Shown here: piece by piece, positions 1-64,000 of the stretch | Layout of the letters: each line of letters starts with the position of its first letter | How positions within the stretch are numbered: position 1 is the stretch's first letter | NCBI GenBank assembly: GCA_047495785.1 | Contig: JBLDXI010000017.1 | Span: 1,364,001 to 1,428,000 of the forward strand | From: Lepidodermella squamata | Taxonomy: Eukaryota > Animalia > Gastrotricha | Reading direction: 5' to 3' | Length of the DNA: 64,000 nucleotides | Program-made: the position numbers and the translations under genes | The notes under the pieces: model-generated | What the model was told of the DNA's origin: nothing | The model's database searches: none | Seen by the model: only the letters and a program-made list of their open reading frames with translations

Positions 1-3000
1 GTTGTTGCTGACCCGCCGGTAGGGCTGGGCGGATAACGCCGAGAGCTAGCAGATCGGTACAAAACTGAAGCGCCAAAGTTATCAAATCGTTCTTGACCAG
101 GTACTGCAGGTAGTGCGTTCGATCGATCGTCGAACACAGCCACTCCAATAACACTTCACCTAATAATATTAAAAAAATTAAAAGTGGGCTTGCAAAAAAA
201 TGTTGAATACAATTAAAGAGTCAAAATTTAAAATGTCAACAACCGCGGTTTGTTATTTGCTAATATTAATTATTTAGACTAACTAACAAGGTGAGATAGC
301 AGTGCGAAAAAGGGGAAGAGAAAATGAAACAACAATAGATGGCTTTTTGTCGTATTACGATACTCCGATGTTGTAGCGTAAATGAAAACAAAGCATCAAC
401 ACCTGCAGTGTTCGTGTTTGCAGCAGGGGGAAAAGCCGAAAAGAATTAACTTGATGTGAGCTAAGGTAGACAGGTAGGCAGGTAGTAATAATAAGTGGGC
501 AGCGCGTAAAAATTCTCTGTAATTTAATGCTGAGAAGAGTGAAATAGATTAGCAAAAAGGTGTTGATGATACACATCGTGCGCGTACTAGTGAAGAAATT
601 TAGACTAGCGCGCAGTCAAATTTTAAGGCCGAGCCAAGACGTGTAATAAAAACTCGCCGCGCGCGCGTCCGTCTACTTGACGGTTGTTTTATTAAACTGG
701 CCTTTGCCCAGCTGCAGGCCGCAGCTGAGGTTTGTTGAAATTAATATTATCAAGTGGTCGCTGAAATTTCTGTCAAAAAGTGGCGACAAGCGACGACAAG
801 TGAAAGCAGGGCTCGGCACACAAGCGAGTAATAAACAAGCGGCACTTGTAACATGGTAATTATTTGCGGCACGCACGTTTCAAAGAAAAACGCAAAATTT
901 TTCTGAAAAACGCGACTAGATTAAATGATAATATTTATCGTGTTCGTTTCATCGCAGCGCTTGTTGACGTTTAAATTAACAACAACTGGTAGTAAATTCG
1001 TCAAACAACTGCATGTGTAAAAAATAGATGCCACTACTAGTTTTACAAGTGCTACTTTGAGCTTTTCACGATGCCTAGCAAAAATATAGTATTGATGGCC
1101 TTTTGAATCACTCTAATGCTATATATTGCGCTGCGCGTTTAGCAACGAGCATAGACGAATAATACTACTACAGTAAAAGCCGGCATGTCAAGGTAGAAAT
1201 TATCATCGATCAGAAAACCATAATTTTTTGAAATTCCTCGGCCGTGGAAAATTAGCTTGTTTTTGTTTACTTACCGCTACGCTATTACCTGGGTATTACA
1301 ATATTACAATGCGCGCGAGGGGAAATTCGATAAATTTCTATGCCGTCGCGGTCTCGCTCTCGCTCTCTATGTGACATTGATTTTGGATCAAATGTAAAAA
1401 ACTAGCCCTTTGGCATAATTTCGACTAGAGTCGCGGGATTAAATATTGATGACGATGGACGCGCCGACTGAGTAATTGCACGCGTAAAATGACTCACATG
1501 AAAAATGCACCGAGAGAAAATGGGCAGGTGACGAATTATTGCAGACGCAAGAAAAAAGTGCGTGGTCAGGTAGAAAAAACAGTGTGAATAAGCGATGCAA
1601 CTTTTTAGGTAAAACAAAAAATGGTTAACCTAAAAGTTGGCACGTTTAGGCGCTCCTTATATTTCAATTTGTTCACGTGATTGAGATAAATTTTGAAGGA
1701 TACATGATGCATCTATTCCCAAGCAATAAACGTAAGGTATAAAGCACGATTTTTTGTAAATATTTCGCGTCTTTAGTCTAATAATCGAATAAAACATTGG
1801 TGCTTTGATTTTAGGGTATTGAGTGCATAATTTAGGAAGAAGGTTGAAACAGTAGCTATTTTAGCAAGCTTCGTTGGAAATCCGGAATAATCTTCTATTA
1901 ACTTTTCCAGAAAAAAATCGCACAGCTTCGGAATTAAAGTACTGAGTGCTGCGAGATTCTAAAAAATCCCTACAATTTGTTAGATGGGCGATAAAGATCG
2001 AAATTAAATTCGGAATAATCTTCTAACAAATTTCCAAAAAAATCGTGGAGCTAAGGAATTTTAAAGTACTGAATGCTGAGATTCTAATAGCAAATCCTCT
2101 ACATTTTATAAGATGGCTGATAAGGAGCGAAAATAAATTCGGAATAATCCTCTAATTAATTTCCAAAAAATCGCGGAGATTGGGAATTTTCCCAATATTA
2201 AAGTACTGAGTGCTAAGAAATCCCTAAAATGTGTTAGATGGCTGATACAGAGTTATAATAAATAACCTAAAATTTACAATTAATTTTCTAGAAGGAAAAT
2301 GTAATCTCGGAAATAAGATCTAGAGAATGAAATCACGATAATGGAATAAAAGTAATCAAATTTACCTTTGAACTGTGAAGCAGTGTTAGGAGAGGTTGAT
2401 AAAGCCGCTGAAGAGCCGTTGTTGTTACTAACAATGCGCAAGTCGTCCGGCGGCGAGTCAGGGCATTTGACATAGGCAAGCAGCGATAAAAATAGCTGGC
2501 TCTGCGCCGCCGACTTATTGTAAGCCGGCACGCCAGGCAGGCTCGGCAGCGGTTTATTGTTGTTGTTAACAGCCGAAGTACCAGTACCGAGACAGCTACT
2601 CGACGTTGTCGCGTGCAGATTATGATGATGAGGATGATGATGGACGGGAAGTTGGCCGAGCGACGTCGGCACGCCCGTGAGTTCAAGGTCCAGAGTGACC
2701 ACAGTTCGCTCCATGTCAGGCCGAAAGCGGCGCAGCGCGTCAAGGCCGAGTTGTCGTGAAACGATTCGCGAGTGCCGACAGCAGCAGCAATTAGACGATA
2801 ATATCGCCGCGGCAGTAGCAGAAATAACTTCTGGTTCTGCTGCTGCTGCTCGCTGCTGTGGTTCTGCAGCAGCTAATCCAGATGATAGCGATGAATGGCG
2901 ACGTGGCGCACAACAATGATGTGGATGATAATAATGAGAAGGTGAGCATGCTGTTGTTGAGATTGTTATTTGATGCTGACAGGTTGAGCAAACACGGCCG

Positions 3001-3884
3001 CTATTTTCAAGGCCGCCTGCTATACACATATGATTATGATAGCCGGCTAATTGACGATACACGAAACACGAAGTAGTCGACTGTTCTGCTGCTGCTGCTG
3101 CGGCTGTTGTTTTCGCCGCCGCCGTAGTGTTAAAAGCCGGCGCCGTGAAAACATCTGTTTCACATTCTGAAGAGCAGGAAGCTGCAGCCACTGCCTGTTT
3201 ACTGCTACTACTGCCATGCCGCTGTTGTATCTTGGCAACGGCTTTACCTATCGCGCAACTCAGTCGACCGTGACGAGACACCTTACGCGGCTGTTCTTCC
3301 GTTTCGGGCGATGAGCCTGAAGCTGATGTCGTATTGTTCGCCTGCGGTGTCGTCTCGCCACTTGCCAAGTACGCGGAACCGGGCGTAGTCGCCGCCGCCG
3401 ATAACTTGCTACCCGTCGATAGCAACCGTGACGTGCATGGGTACGTCGGTGTTGGCGCCGGAAACGGCGATGTCGGGCTTTTCAAACTAGGCGTCGGCGT
3501 CAATTTGTCATGCCCCATCAACGGCAGCCTCAACTTGGCTATCTTACTGCTGATTTTTGACTTTTTCGGCTTCAAATCCGGCGTTTTCGCAGCTCGGCCG
3601 ATATTTTCCTTAGTCGGCGTTGTCACCACGCTGGAACCAGCACTCGACCCGCCGCTGCTCGAACTCCGGCCCCGGCCTAGAGTCGCCGATGGTAACGTGC
3701 CCATCGGATCGGTTGACACGTACTCAAATTGTTGACCAGGCGCGGCGTCTTTGTTTGAAATATTGAAAAATCCGGCGAGTTTTGTCGTAAAACTGCTCGC
3801 CATATCGCGAAGTTGCTGCACGGAATCGGAACGCTTTAAAGTTCCCATATTTCCATTATCGCCGCTACTTTTAGACGACGACAT
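1..3884 (-). CDS. Formin (FMN/Cappuccino)-like protein, 5' part; exons 3884-2366 and 159-<1, continues off the window
   Basis: Long Ser/Thr/Ala-rich exon ends at a GTAAAT donor (phase 1) and joins in frame to an AG acceptor at 160-161, giving FKGEVLLEWLCSTIDRTHYLQYLVKNDLITLALQFCTDLLALGVIR. This resembles the DEP-like segment I recall from FMN-class formins. FH1/FH2 are not in the window, so the family call is tentative. Confidence 0.5.
1883..2247. repeat. Intronic degenerate tandem repeat, ~128 bp x ~3
   Basis: Units start with CGGAATAATC at 1883, 2011 and 2140 and share AAAGTACTGA and AGATGG-GATA blocks. Confidence 0.85.
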
Positions 3885-6800
3885 GGCTTATTAAGGTGGC
3901 AGTAACAATAAGATTGAATGTTGCTACACCGCAAAATAATTCATCAGTATGAAAAGAACCTATAGCAATAATAACAAAACGTGTTAAAATGTCACGAATT
4001 GTAAATATTTTTTCTGCAAGTGGTAAAAAGGCGCGAAAAAGGCAAAAAAAGTCGTGTTTGCCGAAAGACGGGTCTCTCGAAGAAAAATAACTGCGAAAAA
4101 ATCATCATAAAACGCACTTCTCATTGTTTAAATTTTGTTAAGGTGACAGGTTACAATAAATAAAATAACATGTAATTATTAACATACCAGCAAGTGGCGG
4201 CGATCGTATCTATTTTCATGGTCTTGGTTAACATGTATTAGGTCTCCGACTAAATCTTCATTTAAATTTTTATCGCTCAATCAGTAAGGACACACACTTG
4301 AAGAGGTCAATAGGGGCCGAAATAGCCTTATCTCTGCGCAATATAATTGACCTAACTGTGGAATTCTAAGATACGCGGCATTTTCAAAGAAATGGCTAGT
4401 CAAGTATATATTGCAGTAAAGTTGAAGATTAATCGAGGATTCGCTAGCTTTCAGCACTAAAATTGGATTTAAGAAATGGATTCAAATCTAAAGTAATGGG
4501 TTAAGGGACATTCGCATAGTCACTATTTTTTCATCTAAAAATATGAAAAAAAATCTTTAAAATTCCGAGAGACAGGCACGATACGATGGATAATTTTTAG
4601 AAAATGAAGATATATTTATATAAATTAGGATAAATTTGAATTCAATGTTAAGCTGGATTCTGTTGTAAACATTTTTTCGAGATATTTTTTTGTTCAAAGA
4701 CTTGAGAGGGCTTTGAAACGGTAGTCTTCAGCCGTGTTGAGACTCTCAAATTGACAAATTCAAGTGTTGTTCAACGTTAACTAAGGGTATTATACAGCTG
4801 TAATTTGCCTAATCTCAAAATTTTACAAGCAAAAACAATTATAAGGAAGCTGTATAAACAAAAAACACAGTCGCCTGCAACTGGTAACAATAATTAATTT
4901 GCACCATATTGCCAACGATATATACCTGTAAAATGCCAGTTACCCGAGAGATTTTTATCCCAGTTGCAGGTGCGTATACCTAAGATACTATCGCTATCTA
5001 AAAAATCTGCGATATATGCAGCTGGCTTCTGTTTCAAATTTTTTAGGAATAAATGGCGCCATAGCGCTACCTTAAGCTATTTTTCCGCAGCGGTGCAAGC
5101 GTGCCGTAAATTCGGTGGAGATATTATATACAGAGCAAAGAAAAACCAACTATAAAAGTTATAATCTCGCTTTCAAAAAGAGCAACGTTTGTAATTAATA
5201 AAAAGTTAAACGGGCATTATACGGCGTATATCGCGCTTGTTTGCAAGCTAGAGGCCTTAGATAGATCTTATAACGGGCCTAAAAACGAGAGATAATTTTT
5301 GCAGAAATTTCAAGTGAGACATCAAAATGTTGTTTGTCGCGTTTCGTTGTCGCCAAAAATATTTTTATTAAAACCGCAAAACAATGTTGCGTTATAAATT
5401 GTTGCGATGCACCGGTCGCCGAGTGCGCGCCGAGATTTCGCAATAAAAATTGTGCGCATCTATAAAGACAATTGCTAACAAATTAACTCGCGCATAAAAT
5501 TGGAGTTACGTCATAAAAAATGCGTTCCTCACGAAAAGTCGCCGTTTAAGTAAAAGGTAAAGGTGGCGGCGGCTCTTAAGGTGGAGCCGGCGTCTGTCGC
5601 TTGTTTGCGCCACTTGAATTTAGCGCCATAATTTTCATAACAATAAATAAGCAATATATCGCTGCCTTTACCTGCCGGCGGCGCGCTTCGAAATTATTAT
5701 CAGTGTCGCCGTATATATGTATGCGGAGCAGTATTTTACTAATTAGCGCAAATTTTATAACAGCCCTGCGCGCTAGACACTCGCACTTGGTTTCACCTCT
5801 GCGCGGAATTCACGCGCGCGCGAATATATATACGATATTTAGGTCCCATCGCGCGACGAAACCAGCCTTCTGTCATTATATTGTTGTTATTGCGAGTTCC
5901 TATAAATGATATCGCAAATAAAATGTAACCAGATGTATTAGCGTAAAAACTGGCCCTCTCGTCGAGACAGGAAGAATCTCGACAAAGTTTACCTTTGGGC
6001 CACATTTTAACATCATAGAAAAGGTCACGTTGTCTGCTGTCGAGGATGCAAAATTAGCTAATAATAATTGCTGGCCTACACGTCGTAAATAGCTCGTGTT
6101 GACTCGTGTTGACAAGTTCCCCTTCCTCACCCACTATCGCAAATAGCAAATAACAGGTGGGGCTCAGCTATAATTACTGCCGACACATTTTATATTGCAT
6201 ACAAAATGATGTGAAAGCGAAAAATATCCGGGGAAAAAATCTGCGCAAATGAAGCCGAGCGATGGATGATATAATTAGCGGTCCGATGTTATCATTTTTA
6301 TCTACGCTAGGCGTAAGGTGCCTCGACGGGTGATTTTAGCGAATTTTTCGCCGATAAAAATAACGACAAGAAATAATAGAACGCCACGTGTTGTTATTGT
6401 TATTATTAGCCTAATCATGAGGATGAAAGATACCGCTACTACTACGACTACAACAGGTAACTTTGCCAGCGTGGCGCCTGACTAAATGATTCGTGACCGC
6501 AATAAATAAAATATGATAGCGATTTTTGCGCGAGGCGCAATAATATTGGTCTACATAGCAGACATTCGACTCCTACAACAACATCATTTGATCGCTAATG
6601 AGTAAGAATAAGGCCTAACCAACTGACCATTGGACAGATGGAAGCAATAACATGGTAGTATAATGCAATAATGTTGTAAAATTTATATCTGGCTGAATGC
6701 TGAATAGGAGTAGTAGTACACACCAGGACCAATTATACGGGCGGAGCTTGAAAGGCTCGGATTAGCGATCGGGCAACACATTGCTCATCCTAGAGCGAAC

Positions 6801-9800
6801 TATTTGTATTGCTATCATTATATAAGTATGGCGATATAGCTTCAGGCGGTGTGTCGGCAAGTGCGCGCGCGTAGGGCCAATGAACGAGACGAGGGGGAGT
6901 GAGTGGGGCCTAATGCCTCACACCGGATATCATTTAGCGATAAAAACTGCGCGGCCCGATAAATAGCGTTCACGGTGGCATCTGGGCGGGCCGCGCCAGC
7001 ACGCTTGCGATCTCGAAATCGAACCGGATGCGCCTGTCTACTCAACAAGCGACTGTAATGCTATAACTATATCCGCGTTCAAACTTCTCGAATTCTCGCG
7101 CTTATATTATCGCCCGACTCTTTTTTCGAGTTGGTTGTTGTTGTTTACCGATCGGTAACTAATGCATAGCCGAACGGAAGTTTGTTTTAATGTTATCGCT
7201 AACAATAATAATAATAATAATGCCCATCATAAGTAGGGCAATAAATAATCAAAATCATAAACGATAAAACGTAAATTATTATTACTACATTTTCATGAAA
7301 TAATAAACAACCGATATATCATCCTCCTTATCACTCATATGGGGAGAGAGAACTATAATTAACAGGCTAACAATACACAAATAAATCTGGGAATTCGCAG
7401 ATGCAATTTATTGTCTAAAATGGCTCGAAAAAAATGAATAAGAGCCATTGAGAGGGCTGCAAAAATGTAGCGTAGAATTTTTTCGCATTATATTATACGA
7501 TGAAATACAATACGAAAGATGTCGCCTCGGGTATTACATTATTATTGCGGTCGCAATAAATCGATAATCTACCATAAAGTTGTCGCATGGGTTATCGATC
7601 TGTACCGAGGCACTAAAGAATGAAAAATGCGCGCGTAATATTGGAAATATATGATGTAGACACACACTCGAATTTATATATATGCGCTTTTTATTTTATT
7701 GGAGGTCGCGCGCGCTACTCTCGATCAATCGGGGGCGCGGCAAAAAGAGGCGGCCTGTTGTATAGAAGAAAACATTCATGATCTGATAAAAGCGAATGAT
7801 TGCTGCTAAATTCAATAAGCAGAAATATAACAAGAAGCCATTCGCGCGCATCCTAAATTTTGCGATGAAAAATTCAAACAATATTTTTCTCATAAACAAA
7901 CAAAATTTGTTGTATAATATATAAGAAATATATAAGCGGAACAGATTTTGTCAAGTGCAAAGTGGACGTCTGAGTGCGCCGCGTCACTCGCGCGTCGAAA
8001 TCGCGTCAGGCTTGCCTACATTTTATAGCAACATTAAACTGTTCAAGAAATTTTTCCAATACTTGAGAAATGAGCGCGTTTTAAATAAAAACGCTATCAA
8101 TTCACAGCGTGCCATAAACAATTCTAAAAATAATTTAATTCAATAACGAGTAACCAGCCAAATTTTTCATGATACACACAAATTATTTTTATTAGCCGGT
8201 ATATTTTTCGGATTTTTTTCTGTGTAAGTGAGAGGGACACGTGTTTGGTGGGCGCCACTCAATGCCGATGAATAGATCAACAAGTCTATCGAGTCGAGGA
8301 TGAGCAAGCCGCGTGTCAGCGCGACAAGAGGCGCCCCGGAAAAACACCGGCGCGTCGTAAAATTTACGCGTGTAATAAAAATAATCGCGTGAAGTGTTTG
8401 CCGTGTCGCCGCGAAGAAGGCCGCCCGCCGCTGCCACCGTTCCACGCCAGCGATTGCAAACAAAATATAGTATTTAGGCGCACCTGGTTGCGTTTTATTT
8501 GCTCGCTTTTTACAGCCGCAAGTTCCCCTTCACACCAAGATGTTGCGAGACCGACGGCATATAATATCCGTGTCTGTTTAATGCAATAAATATATAAATA
8601 ACAGTTGCAACACCCAAAAAGCCGTTATAACAGGGTGGAAGGTAACAACTTCTGTACAGATGATGACAATACATATATTTACTCAACAGTTGCGACGGTG
8701 GTGTGGCCGGTGGAAACCGGTAAATGTAACAAAAACAACTTCCAGACATGGTAATCAGATAATAGCCGCCGTATTATTTTAAGCTGCATTTTCTGCAATG
8801 GTAGGTAGAAAATAGTATCGTGACCACCATTTTTGGCGCGCGCGCGCGCGGTGACACAATAATTGTAATAATTATTTTAACAAGCGCGCACTTTTTCGCC
8901 TCGCACACGCGCGCACTACTACTACCGGGTAAATATTTTACCGACGCACTTCGCGACAGGCGAGCGGGCGATTATCACTAGGCGATATTATTTGCATTAC
9001 TTGTTTCTAGGCTGGCTATTATTATTTGCGCTAATGATAAACAAAAAGCCTCAAAAACGTAGCAGCGGTTCGCTGCAGAATAACAAAAAAAGCAGGTAAA
9101 TGGCAAGGTAATATACCTAATCTCGCCGGGACAAAAGACAACACGGCCTTAAAAATTCTACTTCAACTCCCGTTTTTTTTATTACTACTTTATTTGTTGG
9201 TAAATTCGTTAATGCGTCTTTGATGGAGGCTAAAACAATAGGCAGCTGCTGTAGTAAACCTTTTTTCGGACAACCTGATGGGATGCTAAAAGGCGAAATT
9301 ATTTTATTGTTTCCTGGCAAGTATATAAGCGCTAATTGTTTGCAGATTCTCAGCGAGCACGAGTCAAGAGCAGTATCGGCTATTTTTTTGCACCAAATCT
9401 ACTCTAGCTTTTTATCAGCACACCTTTACTCATCTTCCCAACTTGCATTATTTGGAAATGTGCTGGATTGGATAAAACCGCAAAAATGGTTTGTTTTCTG
9501 AAAATAAATATCCTAAAGGTGTTTACATGTTTATTGTTGTGGAAATATGAGAAATCTGCGAACGATTGTGTAGAAAATCGGTGCAAAATAATGAAAATAA
9601 TTTCCGACTGAATATCTTCAGGGTTATAAATCTTTTCGAAATCCATTTTCGCAAGTTGAAGGTCGATTGCTTCACATCATTCGTGATGTCAGCAAAAGGC
9701 TGGGAAGGTGGACGACTTTTGTCCATAATTTTAATCGTCTGATCCTCCGGTAATTTTGAGGCCCCTATTTCGTCTCAGTTTACGCCAGATCCTCGACGTT

Positions 9801-10527
9801 CTCTGCGCATCTTTCTTCTCATGAATTCTCAATGTTTGAGACACCGAAAAATAAAACCTATTGCTATAACTTGCACTCGAATTCCGATCATAAGCGGAGA
9901 ATTTATTAAAAAGTACAATGAATTTTTTAGCTTCGCTCACGGAGTTGCGAACAGGCGTTTATTTTTGCAATTTTCTCTACAATCCAAGGTCCAGTTTCAC
10001 TTCTCATCTTTCGAACATAAGTTGGAACATTGTTCGAGTTCACTATGAAATTTAATTTCAAGGTGTAATAACGGAATGTTTTATAAATAAACTGATTCAA
10101 TCAGGATCCACAGCCTGCATAAGCAATAGCGTCGGTTTTAAGTTTGTTCATTTTTCATCGGAATTTGCGAAATTTGCGAAAATATCGAAAAAATATTCGG
10201 CGCGAAAAATGATTATCTTTTCATTGATCCATTCCTATCGTGAATCTTTCTCATCGTTCAGGAAAATGCCTCGTGACGCTTATTTATCGTCATATCATGC
10301 ATGACACGTTACGCTAACAGCAAACAGCTGCGCCCCTTCTGTTGCTTCATCTGGCTTGTTTGCATGTTTACTAGGCTGGTCGAAGAAGATATCGCAATTT
10401 TCAACCTTAGTCTCGTTTACTATTTTGAACCTTAAACGATATAGCTAATTCCAAACTTTTCAAACCTGATTTAATTTTCCTGAATTTTGCATTAGACAAC
10501 AATTTTTTCACCATTTCATTCGCTATC

Positions 10528-11079
10528 ATGGCTTCAGTCCTTCATATCGCTGATTTGCTGAACGGTCAACGGGGCAACTACAACCTGCTTGTCTACCAAC
10601 CGAAAACACACGAAATCGCCATTCGAACAAGTGACGTTGAACCTGCTCAGCAGCCTACAGACCAAAAGCCTCGATCAAGCCTCACCTCGAGCAACGACTC
10701 GATTGTCACGGCTTCCAGTTCCCAAGAATCAGCAACTGAAGACCCTCAAACTCGGTATTTACGCCTCGCCTCGCTGATTCTGTCAACCGCGACCTTTTCG
10801 CTGAGTCTGCTCACCTTCTCGCTCTGCTGCATCCTAGTCCGAGGTGTCCTTTGGTCTGTTGCCCTTTTCATACCCTGCCCGCCAACTTTTGCTGCGATTA
10901 AATACTCGCTGGGCTCGACGAAGCTGGGCAAGACGAAGCAAGGCTACATCAAGGCAATCAAACTGAGCATCCTCTCCATCTGTGTCATCCCTGTTGTCAT
11001 TCTAGTTTTTTTCGCTTTCTGCACCTTTGATTTAATGCACGAATTTAACGACAAGTTTTGCGTGGTTACCTACGCTTGA
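10528..11079 (+). CDS. Single-exon 183-aa membrane protein with ~3 hydrophobic helices, function unknown
   Basis: ATG-initiated ORF with polar N-terminus and hydrophobic segments (LASLILSTATFSLSLLTFSLCCILV, VLWSVALFIPC, LSILSICVIPVVILVFFAFC); AATAAA at ~11201. Confidence 0.65.
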   Translation: MASVLHIADLLNGQRGNYNLLVYQPKTHEIAIRTSDVEPAQQPTDQKPRSSLTSSNDSIVTASSSQESATEDPQTRYLRLASLILSTATFSLSLLTFSLCCILVRGVLWSVALFIPCPPTFAAIKYSLGSTKLGKTKQGYIKAIKLSILSICVIPVVILVFFAFCTFDLMHEFNDKFCVVTYA

Positions 11080-12418
11080 TGATGATCTTTTTTCCTGTGA
11101 CCTTTCAAATTTCAGAATTTTCGAAATTTTTGTGATCTGGATTTTTACGATTTTTTCTTCGCCTGCGTCATTGTTTTTACTACCTCATTGATTTATCTTG
11201 AATAAATAATAAAGAAAGGGCGGCCGAAAATGTGTGTTTGATTTTTTAAACACCGAAACAGTCGCCGAAAATGATGGGTAACTTTGGTAATCTTCTTTAA
11301 AGGTTGAAAATCAGATATTGATCGAAAATTCAAAGCCTAGTGATTCCCCATTTTCTTGCAAATTTACGGCACATTTTAGTTCGATGTTTACTCGAATTTT
11401 TCACCTGATACCCTGTTAAATGAGCTCTGCAGATGTGTTAATGGCAGCCGAATTAACACTTCTCTTGAACATCGATTTTTGCTCCATAAGTGCTATATCA
11501 AACAAAAGCTGGTGAAATGGTCAATTTTAAGCGATAAATCCCTTAGTTCTAACGTTCAACCCAGAAAAATTTAATCTCAAAGCCCAAAGGGTCCAAGGTT
11601 ACCTGTCCTTCGAGTTTTTTCGAGTCCCACATGATCTGGGAGGTCTTATGGCTATTATAATTAATCCAAAAGCTTCAGAGTTTGTAGGAATTACTGAATC
11701 GGGAAATCTGCCCTTAAAATCGATTTCCGCTTCTCTGGGTTTTCACGGTAAATAAAACAACAAGAAAAGAACATCGTAGCGATCTCATTTTTTTATTTTT
11801 CTTCCGAATTAGCTCGCGCATTTGCAACTCTCACCTGGACTCACGGTGAGGAAAAACGATAGAAAAAAGAATGAATCATAGCGTTAACATGATAAACTCT
11901 AAACATCTAAAAATGCGATAATACCGATGCACTTGACACGAAAAATGAAATGGGCTTCCATCCATCATCCATCCATCCATCAAACAGAGCAGGCGAAAAA
12001 AGCACGATTTTAACCGCAAAAAAACAAGCGCATCATCCAAAAAATTCAGAATAATAATAATAATATAATAATAAGAAGTATAGCACGCATTACAAAATTT
12101 TCAATACATTTGTGGAGGTATGAGGCCCAATAATATAAGGTTTGATTTTTTGCGTCATAGAATGGCACTTGCGAAATTTCCTCCTCCTCAGGCAAGACCA
12201 TGAAGGATAATATTAATATGATTTTTCAGTTCAAATTATAGTTGACATTATACATGAAAAAAATCACGCGTGTTGGTCCAATTTTTACGCACTATTTTTT
12301 TCAGATTTTTTATTAGAAAAAATTAAAAATCTACTCACTAAAAGAGTGCTTTGCCAGGGTCATCGTTGGGAGAATATACTGTAATTTTTTTTGCAAATAT
12401 AAAAAAATTCATTTCATA

Positions 12419-15151
12419 TTAAATTCTGTCGACATGAACTCCGTTTGTATCGTCGGTCAGTGTTCTAGGCGATCTGCTAGTGTTGGCACTCATTAGGCCG
12501 GAACTGTCGGCGCCCAGGTCTGAAACTAGGACAACGTTGCCTTTCGCCGATCGCGTTGTTATGCTGTTGTTTGTGTTGTTGAAATAGCCCGATTGGCTGC
12601 CGGCTGATTCGCCAAAATGAATCACCTGGTGGTGCCGCCCGCCGCCCGAGCCAGACCGCGACGTCTGGCTCGACTCGAACATGCTTAGCGAGGTCTGCTC
12701 GTAGTAGCGCCGCCGGCGTTCGCTCCAACAGCCGAAGCAAAATCCGATGACGGCACATAACAGCCCGCTAAAATGGAAGAAAAAAATCAAAATTGAAGCA
12801 AAATTGAAATAAGAAGTGCTATAATGAACGAAACGAAATACTGATTCAGGCTGCCAAATTCAGAGCTTGAATTTAAAATTTTAAAATTCGGAAATCCCTT
12901 TTTAATAAAGGTTTCCCCTAATAATTTTTATATTTCGAATTGAGGATCTAAACAACTGAATATTACCAAGTTTAAGTTTAGCCGATTAACCGATAAATTC
13001 CTCAGTTGATTTCATCATAATCGGCAATCCACTGAGGAAGAATTAAACAAAATACCCTTGGATCGATCAAATGACTCGATAATATTGTTGATGTCGGTAA
13101 AATTGTGTAGGTAAAAGAAATAAAATTTCAATGTTTCCGATCCAAGTCAAAGCTCTCCGAAAATATTGATAGGCTAGAAATATTATACCATAAACGGCCA
13201 CTAAAATATTTGTCTCATAAGCAAAACAAGCAAAGGAGATACGAGGGAAAGGTTCAAATTCAAATGCCTAAGGGGCCTAATTGAATATCGTTAGCGACGC
13301 GCCAAAACAACCACTTTACTATTTATAGATTTTATGAGGAAAGTACGTTCGAAATGAGGATAAAATCGGTGCTCAAAAGGCCTAACGTACTTCACCATTA
13401 CGTTAGGCGACTAAAAGTACGATGGAATGACTCATCTAAGTGGTTGTTTTGGCGCGTCGTTAACGATATTACCTATGAATTTGGCCTCAGTCATAATCCT
13501 CAGGCCTAAGGGGCCTAAGGGGAATGCAGTAAAAACTACGGCATTGTTCAACCAGAAATAAATTCCGATTCAATCGGTAAATACCGTTAATTACCGCAAC
13601 AGTTGCCAAAAGATATTTTCGGGTTTTCCCCGGTAAATTAGAATTTTCTTAGATGAAATGTTGGTCAATTGGTCGGAAATGCCATTAATTTGGGGGGAAC
13701 TTGAAAAATGCTTGCACTACAACCTCCTTATGTGACACCCTGTATATTCGTTTTTCTCTTTTTCACCTCTTTTTAACTGATTTTCAGCCAAAAAATGAAG
13801 CCAAAGAGAAATATAGAAAACTATGATAGCTAGTTGATAGATCACGATGGACGACCTGCAATTATCATGCCTGAATAAGGTCTAGTACATCGCTAAGTTT
13901 CAGAAATTATGAACAATTTTCAAGTAAATTCCATTGGAGAAATTTAGACCAAGCCCAGGCGCGCATGCTACAGCGAAACAGTGAACCACGGCCTTTATCA
14001 TCCGACTTTCGCACCAAGTCTTGATTTCCGAAAAATTCATGATGGATCCGGAAACAAATTCTCAGAAATACGAAATTTGTTTGTCTCTTGTCTAAATCTT
14101 TTGGATCCCATATTATACCGATAACAATGAAAAATCGGTGAAAACAATTCAAATTTCTAGGATGGGAAGTTTAAGATCCCGCTACTTACTAATGCAAGCA
14201 ATCAGTTTAAAAGAATTCTGAAAAGTGTAAATAGCCATAAAATTCCTAAAGGCGTTATTTCTAAAAAAATATTTATTATCAACTCTCAAATTATTTAAAC
14301 GCAACTTACAACACGAGCATTCCTGCAATGGCGAGGACGAGGGCGAAATTTTCTAGCTGGCTGGTTTGCCAGTTGAGCGGGTTGTACCTGACGAAAAAGT
14401 CCTGATCTGAATCGTCGATAACCGTCGACTTCTGAATGCCGCCCACGCCGTCGCTGGGCGCCGGCGATTCATACGTTATCAACTGCGACATGGTCGTCGT
14501 TGATCTTAGCACAGCGTTCGATATCGAACTATTCAGCCCGGTGCGAACTAGCGTCGGAAAATGATGCCCGCCGCTCAGTAGCCGATTTGTCGTTTTAGGC
14601 ACCGCAGTCGTAACAGCGGCTTCGAACAACTCCTTAACAAATATAGCAACCGGCTGTGAGTGCGAAGTTGTAGGGGCTAAAGTGGTTGTAGTAAATGATT
14701 TTAAGGTGGCTGTAGTACCATCGCCCGCTGTTGATAAATCGCCGCGATTGGTGCTGTTGCTAGTAGTAGCAGGTAGAAATGTTGAAAAAATGCTCGCTAT
14801 GGTCGATGAAGCGAAACTTTTTAGCAGTACTGAAGTAGAAGAAACCGGCGCCGAAGTGGCGCTAATAGAATTTGCTGTACCCGGCGAAGCGGAGGAGAAT
14901 AAGCCGGCTGAGTAGCTGCTGGCGCTCTGATTGTGTTGGTTATTGTTAATATTAATGGAATTATTGTAGCTAATATCCAGGCTGCTACTACTATCGACCG
15001 GAAAACTGCTGGTGTTTAGCCACTGTGGCCATTCTGTTGTTGTTGTATTGCCTACTAGCATCTGTGAGGAATTAACCAGCGTTGTAAGCATCGCGCTAGT
15101 TATCGACGATGATGATGGTGACGATGATAAATCGGAACTGCTGGAATTCAT
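12419..15151 (-). CDS. Mucin-like Ser/Thr-rich single-pass membrane protein; exons 15151-14310, 12767-12419
   Basis: A phase-2 GT-AG junction rebuilds one TM helix (FALVLAIAGMLVFGLLCAVIGFCFGCW) followed by an RRRR stop-transfer. The ectodomain is S/T-rich with many N-x-S/T sequons. Confidence 0.75.
13284..13470. mobile_element. MITE-like element in the intron of the mucin-like gene
   Basis: 33-bp inverted repeats AATATCGTTAGCGACGCGCCAAAACAACCACTT (13284-13316) and its reverse complement (13438-13470), one mismatch; internal palindrome GCCTAACGTA..TACGTTAGGC; possible TA target duplication. Confidence 0.8.
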
Positions 15152-18100
15152 CGTCTATTTAACAATAATAATAATAATAACAGCAACACACCAGCAGAGG
15201 CGAAAATCTCTCAATGCGCGTGTGTAAATTCTCCCACTATTATTATTATTAAGGTGGCTAAAATATTGTGTGAATGAGTAGAAAAAAGCATACAATAAAA
15301 GGTGTGGTCAGGTAAGAACAATGAACAAGGAGCGGCTACTTTTCACGCCTTTTGTTCCGCTTGTGTTGTTATTGTTTTAAACGCTAGAAAATGACCAATA
15401 TCCGGTCGGATAATCATTACCGGCTCTATTGTGTCGAGTCGGATAATTTTGCTGCTGTCAAAAACGGGCCCACTATTAGGTCTTATATAGGTATTTGTAT
15501 TATTATTGTTATTTGCCTCATGATGTTGTTTGAAAATAAAAAGCTCGCGCGTTGAAGAGGGCACATTTTGACGCGTGTGAAAAAGTGGACACACGCGCGC
15601 GCGAAAAAACGCGTGTGGCATTTATTTTCGCGCTGCAAAATTACTCGCTCTTATAATATAACACCAAGGGTAATATGTTTATCACAGTGCTCGAGTCCAG
15701 AGGGCTGTTGGCTTGCCTGCTATTTTTATAGCACGCATGACTGCCGATATTAACATGCGATATGCGATGCTCCGATGAAATGTTTTTTACTGCGAGATTG
15801 ATCCACTCGAGAACTAACTACTGTCTCGTCGGGGCGTGTGAGATGTTATCAAATTTAGAGTGAAAAAAAATCGGGCGACAAAAAAATCGGCGGGCGAAGG
15901 GGCAAAAAACTGCAACTTGAGTAACTCAATCAACTCTCATCGCTGCGCATTTATCTCTAGTAGCCGATATAAAATAAGTGAGAAAAATATTGCCGATAAT
16001 ATTTCTTCGTGGCGGGAAGAATCTAAAATGTAAAAGTGCCTAGAAATAACAAACAAAGTAAAGGCACTGGGCCTGGCTACACCGATCAAGTTGTGTAGAT
16101 GATAGCAAAAATATTTACGGCACTTTATAAAGACGGCTATTATCGTGATCATTACACCGGATAAAAGATCGTGGGCCCGTCGCGTAAAAAATATCATAAA
16201 TATAATACGCTTCGCGCCACGTGTTTTGCGATTCCGCGCTCTTTATACGCGCATAATAAACAACCCCAGCGCTGATGCAGTTGAATATTATCATCATGAA
16301 AAAATCATTTAAAAAAAATTAAGGGCATCCTCGAGTGGGCATGGTCTAATATACTCTTGGGGGCAATCGGAAGATCTTATTGATTTATATAACTATTTCG
16401 AAGTCAAATAGTAATTTTCGGAGAATAAAATGGAGGAACGTTAGATTCTCATCGAACTAAAAAAGGATCAACCAGGACTATTTTGCACTGTGAACTGAAA
16501 ACAAATGGGCCTTATTTCTAATAAAAAAAACGGAGCCAAAGTTGACCGAAGCGGAACCAAATTTTGAATAATTTATTCGCCTAAAATTTTGTTTTCAAAT
16601 AAGTTTTATGATCAATTTTAAAGAGAAAATTCACGATTTTTTTCAAACTTATTCGAAAATCAAATTTTCGTTTGGTTCCAAGTTTTGAACTTTAGCTTCG
16701 CTAAAATATCTTCAGTATACGAACTCTACCAGCAAATTTTACGGAAGGGGAGGCAAAAAAATAAATCTTCAAGCAAAATACGATTAACTATGAAAATAAT
16801 TTCGAATTTTCAAGAAAATTACTCAGCGGGAATTTTATCGAGAAATGAAATGGGACTTTTTAATATAATTTTCATAAGTTGGCAAGATCACAGACAATAA
16901 TTTTTCAATTCAAGAAAAAAACCTAATTTGAAAATCAGGACAATGAATTAGTAAATCTAGGGCAAAATCGTCTTCGTTTTTAAAATTATGAAAAAATTTC
17001 GGTAAAATTGCGAGATTTTTTCTACGAAGTTTAGATCAAGAGTTGAAATGGCAAATGTCCCTTGGTTGGGGCCAAGACTAGGAATTCTGACCGCAATATG
17101 CGGAGCTAATAACAATTGGCTAATACGAAATTGGTGTGATATAATATTTTAACTATTTTGAAGTCAAATGTTGACTCGGCGGCCTGGCCTGGCGAGAACG
17201 TGTCATAATTGCGGTAAGCGGCTCTTGCCAGCCAGTTTGACATTTTTAAGGTGGCGCGACGAGAGCGCATCGAAGTGCGATGTTATTTTAGCAAACTAAA
17301 CGTGTTCCTTACTGTTTCAATACACACAAGACGTATAATATAGTCGGCGATAATATTGCGATAGACCTACGCGCCGAAAATGAAACGCGCATGACACGCT
17401 GCGTGTGCCGGCGGTTTATCTTTAAAGATGTACAACAATCATTTTTACAACATATCTTTCTTGGGCTCGCGCGCGCGACAGCTGTAACACACAACGGTGT
17501 GAAGTCGCTCTTACTTCTGCATCGCAAAAATTTCGAGTCTAAGAAGCTGATAAAACGAAAAAGGCTATTACCTTAATCACAATCATAATATTAATGAAAC
17601 TTGTGCCACTCGACGCTACTTGTCCGCTTTTAGGCATGCCGTATTGTTTTAATAATATCAAAACTGCAAAAGAATAAGTAAGCGATGATGGGTAGGTAGA
17701 GGTAAAAGTTGCACGCTCGTGTAAACATGACTAGTTGTAATACATTTTTGCGGCTGCTGCCGTGTGTTCGGCATGAAGTGGCGAGATGAGATTTCGCATC
17801 ACCAAAAAGAATGAAAAGACGCGCTCGGCAAAGAAACGCCCTCGGCTCAAGACACAGACGCGAAGCCGCGTAATTACTTAAGCCCGATATAAATATATAT
17901 TCATTACCGCACAACAAGAGTCCGATGAAACGGACGACGAGGCGTGTAAAGTGGCTTATTAAAAGGCCATATTGTTGCCAAATATATAGGTATAACGTAT
18001 AATAATTATTACCATCTTTTATTACATGCTACCAAGGTGGACACAACACAATAGGAATCTCAGCTCATTTGATGCGCACGACAGAAGCGCGCGCAGCAAA

Positions 18101-19021
18101 AATGGCCGAGATAGATGGCGAAAATAACGCATCATCTGCCTTAAAAAAGAAACCCGGCTTGCAACTCACACGGTATAATCATTGTTTTGTAGCTCAGGGT
18201 CGTCGTTTTAATATAACCAGGCGGAGAAAACACGCGAGCGCATCACATTCAGCGCATTTTGAGACTGCATTAAAATAATTTGCGCGAGAAATATTATACG
18301 GCGTGTTTATTAACACAAGAAGTCAGGCCTTTGTCTATGTGTAGTATAATAATAAATATTATGGTAAAAATAATCGTAACACAAGACGCGCGAGCGTGAA
18401 GAGGAGCGAAGAGACATGAGCGATAATGATGATAATGTCACCGTAATCTATATTTGTCGAGATTATTTCTACTATCACCAATAGCAGGCCAAATAGTAGA
18501 ATCCATAAATATTGGATTATTTATTCAAATAGGAATATTTCGTGTGGCGGATAAAACTAAAAATGCGTGCACCACCCTGCCTGCGTCTCGGGCAAAAATG
18601 CGATTATAAAATCAGAAAATCGACGCGCCAAGTAAATATCCGTAAACAAACTAAATAGTATGGGACACGTTTGTGGCCAAATGACCGGAAGTAAAAACAG
18701 ATCAGCCGTAAAAACCCGAGGACGAGATCAAGTCTCACATTTTTATTTTGTTCCTCTTTGTTATAAATGCATAATATAACCATGGCTCGGAAATGATAGC
18801 CATAACGATGATGGCGTTATAAACAAGACAAAGAATGATGAGAGAATAAAAAGAGACTATTTCACACGCGTGAAAAAAGAGAGAAAAACGAGACGCGCAT
18901 AAATTTATTGCGACGTCTCATGACGGCGCCTTTTTAGCACCGCAATAATAGTAACAATAAAAAGAAAGTGACTCCGACATGTCAAAAAAACAAAAGTAGA
19001 GAAGACTAAAAACAATGCATA

Positions 19022-22000
19022 CTAAGATAAAAAGTCAAAAACACTCGACTGCTGTGACTTGCCGCGTTTTGACGCCGAATTGCTGCTACCAGATGCAGAG
19101 TCGATTTTTCGTTTTCTGTCACTTGGCGATGACGCGTCGTCTGATGACATGACGATAAAAGGCCCGGATGCGCGTGATTTGAACCCTGGCGCCGCCATCA
19201 AATCTTCGGGTTTCGGATCAGCGCCGCCTGCCGATAAACCGGCCGTACTTTTGCGCTTGTTACCATTGTTACCACCCGAGACAGTTTGAGCTATTTTATC
19301 CAGCTCTTTTTGTTGAAGCCACGACAACATAGAGCCGTGAGAAATTCGTCGAGGGACAGCTGATGAGGTTGATTTTTCAGATACTACTGATACATTGGTA
19401 GCAGAGAATGAACTGTTGCTTGAGGCACCGGTGCTTTTGCGAATGGCTGAAAGGCCAAGTCGAACCAGTTGGCTCTCTTCTTTATTTTCGATGATAGCAG
19501 CAGTTTCAGTTTCACCGCCGGATAAAACTACCGTCGTTTGAGATTCGGAGATAGTCTAAAGAAAAAATCGAGAATTAAGTACTCTTTCTAATTTTAGATA
19601 TTATATAAATCTCATTTGCGCCTTACTGGTGGTGATTTTTGTATTTTTTTAGTGTTCGAATCGAAAAAATTGAGTGCCTCTACTTTAACCAAAGGCGAAG
19701 CTGCTGAAAAGCTGTTGAAATCTGAGCTGGAGGTCAAAGAAGTAAAGGGATTTTGATTTAGAGTTCACAGCTTCCGATGTAAAGGATTCTAACTTCAGTT
19801 TATTGATGGCTGAAGACGGCTTATTGAATCTCGACGGAACAGGCTCGATGAAATCCGGATTACACCCGACGCCAATTATTTTTTACCATATTATTGTGTC
19901 CACTGATTCACGATCATACGGGTTTTTTTAATTTTGACTACGAGCTCATGCTCAGGTGACCCTGCTCCAATTCCCAATGTTACTGGTAGACTATTCTGGT
20001 TTTCAACTCACTTACTGCTTTCCTTCGACTTATTTTACTGAAACATGTTCAGCGTAATATTTTGAACTTGTTGCGCAAACCATGAAAACAATTCGCATAT
20101 GGTGTTAAAAACCATCAGTAATCGATGCCGATTCCTGGAGAATTTGAAACGTAAGTTTTTGGGTCATTTATTTGATGCCTGGAAGATATGGTTCTGCGGC
20201 GAGTGTTTTCCGTAGAGTTCTGGTAAATGCCCAAAGTGCCCTTGCGATGACAATAACAATTGCCCAAGGTCTCGTAAAAAGTCTGACCAGAGAAAATTCG
20301 TGTCCAAAAAGCCGAGTATTTTATCTGATCAGGAACTATTTGTACTCGAAACTGACCAATTGCATGAAGACCTGTCACCGAAAAATGATTCGCAACGAAA
20401 TAAGTGAAATCGATCTGCGCAACTGAGGCGACCATCATCAAAGCGAAATACATTTCTGACGTTTTACAGTCTGCACTACCCGCCGAACGTAGCGGCATGT
20501 TATTGCTCGACTTGCCACTATATGCAACAGAAACTGAGTTGGCGTCTCTTGATAACTGATAATACTAGCTAGCGAGTCGGATAATTTTCTGAGGCATTCA
20601 ATACACAATTGACAATTACGAAAATGTCTGCTAGCAATACTCCACAGTCATTGTGGGTAAAGGTGGTAGACGCTGTCAGCAGAGTCAGAACTGTTGGATG
20701 TGAAGACATTGAAAAGTTTGTCGACGAAGTTGCTCGATTGCACGATTGCAAATGGTAAGAAATCACAATTTATGCTCCTTAAATGTGCCATCAGCATCTG
20801 ACTTTTCGCTAACGATTGGCGATACGGTTTTCAAGCCTACAAATGCCATTGTCACTCTGGGTTTCACGATTAACAACAAGCTTTCGTTTGTCGCTGGGGA
20901 CAAAAGTAAACCTCGGAAAGGCTAGTTTGCTTTGAAGCTCGTTGGTTAGAGAACAGCGATAATGATGGCTAGTAATTTTTTCTGGAAATCGATTTTGCTA
21001 CAGTAAACTCAATTTTAATTTCAAACGATGAGTCGAAGAATTTTCATGCAAAAATGCCATGTTTCTACTTTTAAACTCTGAAAATTCGATCACTACCAAA
21101 GTATCAAGTGTACGGGGTTACCCATCCCGCGTTACAATAGGCATCAAGGCAGCGAAATCCTTAAAAAAATAAAACTGACCTGCTCAGCACTTTGATTCTG
21201 AAGAAATCGTTCACGTTCAACGCGCTGTTTTTGCCACATGCTACTAAGCGAAGCACCAGTCACAGGCCCATTCGCGTCTAAAGCACCCAAGCCCAAATAG
21301 TCATCATCAGCGTGGGCATTCTCACCCTGCGATGCCAAATCTGTCCCGCCCATATCGCGCCACGCCTCTGCCCAGCGGAATCGCTTCAAACGCGGCCCGA
21401 CAGCATCGGCCAGATCAGCATCAGGAATGATAGCCTCCCTCAAGTGCAGCAAATCGCGCTCGTCTTCATCGATAACTTGCTTCATATGAATCGACTCGAC
21501 TTGTTTCTTCAACTGTCCAGCAGTTAATTTATCCAGCGCCTCGTCTTCAAATTCAGGATCAGTTTCGTATGAATCATCGTCGCTAGACCCTTCATCCTCA
21601 TCGGCTGATACTTTAGCAGCTTCTTCGTCAGATTCCGACAACTCGGCTTCATCTTCGAAGAATTCACGTAACATCTTTTTACGGTCTTTCTTTGCCTTCT
21701 TCAACTCGCGGTAATCTTCGCGCGAAATCGACTCGTCCTCCTCAAAATCTTCAGATGACGCCTTCTTCGGCTTACTACTGCCGTAGACGTGTTTCGTTTT
21801 CTTTGAGGCAACAGGAATTTCATCGACTTTTTCACTTGAATTTTCGCCTGTTTCATCTTCCTCGTCGCTAGGTGACTTCTGCACAGGCATGAAAGGCCCG
21901 GTACAAAGGCCGAGTAAATCGTCCATATCACTACCACCGACCGGCGCGTCGTCAGTATTCGAACCTGATTTCAACACATCAAACGGGTCGTTGTAGATAT

Positions 22001-24138
22001 TGAACAATTCTTTCGGCCTCGGCATATCAGGCGGCATCAAAACTGACGAAACCGAAGTGACTGATGGCTCTAAAACTGACTCAATTTGCGGCTTTGAATG
22101 TTCACTTTTCTCGTCTTCAATGATTAAATCAGGCAAATCGTCGTCATTATCGTCATTTTTCTCGTCATTTTCGCTATCGCTGTCGAAAGCTTTTTTTTCT
22201 CGCTTTTTTAAGGAGGACTTTTTCTTTTTCTTTGCGCTCGACCGCAAAATTTCTTCCTCCTCGTCCGAAGTTTCGCCTTCGTCGTCTTCAAGATCATCGT
22301 CATCACCTTCGTCCGATTCTTCGTCTTCAGAGCCACTTTTCACCTTTTCGTCCTGCGAGCAAATGCTGCCGTCATCGGTCGAAGCGCCGTCTTCCTCTCG
22401 ATGGCCTTCACTCGGCTCGTAATCTTCGTCTTCCGAGCCTGTTTCAGCCGCCTCTCTATTGAGAAAGGCTGAGGCTAAATTGACGTCCGCATTTGAATTT
22501 TTCGATTTCTTCTTCTTTTTCTTCTCGCGTTTAGCTTCTTCGGCTTCATCTTCATCAGTGATAGTTGTGTAGCTATCATTATCGGAATTATCACCCGGAT
22601 CTTCAACCGCCTCTTCCTCCTCAGCCTCCGCTTCTAATTCTTCGTCATTCTCCATTTTGAAGCGTTGAATGCGATCTTGAAGGCCCTTTTCCCGCAAAGC
22701 AGCCATTTCCTCCTGCAGCTGGCCTTTCACCTCGTTCCAGCTCGACGGCGGCGCCGTGTTTCCACCCGACTGGTCGTCATGCCCGACGTGGTGCGTTTTC
22801 CCGGCATTGTTGTGTTTTTTGAAGCGAGACATCAGCCACGCAACACCCGGGTTTACCGGCTTAACTGGTTCGACTGGTTTCTTCGCTACCGATTCGTCGA
22901 CAATTTCCAGCTCAATTTCATCGCTATCATCACCATCATCATCCATCGGGAGTGGTACCACTTTATGGACTGGTTCGGCGATGGGCTGGGTAGGAGTGTC
23001 GGGTTTAGCTTCGATGGCTATTTCGGGTAGATTATCATCGCAAGGGTCTGTTTCAGCCGGGATTTTCACCTCTTCTTGAGGCTGATTTTGCTTCTCCTCC
23101 TCCTCCTCTTGTTGCTTTCGTTTTGCTTCTTCGTTTTGCTTCTTCTTCTCTTCTTCGCGCTTTCGCTTTTCTTCGGCCTCTTTCTTTTTCTTTTCCTCGC
23201 TAAATATTTTCGACAATATTTTCATTTTTTGAGATAAATATAACTTTCTTACTTTTCCAATAGCTTCTTCACCTCAGGATTTACGGAAGCGACTTCAGCG
23301 AGAATATCGTCCAGATTTATAGGTTGGACAACAGCAATCGGAATATGCGATGGAGCTTCTGTAAAATCATTTTCAAGAGTTGAATTTCGGCTTCAATTAC
23401 AATTATTTTGCATTTCTTACCCCTTTGCACGCGCTGAGCATCATCGTGCATTTTCTGAACTTCCTTCTTCGACAGGCGCTTCGATTTTTTCAATTTACCC
23501 TCTTCGCCTTCTTCGTCTTCATCTCCGAATCCGTCGTTGGAGACTTCCCCATCGATGATTTCTAAATCTGGCAGCTCGTCGCCTGAATCCAGTTCGGCTT
23601 TCGATTTTTCTTTCTTCGACTTCTTCTTTTTACCAGATTTCGATACTTTTTCTTCATCTTCAGAATCGTCTTTTATCTTTTCCGCTTTCTTATGTTTAGA
23701 TTTCTTCGATTTCTTCGAAGTAGCGCCGGATTTCGACGGGCTGCCCATTGAATGATCATGCGTCTTCAGAGCTTCATGATCTTCGAGGAATGAACTGCCA
23801 TCCAGCTTCAACACATCGTCATCCTCGTTATTTTCATGCTCATTTTCCCGAATATTCAGCGCAGGCAGGGAGATAGAAGAGGCATTACTAGCTTTGTCAT
23901 CTTCGTCATCGTCCGCGAATAAATTAGCTCCGTTCTATTAATACTAGGATACTCCAAAAACAAGCAAGAAAAATCGACAACTTACAAAAACTAGCCAAGA
24001 TTTAGTAACAGGCTTCTCTGAATTTTCCTTATCTTCCTGTGGTTCTTTAGCTCGAGGACTGGATTCTAAGGCAGGACGCGATGGCTTGACGAATTCATCT
24101 TCAAGAGCCGGCAAGTCATTCTGGTCATCAACCTCCAT
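19022..24138 (-). CDS. CLSPN: Claspin (Chk1 mediator); exons 24138-23986, 23934-23421, 23358-23253, 23199-21180, 19555-19022
   Basis: All junctions GT-AG and phase-consistent. Chk1-binding motif MDDLLGLCTGPF, N-terminal HDDAQRVQREAPSHIP, Mrc1-like FFEDEAELSESDEE, acidic tracts, C-terminal SVFDFLS. Confidence 0.85.
20100..20950 (+). mobile_element. Degenerate non-LTR retrotransposon (RT) remnant in the last Claspin intron
   Basis: Broken frames give LINE-RT-like peptides SRVFYLIRNYLYSK (~20310) and TIGDTVFKPTNAIVTLGFTINNKLSF (20812-20889); many stops and frameshifts; the intron is 1.6 kb versus the usual ~55 nt. Confidence 0.5.
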
Positions 24139-24403
24139 CGAGCGACAAAATTTACGCCTAAAATTAAGAAAAAAATCGTAACGTTACTATCCTCTGTTTT
24201 ATTTTTGTTTATTTTCATCACCACCATTTATTTTTTACGGCTCAATATAATAAGGTATCGTAACAATAGAAAAGTAACAAGCATAAGACGACAAGTAGAG
24301 GCGCATCGAATTTTTTGTATAGAGCAGGCAATGGAATCGAAACGCAAGACAAGAAAATTAATAGAGCACAACACGTTTTGTTTCAGCAAGAAAGAAAGCA
24401 ATT

Positions 24404-25978
24404 TTATTGGTCGAATTCGCCTTTTTGGCCTCGGAATTTCTTGTGCCCTGTCGCATCCTTGTGCTTTCGAAGCATCCATTTCGTCGATACAACAGCGCCG
24501 CACATGCGACCAGTGCCGGGAATAATGAAATCGCAGACGAAGGTTGAGCCAGACGCAGCAGCTTCTTCATTCACCTCAAAGCCGGGCGGTGGGTTGATCG
24601 CAGGATCTACGATCCGTTTCATGGATCGAGGGGGCGACATGATGCCAGGCATGCCGGATGGCAACTTCGGCACAGTTATATTTGGCTGGCAAAGAGGGCA
24701 GCACCAGTCGCCGTCGGGTATCCTTTCGATACCAATGCAGTAGGAATGAAAACCGCGATCACAGATATCGCAGAAGAGAAGAGAAGCCTCGTTTTTCGCA
24801 AGATTGCACTGCAAACAGCGTTTGCAATCAAAGCATTGCCAGTCGTACGAGCGCACGATTTTTAGCATGTGACGGAATAAATCGAAGCAAGTTATATGGG
24901 CGGTCTTTTTACAACGCGCGCACGTAAGAAATGTATCGGCTTCATCGTTCATGCCGCATCGCTCGCAGGCATTCGGCTCGTTACCAGAAGGCGCGTCGAT
25001 TTCACGCACTTTCTCGTTCTCCTCAAGCAGCTTTCGGATATCGTCATCGTCACTACCAAGCTCAAGTTCATCGCCATCAGGTGGTTCAGATAATAATTCG
25101 TCGATACTCGATCCACTGCCGATTGAGCCAGGAGATCGAGGAAATAAGATGGTTTCAGTGTCAGGATGAGGAATCAAGGCTGTTCCGATAGGCAAGCTTC
25201 GAAGTTGAGAATCGGTATAATAAGGCACAGATGAGGTGTACTGCCCTGGAAGAACTGCGACTGGGTACGGGTCAGGACAGCGCCATTCGATATCACCAGT
25301 AATGTGGTCAAATTCTAGCTTATGCTTTCGAGGAACTTGGATTGTGTACGTTTGCAGATCCATTGAATATTTGCGACTTTCTAACCTATCCCGCATCAAC
25401 TCGGCGTTGTACTTGTGGCAAGAGGTCATCGCTTTCTTGAACATTTGCTTGAGCCGACCTTGATCGGTGATTTTAATCGGTTCATATGTCGGCATTTGCT
25501 CCTTTTTCAATTTTGACATTCTCGCAGCTTCACGCCGTTGAAATACTGCTACAACTTCTTTGTACTTTTCTGGATAATTGTTCTGCAGCAGGTCTAATAT
25601 TTCTTCACTTTTCACCGCGGTGAGACCAAGGTCACACATGGCTCTTGACACCAAGCCTTCTTGAATGAAATAAAGTCGCTCTTCGATAGAGCAGGTGTGA
25701 CGATAGATGTCGGGAAACTTTCGTTTGAAGGACAATACGTCGAGATATTTAGCGATTTGTTCCTGAAGCATGAACGTTTCAGGCTCTGATTCAACATTAT
25801 CGTCAACGGGCCATCGATATTCTACCAAATCTTCTGCAGTAACAGGAGCAGATAAGTCATCAAGTCCTCCTCGTTCCCTTCTTTTGGGCGCAACTTCAGA
25901 AGGGGGATCAGCCGCGGCATTGCTAGGCGGATCATCAGAGGGCTCTGGGGGTTTCAATTCTGCCGTATCGACAGACAT
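24404..25978 (-). CDS. PHF10: PHD finger protein 10 (BAF45A/SAYP), intronless CDS
   Basis: SAY-domain signature (EYRWP..FMLQEQIAKYLDVLSFKRKFPD..LGLTAVKSEEILDL..MDLQT..YPVAVLPGQY) plus tandem PHD fingers (CERC..CARC..HITC..WQCFDCKRC..FCDICDRGFHSYC..WCC). Probable start MSVDT at 25978, after an AG acceptor. Confidence 0.92.
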   Translation of the reverse strand: MSVDTAELKPPEPSDDPPSNAAADPPSEVAPKRRERGGLDDLSAPVTAEDLVEYRWPVDDNVESEPETFMLQEQIAKYLDVLSFKRKFPDIYRHTCSIEERLYFIQEGLVSRAMCDLGLTAVKSEEILDLLQNNYPEKYKEVVAVFQRREAARMSKLKKEQMPTYEPIKITDQGRLKQMFKKAMTSCHKYNAELMRDRLESRKYSMDLQTYTIQVPRKHKLEFDHITGDIEWRCPDPYPVAVLPGQYTSSVPYYTDSQLRSLPIGTALIPHPDTETILFPRSPGSIGSGSSIDELLSEPPDGDELELGSDDDDIRKLLEENEKVREIDAPSGNEPNACERCGMNDEADTFLTCARCKKTAHITCFDLFRHMLKIVRSYDWQCFDCKRCLQCNLAKNEASLLFCDICDRGFHSYCIGIERIPDGDWCCPLCQPNITVPKLPSGMPGIMSPPRSMKRIVDPAINPPPGFEVNEEAAASGSTFVCDFIIPGTGRMCGAVVSTKWMLRKHKDATGHKKFRGQKGEFDQ

Positions 25979-26544
25979 TGTTTTATCAGAATAATGCCCT
26001 ATGAAAGCAGATAAAAAATATATGCTCATAATTGAGTTGATAACGAGGGAGTGTTCAAAATTAGAAGAACATTAATGACTACATGACTATGAACTGGAGC
26101 TAAGCACATCGCTGATGATGATTCTGATATGAAGTATTTATGATGTAATCTCAGAATGCACGAGTTTTGTGCACCGCGTCCTTGAAATCACGAGTGACAT
26201 CAGTACTCGAAACAAATCGGCATACTGAAATAAAGCGATAAATATGAACTGGGATAAGGACTATACACCGTAAGCCGACAGTCCATGCACTTGTAATTTT
26301 AAATTAAGTTTGACGCCAATTAAAAACTTGAGAATCCCTCCTATCGCCGATCCAAAAAACGCCAGAGAAGTTCTGGAGAGGGCATGAGAGGGCATGCGCG
26401 ATGCAAAGCGGATCATACAGTGGACAAGAAACATATCACAGAATAAGGCAACAGCTAACAGCTAACAGCTGGCCCTCTGCCCTCATCTACACATGAACTT
26501 TCTGAGTTTCTCGACGAAGCAAGAAGCCGGCCGACGGAAAGCGC

Positions 26545-26593
26545 TCGACGCGAAAAAAATTTCGCCGCTCCCGCTTTGAAAATCGGCTTTGAA
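26545..26593. promoter_or_regulatory. Candidate E2F/CHR (DREAM-type) cell-cycle promoter elements
   Basis: GC-rich patch with CGCGAAA, TTTCGCCG and two TTTGAA (26575-80, 26588-93), each preceded by GC-rich sequence, between the divergent PHF10 and DNAL1 genes. Confidence 0.4.
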
Positions 26594-26667
26594 TTTATAT
26601 TTTAGTAAAGTTGTGGCAATAAATTTAAAATTATTATTAATTATATTAATTGTAATTTTATTTTTAT

Positions 26668-26680
26668 GTTGCTAGGTAAC
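26668..26680. promoter_or_regulatory. RFX X-box upstream of DNAL1
   Basis: GTTGCTAGGTAAC matches the X-box pattern, ~230 bp upstream of a motile-cilia gene; forkhead-like TGTTTAT nearby (~26750). Confidence 0.7.
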
Positions 26681-26911
26681 AGCGTGTTCTGCTGCCTCGC
26701 GTTAGGCCGGTTTGGCCGAATATCGCGAATGGAAGTGTTGAGTGTTAAATGTTTATGACGTAACTTTCGCATTATGGCTCGCGCAAACTTAAATGATATT
26801 TTCTAAGCCCTATGGTTGGTATCAGGAAAAAATGTTTTGTTTCATCGCATTCTGCCTTTTAGGTCCATATAAATTGCATCTTTTTACTTGTGATTAAACT
26901 CCTGCATCATC

Positions 26912-28480
26912 ATGGTGAGTTTTGCGTTGATTTTTGCATTTTCAAGCATCTAATAAACTGGTATTATTAATTAGTCAAAAGGAATGACAATAAAAGAAGC
27001 CCTCCAGAAGTGGGAGGAAAAAACACAGCAGAAAGCTTCTGAAGCTAAAGAAGTTCGTTTGTACGGTGAAATTCCGCCAATCGAAAAGATGGATGCTTCT
27101 CTCTCGACGCTTACAGCTTGCGAGTATGATGGGAAATTGAAAAGATACATGCTTCTAAAACCTCTATTTTTCAGGAAATTATCGCTGTCGACAAATAATA
27201 TCGAGAAGATTACTAATCTCAACGGCCTCAGTAAGTCATTTGCATTTAGTTCATGTTGTTATCATAAATCAAGCCTATGAAGCGGCATCCTGCTCTCTTT
27301 CGGTATCAGTGTTAGAGTATGCATAATGTGACGTGGCAATCAATTTGGGTGCTTTCTTTTTTGAGCATAAAATGCGACAACGGGTGCGCATCAGCTGGCG
27401 CAGTACTTGTTCTATACATGGAAATAGAAAGTACCCTAACCGCTTGCCAGGTCTAAATTTTTGCGCGCTTGAACGTCTATGTACAAACAGATCAGTCAGA
27501 AAACTGCAAATACGACAATTGTAGTCTGTATCGTGAATCAAAAACCACGGTCCCTAAATTTTATCAAGGTAGGGCGGAAATGCACTAAATTCGAAAGAAA
27601 TACGGTTAACCTTAGCCTCGAATTCTAGCCTCGAATTCTAGCCTCGAATTCTAGATGACTCTAGATAACAGTGCATATGAACTAATTATTGCAATATGAT
27701 TGTTTATCGCGCGCCTCGCAATTGAGATTTGATTTAGATTTAAGTTTTTCGCTCAATTTAGATTTGTCACCTAATTCTACCGAAAATTTCCAGAAATACA
27801 GCGAGAATATACCATTCTGAATGAACATTGTTCCAGGCTTAAACAAATTTTGAATTACTTGACTCCCCTTTCTTCTGTGGGGCTATTTCTCCCCACTAGC
27901 CAAATAGTAGCAAGCTACGCAGTTAGATAGTCGATACATAAATACCTAAAACTTACAAAATGGTTAGCTATGCCGTTATGCATTCCGGCTATTTTTCTTT
28001 CCTCATAAGTGCTTTTCAGTCCAAGTACAACCTGTACCTTGATATTTTTCCAGAAAATTTGAAAATTCTATCGCTCGGGAGAAACAATATCAAGAGCTTG
28101 AGCGGATTGGAGGCAGTATCGGAAACACTTGAAGAACTGTGGATATCTTACAATTTCATTGAAAAATTGAAAGGCATTCACGTTCTGAAGCGCCTCAAAG
28201 TTTTGTACATTTCGAACAACTTGGTCAAAGAATGGGCCGAATTCACCAGATTGGTAAGTCGTAACCCCTGCAAAACATTTTTCATGACATCACTTTATCG
28301 TATTTTCACCAGGCTGAACTGCCTTCATTGGAAGACCTAGTCTTTGTCGGCAATCCGCTACAAGAGAATACTCCTGAATGGGAAAAAACCGCGCCACAAA
28401 AGTTGCCTAAACTGAAGAAACTCGACGGTGTTCCTGTCATCCGCGAGGACGAGAAGGGCGGTGCAGAAGAAGATAGTTAA
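26912..28480 (+). CDS. DNAL1: Dynein axonemal light chain 1 (LRR); exons 26912-26914, 26975-27123, 27175-27230, 28054-28253, 28313-28480
   Basis: Spliced product [90 protein letters not shown] matches DNAL1/LC1; ATG-only first coding exon. Confidence 0.95.
27613..27654. repeat. 13-bp minisatellite (TAGCCTCGAATTC) x3
   Basis: Direct tandem copies in the long DNAL1 intron. Confidence 0.85.
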
Positions 28481-29261
28481 ATGTCCTGCAGAAATACTCT
28501 CCATTTAGCTTGTTCACTTATTTCCAAAGATAGCTTGATCTCAAATGAGTAAATGAAACTCTGCAACATTGCTGTTGACAAAATAATAAACACACGTTTC
28601 GTTGTTTCAAAGATTTATTATGACACAAGTTTCCGACATATTCAATATTTTTTTTAACAAAGTCGTGTTTTTCAAATATTTGTCATTTGCATATAATAAT
28701 CATGGATAATATGGTATTTACACTTGGACAAGAATATGGCGATCATTTGACAACACTTTGCATCGATTCAAACTGCCAGAGTGATGATGAGGCAAACAGG
28801 TAGCAATATAAAAAGAAGGCAGCACATATTTTTTGCTCGTTTCAAAAACAACGGAACATTCCTTCGCAACAAAGCATGATGACGGGCAATAATCTGAAGT
28901 TAACGATAGTTGAATATTAAAAAAGCACAAGAGCGCGTCAAGCTAACGACCCGAGGGCGAATAATACGATTGTTGACTGTCTCGTGGCATCTCTTCTCTA
29001 ATTGCAACATTAACATTAAAGGCCGGCTTGGTTAGCGAAAAAAAGATAAGATTGCGATAATACGATGATACAGTGCATAATACGCTTGGCTTTTTTTTTA
29101 CACAAATAACATTTTTTCGTCGATTTTTCCCAAAAATTTTAAATAAATTTGACGTTGTAATATCTGAGAAGAAGAAAAATCACCAGCCAAAATTTGGAGA
29201 GAGAGAACATCAAACGATTTGATTATACTTTTTCATAAAAACTGGGACGGTTTCGGTTGAA

Positions 29262-30721
29262 TTACTTGGCGAAGAGTGCTGCTTGAAGGCTTTGAAGCGA
29301 ATTTTGGAAAACGCCAAACGCTGCCGGAGAATTGGCGCCGTTGCCGCCGTTTTGTTGCGCAACCGCAGCGGCAGCCGCTAGTGACGATAGCAGAGGATTG
29401 CCGCCGGCCGAAGTGGGCGTTGTGAGAAGGCCCGCGAAAGGTGTAGATTGCGCGACGAGGTGAGAAAAGCCGGGCGCCGGGCCTTGCGGGCTGTTGCTCG
29501 CTGAACTTGTTGATTGTTGTGGCGAAACGAGGCCCGGGGTCGGGAAGGCTGCGTTGCCCTGGCCGATTTGACGCGCCAGCTCTTCCCAAATAGCTGATTG
29601 CTGTTGCTGTTGTTGCTGCTCTTCGAACGCGGCTTGATTTTGCATCTTCTGCTTCAGCGCCATGGCGAGGAGGAGATTCGGGTCGAACTGACCGAGTGAT
29701 TGTTGCGAGAGAAGCGAAGCCGCGGCCATGTTCAGAGCCGCTTGATCGGGAGATTCAGAATCGACTGACGAAAGCTGGCCGTAGTTATCAGCCTATAAAA
29801 TAGTAAGAAATTAGAAAATTGCATGAAAAAGTAATTTTTGATAATTTACCTGGCTATTAGGACGAGCTTTCTTTGAGCTCGGAGTTTCGGAATTGCCGTG
29901 AACTGGTGGGGTTTGACTTTGCAGCTGTTCGAAGCCTGACTGGGGAGCTGCGCGTTTTACGGCCTGCTTCTTCTGAGGCGCCTTCTGATCGCTGAGAATC
30001 GAGTCGATATCGAGAGGGCGTTTACGAACAGCGGGTGCTGATGACGAGCACGGGGTGGATGAACGTTGTTCGGCGGCGTCTTGGTCGGAAACGCTGAGAT
30101 CTTCCGAGGAAGCGACGCTCTGGTCATCGGGCGAGGAGCTCATCGGGTTGAAACCGGGCAGACCGGCGGCGCCCAAGCTGGCGAGGGCCGATAACTGCTC
30201 GGGGGTCATGGTGCTGAGAAACGAGGCGGCAGGCGGCATTGGGGCGCCGAGGCCAACCTGTCCGGGCATCATACCAGGTGCCTGCGGAAATTGACGACCT
30301 ATTATAACAAAAATTAGAAAAAATTCAAAAATTATTTTAATATTAACAAACCTGAAGGATTAGCAGCTGCAGCAATTGCTGAGAGATAGGCGTAAAACTG
30401 GGGGTTAGCGTACGGCCAGGTGAGGGCCATGCGTTGACGCTTGTCCTTCATGCGTCGGTTCTGGTACCAGACCTTGATAGTCGACTCGGTGAGGCCAAGC
30501 TGGGCGGCTAGTTCGCAGCGACGAGGCCGTGAAACGTAGTTCTCTCGGCTGAATTCAGCCTCGAGGCGCACGAGTTGTTCGCGGGTGAAGGCTGTACGGT
30601 AGCGCCTAATCGAATCTTCGTTGTTCGCGGCACTGCTAGACGAGCCGTTTCGGTTAGAATTCGCCGAAGACGAACCAGATCGTTGGCTGTTTTTCGATTC
30701 CATGTTAAGCTGCTCGGGCAT
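29262..30721 (-). CDS. evx: Even-skipped (Evx) homeobox transcription factor; exons 30721-30352, 30298-29850, 29792-29262
   Basis: Homeodomain [66 protein letters not shown] is diagnostic of Evx; phase-consistent GT-AG introns. Confidence 0.95.
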
Positions 30722-33211
30722 TGAAGTCGTTGTTGTTGTTGATTTAGAGTTAACAACTAAAGTCAGAGAATGATAATTTCTGAGAAATGGTTTTAAGGAA
30801 GTGATCAGGTAGGGATATATTTAAGCTAAATGAGGCGGAAATTAAAATGCGATCTACTTGAGACGACGATATCGCGCGCGGGCCCCGCTGTCGAGAGGCC
30901 GCAAAAACCGGCGCTATAACGACGTGCTAATGTCGTCGCTGTCACGCACTGATCGGAGGAACTGCGAAGGCCTGTGTTGTTGGCGGTGCCGCCGCAGCTG
31001 CGCACGCACGTTGACAAAAGGCGCGACTTTGCGTGTAATTTGCACCGAGTCGCGAGTCGTTCTGCAGCTCGAGGTAGCTCGAGATCAAAGAGCGCGCGCG
31101 CTCGCACGTTTTCGCAATATACATCCACCACAAGTACCAAAGGTTCGCAAATGACCCACAAATATATATTTATCGCATATAACGACAAATGATGACGTAA
31201 ATTACGCATGTGTTAAGGTAGATTCGAGTAGAAATTCCGCCAGATTTATTGCAACGCAACGGCTCGCGTGAAATCGAGCCATTATTTTAGCACATTCTTC
31301 CGAACACTCACGGCGCGCACGGCATCAAAGGCACTGACAGTGACCAAAGACACATCGTAAATACCGCCAATGAACTTTATGAGCTGGTCGTGATCGAAAC
31401 ACAATAGTCGGCACCTTTGCGGTACCATTATAAAATGATAACATTCTAACGCCTTGGAATTAGGTCGCATAAAACAGCTCGCAGATGCCTTAAAACTGTG
31501 ATAAAAATTATTATCTGCGATAGAGATCGCAAATTTTTACCTATGAAACGAAACTATATATAGTAGCGCATACTTGGAACCGGCTGGGAATGTGTTGAAA
31601 TCAAGTAGTAACGAGCGCGATTAAGATATACTAAAAGATTGCGTGGTCGATACATCTGCCCGGCGATTTTTGACTGCACGCAATCGCAATAAAGCCAGGG
31701 TGTGATAAATTGCCGGGGCCTTGGATCGTTTTTAACACATTGCGCAATTTTGATATATCTACGCCGGCTATTATCGTCATTATAATAATAAAGACTCAGA
31801 TAATCGCGCTGGATAAGGGCTAAACTATGGAGTCAAAACAGCTTATTCGGTGGTAACCTCAAGTGCCAAGTCAGTAGGAGGGTGTCTGACGCTAAATAAT
31901 ATAATTTCGACATCTGTTAGGATCAATTTCGAACGCGCACCGTGGGGCCGATCATTAATAATTTTTGCGATATCAGCAAAATGTTATTGGCGCGCTAATA
32001 AAGGACGCGCACTATTTCGCGCGAGGAGCGTACGGTTAATTTGCGCTTATGATTATTGCACCCTTCAGCACATCCGCACCGATTATGCCACCCGTGGGAG
32101 ATACAACGTTGCGAAAACCTAATCAACTCGTCATGATTTTCGATCGCGCTAAGCAATTACGCGGCACAGCAAGCGTCGAATCGCTCAATTTCTTACCGTC
32201 ACTTCTTCCTGAGATTATTATTGCTACACTTCCTGTGTTCAGGTACCGATGATGATCATCGGGGAGCAGTGCGCGCGCTGATCGAAAAACGCAACTTTTT
32301 ATTACGCGGGAACAAATTGCGCGCGCGCACACATAGCGCGCAAGGCACCGCCTCAAATTATCCGAGGCGTTGTAAATAAAAATCGCACCATAAAAAAGCG
32401 CGCTCAAGTAATTCGTTACGTGTTTACCTTTGGCCGCAGCGTTATTTTTCATCGGTTTGCTAGTATCACTCGCGTTGTTGTTGTTCGAGGTGTAACTCGA
32501 TTGGCTGGTGCCTACCGAGTTCTGTTCCAGCGCTGCAGATGATTGCCACAAATTTGACGCGGATAAAAACGCAGAGACGTCAAATCTTTGCTCCATAATT
32601 AATTCAATCAACTAATGAAAAACGTAGCAAGATGATGGGGAATAACGATATGGCGACTAATATACTTTTTTGACGTTTTTTGTTGACTCAATGATACGTA
32701 TCAGTCTGCGGCACTATGATATTATTATGTGAAGTGGTGGTGTTGTTGGTCTGGAAAATTTTAGCGACACTTAGCTATAATTATTGCGAAGTTGAAATGA
32801 CACGGCGATGACACCCTGCAGTTGGCCAATGAGCGCAAAGGTTATATAGTACAATAACGGCGCTTTTATTACCGCAGGTATCAATTTGTAAACACATGTT
32901 GAAATAACTCCAATTATTTTGTAAGTTCTACTAATTCCACTATTATAAAAGGTAACACAAACAAAACAATAACAACAATAACAGCAGCAATTAAACACGA
33001 GTATAATGTTTCGCCGCGATTTTACTATATGCTTTTGCGTTGAAATTTGAATATTAGTCATAATACCTCTTAATATGATCTGCCGTAAGAGGTTGACGCC
33101 ATTATACTTAACTACTTGTTAATAGTATTATCATGACAGGAAAACACGCCGACCGACACGGTGTGATAACGGCTCGTAGTTTTCAATTGCGGCCGCCTTA
33201 ATGGTTTAATC

Positions 33212-33212
<1 letters not shown>

Positions 33213-33252
<40 letters not shown>
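33213..33252. repeat. (TC)20 microsatellite upstream of evx
   Basis: Perfect dinucleotide run. Confidence 0.95.
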
Positions 33253-33255
<3 letters not shown>

Positions 33256-35533
33256 TTGGCGCTCTCACTTTGCTCTCGTAGAATTATTGTTTTATTAGCA
33301 GCCACAAACCAGTGATGGCGCCAACAACGTGTAATTTACGTTATTAAATGTAATTTATCGCATCATCGCTAATGGGGACCCGAGCGCGCTCTCTGACTAT
33401 TGTAGGGTGACACGAACTTGTGCGCGCGCGCTCATTTTTATTGCTCGCGCGCGCATCGGCTTGGCAACGAGAGAGAAAAAAGTTTAATGTCTGACGCGCA
33501 CCTCCAATTTCAACATTCATCCATCACGTTAATAATCGGCCTTGATGGGCAATTTAGCTCACTTGAAATATGTATATATCAACGTTAAATATTATTAATT
33601 TATAATAGAGCCGCCGCGCTATATGATAAAACGTTGGCTCTGCAGATCATGCGGCTATTAAGTTGAGGTTTTGTTGTTGTTTTTATTTTGTTGTTAATGT
33701 GTAGGTGATACATTTAACGATATAATAAACGCCGCTTTTAACATGCGTGTATCATTATATCAGCGAGCTGAATCTCGCGAACAGGTAAAAAACGCATTAT
33801 GATGGCACCAATTCGCGACTACTATAAGATAATGCGCGTGCGCGGCAATGGCGATGATGAGGCGTAATAGCGCGGCCAGCAACGCGACGAGGCGACAAAT
33901 AAACGGCGCGCTTTTTAATAAAGAAGAGATGGGCTGATAGGTAGTTAGGTAAAATATCTGGCGACAAATTGCCACTCTCAGAAGATAGACGCGCGCGCGC
34001 AATTTTAATGGCTTTTATTACCCCCTATTAGAGGATAAATTACTCGGCTTTATAGATTAAAAGACGTTATTATTAAGATATAAGCCGCTTGGTGACAAAT
34101 TTGACTAATGGCCGTGCCCGAGGATTATCTCTCTAAATTTATAGGTAAAGTATATCGCCGCATTAAAAAGCCCATTATGAAGGTTGAAAAAAGCGGCTAA
34201 ATATCGACATCTCCCTAAAAAAAATAGTTGTGATGTAATCGAGATAACGTGTAACGCCGCGTTTTTTGCCATCTGATAGCTCATTGGTCTGCCTCCAGCC
34301 AATGAGAGGGCGCGCACTATATTTTTATGGGCTGAATCATGATGATACACTTTGGCGCGTTCTTTTCACGCAGAATAATAATCAGTATATGATTTTTCGG
34401 CACGCGTCGACAACGGCTGGTGGCGTATTAAAATCAGAGCGGGGCAATAATATCGACAATAATTTTAATAATTCACCCACCACCAGCTTGGGGAATTTTT
34501 CCGGGCGTAAATTGATTATAATTAAGTTAATGATTTTAACAAAAAGGTGTCAAGCATTCGTGATCGCGTGCATTAACACGTTCGGCACTTGTCGCCGACT
34601 CACTGATATCATGCGTTTTATTGCACGCCATATTTTGAGGCGATGATTTTCAGCAGCGGCAATAAATTACGCGTGAATTATCATCTTTCCTTTTGATGTT
34701 ACACGCAATGATTAACACTGTTAGTATTATTATTATTATCATCGAAGTCTGCTCGCCCCCCACTCGCCTGCCGCTCGCGCCTCAGTTCGCTTGAATTTTC
34801 GAAATTTTATTGCTGAATTATTATTAGTCTCTATTATTATGGCGATAATAATTTTGATATTGATAGAAGCCGCCTCCAATAAAATAATAGGCGTTATATT
34901 ATCGCTTTTATTCACTGTCATAAAAAGTGTCTCAACTTAGTGGCGGCCGACCAGTGCGCGATATCATCTGGTAAAAATCATTAGACCGTATCGCGCGCTA
35001 TAAACTTTGAACGGGTGTTGCAGTTTTACGTTCTCATCGCCAAGGTAGAAGTTTTAGTACACCCTGTGGCTAAATGGCGAGACAAGCGTCTTGCCGGTAT
35101 AATAATTTATTGCTCATAAAACGAGCGTTTCTCACGTGAGCGGAGACCGGACGAAACCAATTACAATCATTTCTTTGAGATGATGGCATCCGAGTCGGCA
35201 TAATATAATGATTGCTGTTTTATAGGCGGTGAACCAGTTTTCGTTCGGAGAAATAAAAACTCGGAAAATATTCAGCACTTGATTCAAGTTTTATTCGTTC
35301 TTGATAGTGTTGGCTAGGTCTACATATTCACTTAGACTAGAATACTTGGTATAAAAAAAGCTGCAGGGCGATTTTTCAAAAATACGTAAATCGAGTAAAT
35401 CATTTTACTGTCATTATCATTTCACGAGGAAATGCACTCCTTTCAATATCGACGTGTACCTATAAGATAAAGGCAATTTCGTTACGTTTCGATTCAATAT
35501 TGAAACAATCTTACCCTCGCGAATCAAATATAT

Positions 35534-36445
35534 TTATTCAGAGGTGTCGAATTCCGGGGAATATTCGCTCTCCTCTTCATCTTGACGCTCATCTGTAAAT
35601 CGGAAAAAATGAAAGGAAAAATGGATTAAAATGTTAATATATACCGAAGGATTCATCCTCATCTTCACGGGCCTCTGTTCGATGATGGTAAGTTTCAGTG
35701 TGTGACAATTGAGTTGGAAAAATGCAAAAGGTTACCAAGGGTCACCTCCTCAGCTTGGGTAGCTTCTGTTCATTAACCATTTTAACGATCTTGGTAATTT
35801 TTAGGCAATTGAAACAAACCGTATTCATCTTCGTCCTCGCGCTCTTCTATACATGAACAATTAAATTATTTTTTTTTGCATTATTTTTATATTATCTTAC
35901 CGACTGAATATTCATCGTCGTCCTCGCGCTCAACTGCAAAGCAAAAAATTATGAATTCAACTCAAGAGGTACTTGAGAGGACTTACCGATCTCGTCTGTG
36001 AGTTCATTTTTTTGATGAAAAATGATATATTATTCACTGTTAATTATACTATAAAAAATGTGTACCATCACCAGTCTCGTCCTGGCGTTCATCTGGTAAT
36101 AATTCAAGGGTTATTTTGGAAAGCGCTAAGTTTTAGAAGTCACATACCAATATCATCTTCATCCTGACGCTCCTCTGGAAAAAAGAGGACATTTAATCCA
36201 AATAATACTCGGAATATACGAGAAAATACCAAGCTGAACAGTGTAGATTGGCTGTTCATCCTCATCCTGACGCTCAGTAACGTCATTAGCAACGTCATTG
36301 GCGACGTCATCGGCTGCAAACATCAAAATTGGTTTAGCAATACATTTTCAAAAATTCTATATTTACTGGTTTCGTAGGTTTCCTCGTAAACTGGCGCCGA
36401 TCGGGCGACGACGAAGATAACGGCAAGGATAATGGCGACCTTCAT
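35534..36445 (-). CDS. Secreted acidic repeat protein (134 aa) from a microexon gene; exons 36445-36367, 36313-36230, 36174-36148, 36092-36066, 35995-35987, 35933-35901, 35846-35820, 35765-35736, 35674-35645, 35592-35534
   Basis: Signal peptide MKVAIILAVIFVVARSA; ten exons with GT-AG introns of 52-70 nt, all phase 1; repeated xER(Q/E)DEDE units; TATA-like TATAAA ~100 nt upstream of the ATG. Absent from the ORF track. Confidence 0.85.
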
Positions 36446-36857
36446 AGTTTTCGTTGAAAAACTTGGCTAACCGGGACTGGAAAAAATTACTTCCTGAAAA
36501 CAAAATGAACCGAATGAATCGAAAATAGCGGCTGTTTTTGTTTTTATACCCGCTAATTTTTCGCTATTTTTTATCGCCTGTGACAAACTGAGTGTTTCAG
36601 TTCCAGCCCGCGTGACGCTATATCAAGTTTCTGGGAAATCGGCCCGCTGTCGCGTCGCCACGCCGCTCACCTGGGCGACGCACGATAATTCGTGTTCAAC
36701 TCGATAAAACACTTGCAAAAAACACACGGCAAAAAATGGTGCAGGCGTCAATTTCCCACTTTATTCGCGCTATACCTGGTAATTTTTCAGCATATTGTTA
36801 TTTTACCACCGAGAGCAAGCCAACAAATTATCAGTGTCAAAACAGGATCTTTGCAGC

Positions 36858-37684
36858 TTACATCGAGTTAAGATGGACCTTCTTGACGTGGTGCTTTTTC
36901 GGTTTTTCTGGAATTGGGAAAATTGATAAATTGTTGCTTGAATATAGCAGTTATATTTACCTTCAACATCCTCTTGAGGCTCCTCGTTTTCGCCCTCTGC
37001 GTCCGCACTCTCATCCTGGCGAGTCGGGCGGCGACCAGCTCGAGCCGGTGCAACATCCTCACGGCTATCTTGGGGCAAGCGGTCGTGGTAAGGGCTGCGG
37101 GTAGGCGGTGGTCGTCGGGTAACGCGCCTGGTCACATCGCCACGGCGGTCTTGAGCTAGGCGGTCGTGGTTCGGGCTGCGGGTTGGCGCCGGTTTCCGGT
37201 TTACCCGCTCAACTGCACGGCGAGCTACCTCTTGTTCCTCATCTTCATCTTCACTTTCATTGCTGGGTTCTGCGGGAAATTCCAGAATCCAGCTTAAGAT
37301 TAGAGATTAAATTAAAAATAGTTACCCTGCTCTTCTTCTTCCTCTTCATCCTCGTCTTCCTCATGGTGATGCCGCTTGGCTGGTTGAAGCTCACGTTTAG
37401 CCTGGTTTTCCGCTATACAAAAAATCGATAAAATTAGGTGGGGATAAAATGAAATAGATCTCACCCTCTTCGCCCTCCTCCGAGCTCGGCTCGTCGTCGA
37501 ATGGTTGTTTGTGATGATTGGGTGATCTGGTTACAGGTGGGCGACGGGTCGGTCTTACCGGTCTACGGTCGACAGCCGCCTCCTTGCTCGCAGTAGAATC
37601 ATCCTCTACGGGTCGAAGAGACCTAGCCTCAACGAAAACAGCGACCATCAAGATCGCAACAGTGAGAAATAGAATAACTCTCAT
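36858..37684 (-). CDS. Secreted Arg/Pro/His- and Glu/Asp-block protein (221 aa); exons 37684-37465, 37412-37326, 37269-36961, 36907-36858
   Basis: Signal peptide MRVILFLTVAILMVAVFVEA; three R(R/K)PxxTRSP(N/Y)H repeats, KR/RR dibasic sites, poly-Glu runs; all introns phase 1; ATATAAA upstream. Confidence 0.85.
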
Positions 37685-38201
37685 TATTTTTTTCGAATTA
37701 TAATTCTCGGTAGAATTACCAGCTGAAATTTTGAAATGAAAGATTCCCGACGGTTTATATATCTTGGGTTACGCCTGATGCTCGAAGTGGGGAAATATAT
37801 CGGGTGATATGCAAATTTCATCCCACGACGAGCTAATTAACCCCGATTTCGCAACGTCCAAGTCGGCAAATTAAGCCTAATTTGTATGCCTCAATGTTTA
37901 GACTCACGAGCCTCGTAAATGGGAATTCAACAGGTGGTGTCAAGTTCGCAATACCAGTCACCTTAATACACTTTCTGGAAAAAAACAACGCGTCATCAAC
38001 ATTTCCCATAATTCATTTTATTTTTATAGCAGATAACTGCTTTGGAATAAATGATTAATAATAATACATTTTTTTCGTCGAAATCATGCACAAGAAAAAT
38101 TGTTCTTTTAGAGACAGACAAAAGCGCGGAAATAGCGAAAAATAAAATAGGTATCAATAATCCCATTGAATGATTAATTACGACTTATTATTATTTCATC
38201 A

Positions 38202-38957
38202 TCACTTGACAAAAATTTTAATAGCGATAACACCGCCTAGTATGAGCAGTTCGGCAACAATAATTCCGATTAGGAGCATTTTGCTCTGAAGGACATTGCA
38301 CCGAAGACGCTGAATAATTCTCGTGCTTAGCGAAAGTTCAGCATTTGTGTCATTCAACCGCTCTCGAGTTCTTTCCAGCTTCTCGCGTTGCAGACCTAGC
38401 TCTGCCGCGGTATCAACACCGATTTGTTCGGTTTCTAGGGCCAGATGATGGGTCCGATGCAGAGTGGCGCTGCCTTGTTCAAGGATCTGAGTGCCGAGTT
38501 GCAATTGACGTTGAACGGAATCATCAACAGCGGCTCGGTTTCGGAATTCTTGCTCGGCTGCAACGTTCGATTGCCATCTTTGCGTGCCGGTAGTTGATCG
38601 ATATCGATTCTGAAGGTGAAGAAACAGTCAAATAAACTCTCGGGACACTGCAGTTTCAACTCACAAGTTCAGCGTAGATTTGATCGCGTTCACGTCGAAG
38701 TTGTCGAGCGTCGTTCAGGAAACGCGGCTCCAGACGAGCACGCTCTTCAATGCCGGAAATCTATACAGAAAATGTAACTTCTTAAAATCATTTATATCAA
38801 ATTCGGAACATACGATGAAGTCTAGTTCTTCAACATCCTCCTCGATTCCGCGGATGATTGTGCTCCGTTGTTCAGCAGTTTTAACATTGATTAGTTCAGC
38901 GAATTTCCCGGCAATGCGCTGCGCAACTTGCCTGAATTCTGCATCCAACGACGTCAT
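38202..38957 (-). CDS. VTI1: Vti1-family Qb-SNARE (Vti1b-like); exons 38957-38814, 38760-38665, 38609-38202
   Basis: SNARE motif LALETEQIGVDTAAELGLQREKLERTRERLNDTNAELSLSTRIIQRL, C-terminal TM anchor, N-terminal helical region. Confidence 0.85.
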
Positions 38958-40392
38958 TGCATATAATAAAGCCTTAATAAAATGAATAATGAATAAATTT
39001 ATCCCTGTGCACACAAACTGTCTTCTAATGTAAAATCCGATGTTCCAAATGGTCGCTCCTCACATAAATTTCATCAGCTAAGAGTAGTTACGAAAAAACC
39101 TCTGCATTGTTAAGCCAGAAAACGTTAGGGTAGCGACATTTTTCCTAGCAAGTGATCATTCGGAATAAAAATTTCCAAAGCGACGATTCGATGAGGCTGT
39201 ATAGCAAGACGTTTGGCGTGTAACTGAGCGATTTGAACACTGCAATATGTGTGCACATTGTGTGCGTCTTTTCCGCATCGGCGGGTTAGTACTTCCAACC
39301 TGCAACATGGTGAGGCAAAGCATCGAAGCCTAATTCCAAGTAGTTTCACTATGCACCATCCTACACCATCGACAGGCTACACGGTTATAAACAGTATGTC
39401 GCAAAACATTCAATTTGCAAAGTAGTTTCGATGAGATAAATTGAGGCCGGTAATTTTGGGTAAGTATTAAGCAAACGCTTAAGTAAAAATTTTCCAGTTC
39501 AGATTTCTATTTGTTGGTGATCTGACCACTTTTTGGTGCTCTTTCGACGATTATGAGATGGAATCGATAACGCCCAATCAAATTTATAATGGGCGCGCAA
39601 CGTGGAAAATATGAACTACTATTACTTCATGGCATACCACCAAGAGCCTGATGAAGTAATGACCATAAGTACTTGTATGCAGCACTTACTAGGATGGTAA
39701 GCTGTCGTAGATGGTAGTTATATGTATCGTCGACAGCGCTTCCACCATCTACTGCAGAGCGGTTATGCTCAGCATAGCAGTTTTTAATCGAAAATCTGCA
39801 ATAGACTATTGAACGAAACTGCATCCAAATACGAACGATTCATCGTCCAAGCCAAAACGACAGTGAACATATATATGGGCATGATTCATTGGCATCCTTT
39901 CAAACCGATGTCAATCATGGTGACTAAGAAGCATAACGGCGGGTTAACTGACAGGTGCACATTAAGATTCGGATACGAGAGATAGCTTAAGCGAATGCTA
40001 ACTGTCAGTTAGCTTTCGATCATAGCCATTCATATAACCTTGCGCCTTGCGGATTAAAAAGAACACTTAGAGAACTCCCCAATCAAGTTGAATCTTGTTT
40101 ATTTCTGGCAGATTAGTGTTTGAATTGGGCCCAATCGATCGGATATGTTATAGCCCCAGGATAAGTAACGCAATAGAGCCTGTGAGCGTTTCTTACTCGT
40201 GGCCAAGAGGCAGTGGCACCGTGATCCTTTCCGAGGATGCCAAAACCGAAGATGATCGAGATCGGAGCTTCAAATCGCGGCCGCTCTGCCTGCCTGCCTG
40301 CCCTCATAACTAGGGAACCTCAGGATCCCTAGAAAGCAAATTAGATCATTGGGCAGAGGAAAGCCCTATTGTCAAAGGTAATTTGCCAATCC

Positions 40393-43300
40393 TCAGACAG
40401 TAGTTTGAATGGCTGTGCTAACTATTTTCTCCAGACGTTTGAAGAAAATTAAGGTATTTTTTACAATTCTATTGTCAGCACTAAGCAGCCTTGCAGGGTC
40501 GTGGCCAGCAACAGATAAACAGTCGTAAGAAATATGGTAGGCTAACTGGCTCAGAGGAGTAACGTTACCACAGAACATACATGTAACATCATCAATTCTG
40601 AAAATAAAATGTTCGATACGGCGAAAGACGGTGTTCGTGACGACTCGCAGAGCAGTACTTCTAAGGTCAGGTGGATAATTTTCGAATATCTTACTAATGC
40701 CAAAGTAACCGTCCCTGGCTAATAGGTAGCTGGCATTATATTTATTATGAAATTTGACAGATAGTTCAGAAACATAGCAGTCTTTGACTAGGTTGAAAAA
40801 TTGCTCCATGACTGCCGGGTCACGCATAAACCAGAAGTCGGGAGGCAGATTGTAGGATAATAGAAATTTACGAATTGCGTGGATGGGATTTAAGACACCC
40901 ATCTTCGGACGAGAATGGAAGTAAAAAGAAAAAGCATCATTCACTAAGGGGTTGGCACATTTCGTCAGCTCACATGTAAACTTGACTGCATTGAGTTTCG
41001 CCTTTAGGCTAGGGGGAATAAGTCCCATAACAAAACCAGTTGATAAACTAGACGCATTGTACGGAATGTCGCGCGCTCTTTTATAATACTTATAACAGAC
41101 GCTGTCCAATTTAGCAACACGGCTAGGGGCGAAGAGGCCCCAGAGTTCGGAGCCTGCAAGCATCGCCGCTTCAATTTTGCTACAAAATAGTGTATCCAAG
41201 TTATTGCGTTCTATCATACTCAATTTGATCCTATGAGAGGAAAGAGCGTTGTAACAGCTATTGCCACGTGTAAGCGCATTTTCAATAGCTTCAAACCAGC
41301 TCAAGTCGCTGGATATCGGTACGCCTAGGTAGAAATCAGATTTTACAACTTTGAGAGGTACGCCGTTCATATTAAAGGAGTAACGGTCAGGTGAAACAGG
41401 AGCTTGGGAAAAAATGATAACTTTCGTTTTACCGGGGTTAGGGCTGAGCCCTTCTCTAGTAGAATACGTCGACATAGCATCAATCTGTATTTGCAAATCC
41501 ACCGCGTTAGTTGCAGTGGGTGTGGAGTCGTCCGCATATAATACGCAAAGTACCTTGGTAGAAAGTAACTTGGGAATGTCTGATAGATTTTTGGCATTCT
41601 CAGCCAGATGAAGAGGCAAATCGGCGGTATACAGATTGTACATTAGGGGACCTAAGACGTCACCCTGTCTAACACCGCGTTCAATGGCGATGTCTGCAAT
41701 AGACAGTTTGCTGCCAACTCGCACTTTGGCTTTAGCATCGGAATAGAGAGAGTTCAATCTCTTGGCAAAGGAAGATGAGATACCTAATCGCTGGCATTTC
41801 CATATAAGACGGTTGTGAGGAACGCAGTCGAAAGCTTTAGTAAAGTCGATTAAACATATAAAGAGCATTCTACCGCGAACGTGGATTTGGTACGTCGCCA
41901 ACGACTGAAGGACGAAAGCCGCGTGTAAGCGCGATAATCCTTTTTCGAAACCAAACTGCTCTTCAGGTATGATCGAGTGAATTCTACACCACTTTTCCAG
42001 TCTCAATTTCAGTATAGTAGAATAAGTTTTGTATATTACGGATAAAAGAGATAATGGCCGGTAGTTGTCCGGCTTAGAGGAGTCACCTTTTTTGAACAAG
42101 GTGCAAAACAGAGACAAATTTAGTCCCGATGGCAGGGTGTAGCTAAGGAAACACGGTTCAAAAATTTTAAAGAGCGTCTTGCTGAAAAAAGAAACATTCA
42201 GGTCACTGTGTTGCATGAATTCAGCTGTAATACCATCCGGGCCGGGCGCCTTACCTGCTTTTTGAAGTTCTATGGCCATTTTGACTTCGTCAATAGTCAA
42301 AGGAGCATCCAGTATTGGGTCTGATGTTGTGAGTTCGAGTGGGGGTGAGACAACATTCCGATTTCGGTAGAGCTCCCCGAAAAATTCGACCCATTCGTGC
42401 ATCTGCGGTTGATTTTGGGGAGAAAGAGGCGCTGTTTTGAAAGCCACCCAGAGAGAACGTTTAGTTTTATCGCTGTTGATTACTGATATTTCCTTGTTAC
42501 GATTTAATATGCGGCGCATTTTGCGCGAGGCGTTAGCTTGTTTTCTGTATAAACAAAAATTCACATGATCCCCGACATCCGGGCGGGTCGAGTCGGCCTC
42601 GATAATTTTAGTATCATAAGGGATGTGGCCTCTAGTGGCAAAATTACTGATAAGATCTAGCGTAGAGCGCAAAGCATCGTTAGGCATTTGAGGTAAGTTA
42701 TCCGCAAATGAGTCGATGTCAGTATTTAAAAGGTGATTATGGAACGCACCTGAATCGAAGTGCACCTTAGTATAAGACGTGGAAGCGCTAGTCTGCTTAA
42801 ATGTGATCTCATCTGATTTCAAATAGTATGCTATGGGAAAGTGGTCAGAGTTAATGATATCCTGGCGAACAGAAAAAGTTGAGAATTTGCTCGCCAGCAA
42901 ATCTGGAGGAAGGAGACAGTAATCGATCACGGATTGACCGTTGTGACCAACAAAGGTGAATTCGCCTTGACGGTCGCCACTGCAGCGACCATTCGCGACA
43001 TAACAGGACATATGATTACACATAGAGAAAAAATGTTTGACCACGCTAGAGGTGGATACACTAGTGTCCTTGGATCTGCGAGGCGCTAGTGGGTAGAAAG
43101 CTTCGTCATCAGTTAAGGTTTCCGACTGATTGCCTATTCTTATGTTGAAGTCTCCGACTAACAAAGGAACGTCATAAGTCGATGAATAAGTGTCATGTAA
43201 ACTAGTTATTTTTTCTAAAACTTGAATTTGACTGGTAGCCGAGTATGGTCGATTATAGACGATAAAGAGTCCCATGATGGTATTCACGCCACGTAACAAT

Positions 43301-43596
43301 TTTGCCTGGACTCTAACTAGAATTATCGATTCATTAGAGAAAAGTAAGGATGGTTTCAAGTCTTTACGAATAGCGACGGTCATGCCGCCACTAATACTTT
43401 TGGTATTGATGTCACGAACAGGAGGGGCGGAGAATATTGCGTAACCAGATATAGACTTTGGTTCCGTACCGAAGGTTTCGACCAAGGCAAAGATTAAGAA
43501 TTGTTTCAGGGTTTTCATGTGGTTTTCAGCTTTAAGACCCGAATGAATGTTCCAAAACAAAATAGAAAAGTTCCAGTCACTAGATTTCAGCAAAAC
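40393..43596 (-). CDS. LINE ORF2: AP endonuclease + reverse transcriptase + C-terminal Cys/His motif
   Basis: APE motifs FWNIH, LVET, VYNRP, GDFN, IDY, SDHFPI; RT motifs KAPGPDG, NYRPLSLL, QFGF, IDFTKAFD, GVRQGDVLGP, YADD, YLG; CMFC..HISYDC. Confidence 0.95.
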   Translation of the reverse strand, partial: VLLKSSDWNFSILFWNIHSGLKAENHMKTLKQFLIFALVETFGTEPKSISGYAIFSAPPVRDINTKSISGGMTVAIRKDLKPSLLFSNESIILVRVQAKLLRGVNTIMGLFIVYNRPYSATSQIQVLEKITSLHDTYSSTYDVPLLVGDFNIRIGNQSETLTDDEAFYPLAPRRSKDTSVSTSSVVKHFFSMCNHMSCYVANGRCSGDRQGEFTFVGHNGQSVIDYCLLPPDLLASKFSTFSVRQDIINSDHFPIAYYLKSDEITFKQTSASTSYTKVHFDSGAFHNHLLNTDIDSFADNLPQMPNDALRSTLDLISNFATRGHIPYDTKIIEADSTRPDVGDHVNFCLYRKQANASRKMRRILNRNKEISVINSDKTKRSLWVAFKTAPLSPQNQPQMHEWVEFFGELYRNRNVVSPPLELTTSDPILDAPLTIDEVKMAIELQKAGKAPGPDGITAEFMQHSDLNVSFFSKTLFKIFEPCFLSYTLPSGLNLSLFCTLFKKGDSSKPDNYRPLSLLSVIYKTYSTILKLRLEKWCRIHSIIPEEQFGFEKGLSRLHAAFVLQSLATYQIHVRGRMLFICLIDFTKAFDCVPHNRLIWKCQRLGISSSFAKRLNSLYSDAKAKVRVGSKLSIADIAIERGVRQGDVLGPLMYNLYTADLPLHLAENAKNLSDIPKLLSTKVLCVLYADDSTPTATNAVDLQIQIDAMSTYSTREGLSPNPGKTKVIIFSQAPVSPDRYSFNMNGVPLKVVKSDFYLGVPISSDLSWFEAIENALTRGNSCYNALSSHRIKLSMIERNNLDTLFCSKIEAAMLAGSELWGLFAPSRVAKLDSVCYKYYKRARDIPYNASSLSTGFVMGLIPPSLKAKLNAVKFTCELTKCANPLVNDAFSFYFHSRPKMGVLNPIHAIRKFLLSYNLPPDFWFMRDPAVMEQFFNLVKDCYVSELSVKFHNKYNASYLLARDGYFGISKIFENYPPDLRSTALRVVTNTVFRRIEHFIFRIDDVTCMFCGNVTPLSQLAYHISYDCLSVAGHDPARLLSADNRIVKNTLIFFKRLEKIVSTAIQTTV

Positions 43597-44625
43597 CTAT
43601 TGCGACATTTCATTACCTGGTGCCCGCCATGGGGGAACATGGTTCTCGGCCGGGCCCGTAGCAGGCACGATCAATCCTGTAACAAAGCAATATTGATAGT
43701 TACCAAGATTGGTGAACAGCCGGTTTGCCACAATGTCCGCGTACGTAAGTGCTGCATTGTGTTGCTCCATCAGAGATTTCTTCTTGGCTGCGAGGGCAGC
43801 ACGAGTGGATCTCTCCATTGGTCCTTTGGAAGGGTAGACTTTGAGCCCACCCAATGCTAGCTTGGGGAAGGATGAGCGATCGAGTATTTTGCGCCGATTG
43901 TCGTCAGACAACTTGGTGTAACACACAACTGTAGCTGTTGGGCGAGTTTGGCCTTGTCGCGGGGGGAGATGAATAACTTTTTCCACGACGTCCGATGTTA
44001 GAGCGTTTTTGATATCTTCGTCAATCGCCAGGGCTTTCACCTGATCGATAAAGTCCGTAGGGGAGGTAGCGCCCAATCCAGACACAAATAGGCTGTCAAC
44101 TTGTTGGTGATCTTCTTTTTCGCGTGTGATGGCCAGGCCGCAGAGTCTGTTGACAGCAGTTTTGAGCATGGCATTCTCTTGTGAGACCAGCTGTAACTCA
44201 TTATTCATGTTTGCGAATTGCTTCGCATTCTCCGTCTTGAGCTCATTATAGCGGGCCTCAGATTGCTCCAGCTTGGCGTTCAATTTTTCAAATTCCGCGA
44301 GGAAAAGTTTAACAAGGGTTGACAACGAGCTACTGAGGTTGGCTTGTAATTCTACAGCCCACTGTGGCGCATCAGAAGAGAGCGGTTTTTTCGTGTTTTT
44401 GCCACCGCCGCCACGATAGTCTACATCGTTGGGGTTAACGGGGCTCAGCTCATCGATTGAGCGGGTGTTTTTATTGCGCATTAATGAATCCATAAATCGA
44501 GGCGTTGACGCCAATAGATACGGGTCTACGTTAGCATTGACTAAAGTTACTGGCAAGTTCTGCCTACTGCCATTAAGCAGGTTTTGAATAAAGCTTACAT
44601 CAGCTAAATTCTTCGCTTCTCCCAT
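43597..44625 (-). CDS. LINE ORF1 (coiled-coil, probable nucleic-acid chaperone)
   Basis: 342-aa ORF directly upstream of ORF2 with a heptad coiled coil (LNAKLEQSEARYNELKTENAK..LVSQENAMLK) and a downstream LFVSGL segment. Confidence 0.8.
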   Translation of the reverse strand: MGEAKNLADVSFIQNLLNGSRQNLPVTLVNANVDPYLLASTPRFMDSLMRNKNTRSIDELSPVNPNDVDYRGGGGKNTKKPLSSDAPQWAVELQANLSSSLSTLVKLFLAEFEKLNAKLEQSEARYNELKTENAKQFANMNNELQLVSQENAMLKTAVNRLCGLAITREKEDHQQVDSLFVSGLGATSPTDFIDQVKALAIDEDIKNALTSDVVEKVIHLPPRQGQTRPTATVVCYTKLSDDNRRKILDRSSFPKLALGGLKVYPSKGPMERSTRAALAAKKKSLMEQHNAALTYADIVANRLFTNLGNYQYCFVTGLIVPATGPAENHVPPWRAPGNEMSQ

Positions 44626-47572
44626 GTTTCAGAGGGGAAGAGTCAAATACGTAAAAATCAGAAAATAGTTACAGCACAGTGGCAGATTGCTTCTGGCTAT
44701 CTTATCAACTGGAAACGTATATATTTTATTTTTTTTTATATATTCTTTTTAATAGTTTCCGATAACAATAGGCCAGCTGTTCAATCTATTAAAAGAACCA
44801 AAGTGCCAAGTGAAGTCGAAACTTCTTCAAAATCAGCTTTGAAAAATCTTTTTTGAAAAAGTTTTGTCAATTCGCGGCCGCTCTGACGTTATCCGCGCCA
44901 AAACCCGCTAAAAAAATAATCATAAACTTAAGATTATGTAATACTTTTAACTCAACTGATTTCAACAAATTTTAACTTTAAATAATTTATGAGTTGAATA
45001 GAAAAATTTAAAATTTTGGCGGCATACTCTGCGGCGCCGGTCGTGCGTTTTTTGTGACCGGAATATCGACATACCGCGCCGTTTTCAGGCTCGTTCATGG
45101 TCCGCCGATTGCCGATCGTCTCAGCACTGCTGGTATACGAAGCCGTGACGTGCGAAACATCCGAATTTTTATCATTTTAGGACCTTCACGAAAACTGTAA
45201 TCTCTAACGATCAACGATGTAACTTATACTTTTACAGTAACCAGTAGACAAAGCTTTGTCCATAGAGAACGGATTGAGAGTCCATCGCTCTACCACAACA
45301 CTCATCACAACAATAAAGCTACTTTTAATAAGTTTAATCATTAATTCATCTCATACTAAGCTAAACTATTTGAAACTTACAGTTCCAGCAGTTGATGCGT
45401 CATTCCTTTTCTTTTTTCTTAGTGAGATATTAAAACAGTAAACAGTGATACTTATTCGTAGGATTTTAGAATTTTCCCCGTGCTCAAATTAATTATAGTA
45501 TACTGTATATTGCCCGCTTAGTAATTTTGGGCAGCGGGCGGATTTACAATACACAATGAGGAAGTCAACAATGTTGCGCTTTCATTTTTGCAAATTTTGT
45601 TCTTAAAGATAGCAGCCATTACTCATGTTTTGTTTTTGTTTGATTTTCACCGAATGAAAGTGGCGAATACTGCGAATTGTCAGGTATTTTTAGCTTTTTA
45701 TATGAACATGTTTTATTTGTCGTCCATCCTCGGCCAAAATAGTGATGGTAATATATAAGCCTTACCCGTGAGGGTTTAGGGTTTAGGAGGCTCGACTTTT
45801 TATAGTTTTAAGTAAATTGTGTTTTCTTGACACACTGAAGTTTGTAGGTCTAGTGGAATCGTAAATTTCTGCTAATACTAATACTAAGATAATACTAAGA
45901 CCTATTAGTATTTAGGTCTCAAAGATATTAATCCGAAAAATTGATAATTTCATGGATTTTGCTGGGATATGAATGGCCAGTCGGGCGTGTCTATCGTATA
46001 TCTATCGGGCCCAATATAAACTATCTGAATTCCATCGAATTCCTCATCCGTTCTCCGATCCGATATCCACAGCTAATTTTACAAAAAATGCTTACATTAA
46101 ACTAGTTTATTATGTAAAAAATACCCGCAAGTGCTCTGGCCTCGCTTTTACCACGCCATTGCGTTGGCGGCAAAATTCTATCGCTGATGTAAGAAGCGAG
46201 TCCGCCTCCCATTTCCCCTCCTGGTCCTCTTACAGCCACGTAGGCGAACGAGCATGATGGCTCAAAGGTTGGAGCCGCCTCCTCAGAAAGGCAGTCCGGG
46301 TTCCCCGGGTGTGACACTTTTAGGACCCTTGTTTTGCGCGTTACAGCTCGACTAAGATTAAATAGTCTAGTGGGCCCAATTTTAATTTAGAGGTAACCTA
46401 CACATAGAAAGTAAACGCTAGACTACCTAACTCAGCTATAATTTTCCGCATTTTCTCCCTGGTCTAAATCATCTCTAGATTTTTGTCTTGTTTGCTGTTG
46501 TCTCTATTTTTGCTCCGAAATCCGTCCATCGCTGTGTTGACCTTTGACCGTATTAAGACAAATCCAACGGTCGGACTTGAAAATTACTCAGGCGGATTTT
46601 TATAAAATTGACCTGAGTAATTTTAAGACAAGCTATCGTGCAGAATGAGGCTGAGTAACGCTAGTTCGAAATTGCAGGTGACATGAGTCACTAAAATCGG
46701 ACACAGCCGTTCCATCTGGTCCCGTAGGCTTGAAGACCCGCACGTACTAATCCTCGGTTTTATTTGTCATAAGGACGAAACCGATTTAGTGGTAGTTTGT
46801 GTTATACGGTAGCATTGTCTTAAAGCCACAGAATTTAGTATGTTGGATATTACTGTCATTATTATTATTATTTGACCGCAAGGCCCTTGTGCATGTTATT
46901 ATTATTATGTTACTATCAGTTAAGTGCAAGGCTGGTCGCGTGTCATTAGGTATCGGTTTTTTGTGTAGTGCAAAGGTCGCACGCTCCGTCGTTTGCTGCG
47001 CCTTGCCTCCCAATTGTAGCTGCGCCTGAGGCGCGATTACTGATGGTTGCTTGTAGCGCCTAGAGCGCCAGAGTAACTTTATTTAAGCCCTTGACTGGCA
47101 AAGGAGAAGTAGCTAATTTGCCTCCTTTGCCAGGAATCGTGTTTTCACCGAACTTGGATCCGCTTCCTCAGTTGGGCTTTATTTCCACTGTTACATTCAC
47201 CATACCTCACTCTTCAACAGAGTAATTTGAGCTCTAATTTCAAATTTCTCTTATAATTATTGGGTTGTTATGTTCGTTGATTGTTGGAATAGAGATGATG
47301 TACGATCTGGATACTATCCTAGGGCTTGTGATCATCTGCCCCAGGTACGCAGTGATTATTAACATATTTGGCCAGCATTTTGGATTTTTCTCGGAGGCAT
47401 CGGCTGTGGAAAAAATCAAATTATCTTCGAGCATTTCATTATGGGAAATATTTTACGCTTAATTTGTTTTCATTAAATATAGGTTTTTTCAATAATCAAA
47501 ACAGTGGCAGTGTTGGATCGCCTCAGTGTCAATCGAAAACTCTGGTAGCCATCAAGTGTTGTTACGGATTCA

Positions 47573-48136
47573 ATGGCGAAACCTGGCCCTAAGCCCAAAG
47601 CAGGCACTGATAATGTAAGGAGATATTTTCAGTGGCGGAGATAAACTTTTTCCCATGTGGTTCACAGGACGAAATCAAAGTCCATTTTGATAGTAATTTT
47701 CCCAAATAGTGGGGCGCAGTTGAACTAACTTGCTTTCTCTCAATATTGAAGGAAATACCTACGAAAAAATTCAGAATTCACAAATGTAGAAAGGTGTTTA
47801 CAGGTCCCCCTAATTGTTGAGGACCAATGGGGGGAATGAATCCCCATTTTATAGGGGGTGCATATCTCCGTCACTGAATATTTTTAATTGTACTCGATTG
47901 ATTGTCTCATTCTCCATTTATAGGACGATCCCGAAAAGATCCTGCAGAGGCGAGAGGCTAACAGATTAGCTCAAGCGAGACGTTGGAAAAAAATTCAAAC
48001 TTGTAAGGCGAAAAATGAGGAGAACATTCGACAGTTGCTGGCGGAGAAGAACGACTTGGAAGTGGAGAATACCCGCTTGAAAATGAAAATCCTGGCGCTG
48101 GAAAATAAGAAATGTGTTATGTGTTCACGCAGCTAA
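47573..48136 (+). CDS. Minimal bZIP-like protein (84 aa); exons 47573-47614, 47924-48136
   Basis: MAKPGPKPKAGTDN|DDPEKILQRREANRLAQARRWKKIQTCKAKNEENIRQLLAEKNDLEVENTRLKMKILALENKKCVMCSRS*; basic region with NxxAQ and Leu heptads; phase-0 GTAAG..TAG intron. Confidence 0.6.
47630..47876. mobile_element. hAT-type MITE in the bZIP intron
   Basis: 14-bp TIR CAGTGGCGGAGATA / TATCTCCGTCACTG (one mismatch) flanked by 8-bp GATATTTT / AATATTTT (7/8 identical). Confidence 0.8.
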
Positions 48137-48813
48137 TTCCACTGCTGACTTCTGTTAACTTGAATTAAATATTATTTATTCAAGTAAAGTATTATTCAAG
48201 ACCAATTCGAATTGAAAAATAATATTCAAGATGTGCGGTTTAATGCTGTTATGTTATTATGGATAACTTCTTATTAGAAGACTGCTCTGAAGCAAACAGT
48301 TATACAGATCTTACAAGTCAGCCAAATAGCTATTCTTCTGATTTTGTCTGAGTTACCCGTGGCGGTACAATGAAATTAGAATCAGTCGGTCCTGAACAGT
48401 CGGAACAATCTGTCGAATAAGTAGAAATATCAGTCTGCTGCTGTAAATTCACAAGCATCACAGCGCCTCTACACTGTTGTCTTTCGGCCCGGTGATGTCT
48501 GTGATTGAATAGGTATGCATTTTCTGAGGCTTTGTGCGCTGTTCTTGTTGCCCGCCTCGCGCTTGAGCTTTTAAATCTTGTTTTACTCGTGCGAGAGTGG
48601 ACTTTGGCTACGATCCCCTAAACCACCTGGTGTGCCGTGCGGAGCTTGGAGGAATAGTAATCTCTATTTCCTCTAGTGTTTATTCCTCCAAGGTGCGGAG
48701 AGTTCACAGAAAATCGCAACATCGGCTGATTCATTTTCTTATGAAATTCTAAAACTGATTTTCATAGGATTTTATAATTGTATAATTGAGTTGAAGCTAA
48801 TTCGCAGCCTCAA

Positions 48814-49174
48814 ATGGTGGGTAAGTAGGTAATTCCGCCGATGAATATACTGAACTCGATTGATTGTGAAATTTATATTTTTAGGACGATCGTTAAAAGA
48901 AGCCGAAGAAGCTCCAGCGAAGCTTCGGGATAAAATTAAGGCTCTGATCTTGCGCCTGAAGGAAAATATGTGAGAGTTGAATGCGGAGATGTACCGATTG
49001 GAGCATCAGAACACTGGCCTGGAGGAAGAGAAAGTTGAGGGAGGAGAATCACCGATTGAAAATTATGGCTCTGACCTGGAGATGGAAAATCGCATGTTGC
49101 GTTGGGAGAACCAGTTAAAATTCGAGCTTGAAAATATGAAACTTGATCGATTCTGGGACAACTTTAACTGCTGA
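48814..49174 (+). pseudogene. Decayed tandem paralogue of the mini-bZIP gene
   Basis: Shares the intron end (ACTCGATTGATTGT..TAG|GACGATC) and downstream blocks (TATTCAAGATGTGCGGTTT) with 47890-48450; the zipper-like frame has an in-frame TGA (ENM*ELNAE). Confidence 0.6.
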
Positions 49175-50044
49175 CTTTAATTCAATCGAACTAATATTCA
49201 AAGACCTATCCAAATTCAACAATTCTATTCAAGATGTGCGGTTTGAGGACGTTACTTTATAATTTTTTCCAGATGAATTGTTATTAAAAATGAATACTAT
49301 ATTGAAGCAAGAAGTTCATGCAGATCAAACTGATCTGCAAATAACTATTCTTCCGATAATGCTCGGAGTATTCCGTGGTGATACTTACTGGATAATTAGA
49401 ATTAGCAATTAGTCGATCGTAATCGGCCGAATGTCTCTGAATATCTCTGTTGAATTAGCAGAAATCTTTTAGCCTGCTGCTGACAGGCTACAACGCTTCA
49501 ACCCGGTAATACCTGCGGTTTAATTTTCTGAGATGAGAAACAGTGCTTTTGCCCGCTGCCTTCAAATATTTTTATACCAGTGGCAACATGTCACATGCGA
49601 TGTTAGACTTCGCCTAAACGAACTGGTGATACCGCAGAGTTTACCGAAAATCGGAACATTAAACTACACAGGAAAATACATTTCTCCGACCGTTTTCAGG
49701 AGTTTACTTGCGAATTTCGCGACCTATAAATGATTGATAGAAAAAGCTTCATTATATCCAGTTGCGTAGCCAGGATTTTGTTGGGGTTTGATAATTTTTT
49801 ACCCTCAGGTTGAAACATTTCAAAAGTCGATTTGCGAGCGAAGTGGACGCTTTTTGGGCATTTTCGAGCCGAAAATGGGCTTAGAATGTATGCTGAAGGA
49901 TTTATAGGAAACATTTAGTTGATGAAAAAATTCTTTTTTATCCTCCGATCCCCCATTTTATCTATGGAATCGAAGCTCCCATGATTCCAGTCTTTGATTT
50001 TTTATTTCTTTTATAGTGACATTTTGAACCCGTGATTTTTTTCC

Positions 50045-53000
50045 ATGGCGGAAGTTGCAGCCAATGCGCAGCCCCAAAAGGCGTTTGATCCTGCTGGTAA
50101 GTCGTCAGCAGTATTTAAGTTACCGATAGCTTTATTCCTTTCTTTTTCAGATTTCCTCCCGATCGAAATTCCTCCTGCACCTGTCGGTTTAGGTGGAAAA
50201 GAAGGGCAGGGCCCTCGTCTAGTCATCAAATCATTGATTTTGGAAAACTTCAAGTCCTACGCCGGTAAGCACGAGATCGGCCCTTTCCACAAAAAGTTCT
50301 CCACCGTTGTCGGCCCGAATGGAAGTGGCAAATCGAACATTATCGATGCGCTACTATTCGTCTTCGGATACCGTGCAGCTCGTATGCGCCAGAAAAAAAT
50401 CAATAAGCTCATCCACAGCTCGGAGAATTGCCAAGACCTCGACCAAGCCTCTGTTACTGTCCGTTTCGAAAAAATCGTCGACACGGGCCCGGGCGGTAAT
50501 GACTTTACAGTTGTTCAGGGCTCGGCTTTCGACATTCGCCGCACTGTATACGCCGATGGCTCGTCAACTTACCATCTCGATGAAAAGAAAGCAACTCATC
50601 GCGATATCTGCGACATGTTACGCTCGTATGGCATCGATTTAGACCACAATCGCTTCCTCATTCTTCAGGGCGAGGTCGAGCAGATCGCGATGATGAAGCC
50701 GAAAGCGCCTACTGAAAACGACGATGGAATGCTGGAATTTCTCGAAGATATCATCGGAACCTCGCGGTTTAAATCAGTTCTAGAGACGCTGGAAGAACGA
50801 ATTCGTGTCCTCAATCACTTCCGCTCGGAAAAATTGTACCGCGTCAAGTTGATTGAACAGGAGAAGAATTCGTTAGCAGCTGTTAAAGATGAAGCTTTAG
50901 AGTGGATTGAGAAAAGCAACACTCTGGTTTTACGCCGCAACGCTCACCTCCAGAAAGTCATCCAACGCTACACGCATGAAGAAAACCAGCTTAACCAGCA
51001 GAAAGAAACGATTGTGAACTCGAAGCAAGCTCGTGAAACCGAGCTGAAAAAGGTGAAAACTGAAAAGAAGGAAAAAGATCGTCTGTTGGCCGAGTTCGTT
51101 AGTCGTGAGGAAACTTTACGAAAAGCTCTTGAAGCTCGTAAGAAGCAATTTGCTGATTGCGAGGCTCGCGACGCTAAATTGCAGCAAGACATCAAACACG
51201 CAAGTTCAAAAATCTTGAAGCTTGAAAAGCAACTCGCGTCTGAGGAGAAAAATCTCGCCGATCTCAACAAAGCCGCTGCCTCGAAATCAGCGAGCGATCC
51301 TAAAGATGCTGAGGCCGCGCTGAAGGAAGAAATCTCGAAGATTCAACAGAAAATTAAAGCTCTCGACGAGGAGAAGAACGAATTGGAGGAAAAAATCTCG
51401 AAGGCCCGCGACGCTTTGAAGCCTGAAACCGAAGCCCTACGAGCTGAGAAGAAGAAAAAAGACGGCGAGTTGGCTAAAGTTCGTAAATTGGCCGACGAAG
51501 CGAAAGCTCAGGTGAAACTGGCGCAGAATGAGGTTGATACAGTTAAATCAGCTCAATCTCGCGAGTCGGAGAAACTGAGCAAAATCGCCGGGCAACTTGA
51601 ATCGGCGAAAAATCGCCACGAAGAACTGAAGCGTGACGTTGCGTCGGCGACAGCTCGCGGTAAAGAAATAACGAAGGAACACGAAAATTTGACGCAAGAG
51701 ATTGCACAAGCTGCGGAAAAAGCGTCAAAACTAGTAGATTCAATCAACCAAGACCGGCGAAAATTGGCCGAATGTCGAGATGCGCAACAAGCAGCTGGTA
51801 CTCGCAATCGCGTTCTCGGTTTCTTACTCGAGCAAAAGCAGAAGGGTGTCGTGCCGGGTGTTATCGGGCGACTGGGTGATTTAGGCTGGATTGATCCGAA
51901 ATACGACATTGCCGTTTCAACCGCTTGCAGCCCTCTCGACTCAATCGTCGTAGATACAGTTGAAACCGCAACGGCTTGCATTGATTTGATCCGGAAAAAC
52001 AACATTGGTTTCGGTAATTTCCTCGCCCTGGATAAGGTGACTAACAAGGCTGGTCAAGCGATGCGCCACAAATTCCCTGGCGCGCCTGAGAAAGTCCCTC
52101 GGCTGTTCGATTTGATCAAAGTTAACGATGAATCTCTCCTCCCGGTTTTCTACCACGGTCTTCGCGATACGTTGGTTGCGGATAATATCGAACAGGCCAC
52201 CCGAGTTGCGTACGGCAGTACGCGTTACCGTGTTGTCACCCTGAATGGGCAGTTGATCGAAACCTCCGGAACAATGAGCGGTGGCGGTAATCGGCCATCG
52301 CGAGGCCGGATGGCGCTGTCAGAGGCTAACACGGTTTCGACTAATAAACGGAAATCAGTTGGCGGGGATGATGTCGACATTCCGAAAATCGAACAGGCGA
52401 TTCAAGCCGCTCAGAACGAGGTGGGCACTTTAAATCGGCGCCGTCTGGAAGGCACCGAGCGAATTCATACGTTGGAGGTTGAGATCAAGGAATGCATGAA
52501 GAAGGTCGAGAAGGCCAAGTCTGAACTCGCGTCTTTGGAGAAATCCATCCCGCAACTCGAGCAGAACGCCCAGGAACAGGAGAAGACTGTCTCAGCCGCT
52601 GCCCCGGATTCGAAACGAGTCGCTGAGCTCGAGGCGGTTGTTGCGAAGAAGCAAAAAGAGGCTGATAAAGCCCTGGATGTTGTGAAAAAGGCTCAGGAGG
52701 AACTGGCCGAGGTTGAAGAACGTCTCGGGGCGATTAGTGGCGCTAAGTTGAAGCCAATGGTCGATAGAATGGAGCATTGCCAGTCGGAGATCGATCGTTT
52801 GAAGAATGAAATCACGACGAAACGATCAGCGGCGAAACAAGCGGAGAAAAATTTGCAAAGAACTACTGAACGAGTGGCGGAATTGCGCGAGCAGTTGGAC
52901 GAAGCTCGGGAGTCGAAGGCGAAATTGCTGGAAGATTGCAAGGCGCTGGAGACTGAAGCTCAAGAGGCGATTAATGCCCACGACGAGGTGAAGAAGGATT

Positions 53001-54583
53001 TGAAGAAAATCGACGCTGATAAGGGGGACGTGTCTGATGCGTTCAAAAAATTGGCGGCTGATGAGACGTCGGCACAAAAGGACATTTTAGGCTGGCAACA
53101 GCAGTTGGAAGAGCTTGAGGAGCGAATCAAGGCGAATCGATCTGGGTTGAAGCGATTCCGGCGTGATTTGGCTGGTTTGGCGTTGCAACCGGCCGATGGT
53201 GGTACGGGAGGCGATGAGGAAAAAGAAGCCGTAGATGAACCTAAATTGCCGACTTTGAGTGAAGATCAGCTCGAGGAGATCGATGAAGAGGCTATTTCGG
53301 TCGAAATCGCGAGGTTGGAAGAAGAAATTGGCCAGAAACAGCCGAATATCGAAGCTATTCAAGAATACCGTAGAAAAGTGAGTTTATTCAATATATTTTC
53401 TTAGTGAAACCACCGAATCCAAAATACAGGCTAAAAATTGCTGAAGCACGCGACTGGGCTGATTTTCTATCATCTTGGCATGTTATTTATTGAAAATTGG
53501 AATAACCGGGAAAATGAGGCTCGGCCTAAGCTAAGATGCTGGAAAATCTATCGAATCGCTTGCTTTTAGTATAGAAAATAGCGTTATTGTGGATTCGGCT
53601 TTTCCACTAAGTTCCATTAGAAAATTTGATTTTAAAATAAAATATAAAATATAAAAAAATATGTAATATTTAAAATAATTTTTACAGGAAAAACTGTATT
53701 TGCAACGGGTGGCTGAACTCGAGGAGTTGACCGAGTGCCGTGAGAAGCAGCGCCAACAGCTTGAAACCATCCGCCGTACCCGCTTGCAAGAGTTCCAAAG
53801 CGGTTTCGGTATAATTACTGCCCACGTTCGAGAAATCTATCACATGATCACCGGTGGTGGTGATGCCGAACTTGAATCTGTCGATCAGATGGACCCGTTC
53901 AGCGACGGCATCTCTTTCCAGTAAGATTTTCAGTTAATTCCAGAATTTAAGATCTTTCTTGTTATTTTGACTAAAAATAACGTTTTAACAACAACACTAC
54001 AAGCTACAAGCTAGAAATGATAAAATTTGAATTTTATTGCAATTATTTTTATTATTTTGAAATTTTAAAATAATATTTTATAAAAATTAAAAAAATCAAA
54101 ATTGTTTTTTAAATATTTTAATTATTTTCATACTCAATTTTACGATCATTTACTAATCGAATTTTCTTTTTCAGCGTCCGCCCTCCAAATAAATCGTGGA
54201 AAAGCATCACAAATTTGTCTGGCGGTGAGAAGACATTAAGCTCCCTGGCCCTCATTTTCGCGCTGCACATTTTCCGCCCGGCGCCGTTCTACATAATGGA
54301 CGAAATCGACGCGGCCCTCGATGCTCGCAACGTTGGCATCATCGCCATCTACCTGACTGAGCGGACGAGCAACGCGCAGTTCATCGTTATCTCGCTGCGT
54401 AATGAAATGTTCGAACTCGCCGACCGTATGATCGGCATCTACAAGACGCACAACTGTTCGAAATTCGTCGTTTTCGACCCGTCCGCCATGGCAGCGGCCG
54501 CCGGCGCCCTGCCCAGCCAAATGCAGCAGCAAGCCGCGATCACCGACGGCCCTGTCGACGATTCGCAGCGCACTCATCGCTGA
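50045..54583 (+). CDS. SMC4: Condensin subunit SMC4; exons 50045-50096, 50151-53377, 53688-53920, 54175-54583
   Basis: NFKSYAG, Walker A GPNGSGKS, IDLDHNRFLILQGEVEQIAMMKPK, hinge GRLGDLG..YDIAVSTAC, signature LSGGEKTLSSLAL, Walker B YIMDEIDAALD, AQFIVISLRNEMFE. Confidence 0.97.
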
Positions 54584-54913
54584 ATTTTTTCAATTTTGTG
54601 ACTTTTATCGCGTTAATTTTAGTCAATTATCTCGGTACTCTTATTCTGTAACTGCATTTCATCGCAACTTTTCATCATTATAGCTACGCATGCCGAAAAA
54701 TGAAATAAAAAACGACGCATTTTTAAACGTGATTTTTTTATTGGCCGGATGATATAGTAGTGCATCGAGTAATAGTTTACAATTTCAACAGCCAGATATT
54801 ATTTTAATTACTATGGAAGAAATAATAATGAAATAATTACACATCGATTTTTAACGTGTTGTGCGACACAAATTTAACAGCCATTATATCAGTCAATATT
54901 GAGCGGTAGAAAA

Positions 54914-57900
54914 CTATGAAATGGCCAAAAATTTGTCGGCAAGAACTTCGCCGATATCCGGACGCTCGTCTGGGTGATTCGTCAGGAGATTCTCAACAAA
55001 ATGACGCAGCGAATCGCCATAAGGCATTTTCGACGGAAATTGGACCCTAATTAAAAAAATAAATAAAAATTCCTCCTTAAAAAAATAAAATTCTCACTTT
55101 GTGCGTTTCGGCTTGAATAAATTTTCATCGCCCTCATCAAACTGTTTTAAAATATTTTGAAAAGAAATCGAAAATCAAAAATTTCCTAACCGGTGGTCTA
55201 GAGAATGCAAGCTGGTAGGTCAAAGCGCCTAGAGCCCAAATATCGGCTTTGCGCGAATAGGGTTGGTGATCGATAATTTCGGGCGCAATGTGAGCGCCCT
55301 TTCGGCGCAAGGCGACAACTTGGCGGTACTTGTCGATCTTGTGGATCGTCCCAATCTGGCCCAGCTTAACGTGCTTGTTGTTGTCGACAACTAGAATGTT
55401 CTTGGCTTTGATGTTGCGGTGCACGATGCCGTTTTCGTGAAGAAATTTCACCGCCGAAGATAGCTGCCATATCCAAGAACGAATCTGGGGAAAAATAAAA
55501 ATTTGAATTTCTTTCGAAAAAATTTAGGTCATACAGTTGCTTCAGGTAGGTTCAATCTCTCCTTTCGATTTTTCGAAATAAGCTTCGACAAATCGCCACC
55601 AGAACAAAACTCCATCTCGATAATAAGCTTATCATGTTCTAAATCGAAAATCAATTCATAAAACCAGATTGAAAATATTGGGATTTTTTACCTTCGAAAA
55701 CTTTGAAAAACTGAACAACATGAGCGTGGCTGTATTTCGCGTTAACGAGAGATGTTGCTTCGTGAATGACACTTCGCCGCTCGACTGAGTTCATCCGAGC
55801 GAGGGAGACCTCCTTCAAAACAACTTGAGTTTTGTCGATAGGTCTGCGGGCAAGGAGAGCGCGGCTGAAATAGCCCTGGCTGATAATCCGAATTCCTTCG
55901 TATTGATCACTAAGACGAACAAAGATAAATGGAAAATTTCTAAAAATCAAGATTAATTACCATGACACGTCCAGAGCACTCGTTGATGGCTTCCGAAATT
56001 CGATCAGCGGCAACGATTCAGACAATTGATTATCGCAATTTTGCAGAACCGAACAAGAGATAGAAGCCGACTTTTGAGACGCCACCTTAAAACAATAAGT
56101 AATTATCGTAAAATTCACAATTTCTCCATTCTTACTCGATAGGCTTTAGCCGCGACATCGGAAAGATGGCGTTTGCTCACATTTCCAACAGCGTTCCAAT
56201 CAACAACATCAATGCCGTCGTACTTTGACCCAGTTGAAACAGCCATGAAGACTTTGCTACCTTGCGCCAAAGGAATTCGAGCAAGCTAAAAAAAAATCCA
56301 TCAATATCTCAATAATTCTCTAAATTTCATATGCAAACCTGTTCAATGTACTGGAAAACTTGTTGCGGAATTTCCTCATGAAGGATCGACAGAACGTGAA
56401 GTCCAAGCGCGAAATAGCCATTGATCAACCGCTGTCGAGATTCAGAAATCTCCGAACCAGGCGTGTTGACAACAATTCGTTCCAGCTGAATGATAACACG
56501 TTGGAACATATCAATAGGCTTGCACTCTTCCAGAACGAGATGATGGTCATCGGACTTGAATGCGAAAATCAAATTGACACAGCTTTTATAGATGTGAAAA
56601 GCTGAAACATTAAAAATTAATTCATATTTTTTTTATGAATTAAATTAGCATACTATCAGCGCAAAAAGGGTCCGGATTCAGGAGATGAATATCAATGGCG
56701 TGTAGGCACAGTCGGAAACAGGTGTTGTACTGGCGTAATTTTCCGAAATGAACCGCCACCTCACGCACGCTGTTGTACGTAAACGGGTGCTCCAGGCCAA
56801 GAATTCGCTCGCAAATCTAAAAAAAAATTGAGCGCCAACTTTTAGTAAACAAATAGCAATAATTGCGTCATCAAGTTCACGTGACAGTCTGAGTAATTTT
56901 TCCAGGTCATTCAGGGCAATAAAATGCCTGGTTTTAATGAAATTTATTAAACCAATTATTTACCAGAAGTGCAGTGAAATGAACTTTAGTAGTGTCGCTG
57001 CGAATGGCGCTCAGCTCTTTCGAGTTGCGATATTCAGTCAAGTTGTTGTAGACAGTTCGCGGCTCTACATCGTTCAACTTTTTGTTGTAACGCGATAGAA
57101 GCGACTGTCGCAAAGCCACCGCTGAATACCAGCAATCGAGCCCGTTCTTGACATTCGACGGCGTTGATCGGGACAGCGTTCGAGGTCGCATTTCAATCAC
57201 TGAGCCCGAGTTCTTTTTATCCTTATCCCGGCCGGAGCAGATTTTTTTCGCACCCAGCAACTCAAGAGCATCGGCTGCTTTGTCCTTCGACAGGCCCTTC
57301 GACAACAATTTAACGGCCTCGTCATGTTCGTACATGGCTGCGACTAGTACCGGGGTGATACCGGCATTGTTCGGTTTTTGAGTCGCGCCATAGGCAAGCA
57401 GTAGCTTCAAAATTTTCGTATTTCCATTTTCGGCTGCATCGTGAAGACAGGTATGGCCTGAGCAAAAAAATTGATAAAAAATTAAGTAAAACAAAAATAA
57501 AAATGTCCAACCATCCAAGCTCGCCTGATCGACCTTGGCCCTTCTCTCAAGAAGGTACTCGACGATTTCATAGTGGCCACGAGCACAAGCGACCATAAGC
57601 GGGGTGCTGCGGCAGACATTTCCAAGTTCCAGATCGGCGCCTTTTTCCACCAAAAATTTGAGAAGTTCCACGTGGCCCCCGTGGCAACAAGCTCGTAAGG
57701 GTGAAGACAGGGTCTTCTTGGTTCGGATATTGACATTAGCGCCGAATCTGATGAGAAATTTAGCTAGGGGGATGTTGTTCTTCTGACAAGCTAGCCACAA
57801 AGGCGGCACTCCTTCGATGAGATGATCGTTGATTTTCACTAACAAATTACAAATTACAAATTTTGCGAAATTTTCTAAAATTTGCTCACCATCCCCGAGT

Positions 57901-58193
57901 TGATCGTAATCAGCTCCGCATTGAAGAATTAAAAATTCGACGATATCAAGATATCCCTTATCACAGGCAGTTAAAAGCAGCGTTGTTTTAACGCCTAGAA
58001 AAATGCGAAAAATCAGCACATTTTTCGGAAAATTTTCGAAATTTTTACCATCCGCATTAACTCTTGTCGTGTTGACAAGGAGGCTTCGTTTGAGAAGTTC
58101 GCGTAACGAGCTGGTATTTTCGAAGAGATCTCGGACCTGCGTGAGTTGGTTGTTGCCAACCCATTCGAATAGTATTTCCAGGAAGGTTGACAT
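54914..58193 (-). CDS. Fem-1-like ankyrin/TPR protein fused to a NEK-like pseudokinase (854 aa); exons 58193-58049, 57994-57890, 57838-57512, 57457-56964, 56816-56654, 56601-56339, 56285-56136, 56085-55961, 55909-55692, 55638-55535, 55484-55191, 55141-55098, 55046-54914
   Basis: Fem-1 hallmarks IEGVPPLWLAC, NVNIRTKKTLSSPLRACC, KADALELLGA, ALLICERILGLEHP; kinase-fold motifs VVLKEV, EMEFCSGGDL, HRNIKAKN, APE, KADIWALG, PDERP. Thirteen exons total 2565 nt with no stop. Confidence 0.8.
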
Positions 58194-60026
58194 TAATTAG
58201 TAATTCAGCTTGTTTCTTCGCTGTGGGCAATCAATGCAATGATTTTTCGAAGCGTTGACTTTTTCCGTATTTTCATAAACCGTTTGCCGATAAATTTATC
58301 GAAATGCCGGTGTGAAGCCAGAATAGCAGGAGTTTCAGTTAATTTCTCCACGAGTGATTGTTAAACTCGAAAAAGTGATGCTAAAAAAAACAAAAGTTAT
58401 GTCCAAAATCAGCTAACATAGAAGTTGAACTTTGTATCATATAGTTGAGCGAGCCAAAAAGCTTAGAGAGAGAGGAATAGAGAGACCGAAGAGCACGTGC
58501 TTGTACAGCTGCGGATGAAAAGAGATCAAGTGGTGAAAAAAGCATCACGGCGGGCAGAGAAGAACGCTACGTGAGCTCATCTTGATGCACGAAATCTGTT
58601 GCCGGCCGCCCGCTCGAAGTAATAAAATTACAGTTATTTTTCTCGCCCCTTTTGAACATTGTTATTAACCAAGGCAACAATAATTATTTTAATGACCAGG
58701 TAGTTGAATGCTCTGTCTTGTATATAAATAAAAGGCTTTCCACTACCAGCTTTCAACTTGACCTAGTTCAAGTGGTAAAATTATTATACCATACTGTCGG
58801 CGAGACTAGCCGATTTTATTGCCATTGAACAACGCACTCGATGACCGACTGTCTGCTGTCGAAGAATAAGCCAAGTCTCGACGACTTGGTGGCGCCACTT
58901 TCGGGCCAGACTATAATGAGTGCATTTGTCGCGGTCATTCGAGTACTTCCATCTTTAGCATAAAAAATTAAACTAGCTGTACAAACATCTGAGACAAAGA
59001 AATGAATGAAATCGTCCAGGGTTCACGTGTTCCTGACTGATTTCAATGAATTAATGAAATAATAAAATAATAATAATTAATTAATTAAAAAATAAAAACG
59101 TCAAGTATATTTTCCATTTCAATCTGGACCGGAGCCAATTTCATGATAGCAGAATGCGCATGACAGCTGATGCGCTTTTCTTATATCGCATCGCGTTCGA
59201 ACGCGTCTAAAATTCAATAATTAAGAAATCATGAAAAAATGTATGAGATGAATGCAGGCTATGAATTTGAGGCTATAATAATATGGGATTACTCTAGGGC
59301 TAGCCGATCCCATTCCCACATGCGCACAATTAGTGGCCAATTTTTGGGGCGTTAAAGAGGCATAAAGCACAAAAAAATTAAATAAAAATTCCACCTTAAA
59401 AAATTGCACTCACAAATTCTGCTGTGCATGTGTGGGAATAAAAGTGCTTGGCGTCAGTGAAATAAAATAACAATATAAAGTATAAAGTAATAATAATAAG
59501 GAAAGGTGAAACAAAAGTACCATGAGATCTTAGATGAATTGTATCAAGGCGGATGCCTTCTTTTCTGATCGTAAATTGCTCTCTACACAGTCGGTGCACG
59601 TTAGCGAGAGCGCAACATTTCACGCCTTGATTTTTTCAGCGCGCGTGTATCGCGTGGAAAAAATAGCAGCTTCCTGTTTGTCTTCTCCTGGTTTTTTCCT
59701 AGTCAATAAAGAATCTACGACCTTTGCACACATGATTCATGACACGCACAAAAGTCGCAATTCTTTTCAGTTGATGAGCAGCACACGCCTCTAAATCTCG
59801 AATCGAGTTCACGGATATGTGTACGGTGTGCGGGTTACATTAAACCGAAAGAAACCTTAACTTTTGGCATGAACATGTCGAAGTTATTATTAGATTGTGG
59901 TGCCTGATTGTGGCATTTCTTGGACCAGTCTTGATATTATCAACTTTTATTTAAAAAAAATAGGGCGAAAATTGCGAAATTGAAGTAAATCAGCTCACCG
60001 CATGCCGAGATGAATCACCGATAATT

Positions 60027-61470
60027 CTATTTTATATTATTGAAATCACGTTCACAGGGTTTTCCGTTAACATAGACAGCAAGGACCTTGGTTTGGTCAT
60101 CAACAGCGATCAGGCTACCAGGATTAGTTGAGCTTTTAATGTCTATAATCGATAGAGAACCGGGTGAGATCAGCTTGCCGCAATTCAGTAAATGACCGGT
60201 TTCACTTGAGATGATGAAGTAGTTGCCGAATTTCGATACCATCATCAATTGATTTTCCTTGAAATTCACACTGTAAAAATGCTGGAAAAATGTTATCGGT
60301 AAATTTTGATTTGAACTTTGAGGAAGTATTTTACCGAAATAAAAATTGGAAAATCATACGCCTCCAGCTTAACATGAGTGACGTAGCTTTCTTGAAAACC
60401 TCCATCAGCCAGCTGCAACTTGCGTATCAATTCATTGGTAGCTATTGCCACTGAGTTCGGTGTTAAAAAGGTAACGGCATTACAATTCAAGTCGAAAACA
60501 TGCCGCCCATCAGCACTAAAAAATAGCGACAGCCCAACAGTTGGGTTAAACTTGTCAATTCCCTTCAACACGTGCCAACTGCATTTTTTCGCGATCAACG
60601 AATCGGAAAGATAATCTTTAGCCCGGAAATAAGAAGGCTCATCCTGAGTGCGAACCAAAATTTCACGCTTGCGAGCGATAATTGTGCCAAATTTGTATGT
60701 TAGGATCACGTGATATGCAGCACGGTGAGAGACAACGGCTATTTTTTTCGGTGAGAGCCATTTCAGCACAACTATTCTATCGGTGTTATTGAAAGAAATA
60801 CGATGAAATTGAGAATGCGTGTCAAGCGCCCACAATTGGATGACACAGGCCTCAAGATCGTCGTGTCTAACAAGTGCCAAAGTGTTTCCTAAATAAAATT
60901 AAGAATTTTTTTTTTGAATTTTCGAATTATTTAAAGGAAGGGGTACTATAATAAGACAGGATAAATAAGACCAGGACGAGTAATATAATTTTATAGCGGG
61001 ACAAATAAGACCAACCCCGACCCTAACCCTAACCATAATTCCAATAATATCCATTATTTTAAAGTTACCCCTTCAAAAATCATTCGGAATTGGCTCAAAT
61101 CGCTCACCGTCTGGACTGACCGCTGCCCTGTCAGCGCAAAAAACTGGGTGCCGTCGGATGCGTTTGAAACAGTGGCTGAAATCGCATAGCGCAACATCAC
61201 TGATTGCAACATGGCTATGCTGCTTGTGACAATTTTCATCCAATTCATTATGCTCCAAATCATCGGCGGAGGCTATCGTTTGGCAAAATAACCGAACGTC
61301 CTTTCGGCAAAGGTGACCCGCATTCGCGATCGAAACCGCTCGAATTTCATTGCTCTCAAGTCCAAGATTCGACAACTGAAAAAAACGCATCGTCGATAAA
61401 TAAATGATTAAGGTGGAGTAACTTTTACCGCGCACAATTCCTCCACTTCAACACAATCAATAGCTGTCAT
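60027..61470 (-). CDS. Stand-alone clathrin heavy-chain N-terminal propeller-like protein A; exons 61470-61429, 61375-61108, 60888-60335, 60281-60027
   Basis: Collinear with the clathrin terminal domain: LSNLGL, CADRAAVSPDGNTLAL, VLKWLSPKKIAVVSHRAAYH, DFPIFI, VSKFGNYF; stop at the end of the propeller. Confidence 0.7.
60939..61045. repeat. Intronic repeat with telomere-like CCCTAA units
   Basis: Three AATAAGAC direct repeats followed by CCCTAACCCTAACCATAA (61021-61038). Confidence 0.5.
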
Positions 61471-61738
61471 AGGATGATTGAAAATGAATTTTTCAAGTTT
61501 AAACAGCTTTTTATTCTGCGTGTGTCGTATCACTGATCACTGGATGGGTTTTTTTCGCAATATTTTCTTTATTATGTAAGTACCCATATTATTTTAAGGG
61601 TGCTAAATTATTGTAAATAAAGAATTTTTATTTTCTATTGGGTACCTATATATCGATTCAAATAGTGGAATAACGGATGTACATGTCCGTCAGATATCAA
61701 AATATAATGCAATTTTTATGATGAAACCGGTTTATTTT

Positions 61739-63125
61739 TCAACCGAATCGTACATGAGGCACGTTTTTCCGTTCGAGCCATTTGAATTTGGTCGCATCGT
61801 TCGCCCCTAAGCTGCCATTGCGAGGCCGCATACTATTGTTGGGGTTGTGAGTGATGACCTTGCCACTGGAAATCACCTTAATTCTACCAGCCATTTGATG
61901 GCTATTAGGCGCCGCACTTTTAGTTCGTTCCGATGTGTTTTCAACGCCAAGTGAAAATATTCTCCCATCGGAGTCGATGCAGAGAAGGTGGCTGTTTACA
62001 AAGTTGTTGTGAACCCCCAGCAAAGGTCCTTTAAGATCAATCCGGCCCTGTTGAACTAGGGTCACTGAATCTGTTGCGTATAGATAGAAATAGCCGAATT
62101 TTGTGAGAACGCAGAACCAAGACACCTCTTCGAAAAATTGATACTGTGTGCTGAACTAATTAGAAAAACATTTATTAGAAAAATGAAAAATAACAACGGA
62201 GCAATACCTGAATAGCGACCGGATAATCTTTCGCTTGAGAGATGCTATCAAACGCGATACGATTATGGGATGTCTCTTCAACCAGCATTCGAGGGCCTCC
62301 AAGACGGATCGTGCTTATTCGACCGAGACCAGAACGATTCCTAGCAGCAATCGCCAAGTATTTATCCAATTTCAGAGTGCTCGGCCGGAAAAAGGCAGCA
62401 ACTTGACCCTGCATGGTCACAACATGTTGGCTAAATTGGAACAATTGAATATGGCCTAGCTTATGGTGTCCGAAATTGTCAGGATTAGGTTCGATGCCAA
62501 TTAGAGCTCTCCATTGTCTTTTACTCGAATCAATCAAATAATCCACGATTTCAACATGATCGATATCGAAATTCGGATCATCAACCGGTCGCTGAAGTTC
62601 TTCCTTCTGAGAGCTGTAATATTTCGACTTCAACATATCAGGGTCTATCGAAATGTGGAAAACAGATCGTTTTGTGACTACTGCCAGAGTTTTCGGCAGC
62701 CATTTCACGAAAACAACGCTATCTCGCCCGAACTCAATGCTTCGAACTTTGCTATCCTCCATTTTTTCAGTCAGCCATACTTGGACATTGTTCGAATTGT
62801 TGCTTGTTTTCTCGATTAGGGCAATGTATTGACCATCTGGACTGACCGTGGCGAGGTCGGCGCAGATTGGCCCGCGGCGTTTCATCTGCTTGAAAGATCG
62901 ATCGATATCGTCGCATAGGGCCAAGTCGCCTAACAGAACTTGGGAACTTCCAACTAAGGTCTCAGAGGCTGCTTGAATGCAAAGATGGGTGTTTTCATAG
63001 CCACGATCGATGTCGGAAGGGACTGATAGCAAAGACGTAGCTCTGATATCTTTCACGTCGATGCCGTAGTCGGACAAAGAAGGCAGTTCGTAAGCTTCGA
63101 AAGGATTCGAAGAAAGAGAAAACAT
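61739..63125 (-). CDS. Stand-alone clathrin heavy-chain N-terminal propeller-like protein B; exons 63125-62208, 62155-61739 (start may lie further upstream)
   Basis: LSDYGID, RRGPICADLATVSPDGQYIAL, FVKWLPKTLAVVTKRSVFH, IVDY..QWRALIGI, GHIQLF, MQGQVAAF, DYPVAIQ, LTKFGYFYLY, GRIFSLGVE follow clathrin residues ~1-330; then a short polar tail and stop. Confidence 0.8.
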
Positions 63126-64000
63126 TTTCGAGTTCTGCTTCGCTGAATGATGTACAGCCCCTATAAATACTGCTCTCAAGTCCTGAAGGTTCAAAAATAT
63201 GTTTTGTGTTTACGAAGTTGCTTGAAATCACTAGGCTTTTTCGCAAACCGTGGTAAAAATCGATATTGTTTTATTCATCTGAGGGTGTAATTGACCACCT
63301 TTTCAATTCTTCATCAATTTTTCATGTAATAATGGTTGTTTTGTTGTTTTGAATGTTTCGGAACGCCTCTGAACTGAAAAGAGCCACACATGATGTGGAC
63401 AATTCTTGAAGGCTTGATTGCAGGATGCGAATATTTGCTGCTTTATGCATTCATCTCATTCTCCATTCATATGCATTTTTGTTCGCGTCTAGACGGAAAA
63501 TGTTGTGAACAAATGTTCGCAATGTCCAGAAAACAGGAAGGCATATTCTTCCACATCGCCATTCCATAAAAACTTCGCTGACGGTAGCTTGCTTGGGGTC
63601 TAAAAATTTGTGCCACTATAAAACTGAAGTTTCAGCCATAGAGATCAGATTAACGTGATTTTTAACATCTTGATGGAATTCAGCTTAAGCTGGCCTCATC
63701 GTTTTTCCAAGAAAAACAGCGGAAATTCTTCTGAGTGGGGCAGTCAACCTTGATCAAACCTGGTTCCCAGGAGGATTCGTAACCGCGGATAAAAATTTAA
63801 ACGAAGACAAGGCTGACCTCGACATTTAAAAATATTAATTTTTTAAGTTCGATACCAATAGCTTAATATCATTTCCTTCCCTAATCCTAAGTCCTAAGTC
63901 TCAAGTCCTACTAGTCGTAGCAGGGGATAAAAAATTAAAACTAGGTCAAGGTCGACCTGGACATTTTTTAAGGCGGATACCACTGGGGTCTTTTCTAACA

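What the first reader, a model, noticed from the sequence alone, without database searches (positions are those of the whole stretch)
35534..36445. Microexon gene: symmetric phase-1 cassettes, most encoding one acidic repeat of a secreted peptide precursor
Seen: internal exons of 84, 27, 27, 9, 33, 27, 30 and 30 nt, all multiples of 3 and all phase 1, so any subset can be skipped in frame. Product after the signal peptide: ..VTERQDEDEQPIYTVQL-EERQDEDDI-DERQDETGD-DEI-VEREDDDEYSV-EEREDEDEY-EATQAEEVTL-EAREDEDESF-DERQDEEESEYSPEFDTSE. Known: this is the design of schistosome micro-exon genes (MEGs), which diversify secreted proteins by exon skipping. Inference: an independent or undescribed MEG-like diversification system, invisible to ORF scanning.
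Basis: partly seen in the sequence, partly recalled or inferred. Interest (0 to 1): 0.85.

Follow-up and report, generated by a model that had tools for sequence, protein, structure and literature searches.

The report
Micro-exon gene for acidic secreted repeats
A small invertebrate, probably a gastrotrich, has a hidden ten-exon gene for a secreted, very acidic protein in which most tiny exons are old copies of one repeat; the layout resembles schistosome micro-exon genes, but exon duplication alone explains it and nothing here shows exons being skipped to make variants.

Summary
The gene model holds. All nine introns are GT-AG, phase 1 and 52-70 nt. The product is 134 aa: a signal-like leader, then a 42% acidic chain with no Lys or Cys. 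Its seven arginines all sit in [E/A]-R-[Q/E]-D. Seven units are homologous (pS 0.86, pN 0.14) while the introns have diverged, so they are old exon duplicates under selection. The 9-nt exon looks like a trimmed copy.

The gene meets a published operational definition of a micro-exon gene. It lacks the long introns and motifs of schistosome MEGs, and the host is not a neodermatan. Symmetry is expected from duplication alone, and tiny introns disfavour skipping.

Best reading: a secreted multi-unit acidic precursor, probably cut at single arginines, spliced mostly in order. No relatives were found, but the searches were exon-wise and weak. The scan has noted similar micro-exon and acidic-peptide genes elsewhere in this genome.

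The parts
36542..36548 (-). TATA-like box (TATAAAA), with an initiator-like TCATT at 36517-36513
   Evidence: read from sequence; function inferred
36367..36445 (-). E1, 79 nt: ATG, hydrophobic signal-like leader and start of an acidic segment; ends in phase 1
   Evidence: hydropathy up to 3.8 over the leader; no signal-peptide predictor run
36230..36313 (-). E2, 84 nt: two 12-nt DVAN repeats, then the first ER-QD unit
36148..36174 (-). E3, 27-nt repeat micro-exon (ERQD unit)
36066..36092 (-). E4, 27-nt repeat micro-exon; possible second in-frame donor at 36071 (21-nt form)
35996..36007 (-). decayed 5' part of a former full-length repeat exon, now the end of intron 4
   Evidence: 36007-35987 matches E4 at 15 of 21 nt, reached in 1 of 5000 shuffles; AA stands where sister exons have AG
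35987..35995 (-). E5, 9-nt micro-exon; weak acceptor, strongest donor of the gene
35901..35933 (-). E6, 33-nt repeat micro-exon (ERED unit with Tyr)
35820..35846 (-). E7, 27-nt repeat micro-exon (ERED unit with Tyr)
35736..35765 (-). E8, 30-nt diverged micro-exon without the Arg
35645..35674 (-). E9, 30-nt repeat micro-exon (ARED unit)
35534..35592 (-). E10, 59 nt: last ERQD unit and stop codon
35533..35538 (-). AATAAA polyadenylation-like signal overlapping the stop codon
   Evidence: read from sequence
36858..37684 (-). upstream neighbour and possible paralog: four-exon gene (220, 87, 309, 50 nt; all introns phase 1) for a 221-aa secreted protein with alternating acidic and Arg/Pro-rich blocks
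   Evidence: leader exons similar (segment-wise shuffle p about 0.002), DNA similarity not significant (z 1.7)

Best explanation
A real, lineage-specific gene for a secreted, disordered, strongly acidic precursor. It grew by repeated tandem duplication of one phase-1 exon with its intron. Each copy begins just before a single arginine and carries the acidic unit after it. The ~53-nt introns are removed mostly in order, giving one main 134-aa form. After signal removal the chain is probably cut after the seven arginines. That would release short polyanionic peptides, four starting with Gln (possible pyroglutamate) and several with Tyr amid acidic residues (possible sulfation), acting as a gland secretion by charge: binding cations or neutralising a basic partner. 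Shown from sequence: exon structure, repeat homology, selection on the motif, composition. Inferred: transcription, secretion, cleavage, modification, role, and low skipping.
For: Top ab initio parse. TATA, initiator and poly(A) signals in place. Seven homologous units, invariant at codon positions 1-2 of R, D and the flanking acids while third positions vary; pS 0.86 vs pN 0.14. Introns unalignable except one pair, so the copies are old. All 7 arginines after the leader share one context, and there is no Lys or Cys. That context fits the Arg-plus-Glu PQM/iPQM processing motifs of spider precursors (PMC8290080), as a resemblance only. Consecutive symmetric exons in disordered proteins often arise by tandem duplication (PMC3632108). 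22 of 26 reference introns are 49-62 nt and none is 63-146 nt.
Against: No RNA or peptide data. No dibasic sites, so classical prohormone convertase cleavage is not signalled and a single-Arg protease is assumed. The units share little beyond acidity, unlike typical neuropeptide copies. The pS/pN comparison uses non-independent pairs and a core chosen for its conservation. Several splice sites score below the training range (training scores are inflated in-sample), which could allow skipping.
Confidence: 0.5

Rival explanations
1. Same gene, spliced in order, but the product stays uncut: a polyanionic matrix, cuticle, mucus or adhesive-system protein that binds calcium or a basic protein, like SCPP/casein-type proteins built from small symmetric exons. 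The ER-QD motif would be a binding or modification site, not a cut site.
For: 42% D+E, no Cys, no dibasic site. Caseins and SCPPs are acidic secreted proteins built by exon duplication (PMC12470106; PMC3632108). A small negatively charged releasing factor is proposed for flatworm duo-gland adhesion (PMC6410801), and the neighbour gene has Arg-rich blocks.
Against: A single Arg is strictly kept in every repeat of an otherwise acidic chain, which fits a processing site. Only one S-x-E motif is present. The same flatworm paper found releasing vesicles poor in protein.
Confidence: 0.27
2. A convergent MEG-like system: internal exons are skipped in many combinations, and because each exon is roughly one cleavage site plus one peptide, splicing sets the peptide mixture or the charge and length of the secreted chain.
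For: All 8 internal exons are symmetric, and the operational MEG definition is met. Exon and repeat borders nearly coincide. Acceptors of E5, E9 and E10 and several donors are weak, and weak sites go with skipping. E5 stayed a multiple of 3 after its apparent acceptor shift. E4 has a second in-frame donor. The genome does splice introns of 147-823 nt.
Against: Symmetry is forced by duplication. E5 had to stay in frame even if always included. Introns are minimal, not MEG-like. The host is not a neodermatan and is probably free-living, so immune evasion is not a motive. An unchecked scan note reports another micro-exon run of this genome joined in order in RNA (s1-411471).
Confidence: 0.15
3. 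A decaying or silent gene, or a partly wrong model (E5 not used, introns retained).
For: No homolog found. E5 and E8 are degenerate and some acceptors are weak. No expression data.
Against: Intact frame, promoter-like and poly(A) signals, a strong synonymous excess, and all 18 splice dinucleotides at modal spacing. Retention of any intron gives a stop or a frameshift.
Confidence: 0.08

Closest known systems
Schistosome and tapeworm micro-exon genes (MEGs)
   Same: Signal peptide, a run of very short exons with lengths divisible by 3, larger flanking exons; meets the operational definition used for Hymenolepis (PMC7653826).
   Different: Introns 52-70 nt, not 0.1-5 kb. Exons are homologous acidic repeats. 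No MEG N-terminal hydrophobic/aromatic motif or Cys motifs. Host outside Neodermata. Isoform diversity not shown.
SCPP / casein genes (e.g. CSN1S1, CSN1S2, AMBN)
   Same: Acidic, disordered, secreted proteins encoded by many small symmetric exons made by exon duplication; skipping occurs in caseins (PMC12470106).
   Different: SCPP introns are phase 0 (own knowledge) and their motif is S-x-E phosphorylation. Here the phase is 1 and the motif is E-R-[QE]-D. No sequence relationship; invertebrate host.
Multi-copy peptide precursors cut at single Arg (spider PQM/iPQM precursors)
   Same: Arg with Glu at -1 and acidic residues after it in every unit; signal peptide and acidic pro-segment.
   Different: In spiders the anionic pieces are linkers between cationic peptides; here every piece is anionic. 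No PQM protease was looked for, and cleavage is untested.
Other acidic repeat precursors noted by this scan in the same genome (s1-398090, s1-398128, s1-407519)
   Same: Secreted, acidic, Tyr- or QD-containing repeat units with basic separators.
   Different: Those are described as near-identical repeats in large exons, mostly with KR or RR sites. This gene has diverged units, one per exon, with a single Arg. The notes are unchecked.

Membership tests
MEG (operational architecture, PMC7653826) | at least 7 exons | tested here: met
   10 coding exons
MEG (operational architecture, PMC7653826) | [quoted passage not shown] | tested here: met
   7 of 10
MEG (operational architecture, PMC7653826) | run of at least 4 consecutive micro-exons | tested here: met
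   E3-E9, seven in a row
Schistosome MEG superfamily | N-terminal signal peptide | tested here: inconclusive
   basic residue, hydrophobic core (hydropathy to 3.8) and small residues after it; no predictor available
Schistosome MEG superfamily | most of the coding region in very small symmetric exons | tested here: inconclusive
   45% of coding nt in exons of 36 nt or less; 66% in all symmetric internal exons
Schistosome MEG superfamily | long introns, 0.1-5 kb | tested here: not met
   52-70 nt against the range given in bioRxiv 10.1101/2023.06.21.545858
Schistosome MEG superfamily | hydrophobic/aromatic motif after the signal peptide, or Cys motifs of the red clade | tested here: not met
   motifs; the product has no Cys or Trp and is acidic right after the leader
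Schistosome MEG superfamily | host is a parasitic platyhelminth | tested here: not met
   window SMC4 lies outside the 100%-supported neodermatan clade in a quick tree; its own placement is long-branched and unsure
Schistosome MEG superfamily | protein variants made by exon skipping | not testable with these tools
Multi-copy peptide precursor | dibasic convertase sites | tested here: not met
   no KR, RR or KK, and no Lys after the leader
Multi-copy peptide precursor | recurrent conserved single-Arg site between units | tested here: met
   7 of 7 mature arginines in [E/A]-R-[Q/E]-D; the Arg codon varies only synonymously
Multi-copy peptide precursor | peptides released in vivo | not testable with these tools
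   needs peptidomics
SCPP / casein family | repeated S-x-E motifs and phase-0 introns | tested here: not met
   one S-x-E motif, all introns phase 1; the phase-0 rule is own knowledge

The most novel reading that the evidence does not exclude
An independently evolved micro-exon diversification system in a free-living animal with minimal introns, in which each exon is one protease site plus one peptide, so that exon skipping sets which acidic peptides are secreted. Other symmetric micro-exon genes noted in this genome could form a wider class.
Probability: 0.13. Interest if true: 0.75.

Novelty: new variant of a known kind. Interest (0 to 1): 0.4.

Why it matters
MEG architecture has been described as apparently restricted to platyhelminths (PMC4350168) and linked to immune evasion. 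A gene that meets the architectural definition in a probably free-living, short-intron animal suggests the layout can arise from plain exon duplication. That gives a control for the claim that symmetry exists for skipping, and one junction-read experiment decides it. The gene is also an orphan secreted polyanion that ORF scans miss, and a candidate for gland, adhesion-release or peptide signalling roles. If it is spliced constitutively, it is a tidy but modest case of a duplicated-exon repeat protein.

Tried and rejected

Joined search:, the joined spliced protein was not sent to any search tool; that step is left out. Searches were by exon reference, and junction codons were read as X in scripts.

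Homolog searches:
- E2 plus three intron-derived codons (30 aa) against 1.84 billion representatives gave 0 hits. A simulation shows this finds a self match (E 8e-8) but few relatives below 80% identity, so the blank is weak.
- E2 alone was too short for the search for related loci. The natural 55-aa ORF around it gave one spurious bacterial match, to a membrane-protein-like ORF and partly in intron-derived letters.
- Pfam had nothing for E1, E2 or the neighbour's exons. Atlas gave no usable hit. The neighbour's exon 3 found nothing.
- Exons E3-E10 are below all minimum query sizes and were not searched.

Synteny: L001 keeps Vti1, SMC4 and Fem-1 together but has other genes and a telomere after Vti1, and no micro-exon chain. 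L002 ends 19 codons into a signal-like leader. The Vti1 scan of JGI metagenomes was empty.

Other dead ends: a regex histogram of intron lengths was uninformative. The original MEG paper is not held. The bacterial promoter scan is irrelevant here. No structure prediction was run for an acidic, low-complexity chain.

Rejected: chance parse, satellite DNA, and schistosome MEG family membership.

Full report
CONTEXT. The window is from a compact animal genome, about 42% GC. It carries a PHD-finger gene, a homeobox gene, a Vti1-type SNARE and a LINE (Pfam), SMC4, and ORFs I read as even-skipped-like, Claspin-like, Fem-1-like and a dynein light chain (own reading). Of 26 introns picked by hand from these conserved genes, 22 are 49-62 nt (median 53) and the rest are 147-823 nt. 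SMC4 has no close named relative: about 60% to molluscs and 82% to one metagenome protein over the head region. In a quick tree it pairs with that protein and lies outside the neodermatan flatworms (long branches, careful search unfinished). An earlier scan note says probably a gastrotrich. The scan reports 1991 windows on 147 pieces. With a step of about 62 kb, suggested by the offset in that output, this is about 123 Mb, which fits the Lepidodermella squamata assembly of 122 Mb, 157 contigs and 43% GC (PMC11660948). The identity is an inference, not a test.

OBSERVATION. The ten coding exons lie on the minus strand exactly as described. All nine introns are GT-AG, phase 1, AT-rich and 52-70 nt. 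I trained splice matrices, an intron-length model and exon/intron composition on the 26 independent introns. Without any frame rule the parser recovers 7 of 10 exons exactly. A scan for chains of symmetric small exons finds 8 here, at most 3 elsewhere in the window, at most 4 in 30 shuffled windows and at most 6 in 1500 local shuffles; its thresholds were chosen with the gene in view. A TATA-like box, an initiator-like element and an AATAAA over the stop frame the gene. The gene is very probably real, though no RNA was seen.

ANATOMY. The product is 134 aa with a hydrophobic leader. After it come 118 residues, 42% Asp or Glu, with 7 Arg, 6 Tyr and no Lys, Cys or Trp (junction codons left as X). 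All seven arginines stand in [E/A]-R-[Q/E]-D followed by an acidic residue. The tail of E2 and exons E3, E4, E6, E7, E9 and E10 align at 12-18 of 21 nt, with the splice sites in register. First and second codon positions of the core are almost invariant while third positions vary: pS 0.86, pN 0.14 (pairs not independent, core chosen by conservation). The introns no longer align, apart from introns 7 and 8 (z 3.6). So the units are old tandem duplicates of one exon whose protein motif is kept by selection.

E8 is a diverged unit without the Arg. The 9-nt E5 looks like the 3' remnant of a full unit. The 21 nt from 36007 match E4 at 15 positions (1 of 5000 shuffles), with AA where sister exons have AG, and the present acceptor lies 12 nt downstream, in frame. 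An assembly error or a mostly skipped exon is not excluded.

NEIGHBOUR. Directly upstream lies a four-exon gene (37684-36858) for a 221-aa secreted protein with acidic and Arg/Pro-rich blocks and one RQDE motif. Its three introns are also all phase 1, around exons of 87 and 309 nt. The leader exons resemble each other (p about 0.002 in a segment-wise shuffle; DNA not significant), so the two may be paralogs. A relative has a signal-like leader at the same distance behind Vti1 (551 vs 518 nt). All-phase-1 structure here is therefore not tied to micro-exons.

HOW IT WORKS. The best reading is a secreted multi-unit acidic precursor, spliced mostly in order and probably cut after its single arginines into polyanionic peptides. 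The site resembles the Arg-plus-Glu PQM and inverted PQM motifs of spider precursors (PMC8290080). Four pieces would begin with Gln, and several Tyr residues sit among acidic residues; from general knowledge these are pyroglutamate and sulfation contexts. Cleavage, modification and role are inferred. The main rival is an uncut polyanion of the casein or SCPP type. A role in adhesion release is speculative: a small negatively charged factor is proposed in Macrostomum, whose releasing vesicles are however poor in protein (PMC6410801).

IS IT A DIVERSIFICATION SYSTEM? In favour: every internal exon can be dropped in frame, exon and unit borders nearly coincide, and several splice sites are weak. 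Against: a duplicated exon has to be symmetric, and consecutive symmetric exons in disordered proteins often come from tandem duplication (PMC3632108). [quoted passage not shown] Here the introns are at the genome minimum, and a skip needs a 132-192 nt intron, a size class that is rare in my small sample. I put regulated, substantial skipping at about 15%.

COMPARISON. The gene meets the operational MEG definition used for tapeworms: at least 7 exons, half of them micro-exons, a run of 4 (PMC7653826). It is built like a MEG. It is not a member of the schistosome superfamily: introns are 52-70 nt instead of 0.1-5 kb, the described motifs are absent, and the host is not a neodermatan. MEGs were described as apparently restricted to platyhelminths (PMC4350168). 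My paper search found no report in a free-living non-flatworm, within a limited library.

RELATIVES. None found, but the evidence is weak. The one usable exon query detects little below 80% identity. Syntenic loci lack the gene or end too early.

VERDICT. Observation confirmed; interpretation partly supported. A real orphan micro-exon gene for an acidic secreted repeat protein: a new variant of a known architecture, one of several such genes that this scan has noted in this genome, with the exciting part (skipping) untested. Interest 0.40.

Noticed in passing
window 36858-37684 (-): Orphan four-exon secreted protein gene with repeated RRPP..RSP.H blocks alternating with acidic runs and His clusters, all introns phase 1; possible paralog or basic partner of the micro-exon gene. 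No Pfam, Atlas or homolog hit.
   Followed up: partly
window 36494-36477 and 37723 (-): Strong acceptor-like sites lie between the TATA-like box and the ATG of both secreted genes without an obvious upstream donor; they may be trans-splice acceptors, as the scan notes a spliced-leader-like RNA in this genome.
   Followed up: no
window 38202-38950 (-): Vti1-type SNARE gene; in L001 it sits about 2 kb from SMC4, whereas here about 11 kb with a LINE lie between them.
   Followed up: partly
window 40393-44625 (-): Apparently intact LINE: 342-aa ORF1 followed by a 1066-aa endonuclease/reverse transcriptase ORF.
   Followed up: no
window 30721-35500: About 4.8 kb without clear genes upstream of the even-skipped-like homeobox gene, rich in TAAT and GCGCGC words and with a TC microsatellite; probably regulatory DNA.
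   Followed up: no
L001 1-47 and 465-1463: The related contig ends in a TTAGGG telomere array about 3 kb from Vti1, preceded by two similar small secreted Cys-containing genes and a 227-aa unknown ORF.
   Followed up: no
L002 1047-1103: TATA-like element and a signal-like leader at the same distance behind Vti1 as the window's neighbour gene; the contig ends there.
   Followed up: partly
window 50045-53404 (+): The listed 1119-aa SMC4 ORF reads through a 54-nt in-frame intron (50097-50150); similar stop-free in-frame introns occur in the Fem-1 ORF.
   Followed up: partly

What the first reader, a model, noticed from the sequence alone, without database searches (positions are those of the whole stretch)
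54914..58193. Fem-1 substrate receptor fused in frame to a catalytically dead NEK-like kinase
Seen: the Fem-1-like and kinase ORFs join through ordinary ~50-nt GT-AG introns via two linker exons (56285-56136, 56085-55961) with matching phases, no stop and no separate kinase ATG. The kinase has HRN for HRD, QIG for DFG and a degenerate Gly loop (ISQGYFS), but keeps the VxxK lysine, APE and DIW. Known: Fem-1 proteins are CUL2-Elongin BC receptors whose N-terminal ankyrins bind C-degrons and whose C-terminal region recruits the ligase. Inference: the C-terminal ankyrins and ligase-binding box appear to be replaced by a pseudokinase. That could make a degron-binding decoy or scaffold linking degron recognition to NEK (cilia/cell-cycle) signalling. 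I know of no described protein with this architecture.
Basis: partly seen in the sequence, partly recalled or inferred. Interest (0 to 1): 0.85.

Follow-up and report, generated by a model that had tools for sequence, protein, structure and literature searches.

The report
FEM1-like protein fused to dead kinase
This is a real, transcribed and conserved animal gene in which most of a FEM1 ubiquitin-ligase receptor is joined to a catalytically dead NEK-like kinase domain in place of the part that normally docks onto the ligase, an architecture I found nowhere else but whose function is still only inferred.

Summary

Spliced contigs of a public run bridge 11 of the 12 junctions. These include FEM1-part to linker exon E7, and linker exon E8 to the kinase. 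Only E7/E8 is unbridged.

Two related loci close that gap. In metagenome contig L001 one uninterrupted 402-codon ORF runs from the FEM1 helical region through both linker equivalents into the kinase.

Of 37 coding differences between the window and the public contigs, 36 are synonymous. This includes six in the linker exons.

The N-half is a FEM1 paralogue. FEM1 homology is significant to about FEM1 residue 375 by sequence and extends to about FEM1B residue 528 by fold. The second C-terminal ankyrin repeat and the VHL box are not detected. The two aspartates that bind the C-terminal arginine degron are replaced in all three relatives. A canonical FEM1 exists elsewhere in the genome.

The kinase is NEK-like and lacks the HRD and DFG aspartates.

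The most likely role is a ligase-uncoupled scaffold, which is inference. Novelty: a new variant of known kinds, with moderate interest.

The parts
54914..58193 (-). Whole coding region of the 13-exon gene (ATG 58193-58191, TAG 54916-54914), 854 codons
   Evidence: Model rebuilt. X1 contigs show 11 of 12 junctions. 36 of 37 coding differences are synonymous.
58194..58360 (-). 5' untranslated region, at least to 58360
   Evidence: X1 contig record 6 covers 58048-58360 without a break. An in-frame stop lies directly upstream of the ATG.
57285..57994 (-). FEM1-type N-terminal ankyrin repeats (exons E2, E3 and the start of E4, with two introns)
   Evidence: Pfam Ank E=1e-23 for E3 and 7e-9 for E4. 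The FEM1 profile matches E2-E4 at positions 42-261, with E3 at 1e-35. FEM1 family hits have E about 1e-40.
57828..57830 (-). Asn at the position of FEM1C Asp77, which contacts the arginine degron
   Evidence: Alignment A2, coordinate check, role of Asp77 from PMC10026218.
57678..57683 (-). His-Gly at the positions of FEM1C Phe125-Asp126
   Evidence: Alignment A2 shows the same HG in the window, L001 and L016. Coordinate check. Role of Asp126 from PMC10026218.
56339..57284 (-). FEM1-type helical/TPR middle region (rest of E4, E5, E6, with two introns)
   Evidence: The FEM1 profile matches E4 and E5 at positions 264-375, with E5 at 3e-5. E6 gives only a weak colinear match, but its fold matches FEM1B from residue 377 on.
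56136..56285 (-). Linker exon E7: conserved helices equivalent to the first C-terminal ankyrin repeat region of FEM1
   Evidence: 52-66% identical to L001 and L016, with an invariant GIDVVDWNAVG. It is contiguous with E6 in L001 and L016. The E6/E7 junction is present in an X1 contig. The model superposes on FEM1B up to residue 528 with Z 11.6.
55961..56085 (-). Linker exon E8: predicted disordered linker carrying the conserved motifs CSVLQNCDN (56055-56029) and LSESLP (56025-56008)
   Evidence: 60% identical to L016, which has an intron at the same place. It is contiguous with E7 and with the kinase in L001. The E8/E9 junction is in X1 contig record 2, whose alignment ends exactly at 56085. 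The L001 equivalent has pLDDT below 50. Two synonymous differences fall here.
54917..55909 (-). NEK-like pseudokinase domain (exons E9-E13, with four introns)
   Evidence: Pfam Pkinase E=3e-23 for E11 and 8e-5 for E9. The L001 orthologue matches NEK1 best at 7e-21. The top 31 Foldseek hits are NEK7 or NEK2.
55413..55421 (-). HRN in place of HRD (catalytic aspartate lost)
   Evidence: L001 has HKN at this position.
55350..55358 (-). QIG in place of DFG (metal-binding aspartate lost)
   Evidence: L001 has AIR at this position.
55864..55884 (-). Degenerate glycine-rich loop ISQGYFS
54737..54742 (-). AATAAA, the likely polyadenylation signal, about 170 nt after the stop
   Evidence: An X1 contig covers the 3' UTR down to 54763.

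Best explanation
Shown: 58193-54914 (minus strand) is a single transcribed gene under purifying selection. It encodes an 854-residue protein made of three parts.
1. A FEM1-derived body: the N-terminal ankyrin repeats, the helical/TPR middle and the first C-terminal ankyrin region, equivalent to about FEM1B residue 528.
2. A linker of about 40 residues, predicted disordered, carrying a conserved short motif.
3. A NEK-derived kinase domain that has lost the catalytic aspartate (HRN) and the metal-binding aspartate (QIG).

The gene is a lineage-restricted paralogue. The same genome keeps a canonical FEM1 with the acidic pocket, the C-terminal ankyrins and a BC box. Two relatives from environmental or public runs share the fused layout.

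Inferred: the last part of FEM1, which docks onto Elongin B/C-CUL2, is not detectable, and the two aspartates that read a C-terminal arginine are replaced. The protein most likely no longer works as a CRL2 receptor for Arg/C-degrons. It more likely acts as a non-catalytic scaffold. In this reading, the remodelled FEM1 groove binds some other peptide ligand, and the pseudokinase domain serves as a docking or allosteric module for a partner, plausibly an active kinase of the NEK-like family that is greatly expanded in this genome. Neither ligand nor partner is known.
For: One gene:
- A single open frame runs through 13 exons, and it depends on both linker exons.
- Spliced X1 contigs show 11 of 12 junctions, including E6/E7 and E8/E9. 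The E8 alignment ends exactly at the acceptor 56085.
- In L001 one stop-free 402-codon ORF covers the E6, E7, E8 and kinase equivalents.
- L016 has E6-E7 contiguous and an intron at the same E7/E8 position.
- L001 is syntenic, with the SMC gene convergent downstream in both.

Selection: 36 synonymous against 1 non-synonymous difference. Four of these fall in E7, two in E8 and fourteen in the kinase exons.

FEM1 ancestry: E about 1e-40 to FEM1A/C and CG6966. Profile matches cover E2-E5. The E6-E7 model matches FEM1B 377-528 with Z 11.6 over 142 residues, against 8.4 for the next hit.

Loss of the ligase anchor: E7, E8 and everything after them give no match to FEM1 positions beyond about 460 by profile. 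The FEM1B BC box is at 597-608 and the cullin box at 617-627 (PMC10943247). The FEM1C VHL box is at 580-617 (PMC12580893).

Pocket change: D77N and F125H/D126G. The canonical paralogue on contig C28 keeps FD and YD plus a BC-box-like RLSCLAARVV.

Pseudokinase: HRN/QIG in the window and HKN/AIR in L001, which also has Gln for the beta3 lysine. The fold is predicted with confidence, with mean pLDDT 85.8.

NEK affinity. Own-genome kinase exons are 56-58% identical to the start of E11.
Against: - No transcript contig bridges E7/E8 in this species.
- The absence of a VHL box rests on failed sequence similarity in a fast-evolving region. The linker carries a conserved motif ([ST]-V-L-x-[ND]-C-[DG]-N, then LS..LP) that loosely resembles a BC box followed by a Pro-containing box. 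Residual Elongin C binding is therefore not excluded.
- The FEM1B structural match (Z 11.6) lies below the level at which helical repeats are safe from chance resemblance. It rests on a model built from only four sequences.
- The kinase alignment used for folding consisted of NEK-like hits, so the NEK-like model leans on them.
- No binding partner, ligand or phenotype is known.
- Some pseudokinases with unusual motifs retain activity.
- X1 contigs over E5-E13 carry about three times the depth of those over E1-E4. This could mean 3' bias or an additional shorter transcript.
Confidence: 0.55

Rival explanations
1. It is still a CUL2-Elongin B/C substrate receptor. The conserved motif in the disordered linker (E8) is a diverged BC box/cullin box. 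The pseudokinase is an added C-terminal module that recruits substrates or regulates the ligase.
For: A conserved short motif lies in an otherwise poorly conserved linker: window S-V-L-Q-N-C-D-N-Q-L, L016 S-V-L-S-N-C-G-N, L001 T-V-L-R-D-C-D-N. It is followed by LSESLP or LSTTLP. The window version fits [STP]-hydrophobic-x3-C-x3-L if Val replaces the canonical Leu. The FEM1 body up to the first C-terminal ankyrin repeat, which also touches CUL2 in FEM1B (PMC10943247), is kept.
Against: There is no profile or pairwise similarity to the FEM1 C-terminus. The key BC-box Leu is Val. The L001 and L016 versions miss the last hydrophobic position. The spacing from the motif to the LP differs by 9 residues between the window and L001. 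The segment is predicted disordered. I could not test binding, because the search for Elongin C in the genome returned only Skp1 genes.
Confidence: 0.15
2. It is a decoy for canonical FEM1. It binds the same C-degrons but cannot recruit the ligase, and so protects FEM1 substrates.
For: The FEM1-type groove architecture is kept and the VHL box is not detectable. A canonical FEM1 is present in the same genome.
Against: The residues that hold the C-terminal arginine are replaced (D77N, D126G, F125H), and so is the NRHGH stretch. These replacements are conserved across the relatives, which points to a different ligand and not to decay (PMC10026218).
Confidence: 0.1
3. The kinase domain is an atypical but active kinase. 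The protein would then be a FEM1-targeted kinase and not a scaffold.
For: The window copy keeps the beta3 Lys, the alphaC Glu, HxN, the catalytic-loop Asn, APE and the subdomain IX and XI residues. The fold is predicted with confidence.
Against: Both the catalytic base and the DFG aspartate are missing in both available orthologues. The Gly-rich loop has one Gly. The beta3 Lys is Gln in L001. Catalysis would therefore have to be non-canonical and not conserved.
Confidence: 0.05
4. There are two adjacent genes, or non-joined transcripts. The FEM1-like mRNA would end in or after E7 and the kinase would be expressed separately. The fused ORF would then be a prediction artefact.
For: E7/E8 is the one junction without a bridging contig. 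X1 contig 3 stops at 56179, next to a possible in-frame donor GTGAGC at 56180. Depth differs between the 5' and 3' halves.
Against: E6/E7 and E8/E9 are spliced in RNA. E8 has no in-frame ATG, and a separate kinase would have to start after beta3. E7 and E8 are under purifying selection in the model's frame. In L001 the whole stretch is one uninterrupted ORF. The last 15 residues of E7 are conserved in all three relatives.
Confidence: 0.04

Closest known systems
FEM1A/FEM1B/FEM1C (fem-1, CG6966): substrate receptors of CUL2-Elongin B/C ligases
   Same: The N-terminal ankyrin repeats, the helical/TPR middle and the first C-terminal ankyrin region are homologous or structurally equivalent. Identity is 33-39% with E about 1e-40. 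Profile matches reach position 375, and the fold match reaches FEM1B residue 528.
   Different: No second C-terminal ankyrin repeat and no BC box or cullin box is detected. The Arg/C-degron aspartates 77 and 126 are replaced. A 264-residue pseudokinase is added at the C-terminus. The protein is a paralogue alongside a canonical FEM1 in the same genome.
NEK (NIMA-related) protein kinases, e.g. NEK1, NEK2, NEK7
   Same: They are the best sequence matches (NEK1 at 7e-21 for the L001 orthologue) and the best structural matches (top 31 Foldseek hits) of the kinase domain.
   Different: The catalytic Asp and the DFG Asp are lost and the Gly loop is degenerate. NEK signatures such as GTPYY.SPE are eroded. 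The domain lies at the C-terminus behind a FEM1 body, not at the N-terminus.
Integrin-linked kinase (ILK): N-terminal ankyrin repeats plus C-terminal pseudokinase scaffold (from general knowledge, not tested here)
   Same: The same logic: an ankyrin peptide-binding module followed by a pseudokinase that works as a docking platform.
   Different: The ancestry of both halves is unrelated. The ILK pseudokinase is TKL-like, and its ankyrins are not FEM1-type and have no TPR region.
Giardia Nek-like pseudokinases with ankyrin repeats, and the kinase-ankyrin gene families noted earlier in this same genome
   Same: NEK-like, often dead, kinase domains combined with ankyrin repeats as protein-interaction modules (PMC12538575; scan notes). 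The closest own-genome relatives of exon E11 are 56-58% identical kinase exons.
   Different: In those proteins the kinase is N-terminal and the ankyrin array is a generic, variable repeat run at the C-terminus. Here the ankyrins are a conserved single-copy FEM1 body placed N-terminally, and the gene is conserved and slowly evolving, not fast-turning-over.

Membership tests
FEM1 family | N-terminal ankyrin repeat domain homologous to FEM1 | tested here: met
   A FEM1 profile built from 12 animals matches E2-E4 at positions 42-261 (E3 at 1e-35). The top named hits are all FEM1 proteins.
FEM1 family | Helical/TPR middle region following the ankyrins | tested here: met
   E4 and E5 match profile positions 264-375, with E5 at 3e-5. 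The E6-E7 model aligns to FEM1B 377-528 with Z 11.6, rmsd 3.6 and 142 residues, as the top of 48,161 chains.
FEM1 family | Two C-terminal ankyrin repeats | tested here: not met
   Only the region equivalent to the first repeat (up to FEM1B 528) is present. Nothing matches FEM1B 546-588 (PMC10943247).
FEM1 family / CRL2 substrate receptors | C-terminal VHL box (BC box plus cullin box) that binds Elongin C and CUL2 | tested here: not met
   There is no sequence or profile similarity to FEM1 positions after about 460. The protein continues into a disordered linker and a kinase domain. A loose BC-box-like motif in E8 does not fit the consensus in all three relatives. Physical binding was not testable.
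FEM1 family | Acidic pocket residues that bind the C-terminal arginine (FEM1C Asp77, Asp126) | tested here: not met
   Asn and Gly occupy these positions in the window and in L001. Gly occupies position 126 in L016. The canonical paralogue of the same genome keeps both Asp. Residue roles are from PMC10026218.
NEK kinases | Protein kinase fold with closest similarity to NEK catalytic domains | tested here: met
   Pfam Pkinase. NEK1, NEK2 and NEK7 are the top PDB sequence hits for the L001 orthologue. NEK7 and NEK2 are the top 31 structural hits. For the window's exon E11 alone the ranking is ambiguous, with CaMK1, DCLK1 and NEK1 close together.
NEK kinases (as active enzymes) | Catalytic residues: beta3 Lys, HRD Asp, DFG Asp | tested here: not met
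   HRN and QIG in the window. HKN, AIR and Gln for the Lys in L001.
Pseudokinases (functional class) | Kinase fold lacking at least one of the Lys/Asp/Asp catalytic residues, yet conserved | tested here: met
   Two of the three residues are lost in the window and all three in L001. There are 13 synonymous differences against 1 non-synonymous in the kinase exons. The fold is predicted with confidence.

The most novel reading that the evidence does not exclude
A FEM1 peptide-reading module has been disconnected from the cullin ligase and hard-wired to a NEK-type pseudokinase. This would create a new kind of adaptor that reads a terminal or linear peptide signal and passes it to kinase signalling instead of to degradation. 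Alternatively, if the linker motif still binds Elongin C, it would be a CRL2 receptor with a built-in pseudokinase sensor.
Probability: 0.2. Interest if true: 0.7.

Novelty: new variant of a known kind. Interest (0 to 1): 0.55.

Why it matters
FEM1 proteins are textbook degron readers of CUL2 ligases, and pseudokinases are textbook scaffolds. A natural, conserved protein that keeps the FEM1 reader, drops the ligase anchor and gains a pseudokinase is a ready-made experiment on what the FEM1 groove can do outside a ligase. It also shows how degron readers can be re-used by domain shuffling.

It adds a slowly evolving, single-copy member to the many kinase-ankyrin combinations of this unidentified invertebrate genome. 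That may help to tell housekeeping from fast-evolving uses of that toolkit.

The practical value is limited until the organism and a binding partner are known.

Tried and rejected
- Rfam scan of the window: no match.
- hhalign of the L001 ORF alone, and of a four-row alignment of E6-E7, against a FEM1 alignment: only a weak colinear match (E 0.06-0.1).
- Foldseek of the E6-E8 model against the PDB: only designed helical repeats, E above 0.2. The exhaustive VIA-align search then found FEM1B.
- Search of 1.84 billion representative proteins with the L001 ORF: only its own fragment and one further fragment (P0156) cover the non-kinase part. No full-length fused protein is on record.
- Metagenome scans with E7 and E5 patterns: none, then one chance match (L024, containing a stop), which I rejected.
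- ESM Atlas feature search: no usable hit.
- Word-index search with the 128-residue E11 frame, hoping to fetch a transcript-derived fragment that would show the six unlaid letters upstream of E8: nothing.
- Papers on 'fem-1' plus 'pseudokinase', and on the sample accessions: nothing relevant.
- Elongin C for a complex prediction: the Skp1_POZ family search of the genome returned only two Skp1 genes, so no complex job was sent.
- An alignment that mixed short exon fragments with full kinases scattered the fragments. I replaced it with A5.
It was not sent to any search, fold or look-up tool. All searches used single exons, stop-free frames or the relatives' uninterrupted ORFs by reference. A whole-protein domain scan, fold and architecture search were therefore not done.
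Full report
**1. The observation**

- It has thirteen exons joined by GT..AG introns of 49-54 nt, plus one of 147 nt.
- They give 2565 nt with a single stop at the end, that is 854 codons.
- E8 is 125 nt long. It converts phase 0 at the end of E7 into the phase 2 that the first kinase exon needs. The kinase is therefore in frame only if both linker exons are used.
- All quoted motifs were checked by coordinate: ISQGYFS, VVLKE, HRN, QIG, APE and DIW.
- Pfam calls ankyrin repeats in E3 and E4 and a protein kinase domain in E9 and E11. It finds nothing in E5-E8.

**2. Is it one gene? Transcript evidence**

Two public runs hold this stretch. When laid on 54700-58400, X2 behaves as genomic DNA, with contigs running through introns. 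X1 behaves as RNA, with contigs skipping exactly the predicted introns.

X1 shows 11 of the 12 junctions. These include 56339|56285 (FEM1-like part into E7) and E8 into the first kinase exon. That last joint is reported as 55964|55910 with two substituted letters. Its E8 side is 122 letters long and ends exactly at the acceptor, 56085.

The E7/E8 junction (56136|56085) is the only one not bridged. One contig ends at 56179 inside E7. The next begins six unplaced letters upstream of E8. The depth arithmetic shows that no X1 contig was laid on 56086-56178.

**3. Is it one gene? Comparative evidence**

The 418-residue stop-free frame that happens to read through introns 1-3 found FEM1 proteins of many animals, and one close relative, P0001, at 46% identity.

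P0001 lies on a 17-kb metagenome contig, L001. Exon-by-exon tblastn and frame listing show the same gene there with fewer introns.
- The E1-E4 equivalents form one ORF.
- One uninterrupted 402-codon ORF (L001 10935-12140) runs from the E6 equivalent through E7 and a linker of the same length as E8. It continues into the kinase domain, past the DIW/ALG motif.
- The locus is syntenic. An SMC gene lies convergently downstream both in L001 and in the window (50120-54571).

A third relative, L016, is a 1.66-kb contig of another public run, found through P0156. It is closer to the window, at 55-78% identity. It has E6 and E7 contiguous, an intron at the same E7/E8 position, and an E8 that is 60% identical.

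Coding continuity across every junction of the model is therefore seen either in RNA of this species or in an unspliced ORF of a relative.

**4. Selection**

Of the 40 differences that the read-laying table lists between the window and the X1/X2 contigs, 37 are coding. Of those, 36 are synonymous.
- They include four in E7, two in E8 and thirteen in the kinase exons.
- The single non-synonymous change is in E13.
- Thirty-four further differences were not shown by the tool.

The frame of the model, linker included, is under strong purifying selection.

**5. The FEM1 half**

A profile of 12 animal FEM1 proteins matches E2-E5 colinearly at positions 42-375. E6 gives only a weak colinear match, and E7 and E8 give none.

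I folded the E6-E8 equivalent of L001, using the few relatives as the alignment. Mean pLDDT was 78, with the linker below 50.
- Foldseek found nothing.
- The exhaustive structural search put FEM1B, in the CUL2-Rbx1-EloBC-FEM1B complex, first of 48,161 chains. It scored Z 11.6 and rmsd 3.6 over 142 residues, aligning model 1-151 to FEM1B 377-528. The next hit scored 8.4.

For helical repeats such a Z is not proof by itself. However, the match continues exactly where the sequence homology stops.

In FEM1B the second C-terminal ankyrin region is at 546-588, the BC box at 597-608 and the cullin box at 617-627 (PMC10943247). In FEM1C the VHL box is at 580-617 (PMC12580893). The fusion protein thus keeps the FEM1 body up to the first C-terminal ankyrin repeat. 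The last ~100 residues are replaced by a linker and a kinase domain.

The alignment with canonical FEM1s shows a second change.
- FEM1C Asp77 and Asp126 bind the C-terminal arginine of the degron (PMC10026218). Here they are Asn and Gly.
- The neighbouring Phe125 is His, and the NRHGH stretch is changed.
- The substitutions are the same in L001. For 125/126 they are also the same in L016.
- They are therefore a conserved re-specification, not decay.

The genome (121 Mb in 151 contigs) carries the fusion once. It also has a canonical FEM1 on contig C28, which keeps both aspartates, the C-terminal ankyrins and a BC-box-like RLSCLAARVV.

**6. The kinase half**

The L001 orthologue matches NEK1 best among solved structures (7e-21), followed by NEK2 and NEK7. 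The next family is seven orders of magnitude weaker.

The AlphaFold model of the 402-residue ORF has mean pLDDT 85.8, and its best 31 structural matches are NEK7 or NEK2. The alignment used for folding consisted of NEK-like hits, so this second result is not independent. The window's exon E11 alone does not discriminate between kinase families.

Column by column against the NEK-like hits:

| Motif | NEK-like consensus | Window | L001 |
|---|---|---|---|
| Gly loop | G.GsFG | QGYFS | YGDFD |
| beta3 Lys | K | K | Q |
| HRD | HRD | HRN | HKN |
| DFG | DFG | QIG | AIR |

APE and the subdomain IX and XI residues are kept. This is a pseudokinase by the usual criteria, and ATP binding is not a conserved feature.

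Within the genome, the nearest kinase exons are 56-58% identical over the first 45 residues of E11 and carry intact HRD and DFG. Ordinary NEK-like genes are at 33-40%. Earlier notes of this scan describe large families of NEK-like kinases and HRN pseudokinases fused to ankyrin arrays in this genome. The kinase half was probably recruited from that pool, which is inference.

**7. The linker**

E8 and its equivalents are predicted disordered. They share a short motif, [ST]-V-L-x-[ND]-C-[DG]-N, followed by LS..LP.

The motif loosely recalls a BC box plus a proline-containing box, but several features count against that reading.
- The critical Leu is Val.
- The last hydrophobic position is missing in two of the three relatives.
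- The spacing from the motif to the LP varies.

I could not test Elongin C binding, because the genome search for its family found only Skp1 genes.

**8. What it most likely does**

Shown: one conserved, expressed gene encodes a FEM1 body without a recognisable ligase anchor, then a linker, then a NEK-like pseudokinase.

Inferred, at about 55%: it is a non-catalytic scaffold uncoupled from CUL2. Its remodelled groove binds a ligand other than an Arg/C-degron, and its pseudokinase docks a partner.

Rivals:

| Rival | Odds |
|---|---|
| Still a CRL2 receptor through the linker motif | ~15% |
| Decoy for FEM1 substrates (weakened by the pocket changes) | ~10% |
| Atypical active kinase | ~5% |
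| Two separate genes | ~4% |

**9. Organism and distribution**

An intronless HSP70 of the genome is 73-78% identical to those of molluscs, arthropods, tardigrades and flatworms, with no closer named relative. This points to an animal from a poorly sampled lineage.

Only three members of the fusion family were found. No paper links FEM1 with a pseudokinase. Ankyrin plus Nek-like pseudokinase proteins are known in Giardia, but in the opposite domain order and with generic repeats (PMC12538575).

**10. Verdict**

- Novelty: a new variant of known kinds, namely a new and conserved domain architecture built from two well-known families.
- Interest is moderate (0.55). The gene is real and unusual. 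However, domain shuffling of kinases and ankyrins is rife in this genome, the organism is unidentified, and the function is inferred only.

That step is left out and named under the next steps.

Noticed in passing
window 50120-54571 (+): A large SMC-family gene (56% identical over 1088 residues to the L001 ORF, plus two short 3' exons) lies convergently downstream of the fusion gene. The same arrangement is found in L001, which shows the two loci are orthologous.
   Followed up: partly
window 58048-57995, 57889-57839, 57511-57458: Introns 1-3 are 54, 51 and 54 nt long. All are multiples of three and free of stops, so a 420-codon frame reads straight through them. The E3/E4 intron of L016 (48 nt) is also in frame and stop-free. 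This may be chance or tolerance of intron retention.
   Followed up: no
window 56172-56189: A consensus-like donor GTGAGC at 56180 inside E7 would remove 15 codons in frame. An X1 contig ends at 56179. The 15 residues are conserved in both relatives, so the long form is the conserved one. Use of the short donor is untested.
   Followed up: partly
window 54700-58400 (X1 contig depths): X1 contigs over E5-E13 carry depths of about 130-180, against about 40-57 over E1-E4. The step falls at the only long intron (147 nt, 56963-56817). This could be 3' bias or a shorter transcript starting there. The tool warns that contig depth is a poor measure.
   Followed up: no
window 58360 (X1 loose end): Eleven loose letters beyond 58360 in an X1 contig equal the reverse complement of 58230-58220. 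This looks like a strand-switch artefact of assembly or cDNA synthesis rather than a spliced leader.
   Followed up: no
G000:C28:141366-145400 (L010, L020): This is the canonical FEM1 gene of the same genome. It has an intact acidic pocket (FD, YD, NRHGH), C-terminal ankyrins and a BC-box-like RLSCLAARVV.
   Followed up: partly
G000:C34:1185700-1186200 and G000:C10:1018400-1018830 (L026, L028): These kinase exons, with intact HRD and DFG, are 56-58% identical to the first 45 residues of exon E11. That is closer than ordinary NEK genes of the genome. They probably belong to the expanded kinase-ankyrin families noted earlier in this scan.
   Followed up: partly
L001 4550-8800: Upstream of the fusion orthologue, the metagenome contig carries another ankyrin-repeat ORF and several ORFs without Pfam matches, then PEX11 and PCMT genes. 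None of these is in the window.
   Followed up: no

Follow-up and report, generated by a model that had tools for sequence, protein, structure and literature searches.

A tandem pair of genes on the minus strand of the window (the whole 64-kb stretch of DNA analysed here) encodes two proteins that follow the clathrin heavy-chain terminal domain colinearly over residues ~5 to ~335 and then end. These two genes, called A and B below, are probably functional tandem duplicates that arose from the 5' portion of a gene for the clathrin heavy chain, each encoding a single seven-bladed propeller that would serve as a repurposed recognition module. Few eukaryotic proteins are as conserved as the clathrin heavy chain, whose terminal domain is the hub for adaptor binding through the clathrin box. 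To our knowledge, this domain is normally confined to the end of the triskelion leg.

Gene models and the missing legs

Gene A (63125-61739; 444 aa) begins with the ATG at 63125, and gene B (61390 or 61470 to 60027; 363 or 372 aa) closes with a stop codon whose final base is 60027. The limits of the pair match exactly those of the two tandem genes called at 60027-63125 in a first-pass annotation of this DNA. The open spliced frames described there are borne out as well, with 444 codons in A and 363-372 in B distributed over two to four exons with intact GT..AG boundaries (Table 1). The intron said to be common to both genes after a D(Y/F)P motif lies in phase 0 at an identical aligned position, after DYPVAIQ in A and DFPIFIS in B, and the segment described as shared reads GDLALCD in A and SDVALCD in B. 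Gene B begins 270-350 bp downstream of the gene A stop, with an N-terminal blade of its own.

The start of gene B is probably an additional upstream exon of 14 codons (61470-61429) followed by a 53-nt intron, rather than the ATG at 61390. The proposed exon restores the N-terminal strand and an E..EL..LS..G pattern that is common to gene A and canonical residues 7-19, and the length of the proposed intron agrees with that of the two remaining short introns, of 52 and 53 nt. No RNA support was found for this exon or for the ends of gene B. The 219-nt intron of gene B differs between haplotypes by a 163-bp insertion/deletion, a contig of run X2 skipping 60898-61060. Past blade 7, exon 2 of gene A continues into a C-terminal tail of ~65 residues that is without any match, and gene B stops ~16 residues beyond its last strand. 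As read from the sequence, AATAAA occurs on the 3' side of gene A at 61736-61731 and again at 61632-61627, and on the 3' side of gene B at 59951-59946.

Table 1. Features of the two propeller genes, in window coordinates.
Feature	Coordinates	Strand	Details
Gene A exon 1	62208..63125	-	306 codons; blades 1-5 and start of blade 6 of a clathrin-terminal-domain-like propeller
Gene A intron	62156..62207	-	52 nt, GT..AG, phase 0, directly after DYPVAIQ
Gene A exon 2	61739..62155	-	138 codons and stop (61741-61739); blades 6-7
Gene A 3' untranslated region	61653..61738	-	extent given by the reach of RNA contigs
Gene B proposed extra first exon	61429..61470	-	14 codons, MTAIDCVEVEELCA
Gene B proposed first intron	61376..61428	-	53 nt, GTAAAA...TTTTTTTCAG
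Gene B blade-1 exon	61108..61375	-	ends in phase 1 after ...VSPD; reaches 61390 if that ATG is used
Gene B intron	60889..61107	-	219 nt, GTGAGC...TTATTTAG; without counterpart in gene A
Gene B exon, blades 2-5 and start of blade 6	60335..60888	-	ends at DFPIFIS
Gene B intron	60282..60334	-	53 nt, GT..AG, phase 0; same aligned position as the gene A intron
Gene B last exon	60027..60281	-	84 codons and stop (60029-60027); blades 6-7

Both genes encode the propeller only, as the first-pass annotation had held: an in-frame stop follows blade 7 in B and the C-terminal tail in A. When eight clathrin N-terminal fragments of 500-610 aa were used as tblastn queries, no similarity to the linker or legs was found anywhere in the 64-kb window, including the 60 kb downstream, and no match came from query residues past ~335. 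Pfam gives no match to Clathrin_H_link, Clathrin-link or Clathrin (the seven CHCR leg repeats) in the exon products of either gene. The C-terminal trimerisation and light-chain-binding region is missing, coding having ended at 444 residues in A and 363-372 in B, and its absence elsewhere in the window is read from gene structure.

Homology to the clathrin terminal domain

The homology to clathrin is visible only by profile-profile and whole-domain comparisons. Even between themselves, A and B share just 27-29% identity when aligned locally by tblastn (E 2e-8 and 6e-7) and 22% across 281 aligned columns. In a phmmer comparison with the PDB, the ten best matches of gene A exon 1 are all clathrin (E 6e-5 to 3e-4), and gene A exon 2 is placed on clathrin residues 265-331 in a colinear match of low significance (E 0.4-1.2). 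When the N-terminal parts of A and B are combined and compared by hhalign with 25 canonical terminal domains, the alignment has a probability of 99% (E 5.9e-18) and ends at the DFPVAMQ column; the C-terminal exons (A exon 2 and B exon 3) occupy the adjoining canonical columns 314-377 (E 1.1e-5). Gene B by itself matches the canonical terminal domains at E 1.8e-5 with its exon 2 and at 4e-4 with its exon 3 (columns 315-381) by hhalign, and its first exon is significant only against gene A (tblastn E 6e-7). An exhaustive search of 1.84 billion representative proteins gave four matches, three of them canonical clathrin N-terminal fragments (E 1e-8 to 4e-4); the fourth, a bacterial SPDGKYLAV-repeat protein, is spurious. 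The PDB, the protein library and hhalign all point to clathrin at 22-29% identity, in agreement with the earlier claim of a highly diverged terminal domain.

Close kin of A and B are absent from the 1.84 billion representatives, and a word-index protein search with gene A exon 1 returned no match. A Pfam scan of all five exon products yields chance-level matches only, with Clathrin_propel (PF01394) absent even at E values up to 1. The nearest clusters by language-model features in the ESM Atlas carry Clathrin_propel, and a search there by features and shape recovers only canonical clathrin fragments, followed by generic propellers. A profile search with A, B and canonical sequences produced 575 matches, the best 120 of which all resemble canonical fragments. 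Synteny was followed to a metagenome contig, the sole related one (SMC4 56% identical; SMC4 and ankyrin/kinase neighbours in common), in which tblastn found no propeller gene; the contig ends ~640 bp beyond the ankyrin gene, before the expected site. A literature search for natural terminal-domain-only clathrin paralogues found nothing relevant.

Structure prediction by AF2, carried out on single exons, gives a model of gene A exon 1 with a pLDDT of 70.6 whose best 38 Foldseek matches are all the clathrin terminal domain; its blade 1 (residues 1-80) is of low confidence (pLDDT 45-59). The gene B exon at 60335-60888 is modelled with a pLDDT of 71.6, and its best Foldseek match is again the clathrin terminal domain (E 6e-5). 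Because the input alignments consist mostly of canonical clathrin, these models are not independent of the sequence evidence. In the structure-prediction check that the first-pass annotation had proposed, the models match the clathrin terminal domain best.

Like the clathrin terminal domain (PDB 1BPO, 1C9I, 1UTC, 5M5R), with which they are colinear as a seven-bladed propeller, A and B display the KW(I/L) and (Y/F)H blade motifs, W164, the D(F/Y)PVA(M/I)Q and TK(Y/F)GY strands and Q89. They differ from it in their low identity (22-29%), in insertions of ~10-20 residues in blades 1 and 3-4, in the lack of a Pfam Clathrin_propel match, in the replacement of key residues of the W-box, the arrestin-box and (in A) the Royle-box, and in having no linker, legs or trimerisation domain after the propeller.

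Expression and purifying selection

Gene A is transcribed and spliced. An RNA-type contig of run X1 joins 62208 to 62155 exactly, skipping the 52-nt intron (CT..AC on the plus strand), which is retained in a DNA contig of run X2. RNA-type contig coverage of exon 1 extends from 62934 to 62208, and X1 has no depth over intergenic stretches. At the 3' end of gene A, which had been singled out for checking by RNA, a contig at 61981-61653 is unbroken through the stop codon; it passes the stop without further splice, and no splicing onto leg-repeat exons is seen. Transcription of gene B is weakly shown, by a sparse exonic X1 signal that includes 61070-61303 at contig depths of 0.3-5.9. Joints on the 'opposite strand' in run X1 over gene B, at depths of 2.6-7, mostly link places ~105 bases apart and were discarded as assembly artefacts.

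Both genes are under strong purifying selection. Between haplotypes and runs, gene A shows 14 synonymous and no nonsynonymous differences (pN/pS 0) and gene B 20 and 5 (pN/pS 0.07), the gene B exon at 60335-60888 contributing 16 synonymous and 3 nonsynonymous ones. For the two genes together, synonymous changes make up 34 of the 39 coding differences, against a neutral expectation of ~22% (binomial P ~1e-9 for gene A, and likewise for gene B), counts that are incomplete by 15 further sequence differences outside the tally.

Purifying selection on both genes, taken with the correct splicing of at least one, argues that A and B are working stand-alone propellers and not gene wreckage. The extreme divergence, the failure to match Pfam and the low expression of gene B would all suit decaying partial duplicates of a clathrin heavy chain whose frames are open by chance, but such pseudogenes are hardly tenable as an explanation and are already contradicted by the synonymous excess, as well as by multi-exon frames that remain open with every GT..AG intact and by the transcription and splicing of gene A. 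The first-pass annotation had named a lack of expression and a neutral dN/dS as the marks of a pseudogene; what is found is an expressed, spliced gene A and polymorphism that is strongly non-neutral. It is also highly improbable that A and B are the 5' parts of longer genes, with their propeller exons joined, by splicing or trans-splicing, to exons elsewhere that encode legs or something else. The 3' end of gene B, which has no RNA support, would leave room for this arrangement, but the RNA contig of gene A extends 86 nt beyond the in-frame stop, into a 3' region with polyadenylation signals, gene B opens with its own N-terminal blade only 270-350 bp after the gene A stop, and the 60 kb downstream is devoid of leg or linker similarity.

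Adaptor-binding residues and proposed function

Residues of four peptide-binding sites are known in the terminal domain, namely Q89/F91/K96/K98, Q152/I154, Q192 and F9/E11, and in vitro the domain on its own binds peptides of adaptors and of spindle proteins (PMC5182127, PMC7041688). The sites were mapped by aligning A and B to 30 canonical sequences, and at 22-29% identity some columns are ambiguous. The core of the clathrin box is the only one of the four adaptor sites to survive in both proteins: Q89 is retained, F91 is replaced by W in each, and position 80 is hydrophobic. K96 and K98, canonical in 29 of the 30 sequences, are both lost in B, and at least one of them is lost in A, where phmmer and MAFFT alignments disagree. 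Of the canonically invariant glutamines, Q152 of the W-box gives way to E in A and to S in B, and Q192 of the arrestin-box to a gap or V in A and to F in B. The Royle-box F9 is an alanine in gene A. Neither protein carries the full set of conserved adaptor residues over the four sites, and 41 of 83 canonically conserved columns are identical in A and 31 of 81 in B. At near-invariant positions, derived changes common to A and B comprise F91W, W111 to V/L, W130 to I/V and the loss of Q152. An LLGDL stretch in A (residues 64-68) fits the arrestin-box consensus; it lies within a predicted blade-1 strand and was rejected as a motif.

The derived residues and the one intron position common to A and B point to a single event of truncation and divergence that preceded an old tandem duplication. 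An ancestral clathrin heavy-chain gene would have been truncated to its 5' part, diverged once and then given rise to A and B. Without legs, the products should form neither triskelia nor lattices, and so may act as soluble, monomeric, non-assembling propellers that bind peptides. Since the clathrin-box core is kept and the residues of its basic rim (K96/K98), the W-box and the arrestin-box are replaced, the most likely activity is binding of a short linear motif with altered specificity; the motif would occupy the clathrin-box groove, which lies between blades 1 and 2, and the specificity would be unlike clathrin's. Judging from the residue map, A and B are most likely a repurposed recognition module rather than a true rival of clathrin for its whole set of adaptors. 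Of the two roles that the first-pass annotation had offered, repurposing appears to fit better, and titration of adaptors is weakened by the same map.

Indeed, it is possible but unlikely that the two proteins are natural competitive inhibitors, free propellers that titrate AP complexes and epsin/amphiphysin-type proteins off clathrin and thereby damp coated-pit formation. Both retain Q89, a residue common to all 30 canonical sequences and mutated in each of the 'site 1' knockouts, position 91 is still aromatic and positions 80 and 170 still hydrophobic, and isolated terminal domains are able to bind peptides in vitro (PMC5182127, PMC7041688). However, K96/K98, Q152, Q192 and (in A) F9 are replaced or mostly lost, about half or fewer of the canonically conserved columns are identical (41/83 and 31/81), and divergence of A and B to 22% identity would be unexpected if both recognised the same conserved adaptor motifs. 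A rather doubtful proposal is that A and B are endogenous soluble clathrin feet acting as regulators or decoys, which would either tune clathrin-adaptor engagement or absorb the clathrin-box-mimicking peptides of parasites (e.g. a polinton-like virus). The clathrin terminal domain is a known target of viral peptides (PMC5182127), and the pair might itself be cargo of, or tied to, a putative neighbouring polinton-like virus element, as a captured host domain that disturbs host trafficking. This origin is decidedly improbable, given that no inverted repeats bracketing A and B were found within 58000-64000 and that the X2 depth of the locus, ~2x that of each of two divergent haplotype contigs (~50 + 67), is that of an ordinary two-allele chromosomal locus.

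As a probable repurposed recognition module, the pair can be set beside several known relatives of the terminal domain. Vertebrate CHC22 (CLTCL1) is likewise a duplicated clathrin heavy-chain sequence that is kept by selection and has diverged in partner specificity, but it has the whole ~1640-residue architecture and forms triskelia, whereas A and B correspond to the first fifth only and would form none. Short 'clathrin heavy chain' database entries (170-600 aa; plants, nematodes, flies) resemble the pair in containing Clathrin_propel only, with or without the linker. Their very high canonical-profile scores and source names make them look near-canonical (fragments, partial models or predicted isoforms), unlike A and B, which are complete, diverged and selectively constrained. 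Recombinant terminal-domain baits (GST-CHC 1-330/1-364) are, as A and B would be, monomeric propellers without assembly capacity, and such fragments show that the domain folds and binds peptides alone (PMC5182127, PMC7041688). In contrast to these laboratory constructs of canonical sequence, A and B are naturally encoded and altered in their binding-site residues.

Stand-alone, fast-diverged and selectively maintained, A and B suggest that the clathrin propeller can take on a role of its own as a recognition module. They also offer a natural experiment on the need for each of its four peptide-binding sites, one in which the clathrin-box core alone survives. Were the regulator or decoy role to hold, clathrin terminal-domain inhibitors would have a natural protein counterpart in the pair. 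Should A and B have kept the ability to bind adaptor motifs, clathrin recruitment would have in them its first endogenous protein antagonists; should they have lost it, they would reveal a new class of ligand for the propeller fold.

Two genes for the clathrin propeller

Genes A and B lie head-to-tail on the minus strand and span exactly the 60027-63125 interval given by the first-pass annotation, which took them to encode the clathrin terminal beta-propeller and nothing more. Every splice site is GT..AG, and the product of gene A has 444 residues. The sole intron of A and the last intron of B share an identical aligned position and phase, after DYPVAIQ in A and DFPIFIS in B, and the segment GDLALCD of A corresponds to SDVALCD in B; the common intron after the D(Y/F)P motif and this segment had both been recognized at first reading. 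The only nucleotide-level repeat between the genes, 33 nt long, encodes a CAD.A.VSPDG blade motif, directly followed by an intron in B and by none in A.

Coordinates of the features in the window
Feature	Position	Strand	Remarks
Gene A exon 1	63125-62208	minus	ATG at 63125, 306 codons
Gene A intron	62207-62156	minus	52 nt, GT..AG, phase 0
Gene A exon 2	62155 to stop 61741-61739	minus	138 codons plus stop
Gene B exons, first-pass model	61390-61108, 60888-60335, 60281-60027	minus	start 61390; introns 219 and 53 nt; 363 residues
A/B repeat	61106-61138, 62832-62864		79% identical
SMC4 (condensin)	50045-53404	plus	long single-exon stretch
Ankyrin (Fem-1-like) + kinase gene	54914-58193	minus	
Retrotransposon-like ORFs	40393-44625	minus	342 and 1066 aa, adjacent
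GGTCGACC-type palindromes	63769-64000		repeated, e.g. 63941-63960

As first modelled, gene B is without the N-terminal strand present in A and in every clathrin. Farther upstream, an ATG at 61470 opens 14 codons (MTAIDCVEVEELCA), followed by a GTAAAA donor and a 53-nt intron ending TTTTTTTCAG, with an in-frame join at 61375. Since this extra exon restores a hydrophobic-x-hydrophobic strand and an E..EL..LS..G pattern also seen at residues 9-21 of A and at residues 7-19 of canonical domains (those of ordinary clathrin heavy chains), the candidate start at 61470, giving 372 residues, appears more likely than that at 61390.

Searches and folding were run exon by exon, with single exons as queries. 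The ten best phmmer matches of A exon 1 among all PDB sequences are clathrin heavy chains (E 6e-5 to 3e-4), query residues 73-305 aligning to clathrin 52-264, and exon 2 carries on with a weak match at 265-331. An exhaustive HMMER search of 1.84 billion representative proteins returned four matches only, three of which are fragments from the N-terminus of ordinary clathrin (E 1e-8, 1.6e-4 and 4.4e-4); the fourth, a bacterial repeat protein, was rejected as kin, as it has in common with the query only an SPDG-type blade motif. A joint A and B profile matches that of 25 canonical terminal domains over 256 columns (probability 99%, E 5.9e-18), ending exactly at DFPVAMQ, and the downstream exons resume three columns on (E 1.1e-5). 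Gene B alone matches the canonical profile through exon 2 (E 1.8e-5) and exon 3 (E 4e-4), its first exon being recognized via A only (tblastn, E 6e-7). Language-model features are nearest to Clathrin_propel clusters. AlphaFold models of A exon 1 and B exon 2 (mean pLDDT 70.6 and 71.6) drew on alignments of mostly canonical clathrin and are not independent of the sequence evidence; in Foldseek against the PDB, the A model has clathrin terminal domains as its 38 best matches (E 1e-11 to 5e-9), the next fold class beginning at E 4e-5, and the B model also has clathrin on top, with poorer separation from other folds. The short Pfam Clathrin_propel model gives no match to the exon products, a gauge of their divergence: identity is 22-29% to canonical domains and also between A and B. 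By several sequence-based tests, then, both genes are homologues of the clathrin terminal domain, as highly diverged as had been proposed.

Both reading frames close just past the last strand of blade 7, after about 16 residues in B; the tail of about 65 residues in A has no match. When eight clathrin fragments of 500-610 residues, comprising propeller, linker and first leg repeat, were used as tblastn queries, only their first ~335 residues matched the window, and only at A and B, with no linker or leg similarity anywhere in it, including the downstream 60 kb. Gene B has a blade 1 of its own and starts 270-350 bp past the stop of A. The propeller-only description is borne out.

Expression, constraint and genomic setting

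The sequencing run X1 behaves as RNA: in an 831-nt contig (depth 39), 62208 is immediately followed by 62155, the 52 skipped letters having GT..AG ends on the minus strand, and depth over intergenic stretches is zero. In the DNA run, X2, the intron is present within a contig. A second X1 contig covers 61981-61653, stop codon included, without a break. These contigs show gene A transcribed and spliced as modelled, its coding part ending where predicted, with no splicing past the stop. Expression, left for confirmation by the first-pass annotation, is therefore clear for A; for B, sparse X1 depth (0.3-5.9) confined to exons makes transcription likely, if weakly shown.

The possibility that these are pseudogenes, silent and evolving neutrally, is contradicted by the expression of A and by variation at the locus. 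X2 contains two haplotypes here, at a DNA depth resembling an ordinary two-allele locus, and X1 too differs from the window. Among the differences listed (15 further ones left out), classed on the gene models with exons concatenated for codon positions, synonymous changes account for 14/14 coding differences in A and 20/25 in B (binomial P = 8e-10 and 1e-9, taking ~22% of sites as synonymous), with pN/pS of 0 and 0.07. Both genes are constrained.

In one X2 haplotype, 163 bp are absent or replaced at 60897-61061, inside the 219-nt intron of B; a short CCCTAA/CCTAA-type run at 61018-61040 suggests that this stretch may be a small insertion. A structural haplotype difference directly follows gene B: an X2 contig ceases to follow the window immediately to the left of 60009, 18 bp past the stop, and X2 depth falls to one haplotype over 59900-60009.

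The nearby SMC4 gene has its closest named relatives in molluscs and annelids (36-40% identity) and a counterpart with 56% protein identity at 5571-8810 of L001, a metagenome contig and the only relative's contig compared. In both, SMC4 is followed by minus-strand kinase and ankyrin genes; the syntenic counterpart of the ankyrin and kinase gene (L001 9998-12519) was split by the gene caller into Pkinase and Ank products. L001 stops short of the propeller-gene position. Elsewhere, the two long adjacent ORFs at 40393-44625, the second with a reverse-transcriptase-like YADD motif, look like an intact non-LTR retrotransposon. The stretch at 63769-64000 that carries the palindromes lies 644 bp upstream of gene A, and no repeat structure linking A and B to this stretch was found.

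Adaptor-binding sites, origin and predicted function

The exons of A and B were aligned one at a time with 30 canonical domains, with numbering checked against the adaptor-site residues of the clathrin terminal domain named in PMC5182127 and PMC7041688.

Adaptor-site residues (clathrin numbering; fractions, canonical conservation)
Site	Residue	A	B
Clathrin box	Q89 (30/30)	Q115, kept	Q112, kept
Clathrin box	F91	W117	W114
Clathrin box	I80	I	L
Clathrin box	K96 (29/30)	D or M, depending on alignment	H
Clathrin box	K98 (29/30)	K or D, depending on alignment	Q
W box	Q152 (30/30)	E	S
W box	I154	V	I
Arrestin box	Q192 (29/30)	gap or V	F
Arrestin box	W164	kept	kept
Royle box (compared for A)	F9	A (alanine)	
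Royle box (compared for A)	E11	kept	

Canonical columns conserved in at least 90% of domains are kept at 41/83 positions in A and 31/81 in B. Thirty such columns are changed in both proteins, seven of them to the same residue, including F91W, and replacements are similar at W111 (V/L) and W130 (I/V). These shared derived residues, together with the shared intron, suggest a single diverged, truncated ancestor that was later duplicated in tandem. The sequence LLGDL in A (residues 64-68, 62932-62946) fits the arrestin-box consensus [LI][LI]GxL; it sits in a predicted blade-1 strand and is probably a coincidence.

The first-pass annotation envisaged free propellers that either titrate adaptors or have been repurposed. 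Simple titration of all clathrin adaptors appears the less likely, because residues invariant in true clathrins are lost from three of the four sites and A and B have drifted far from each other. A and B are genuine genes under constraint, one of them with clear expression, and they encode propellers derived from clathrin that lack any part for assembly. Their products would act as monomeric peptide-binding modules, most probably binding via the partly preserved groove between blades 1 and 2, with a specificity predicted to have moved away from the standard adaptor motifs.
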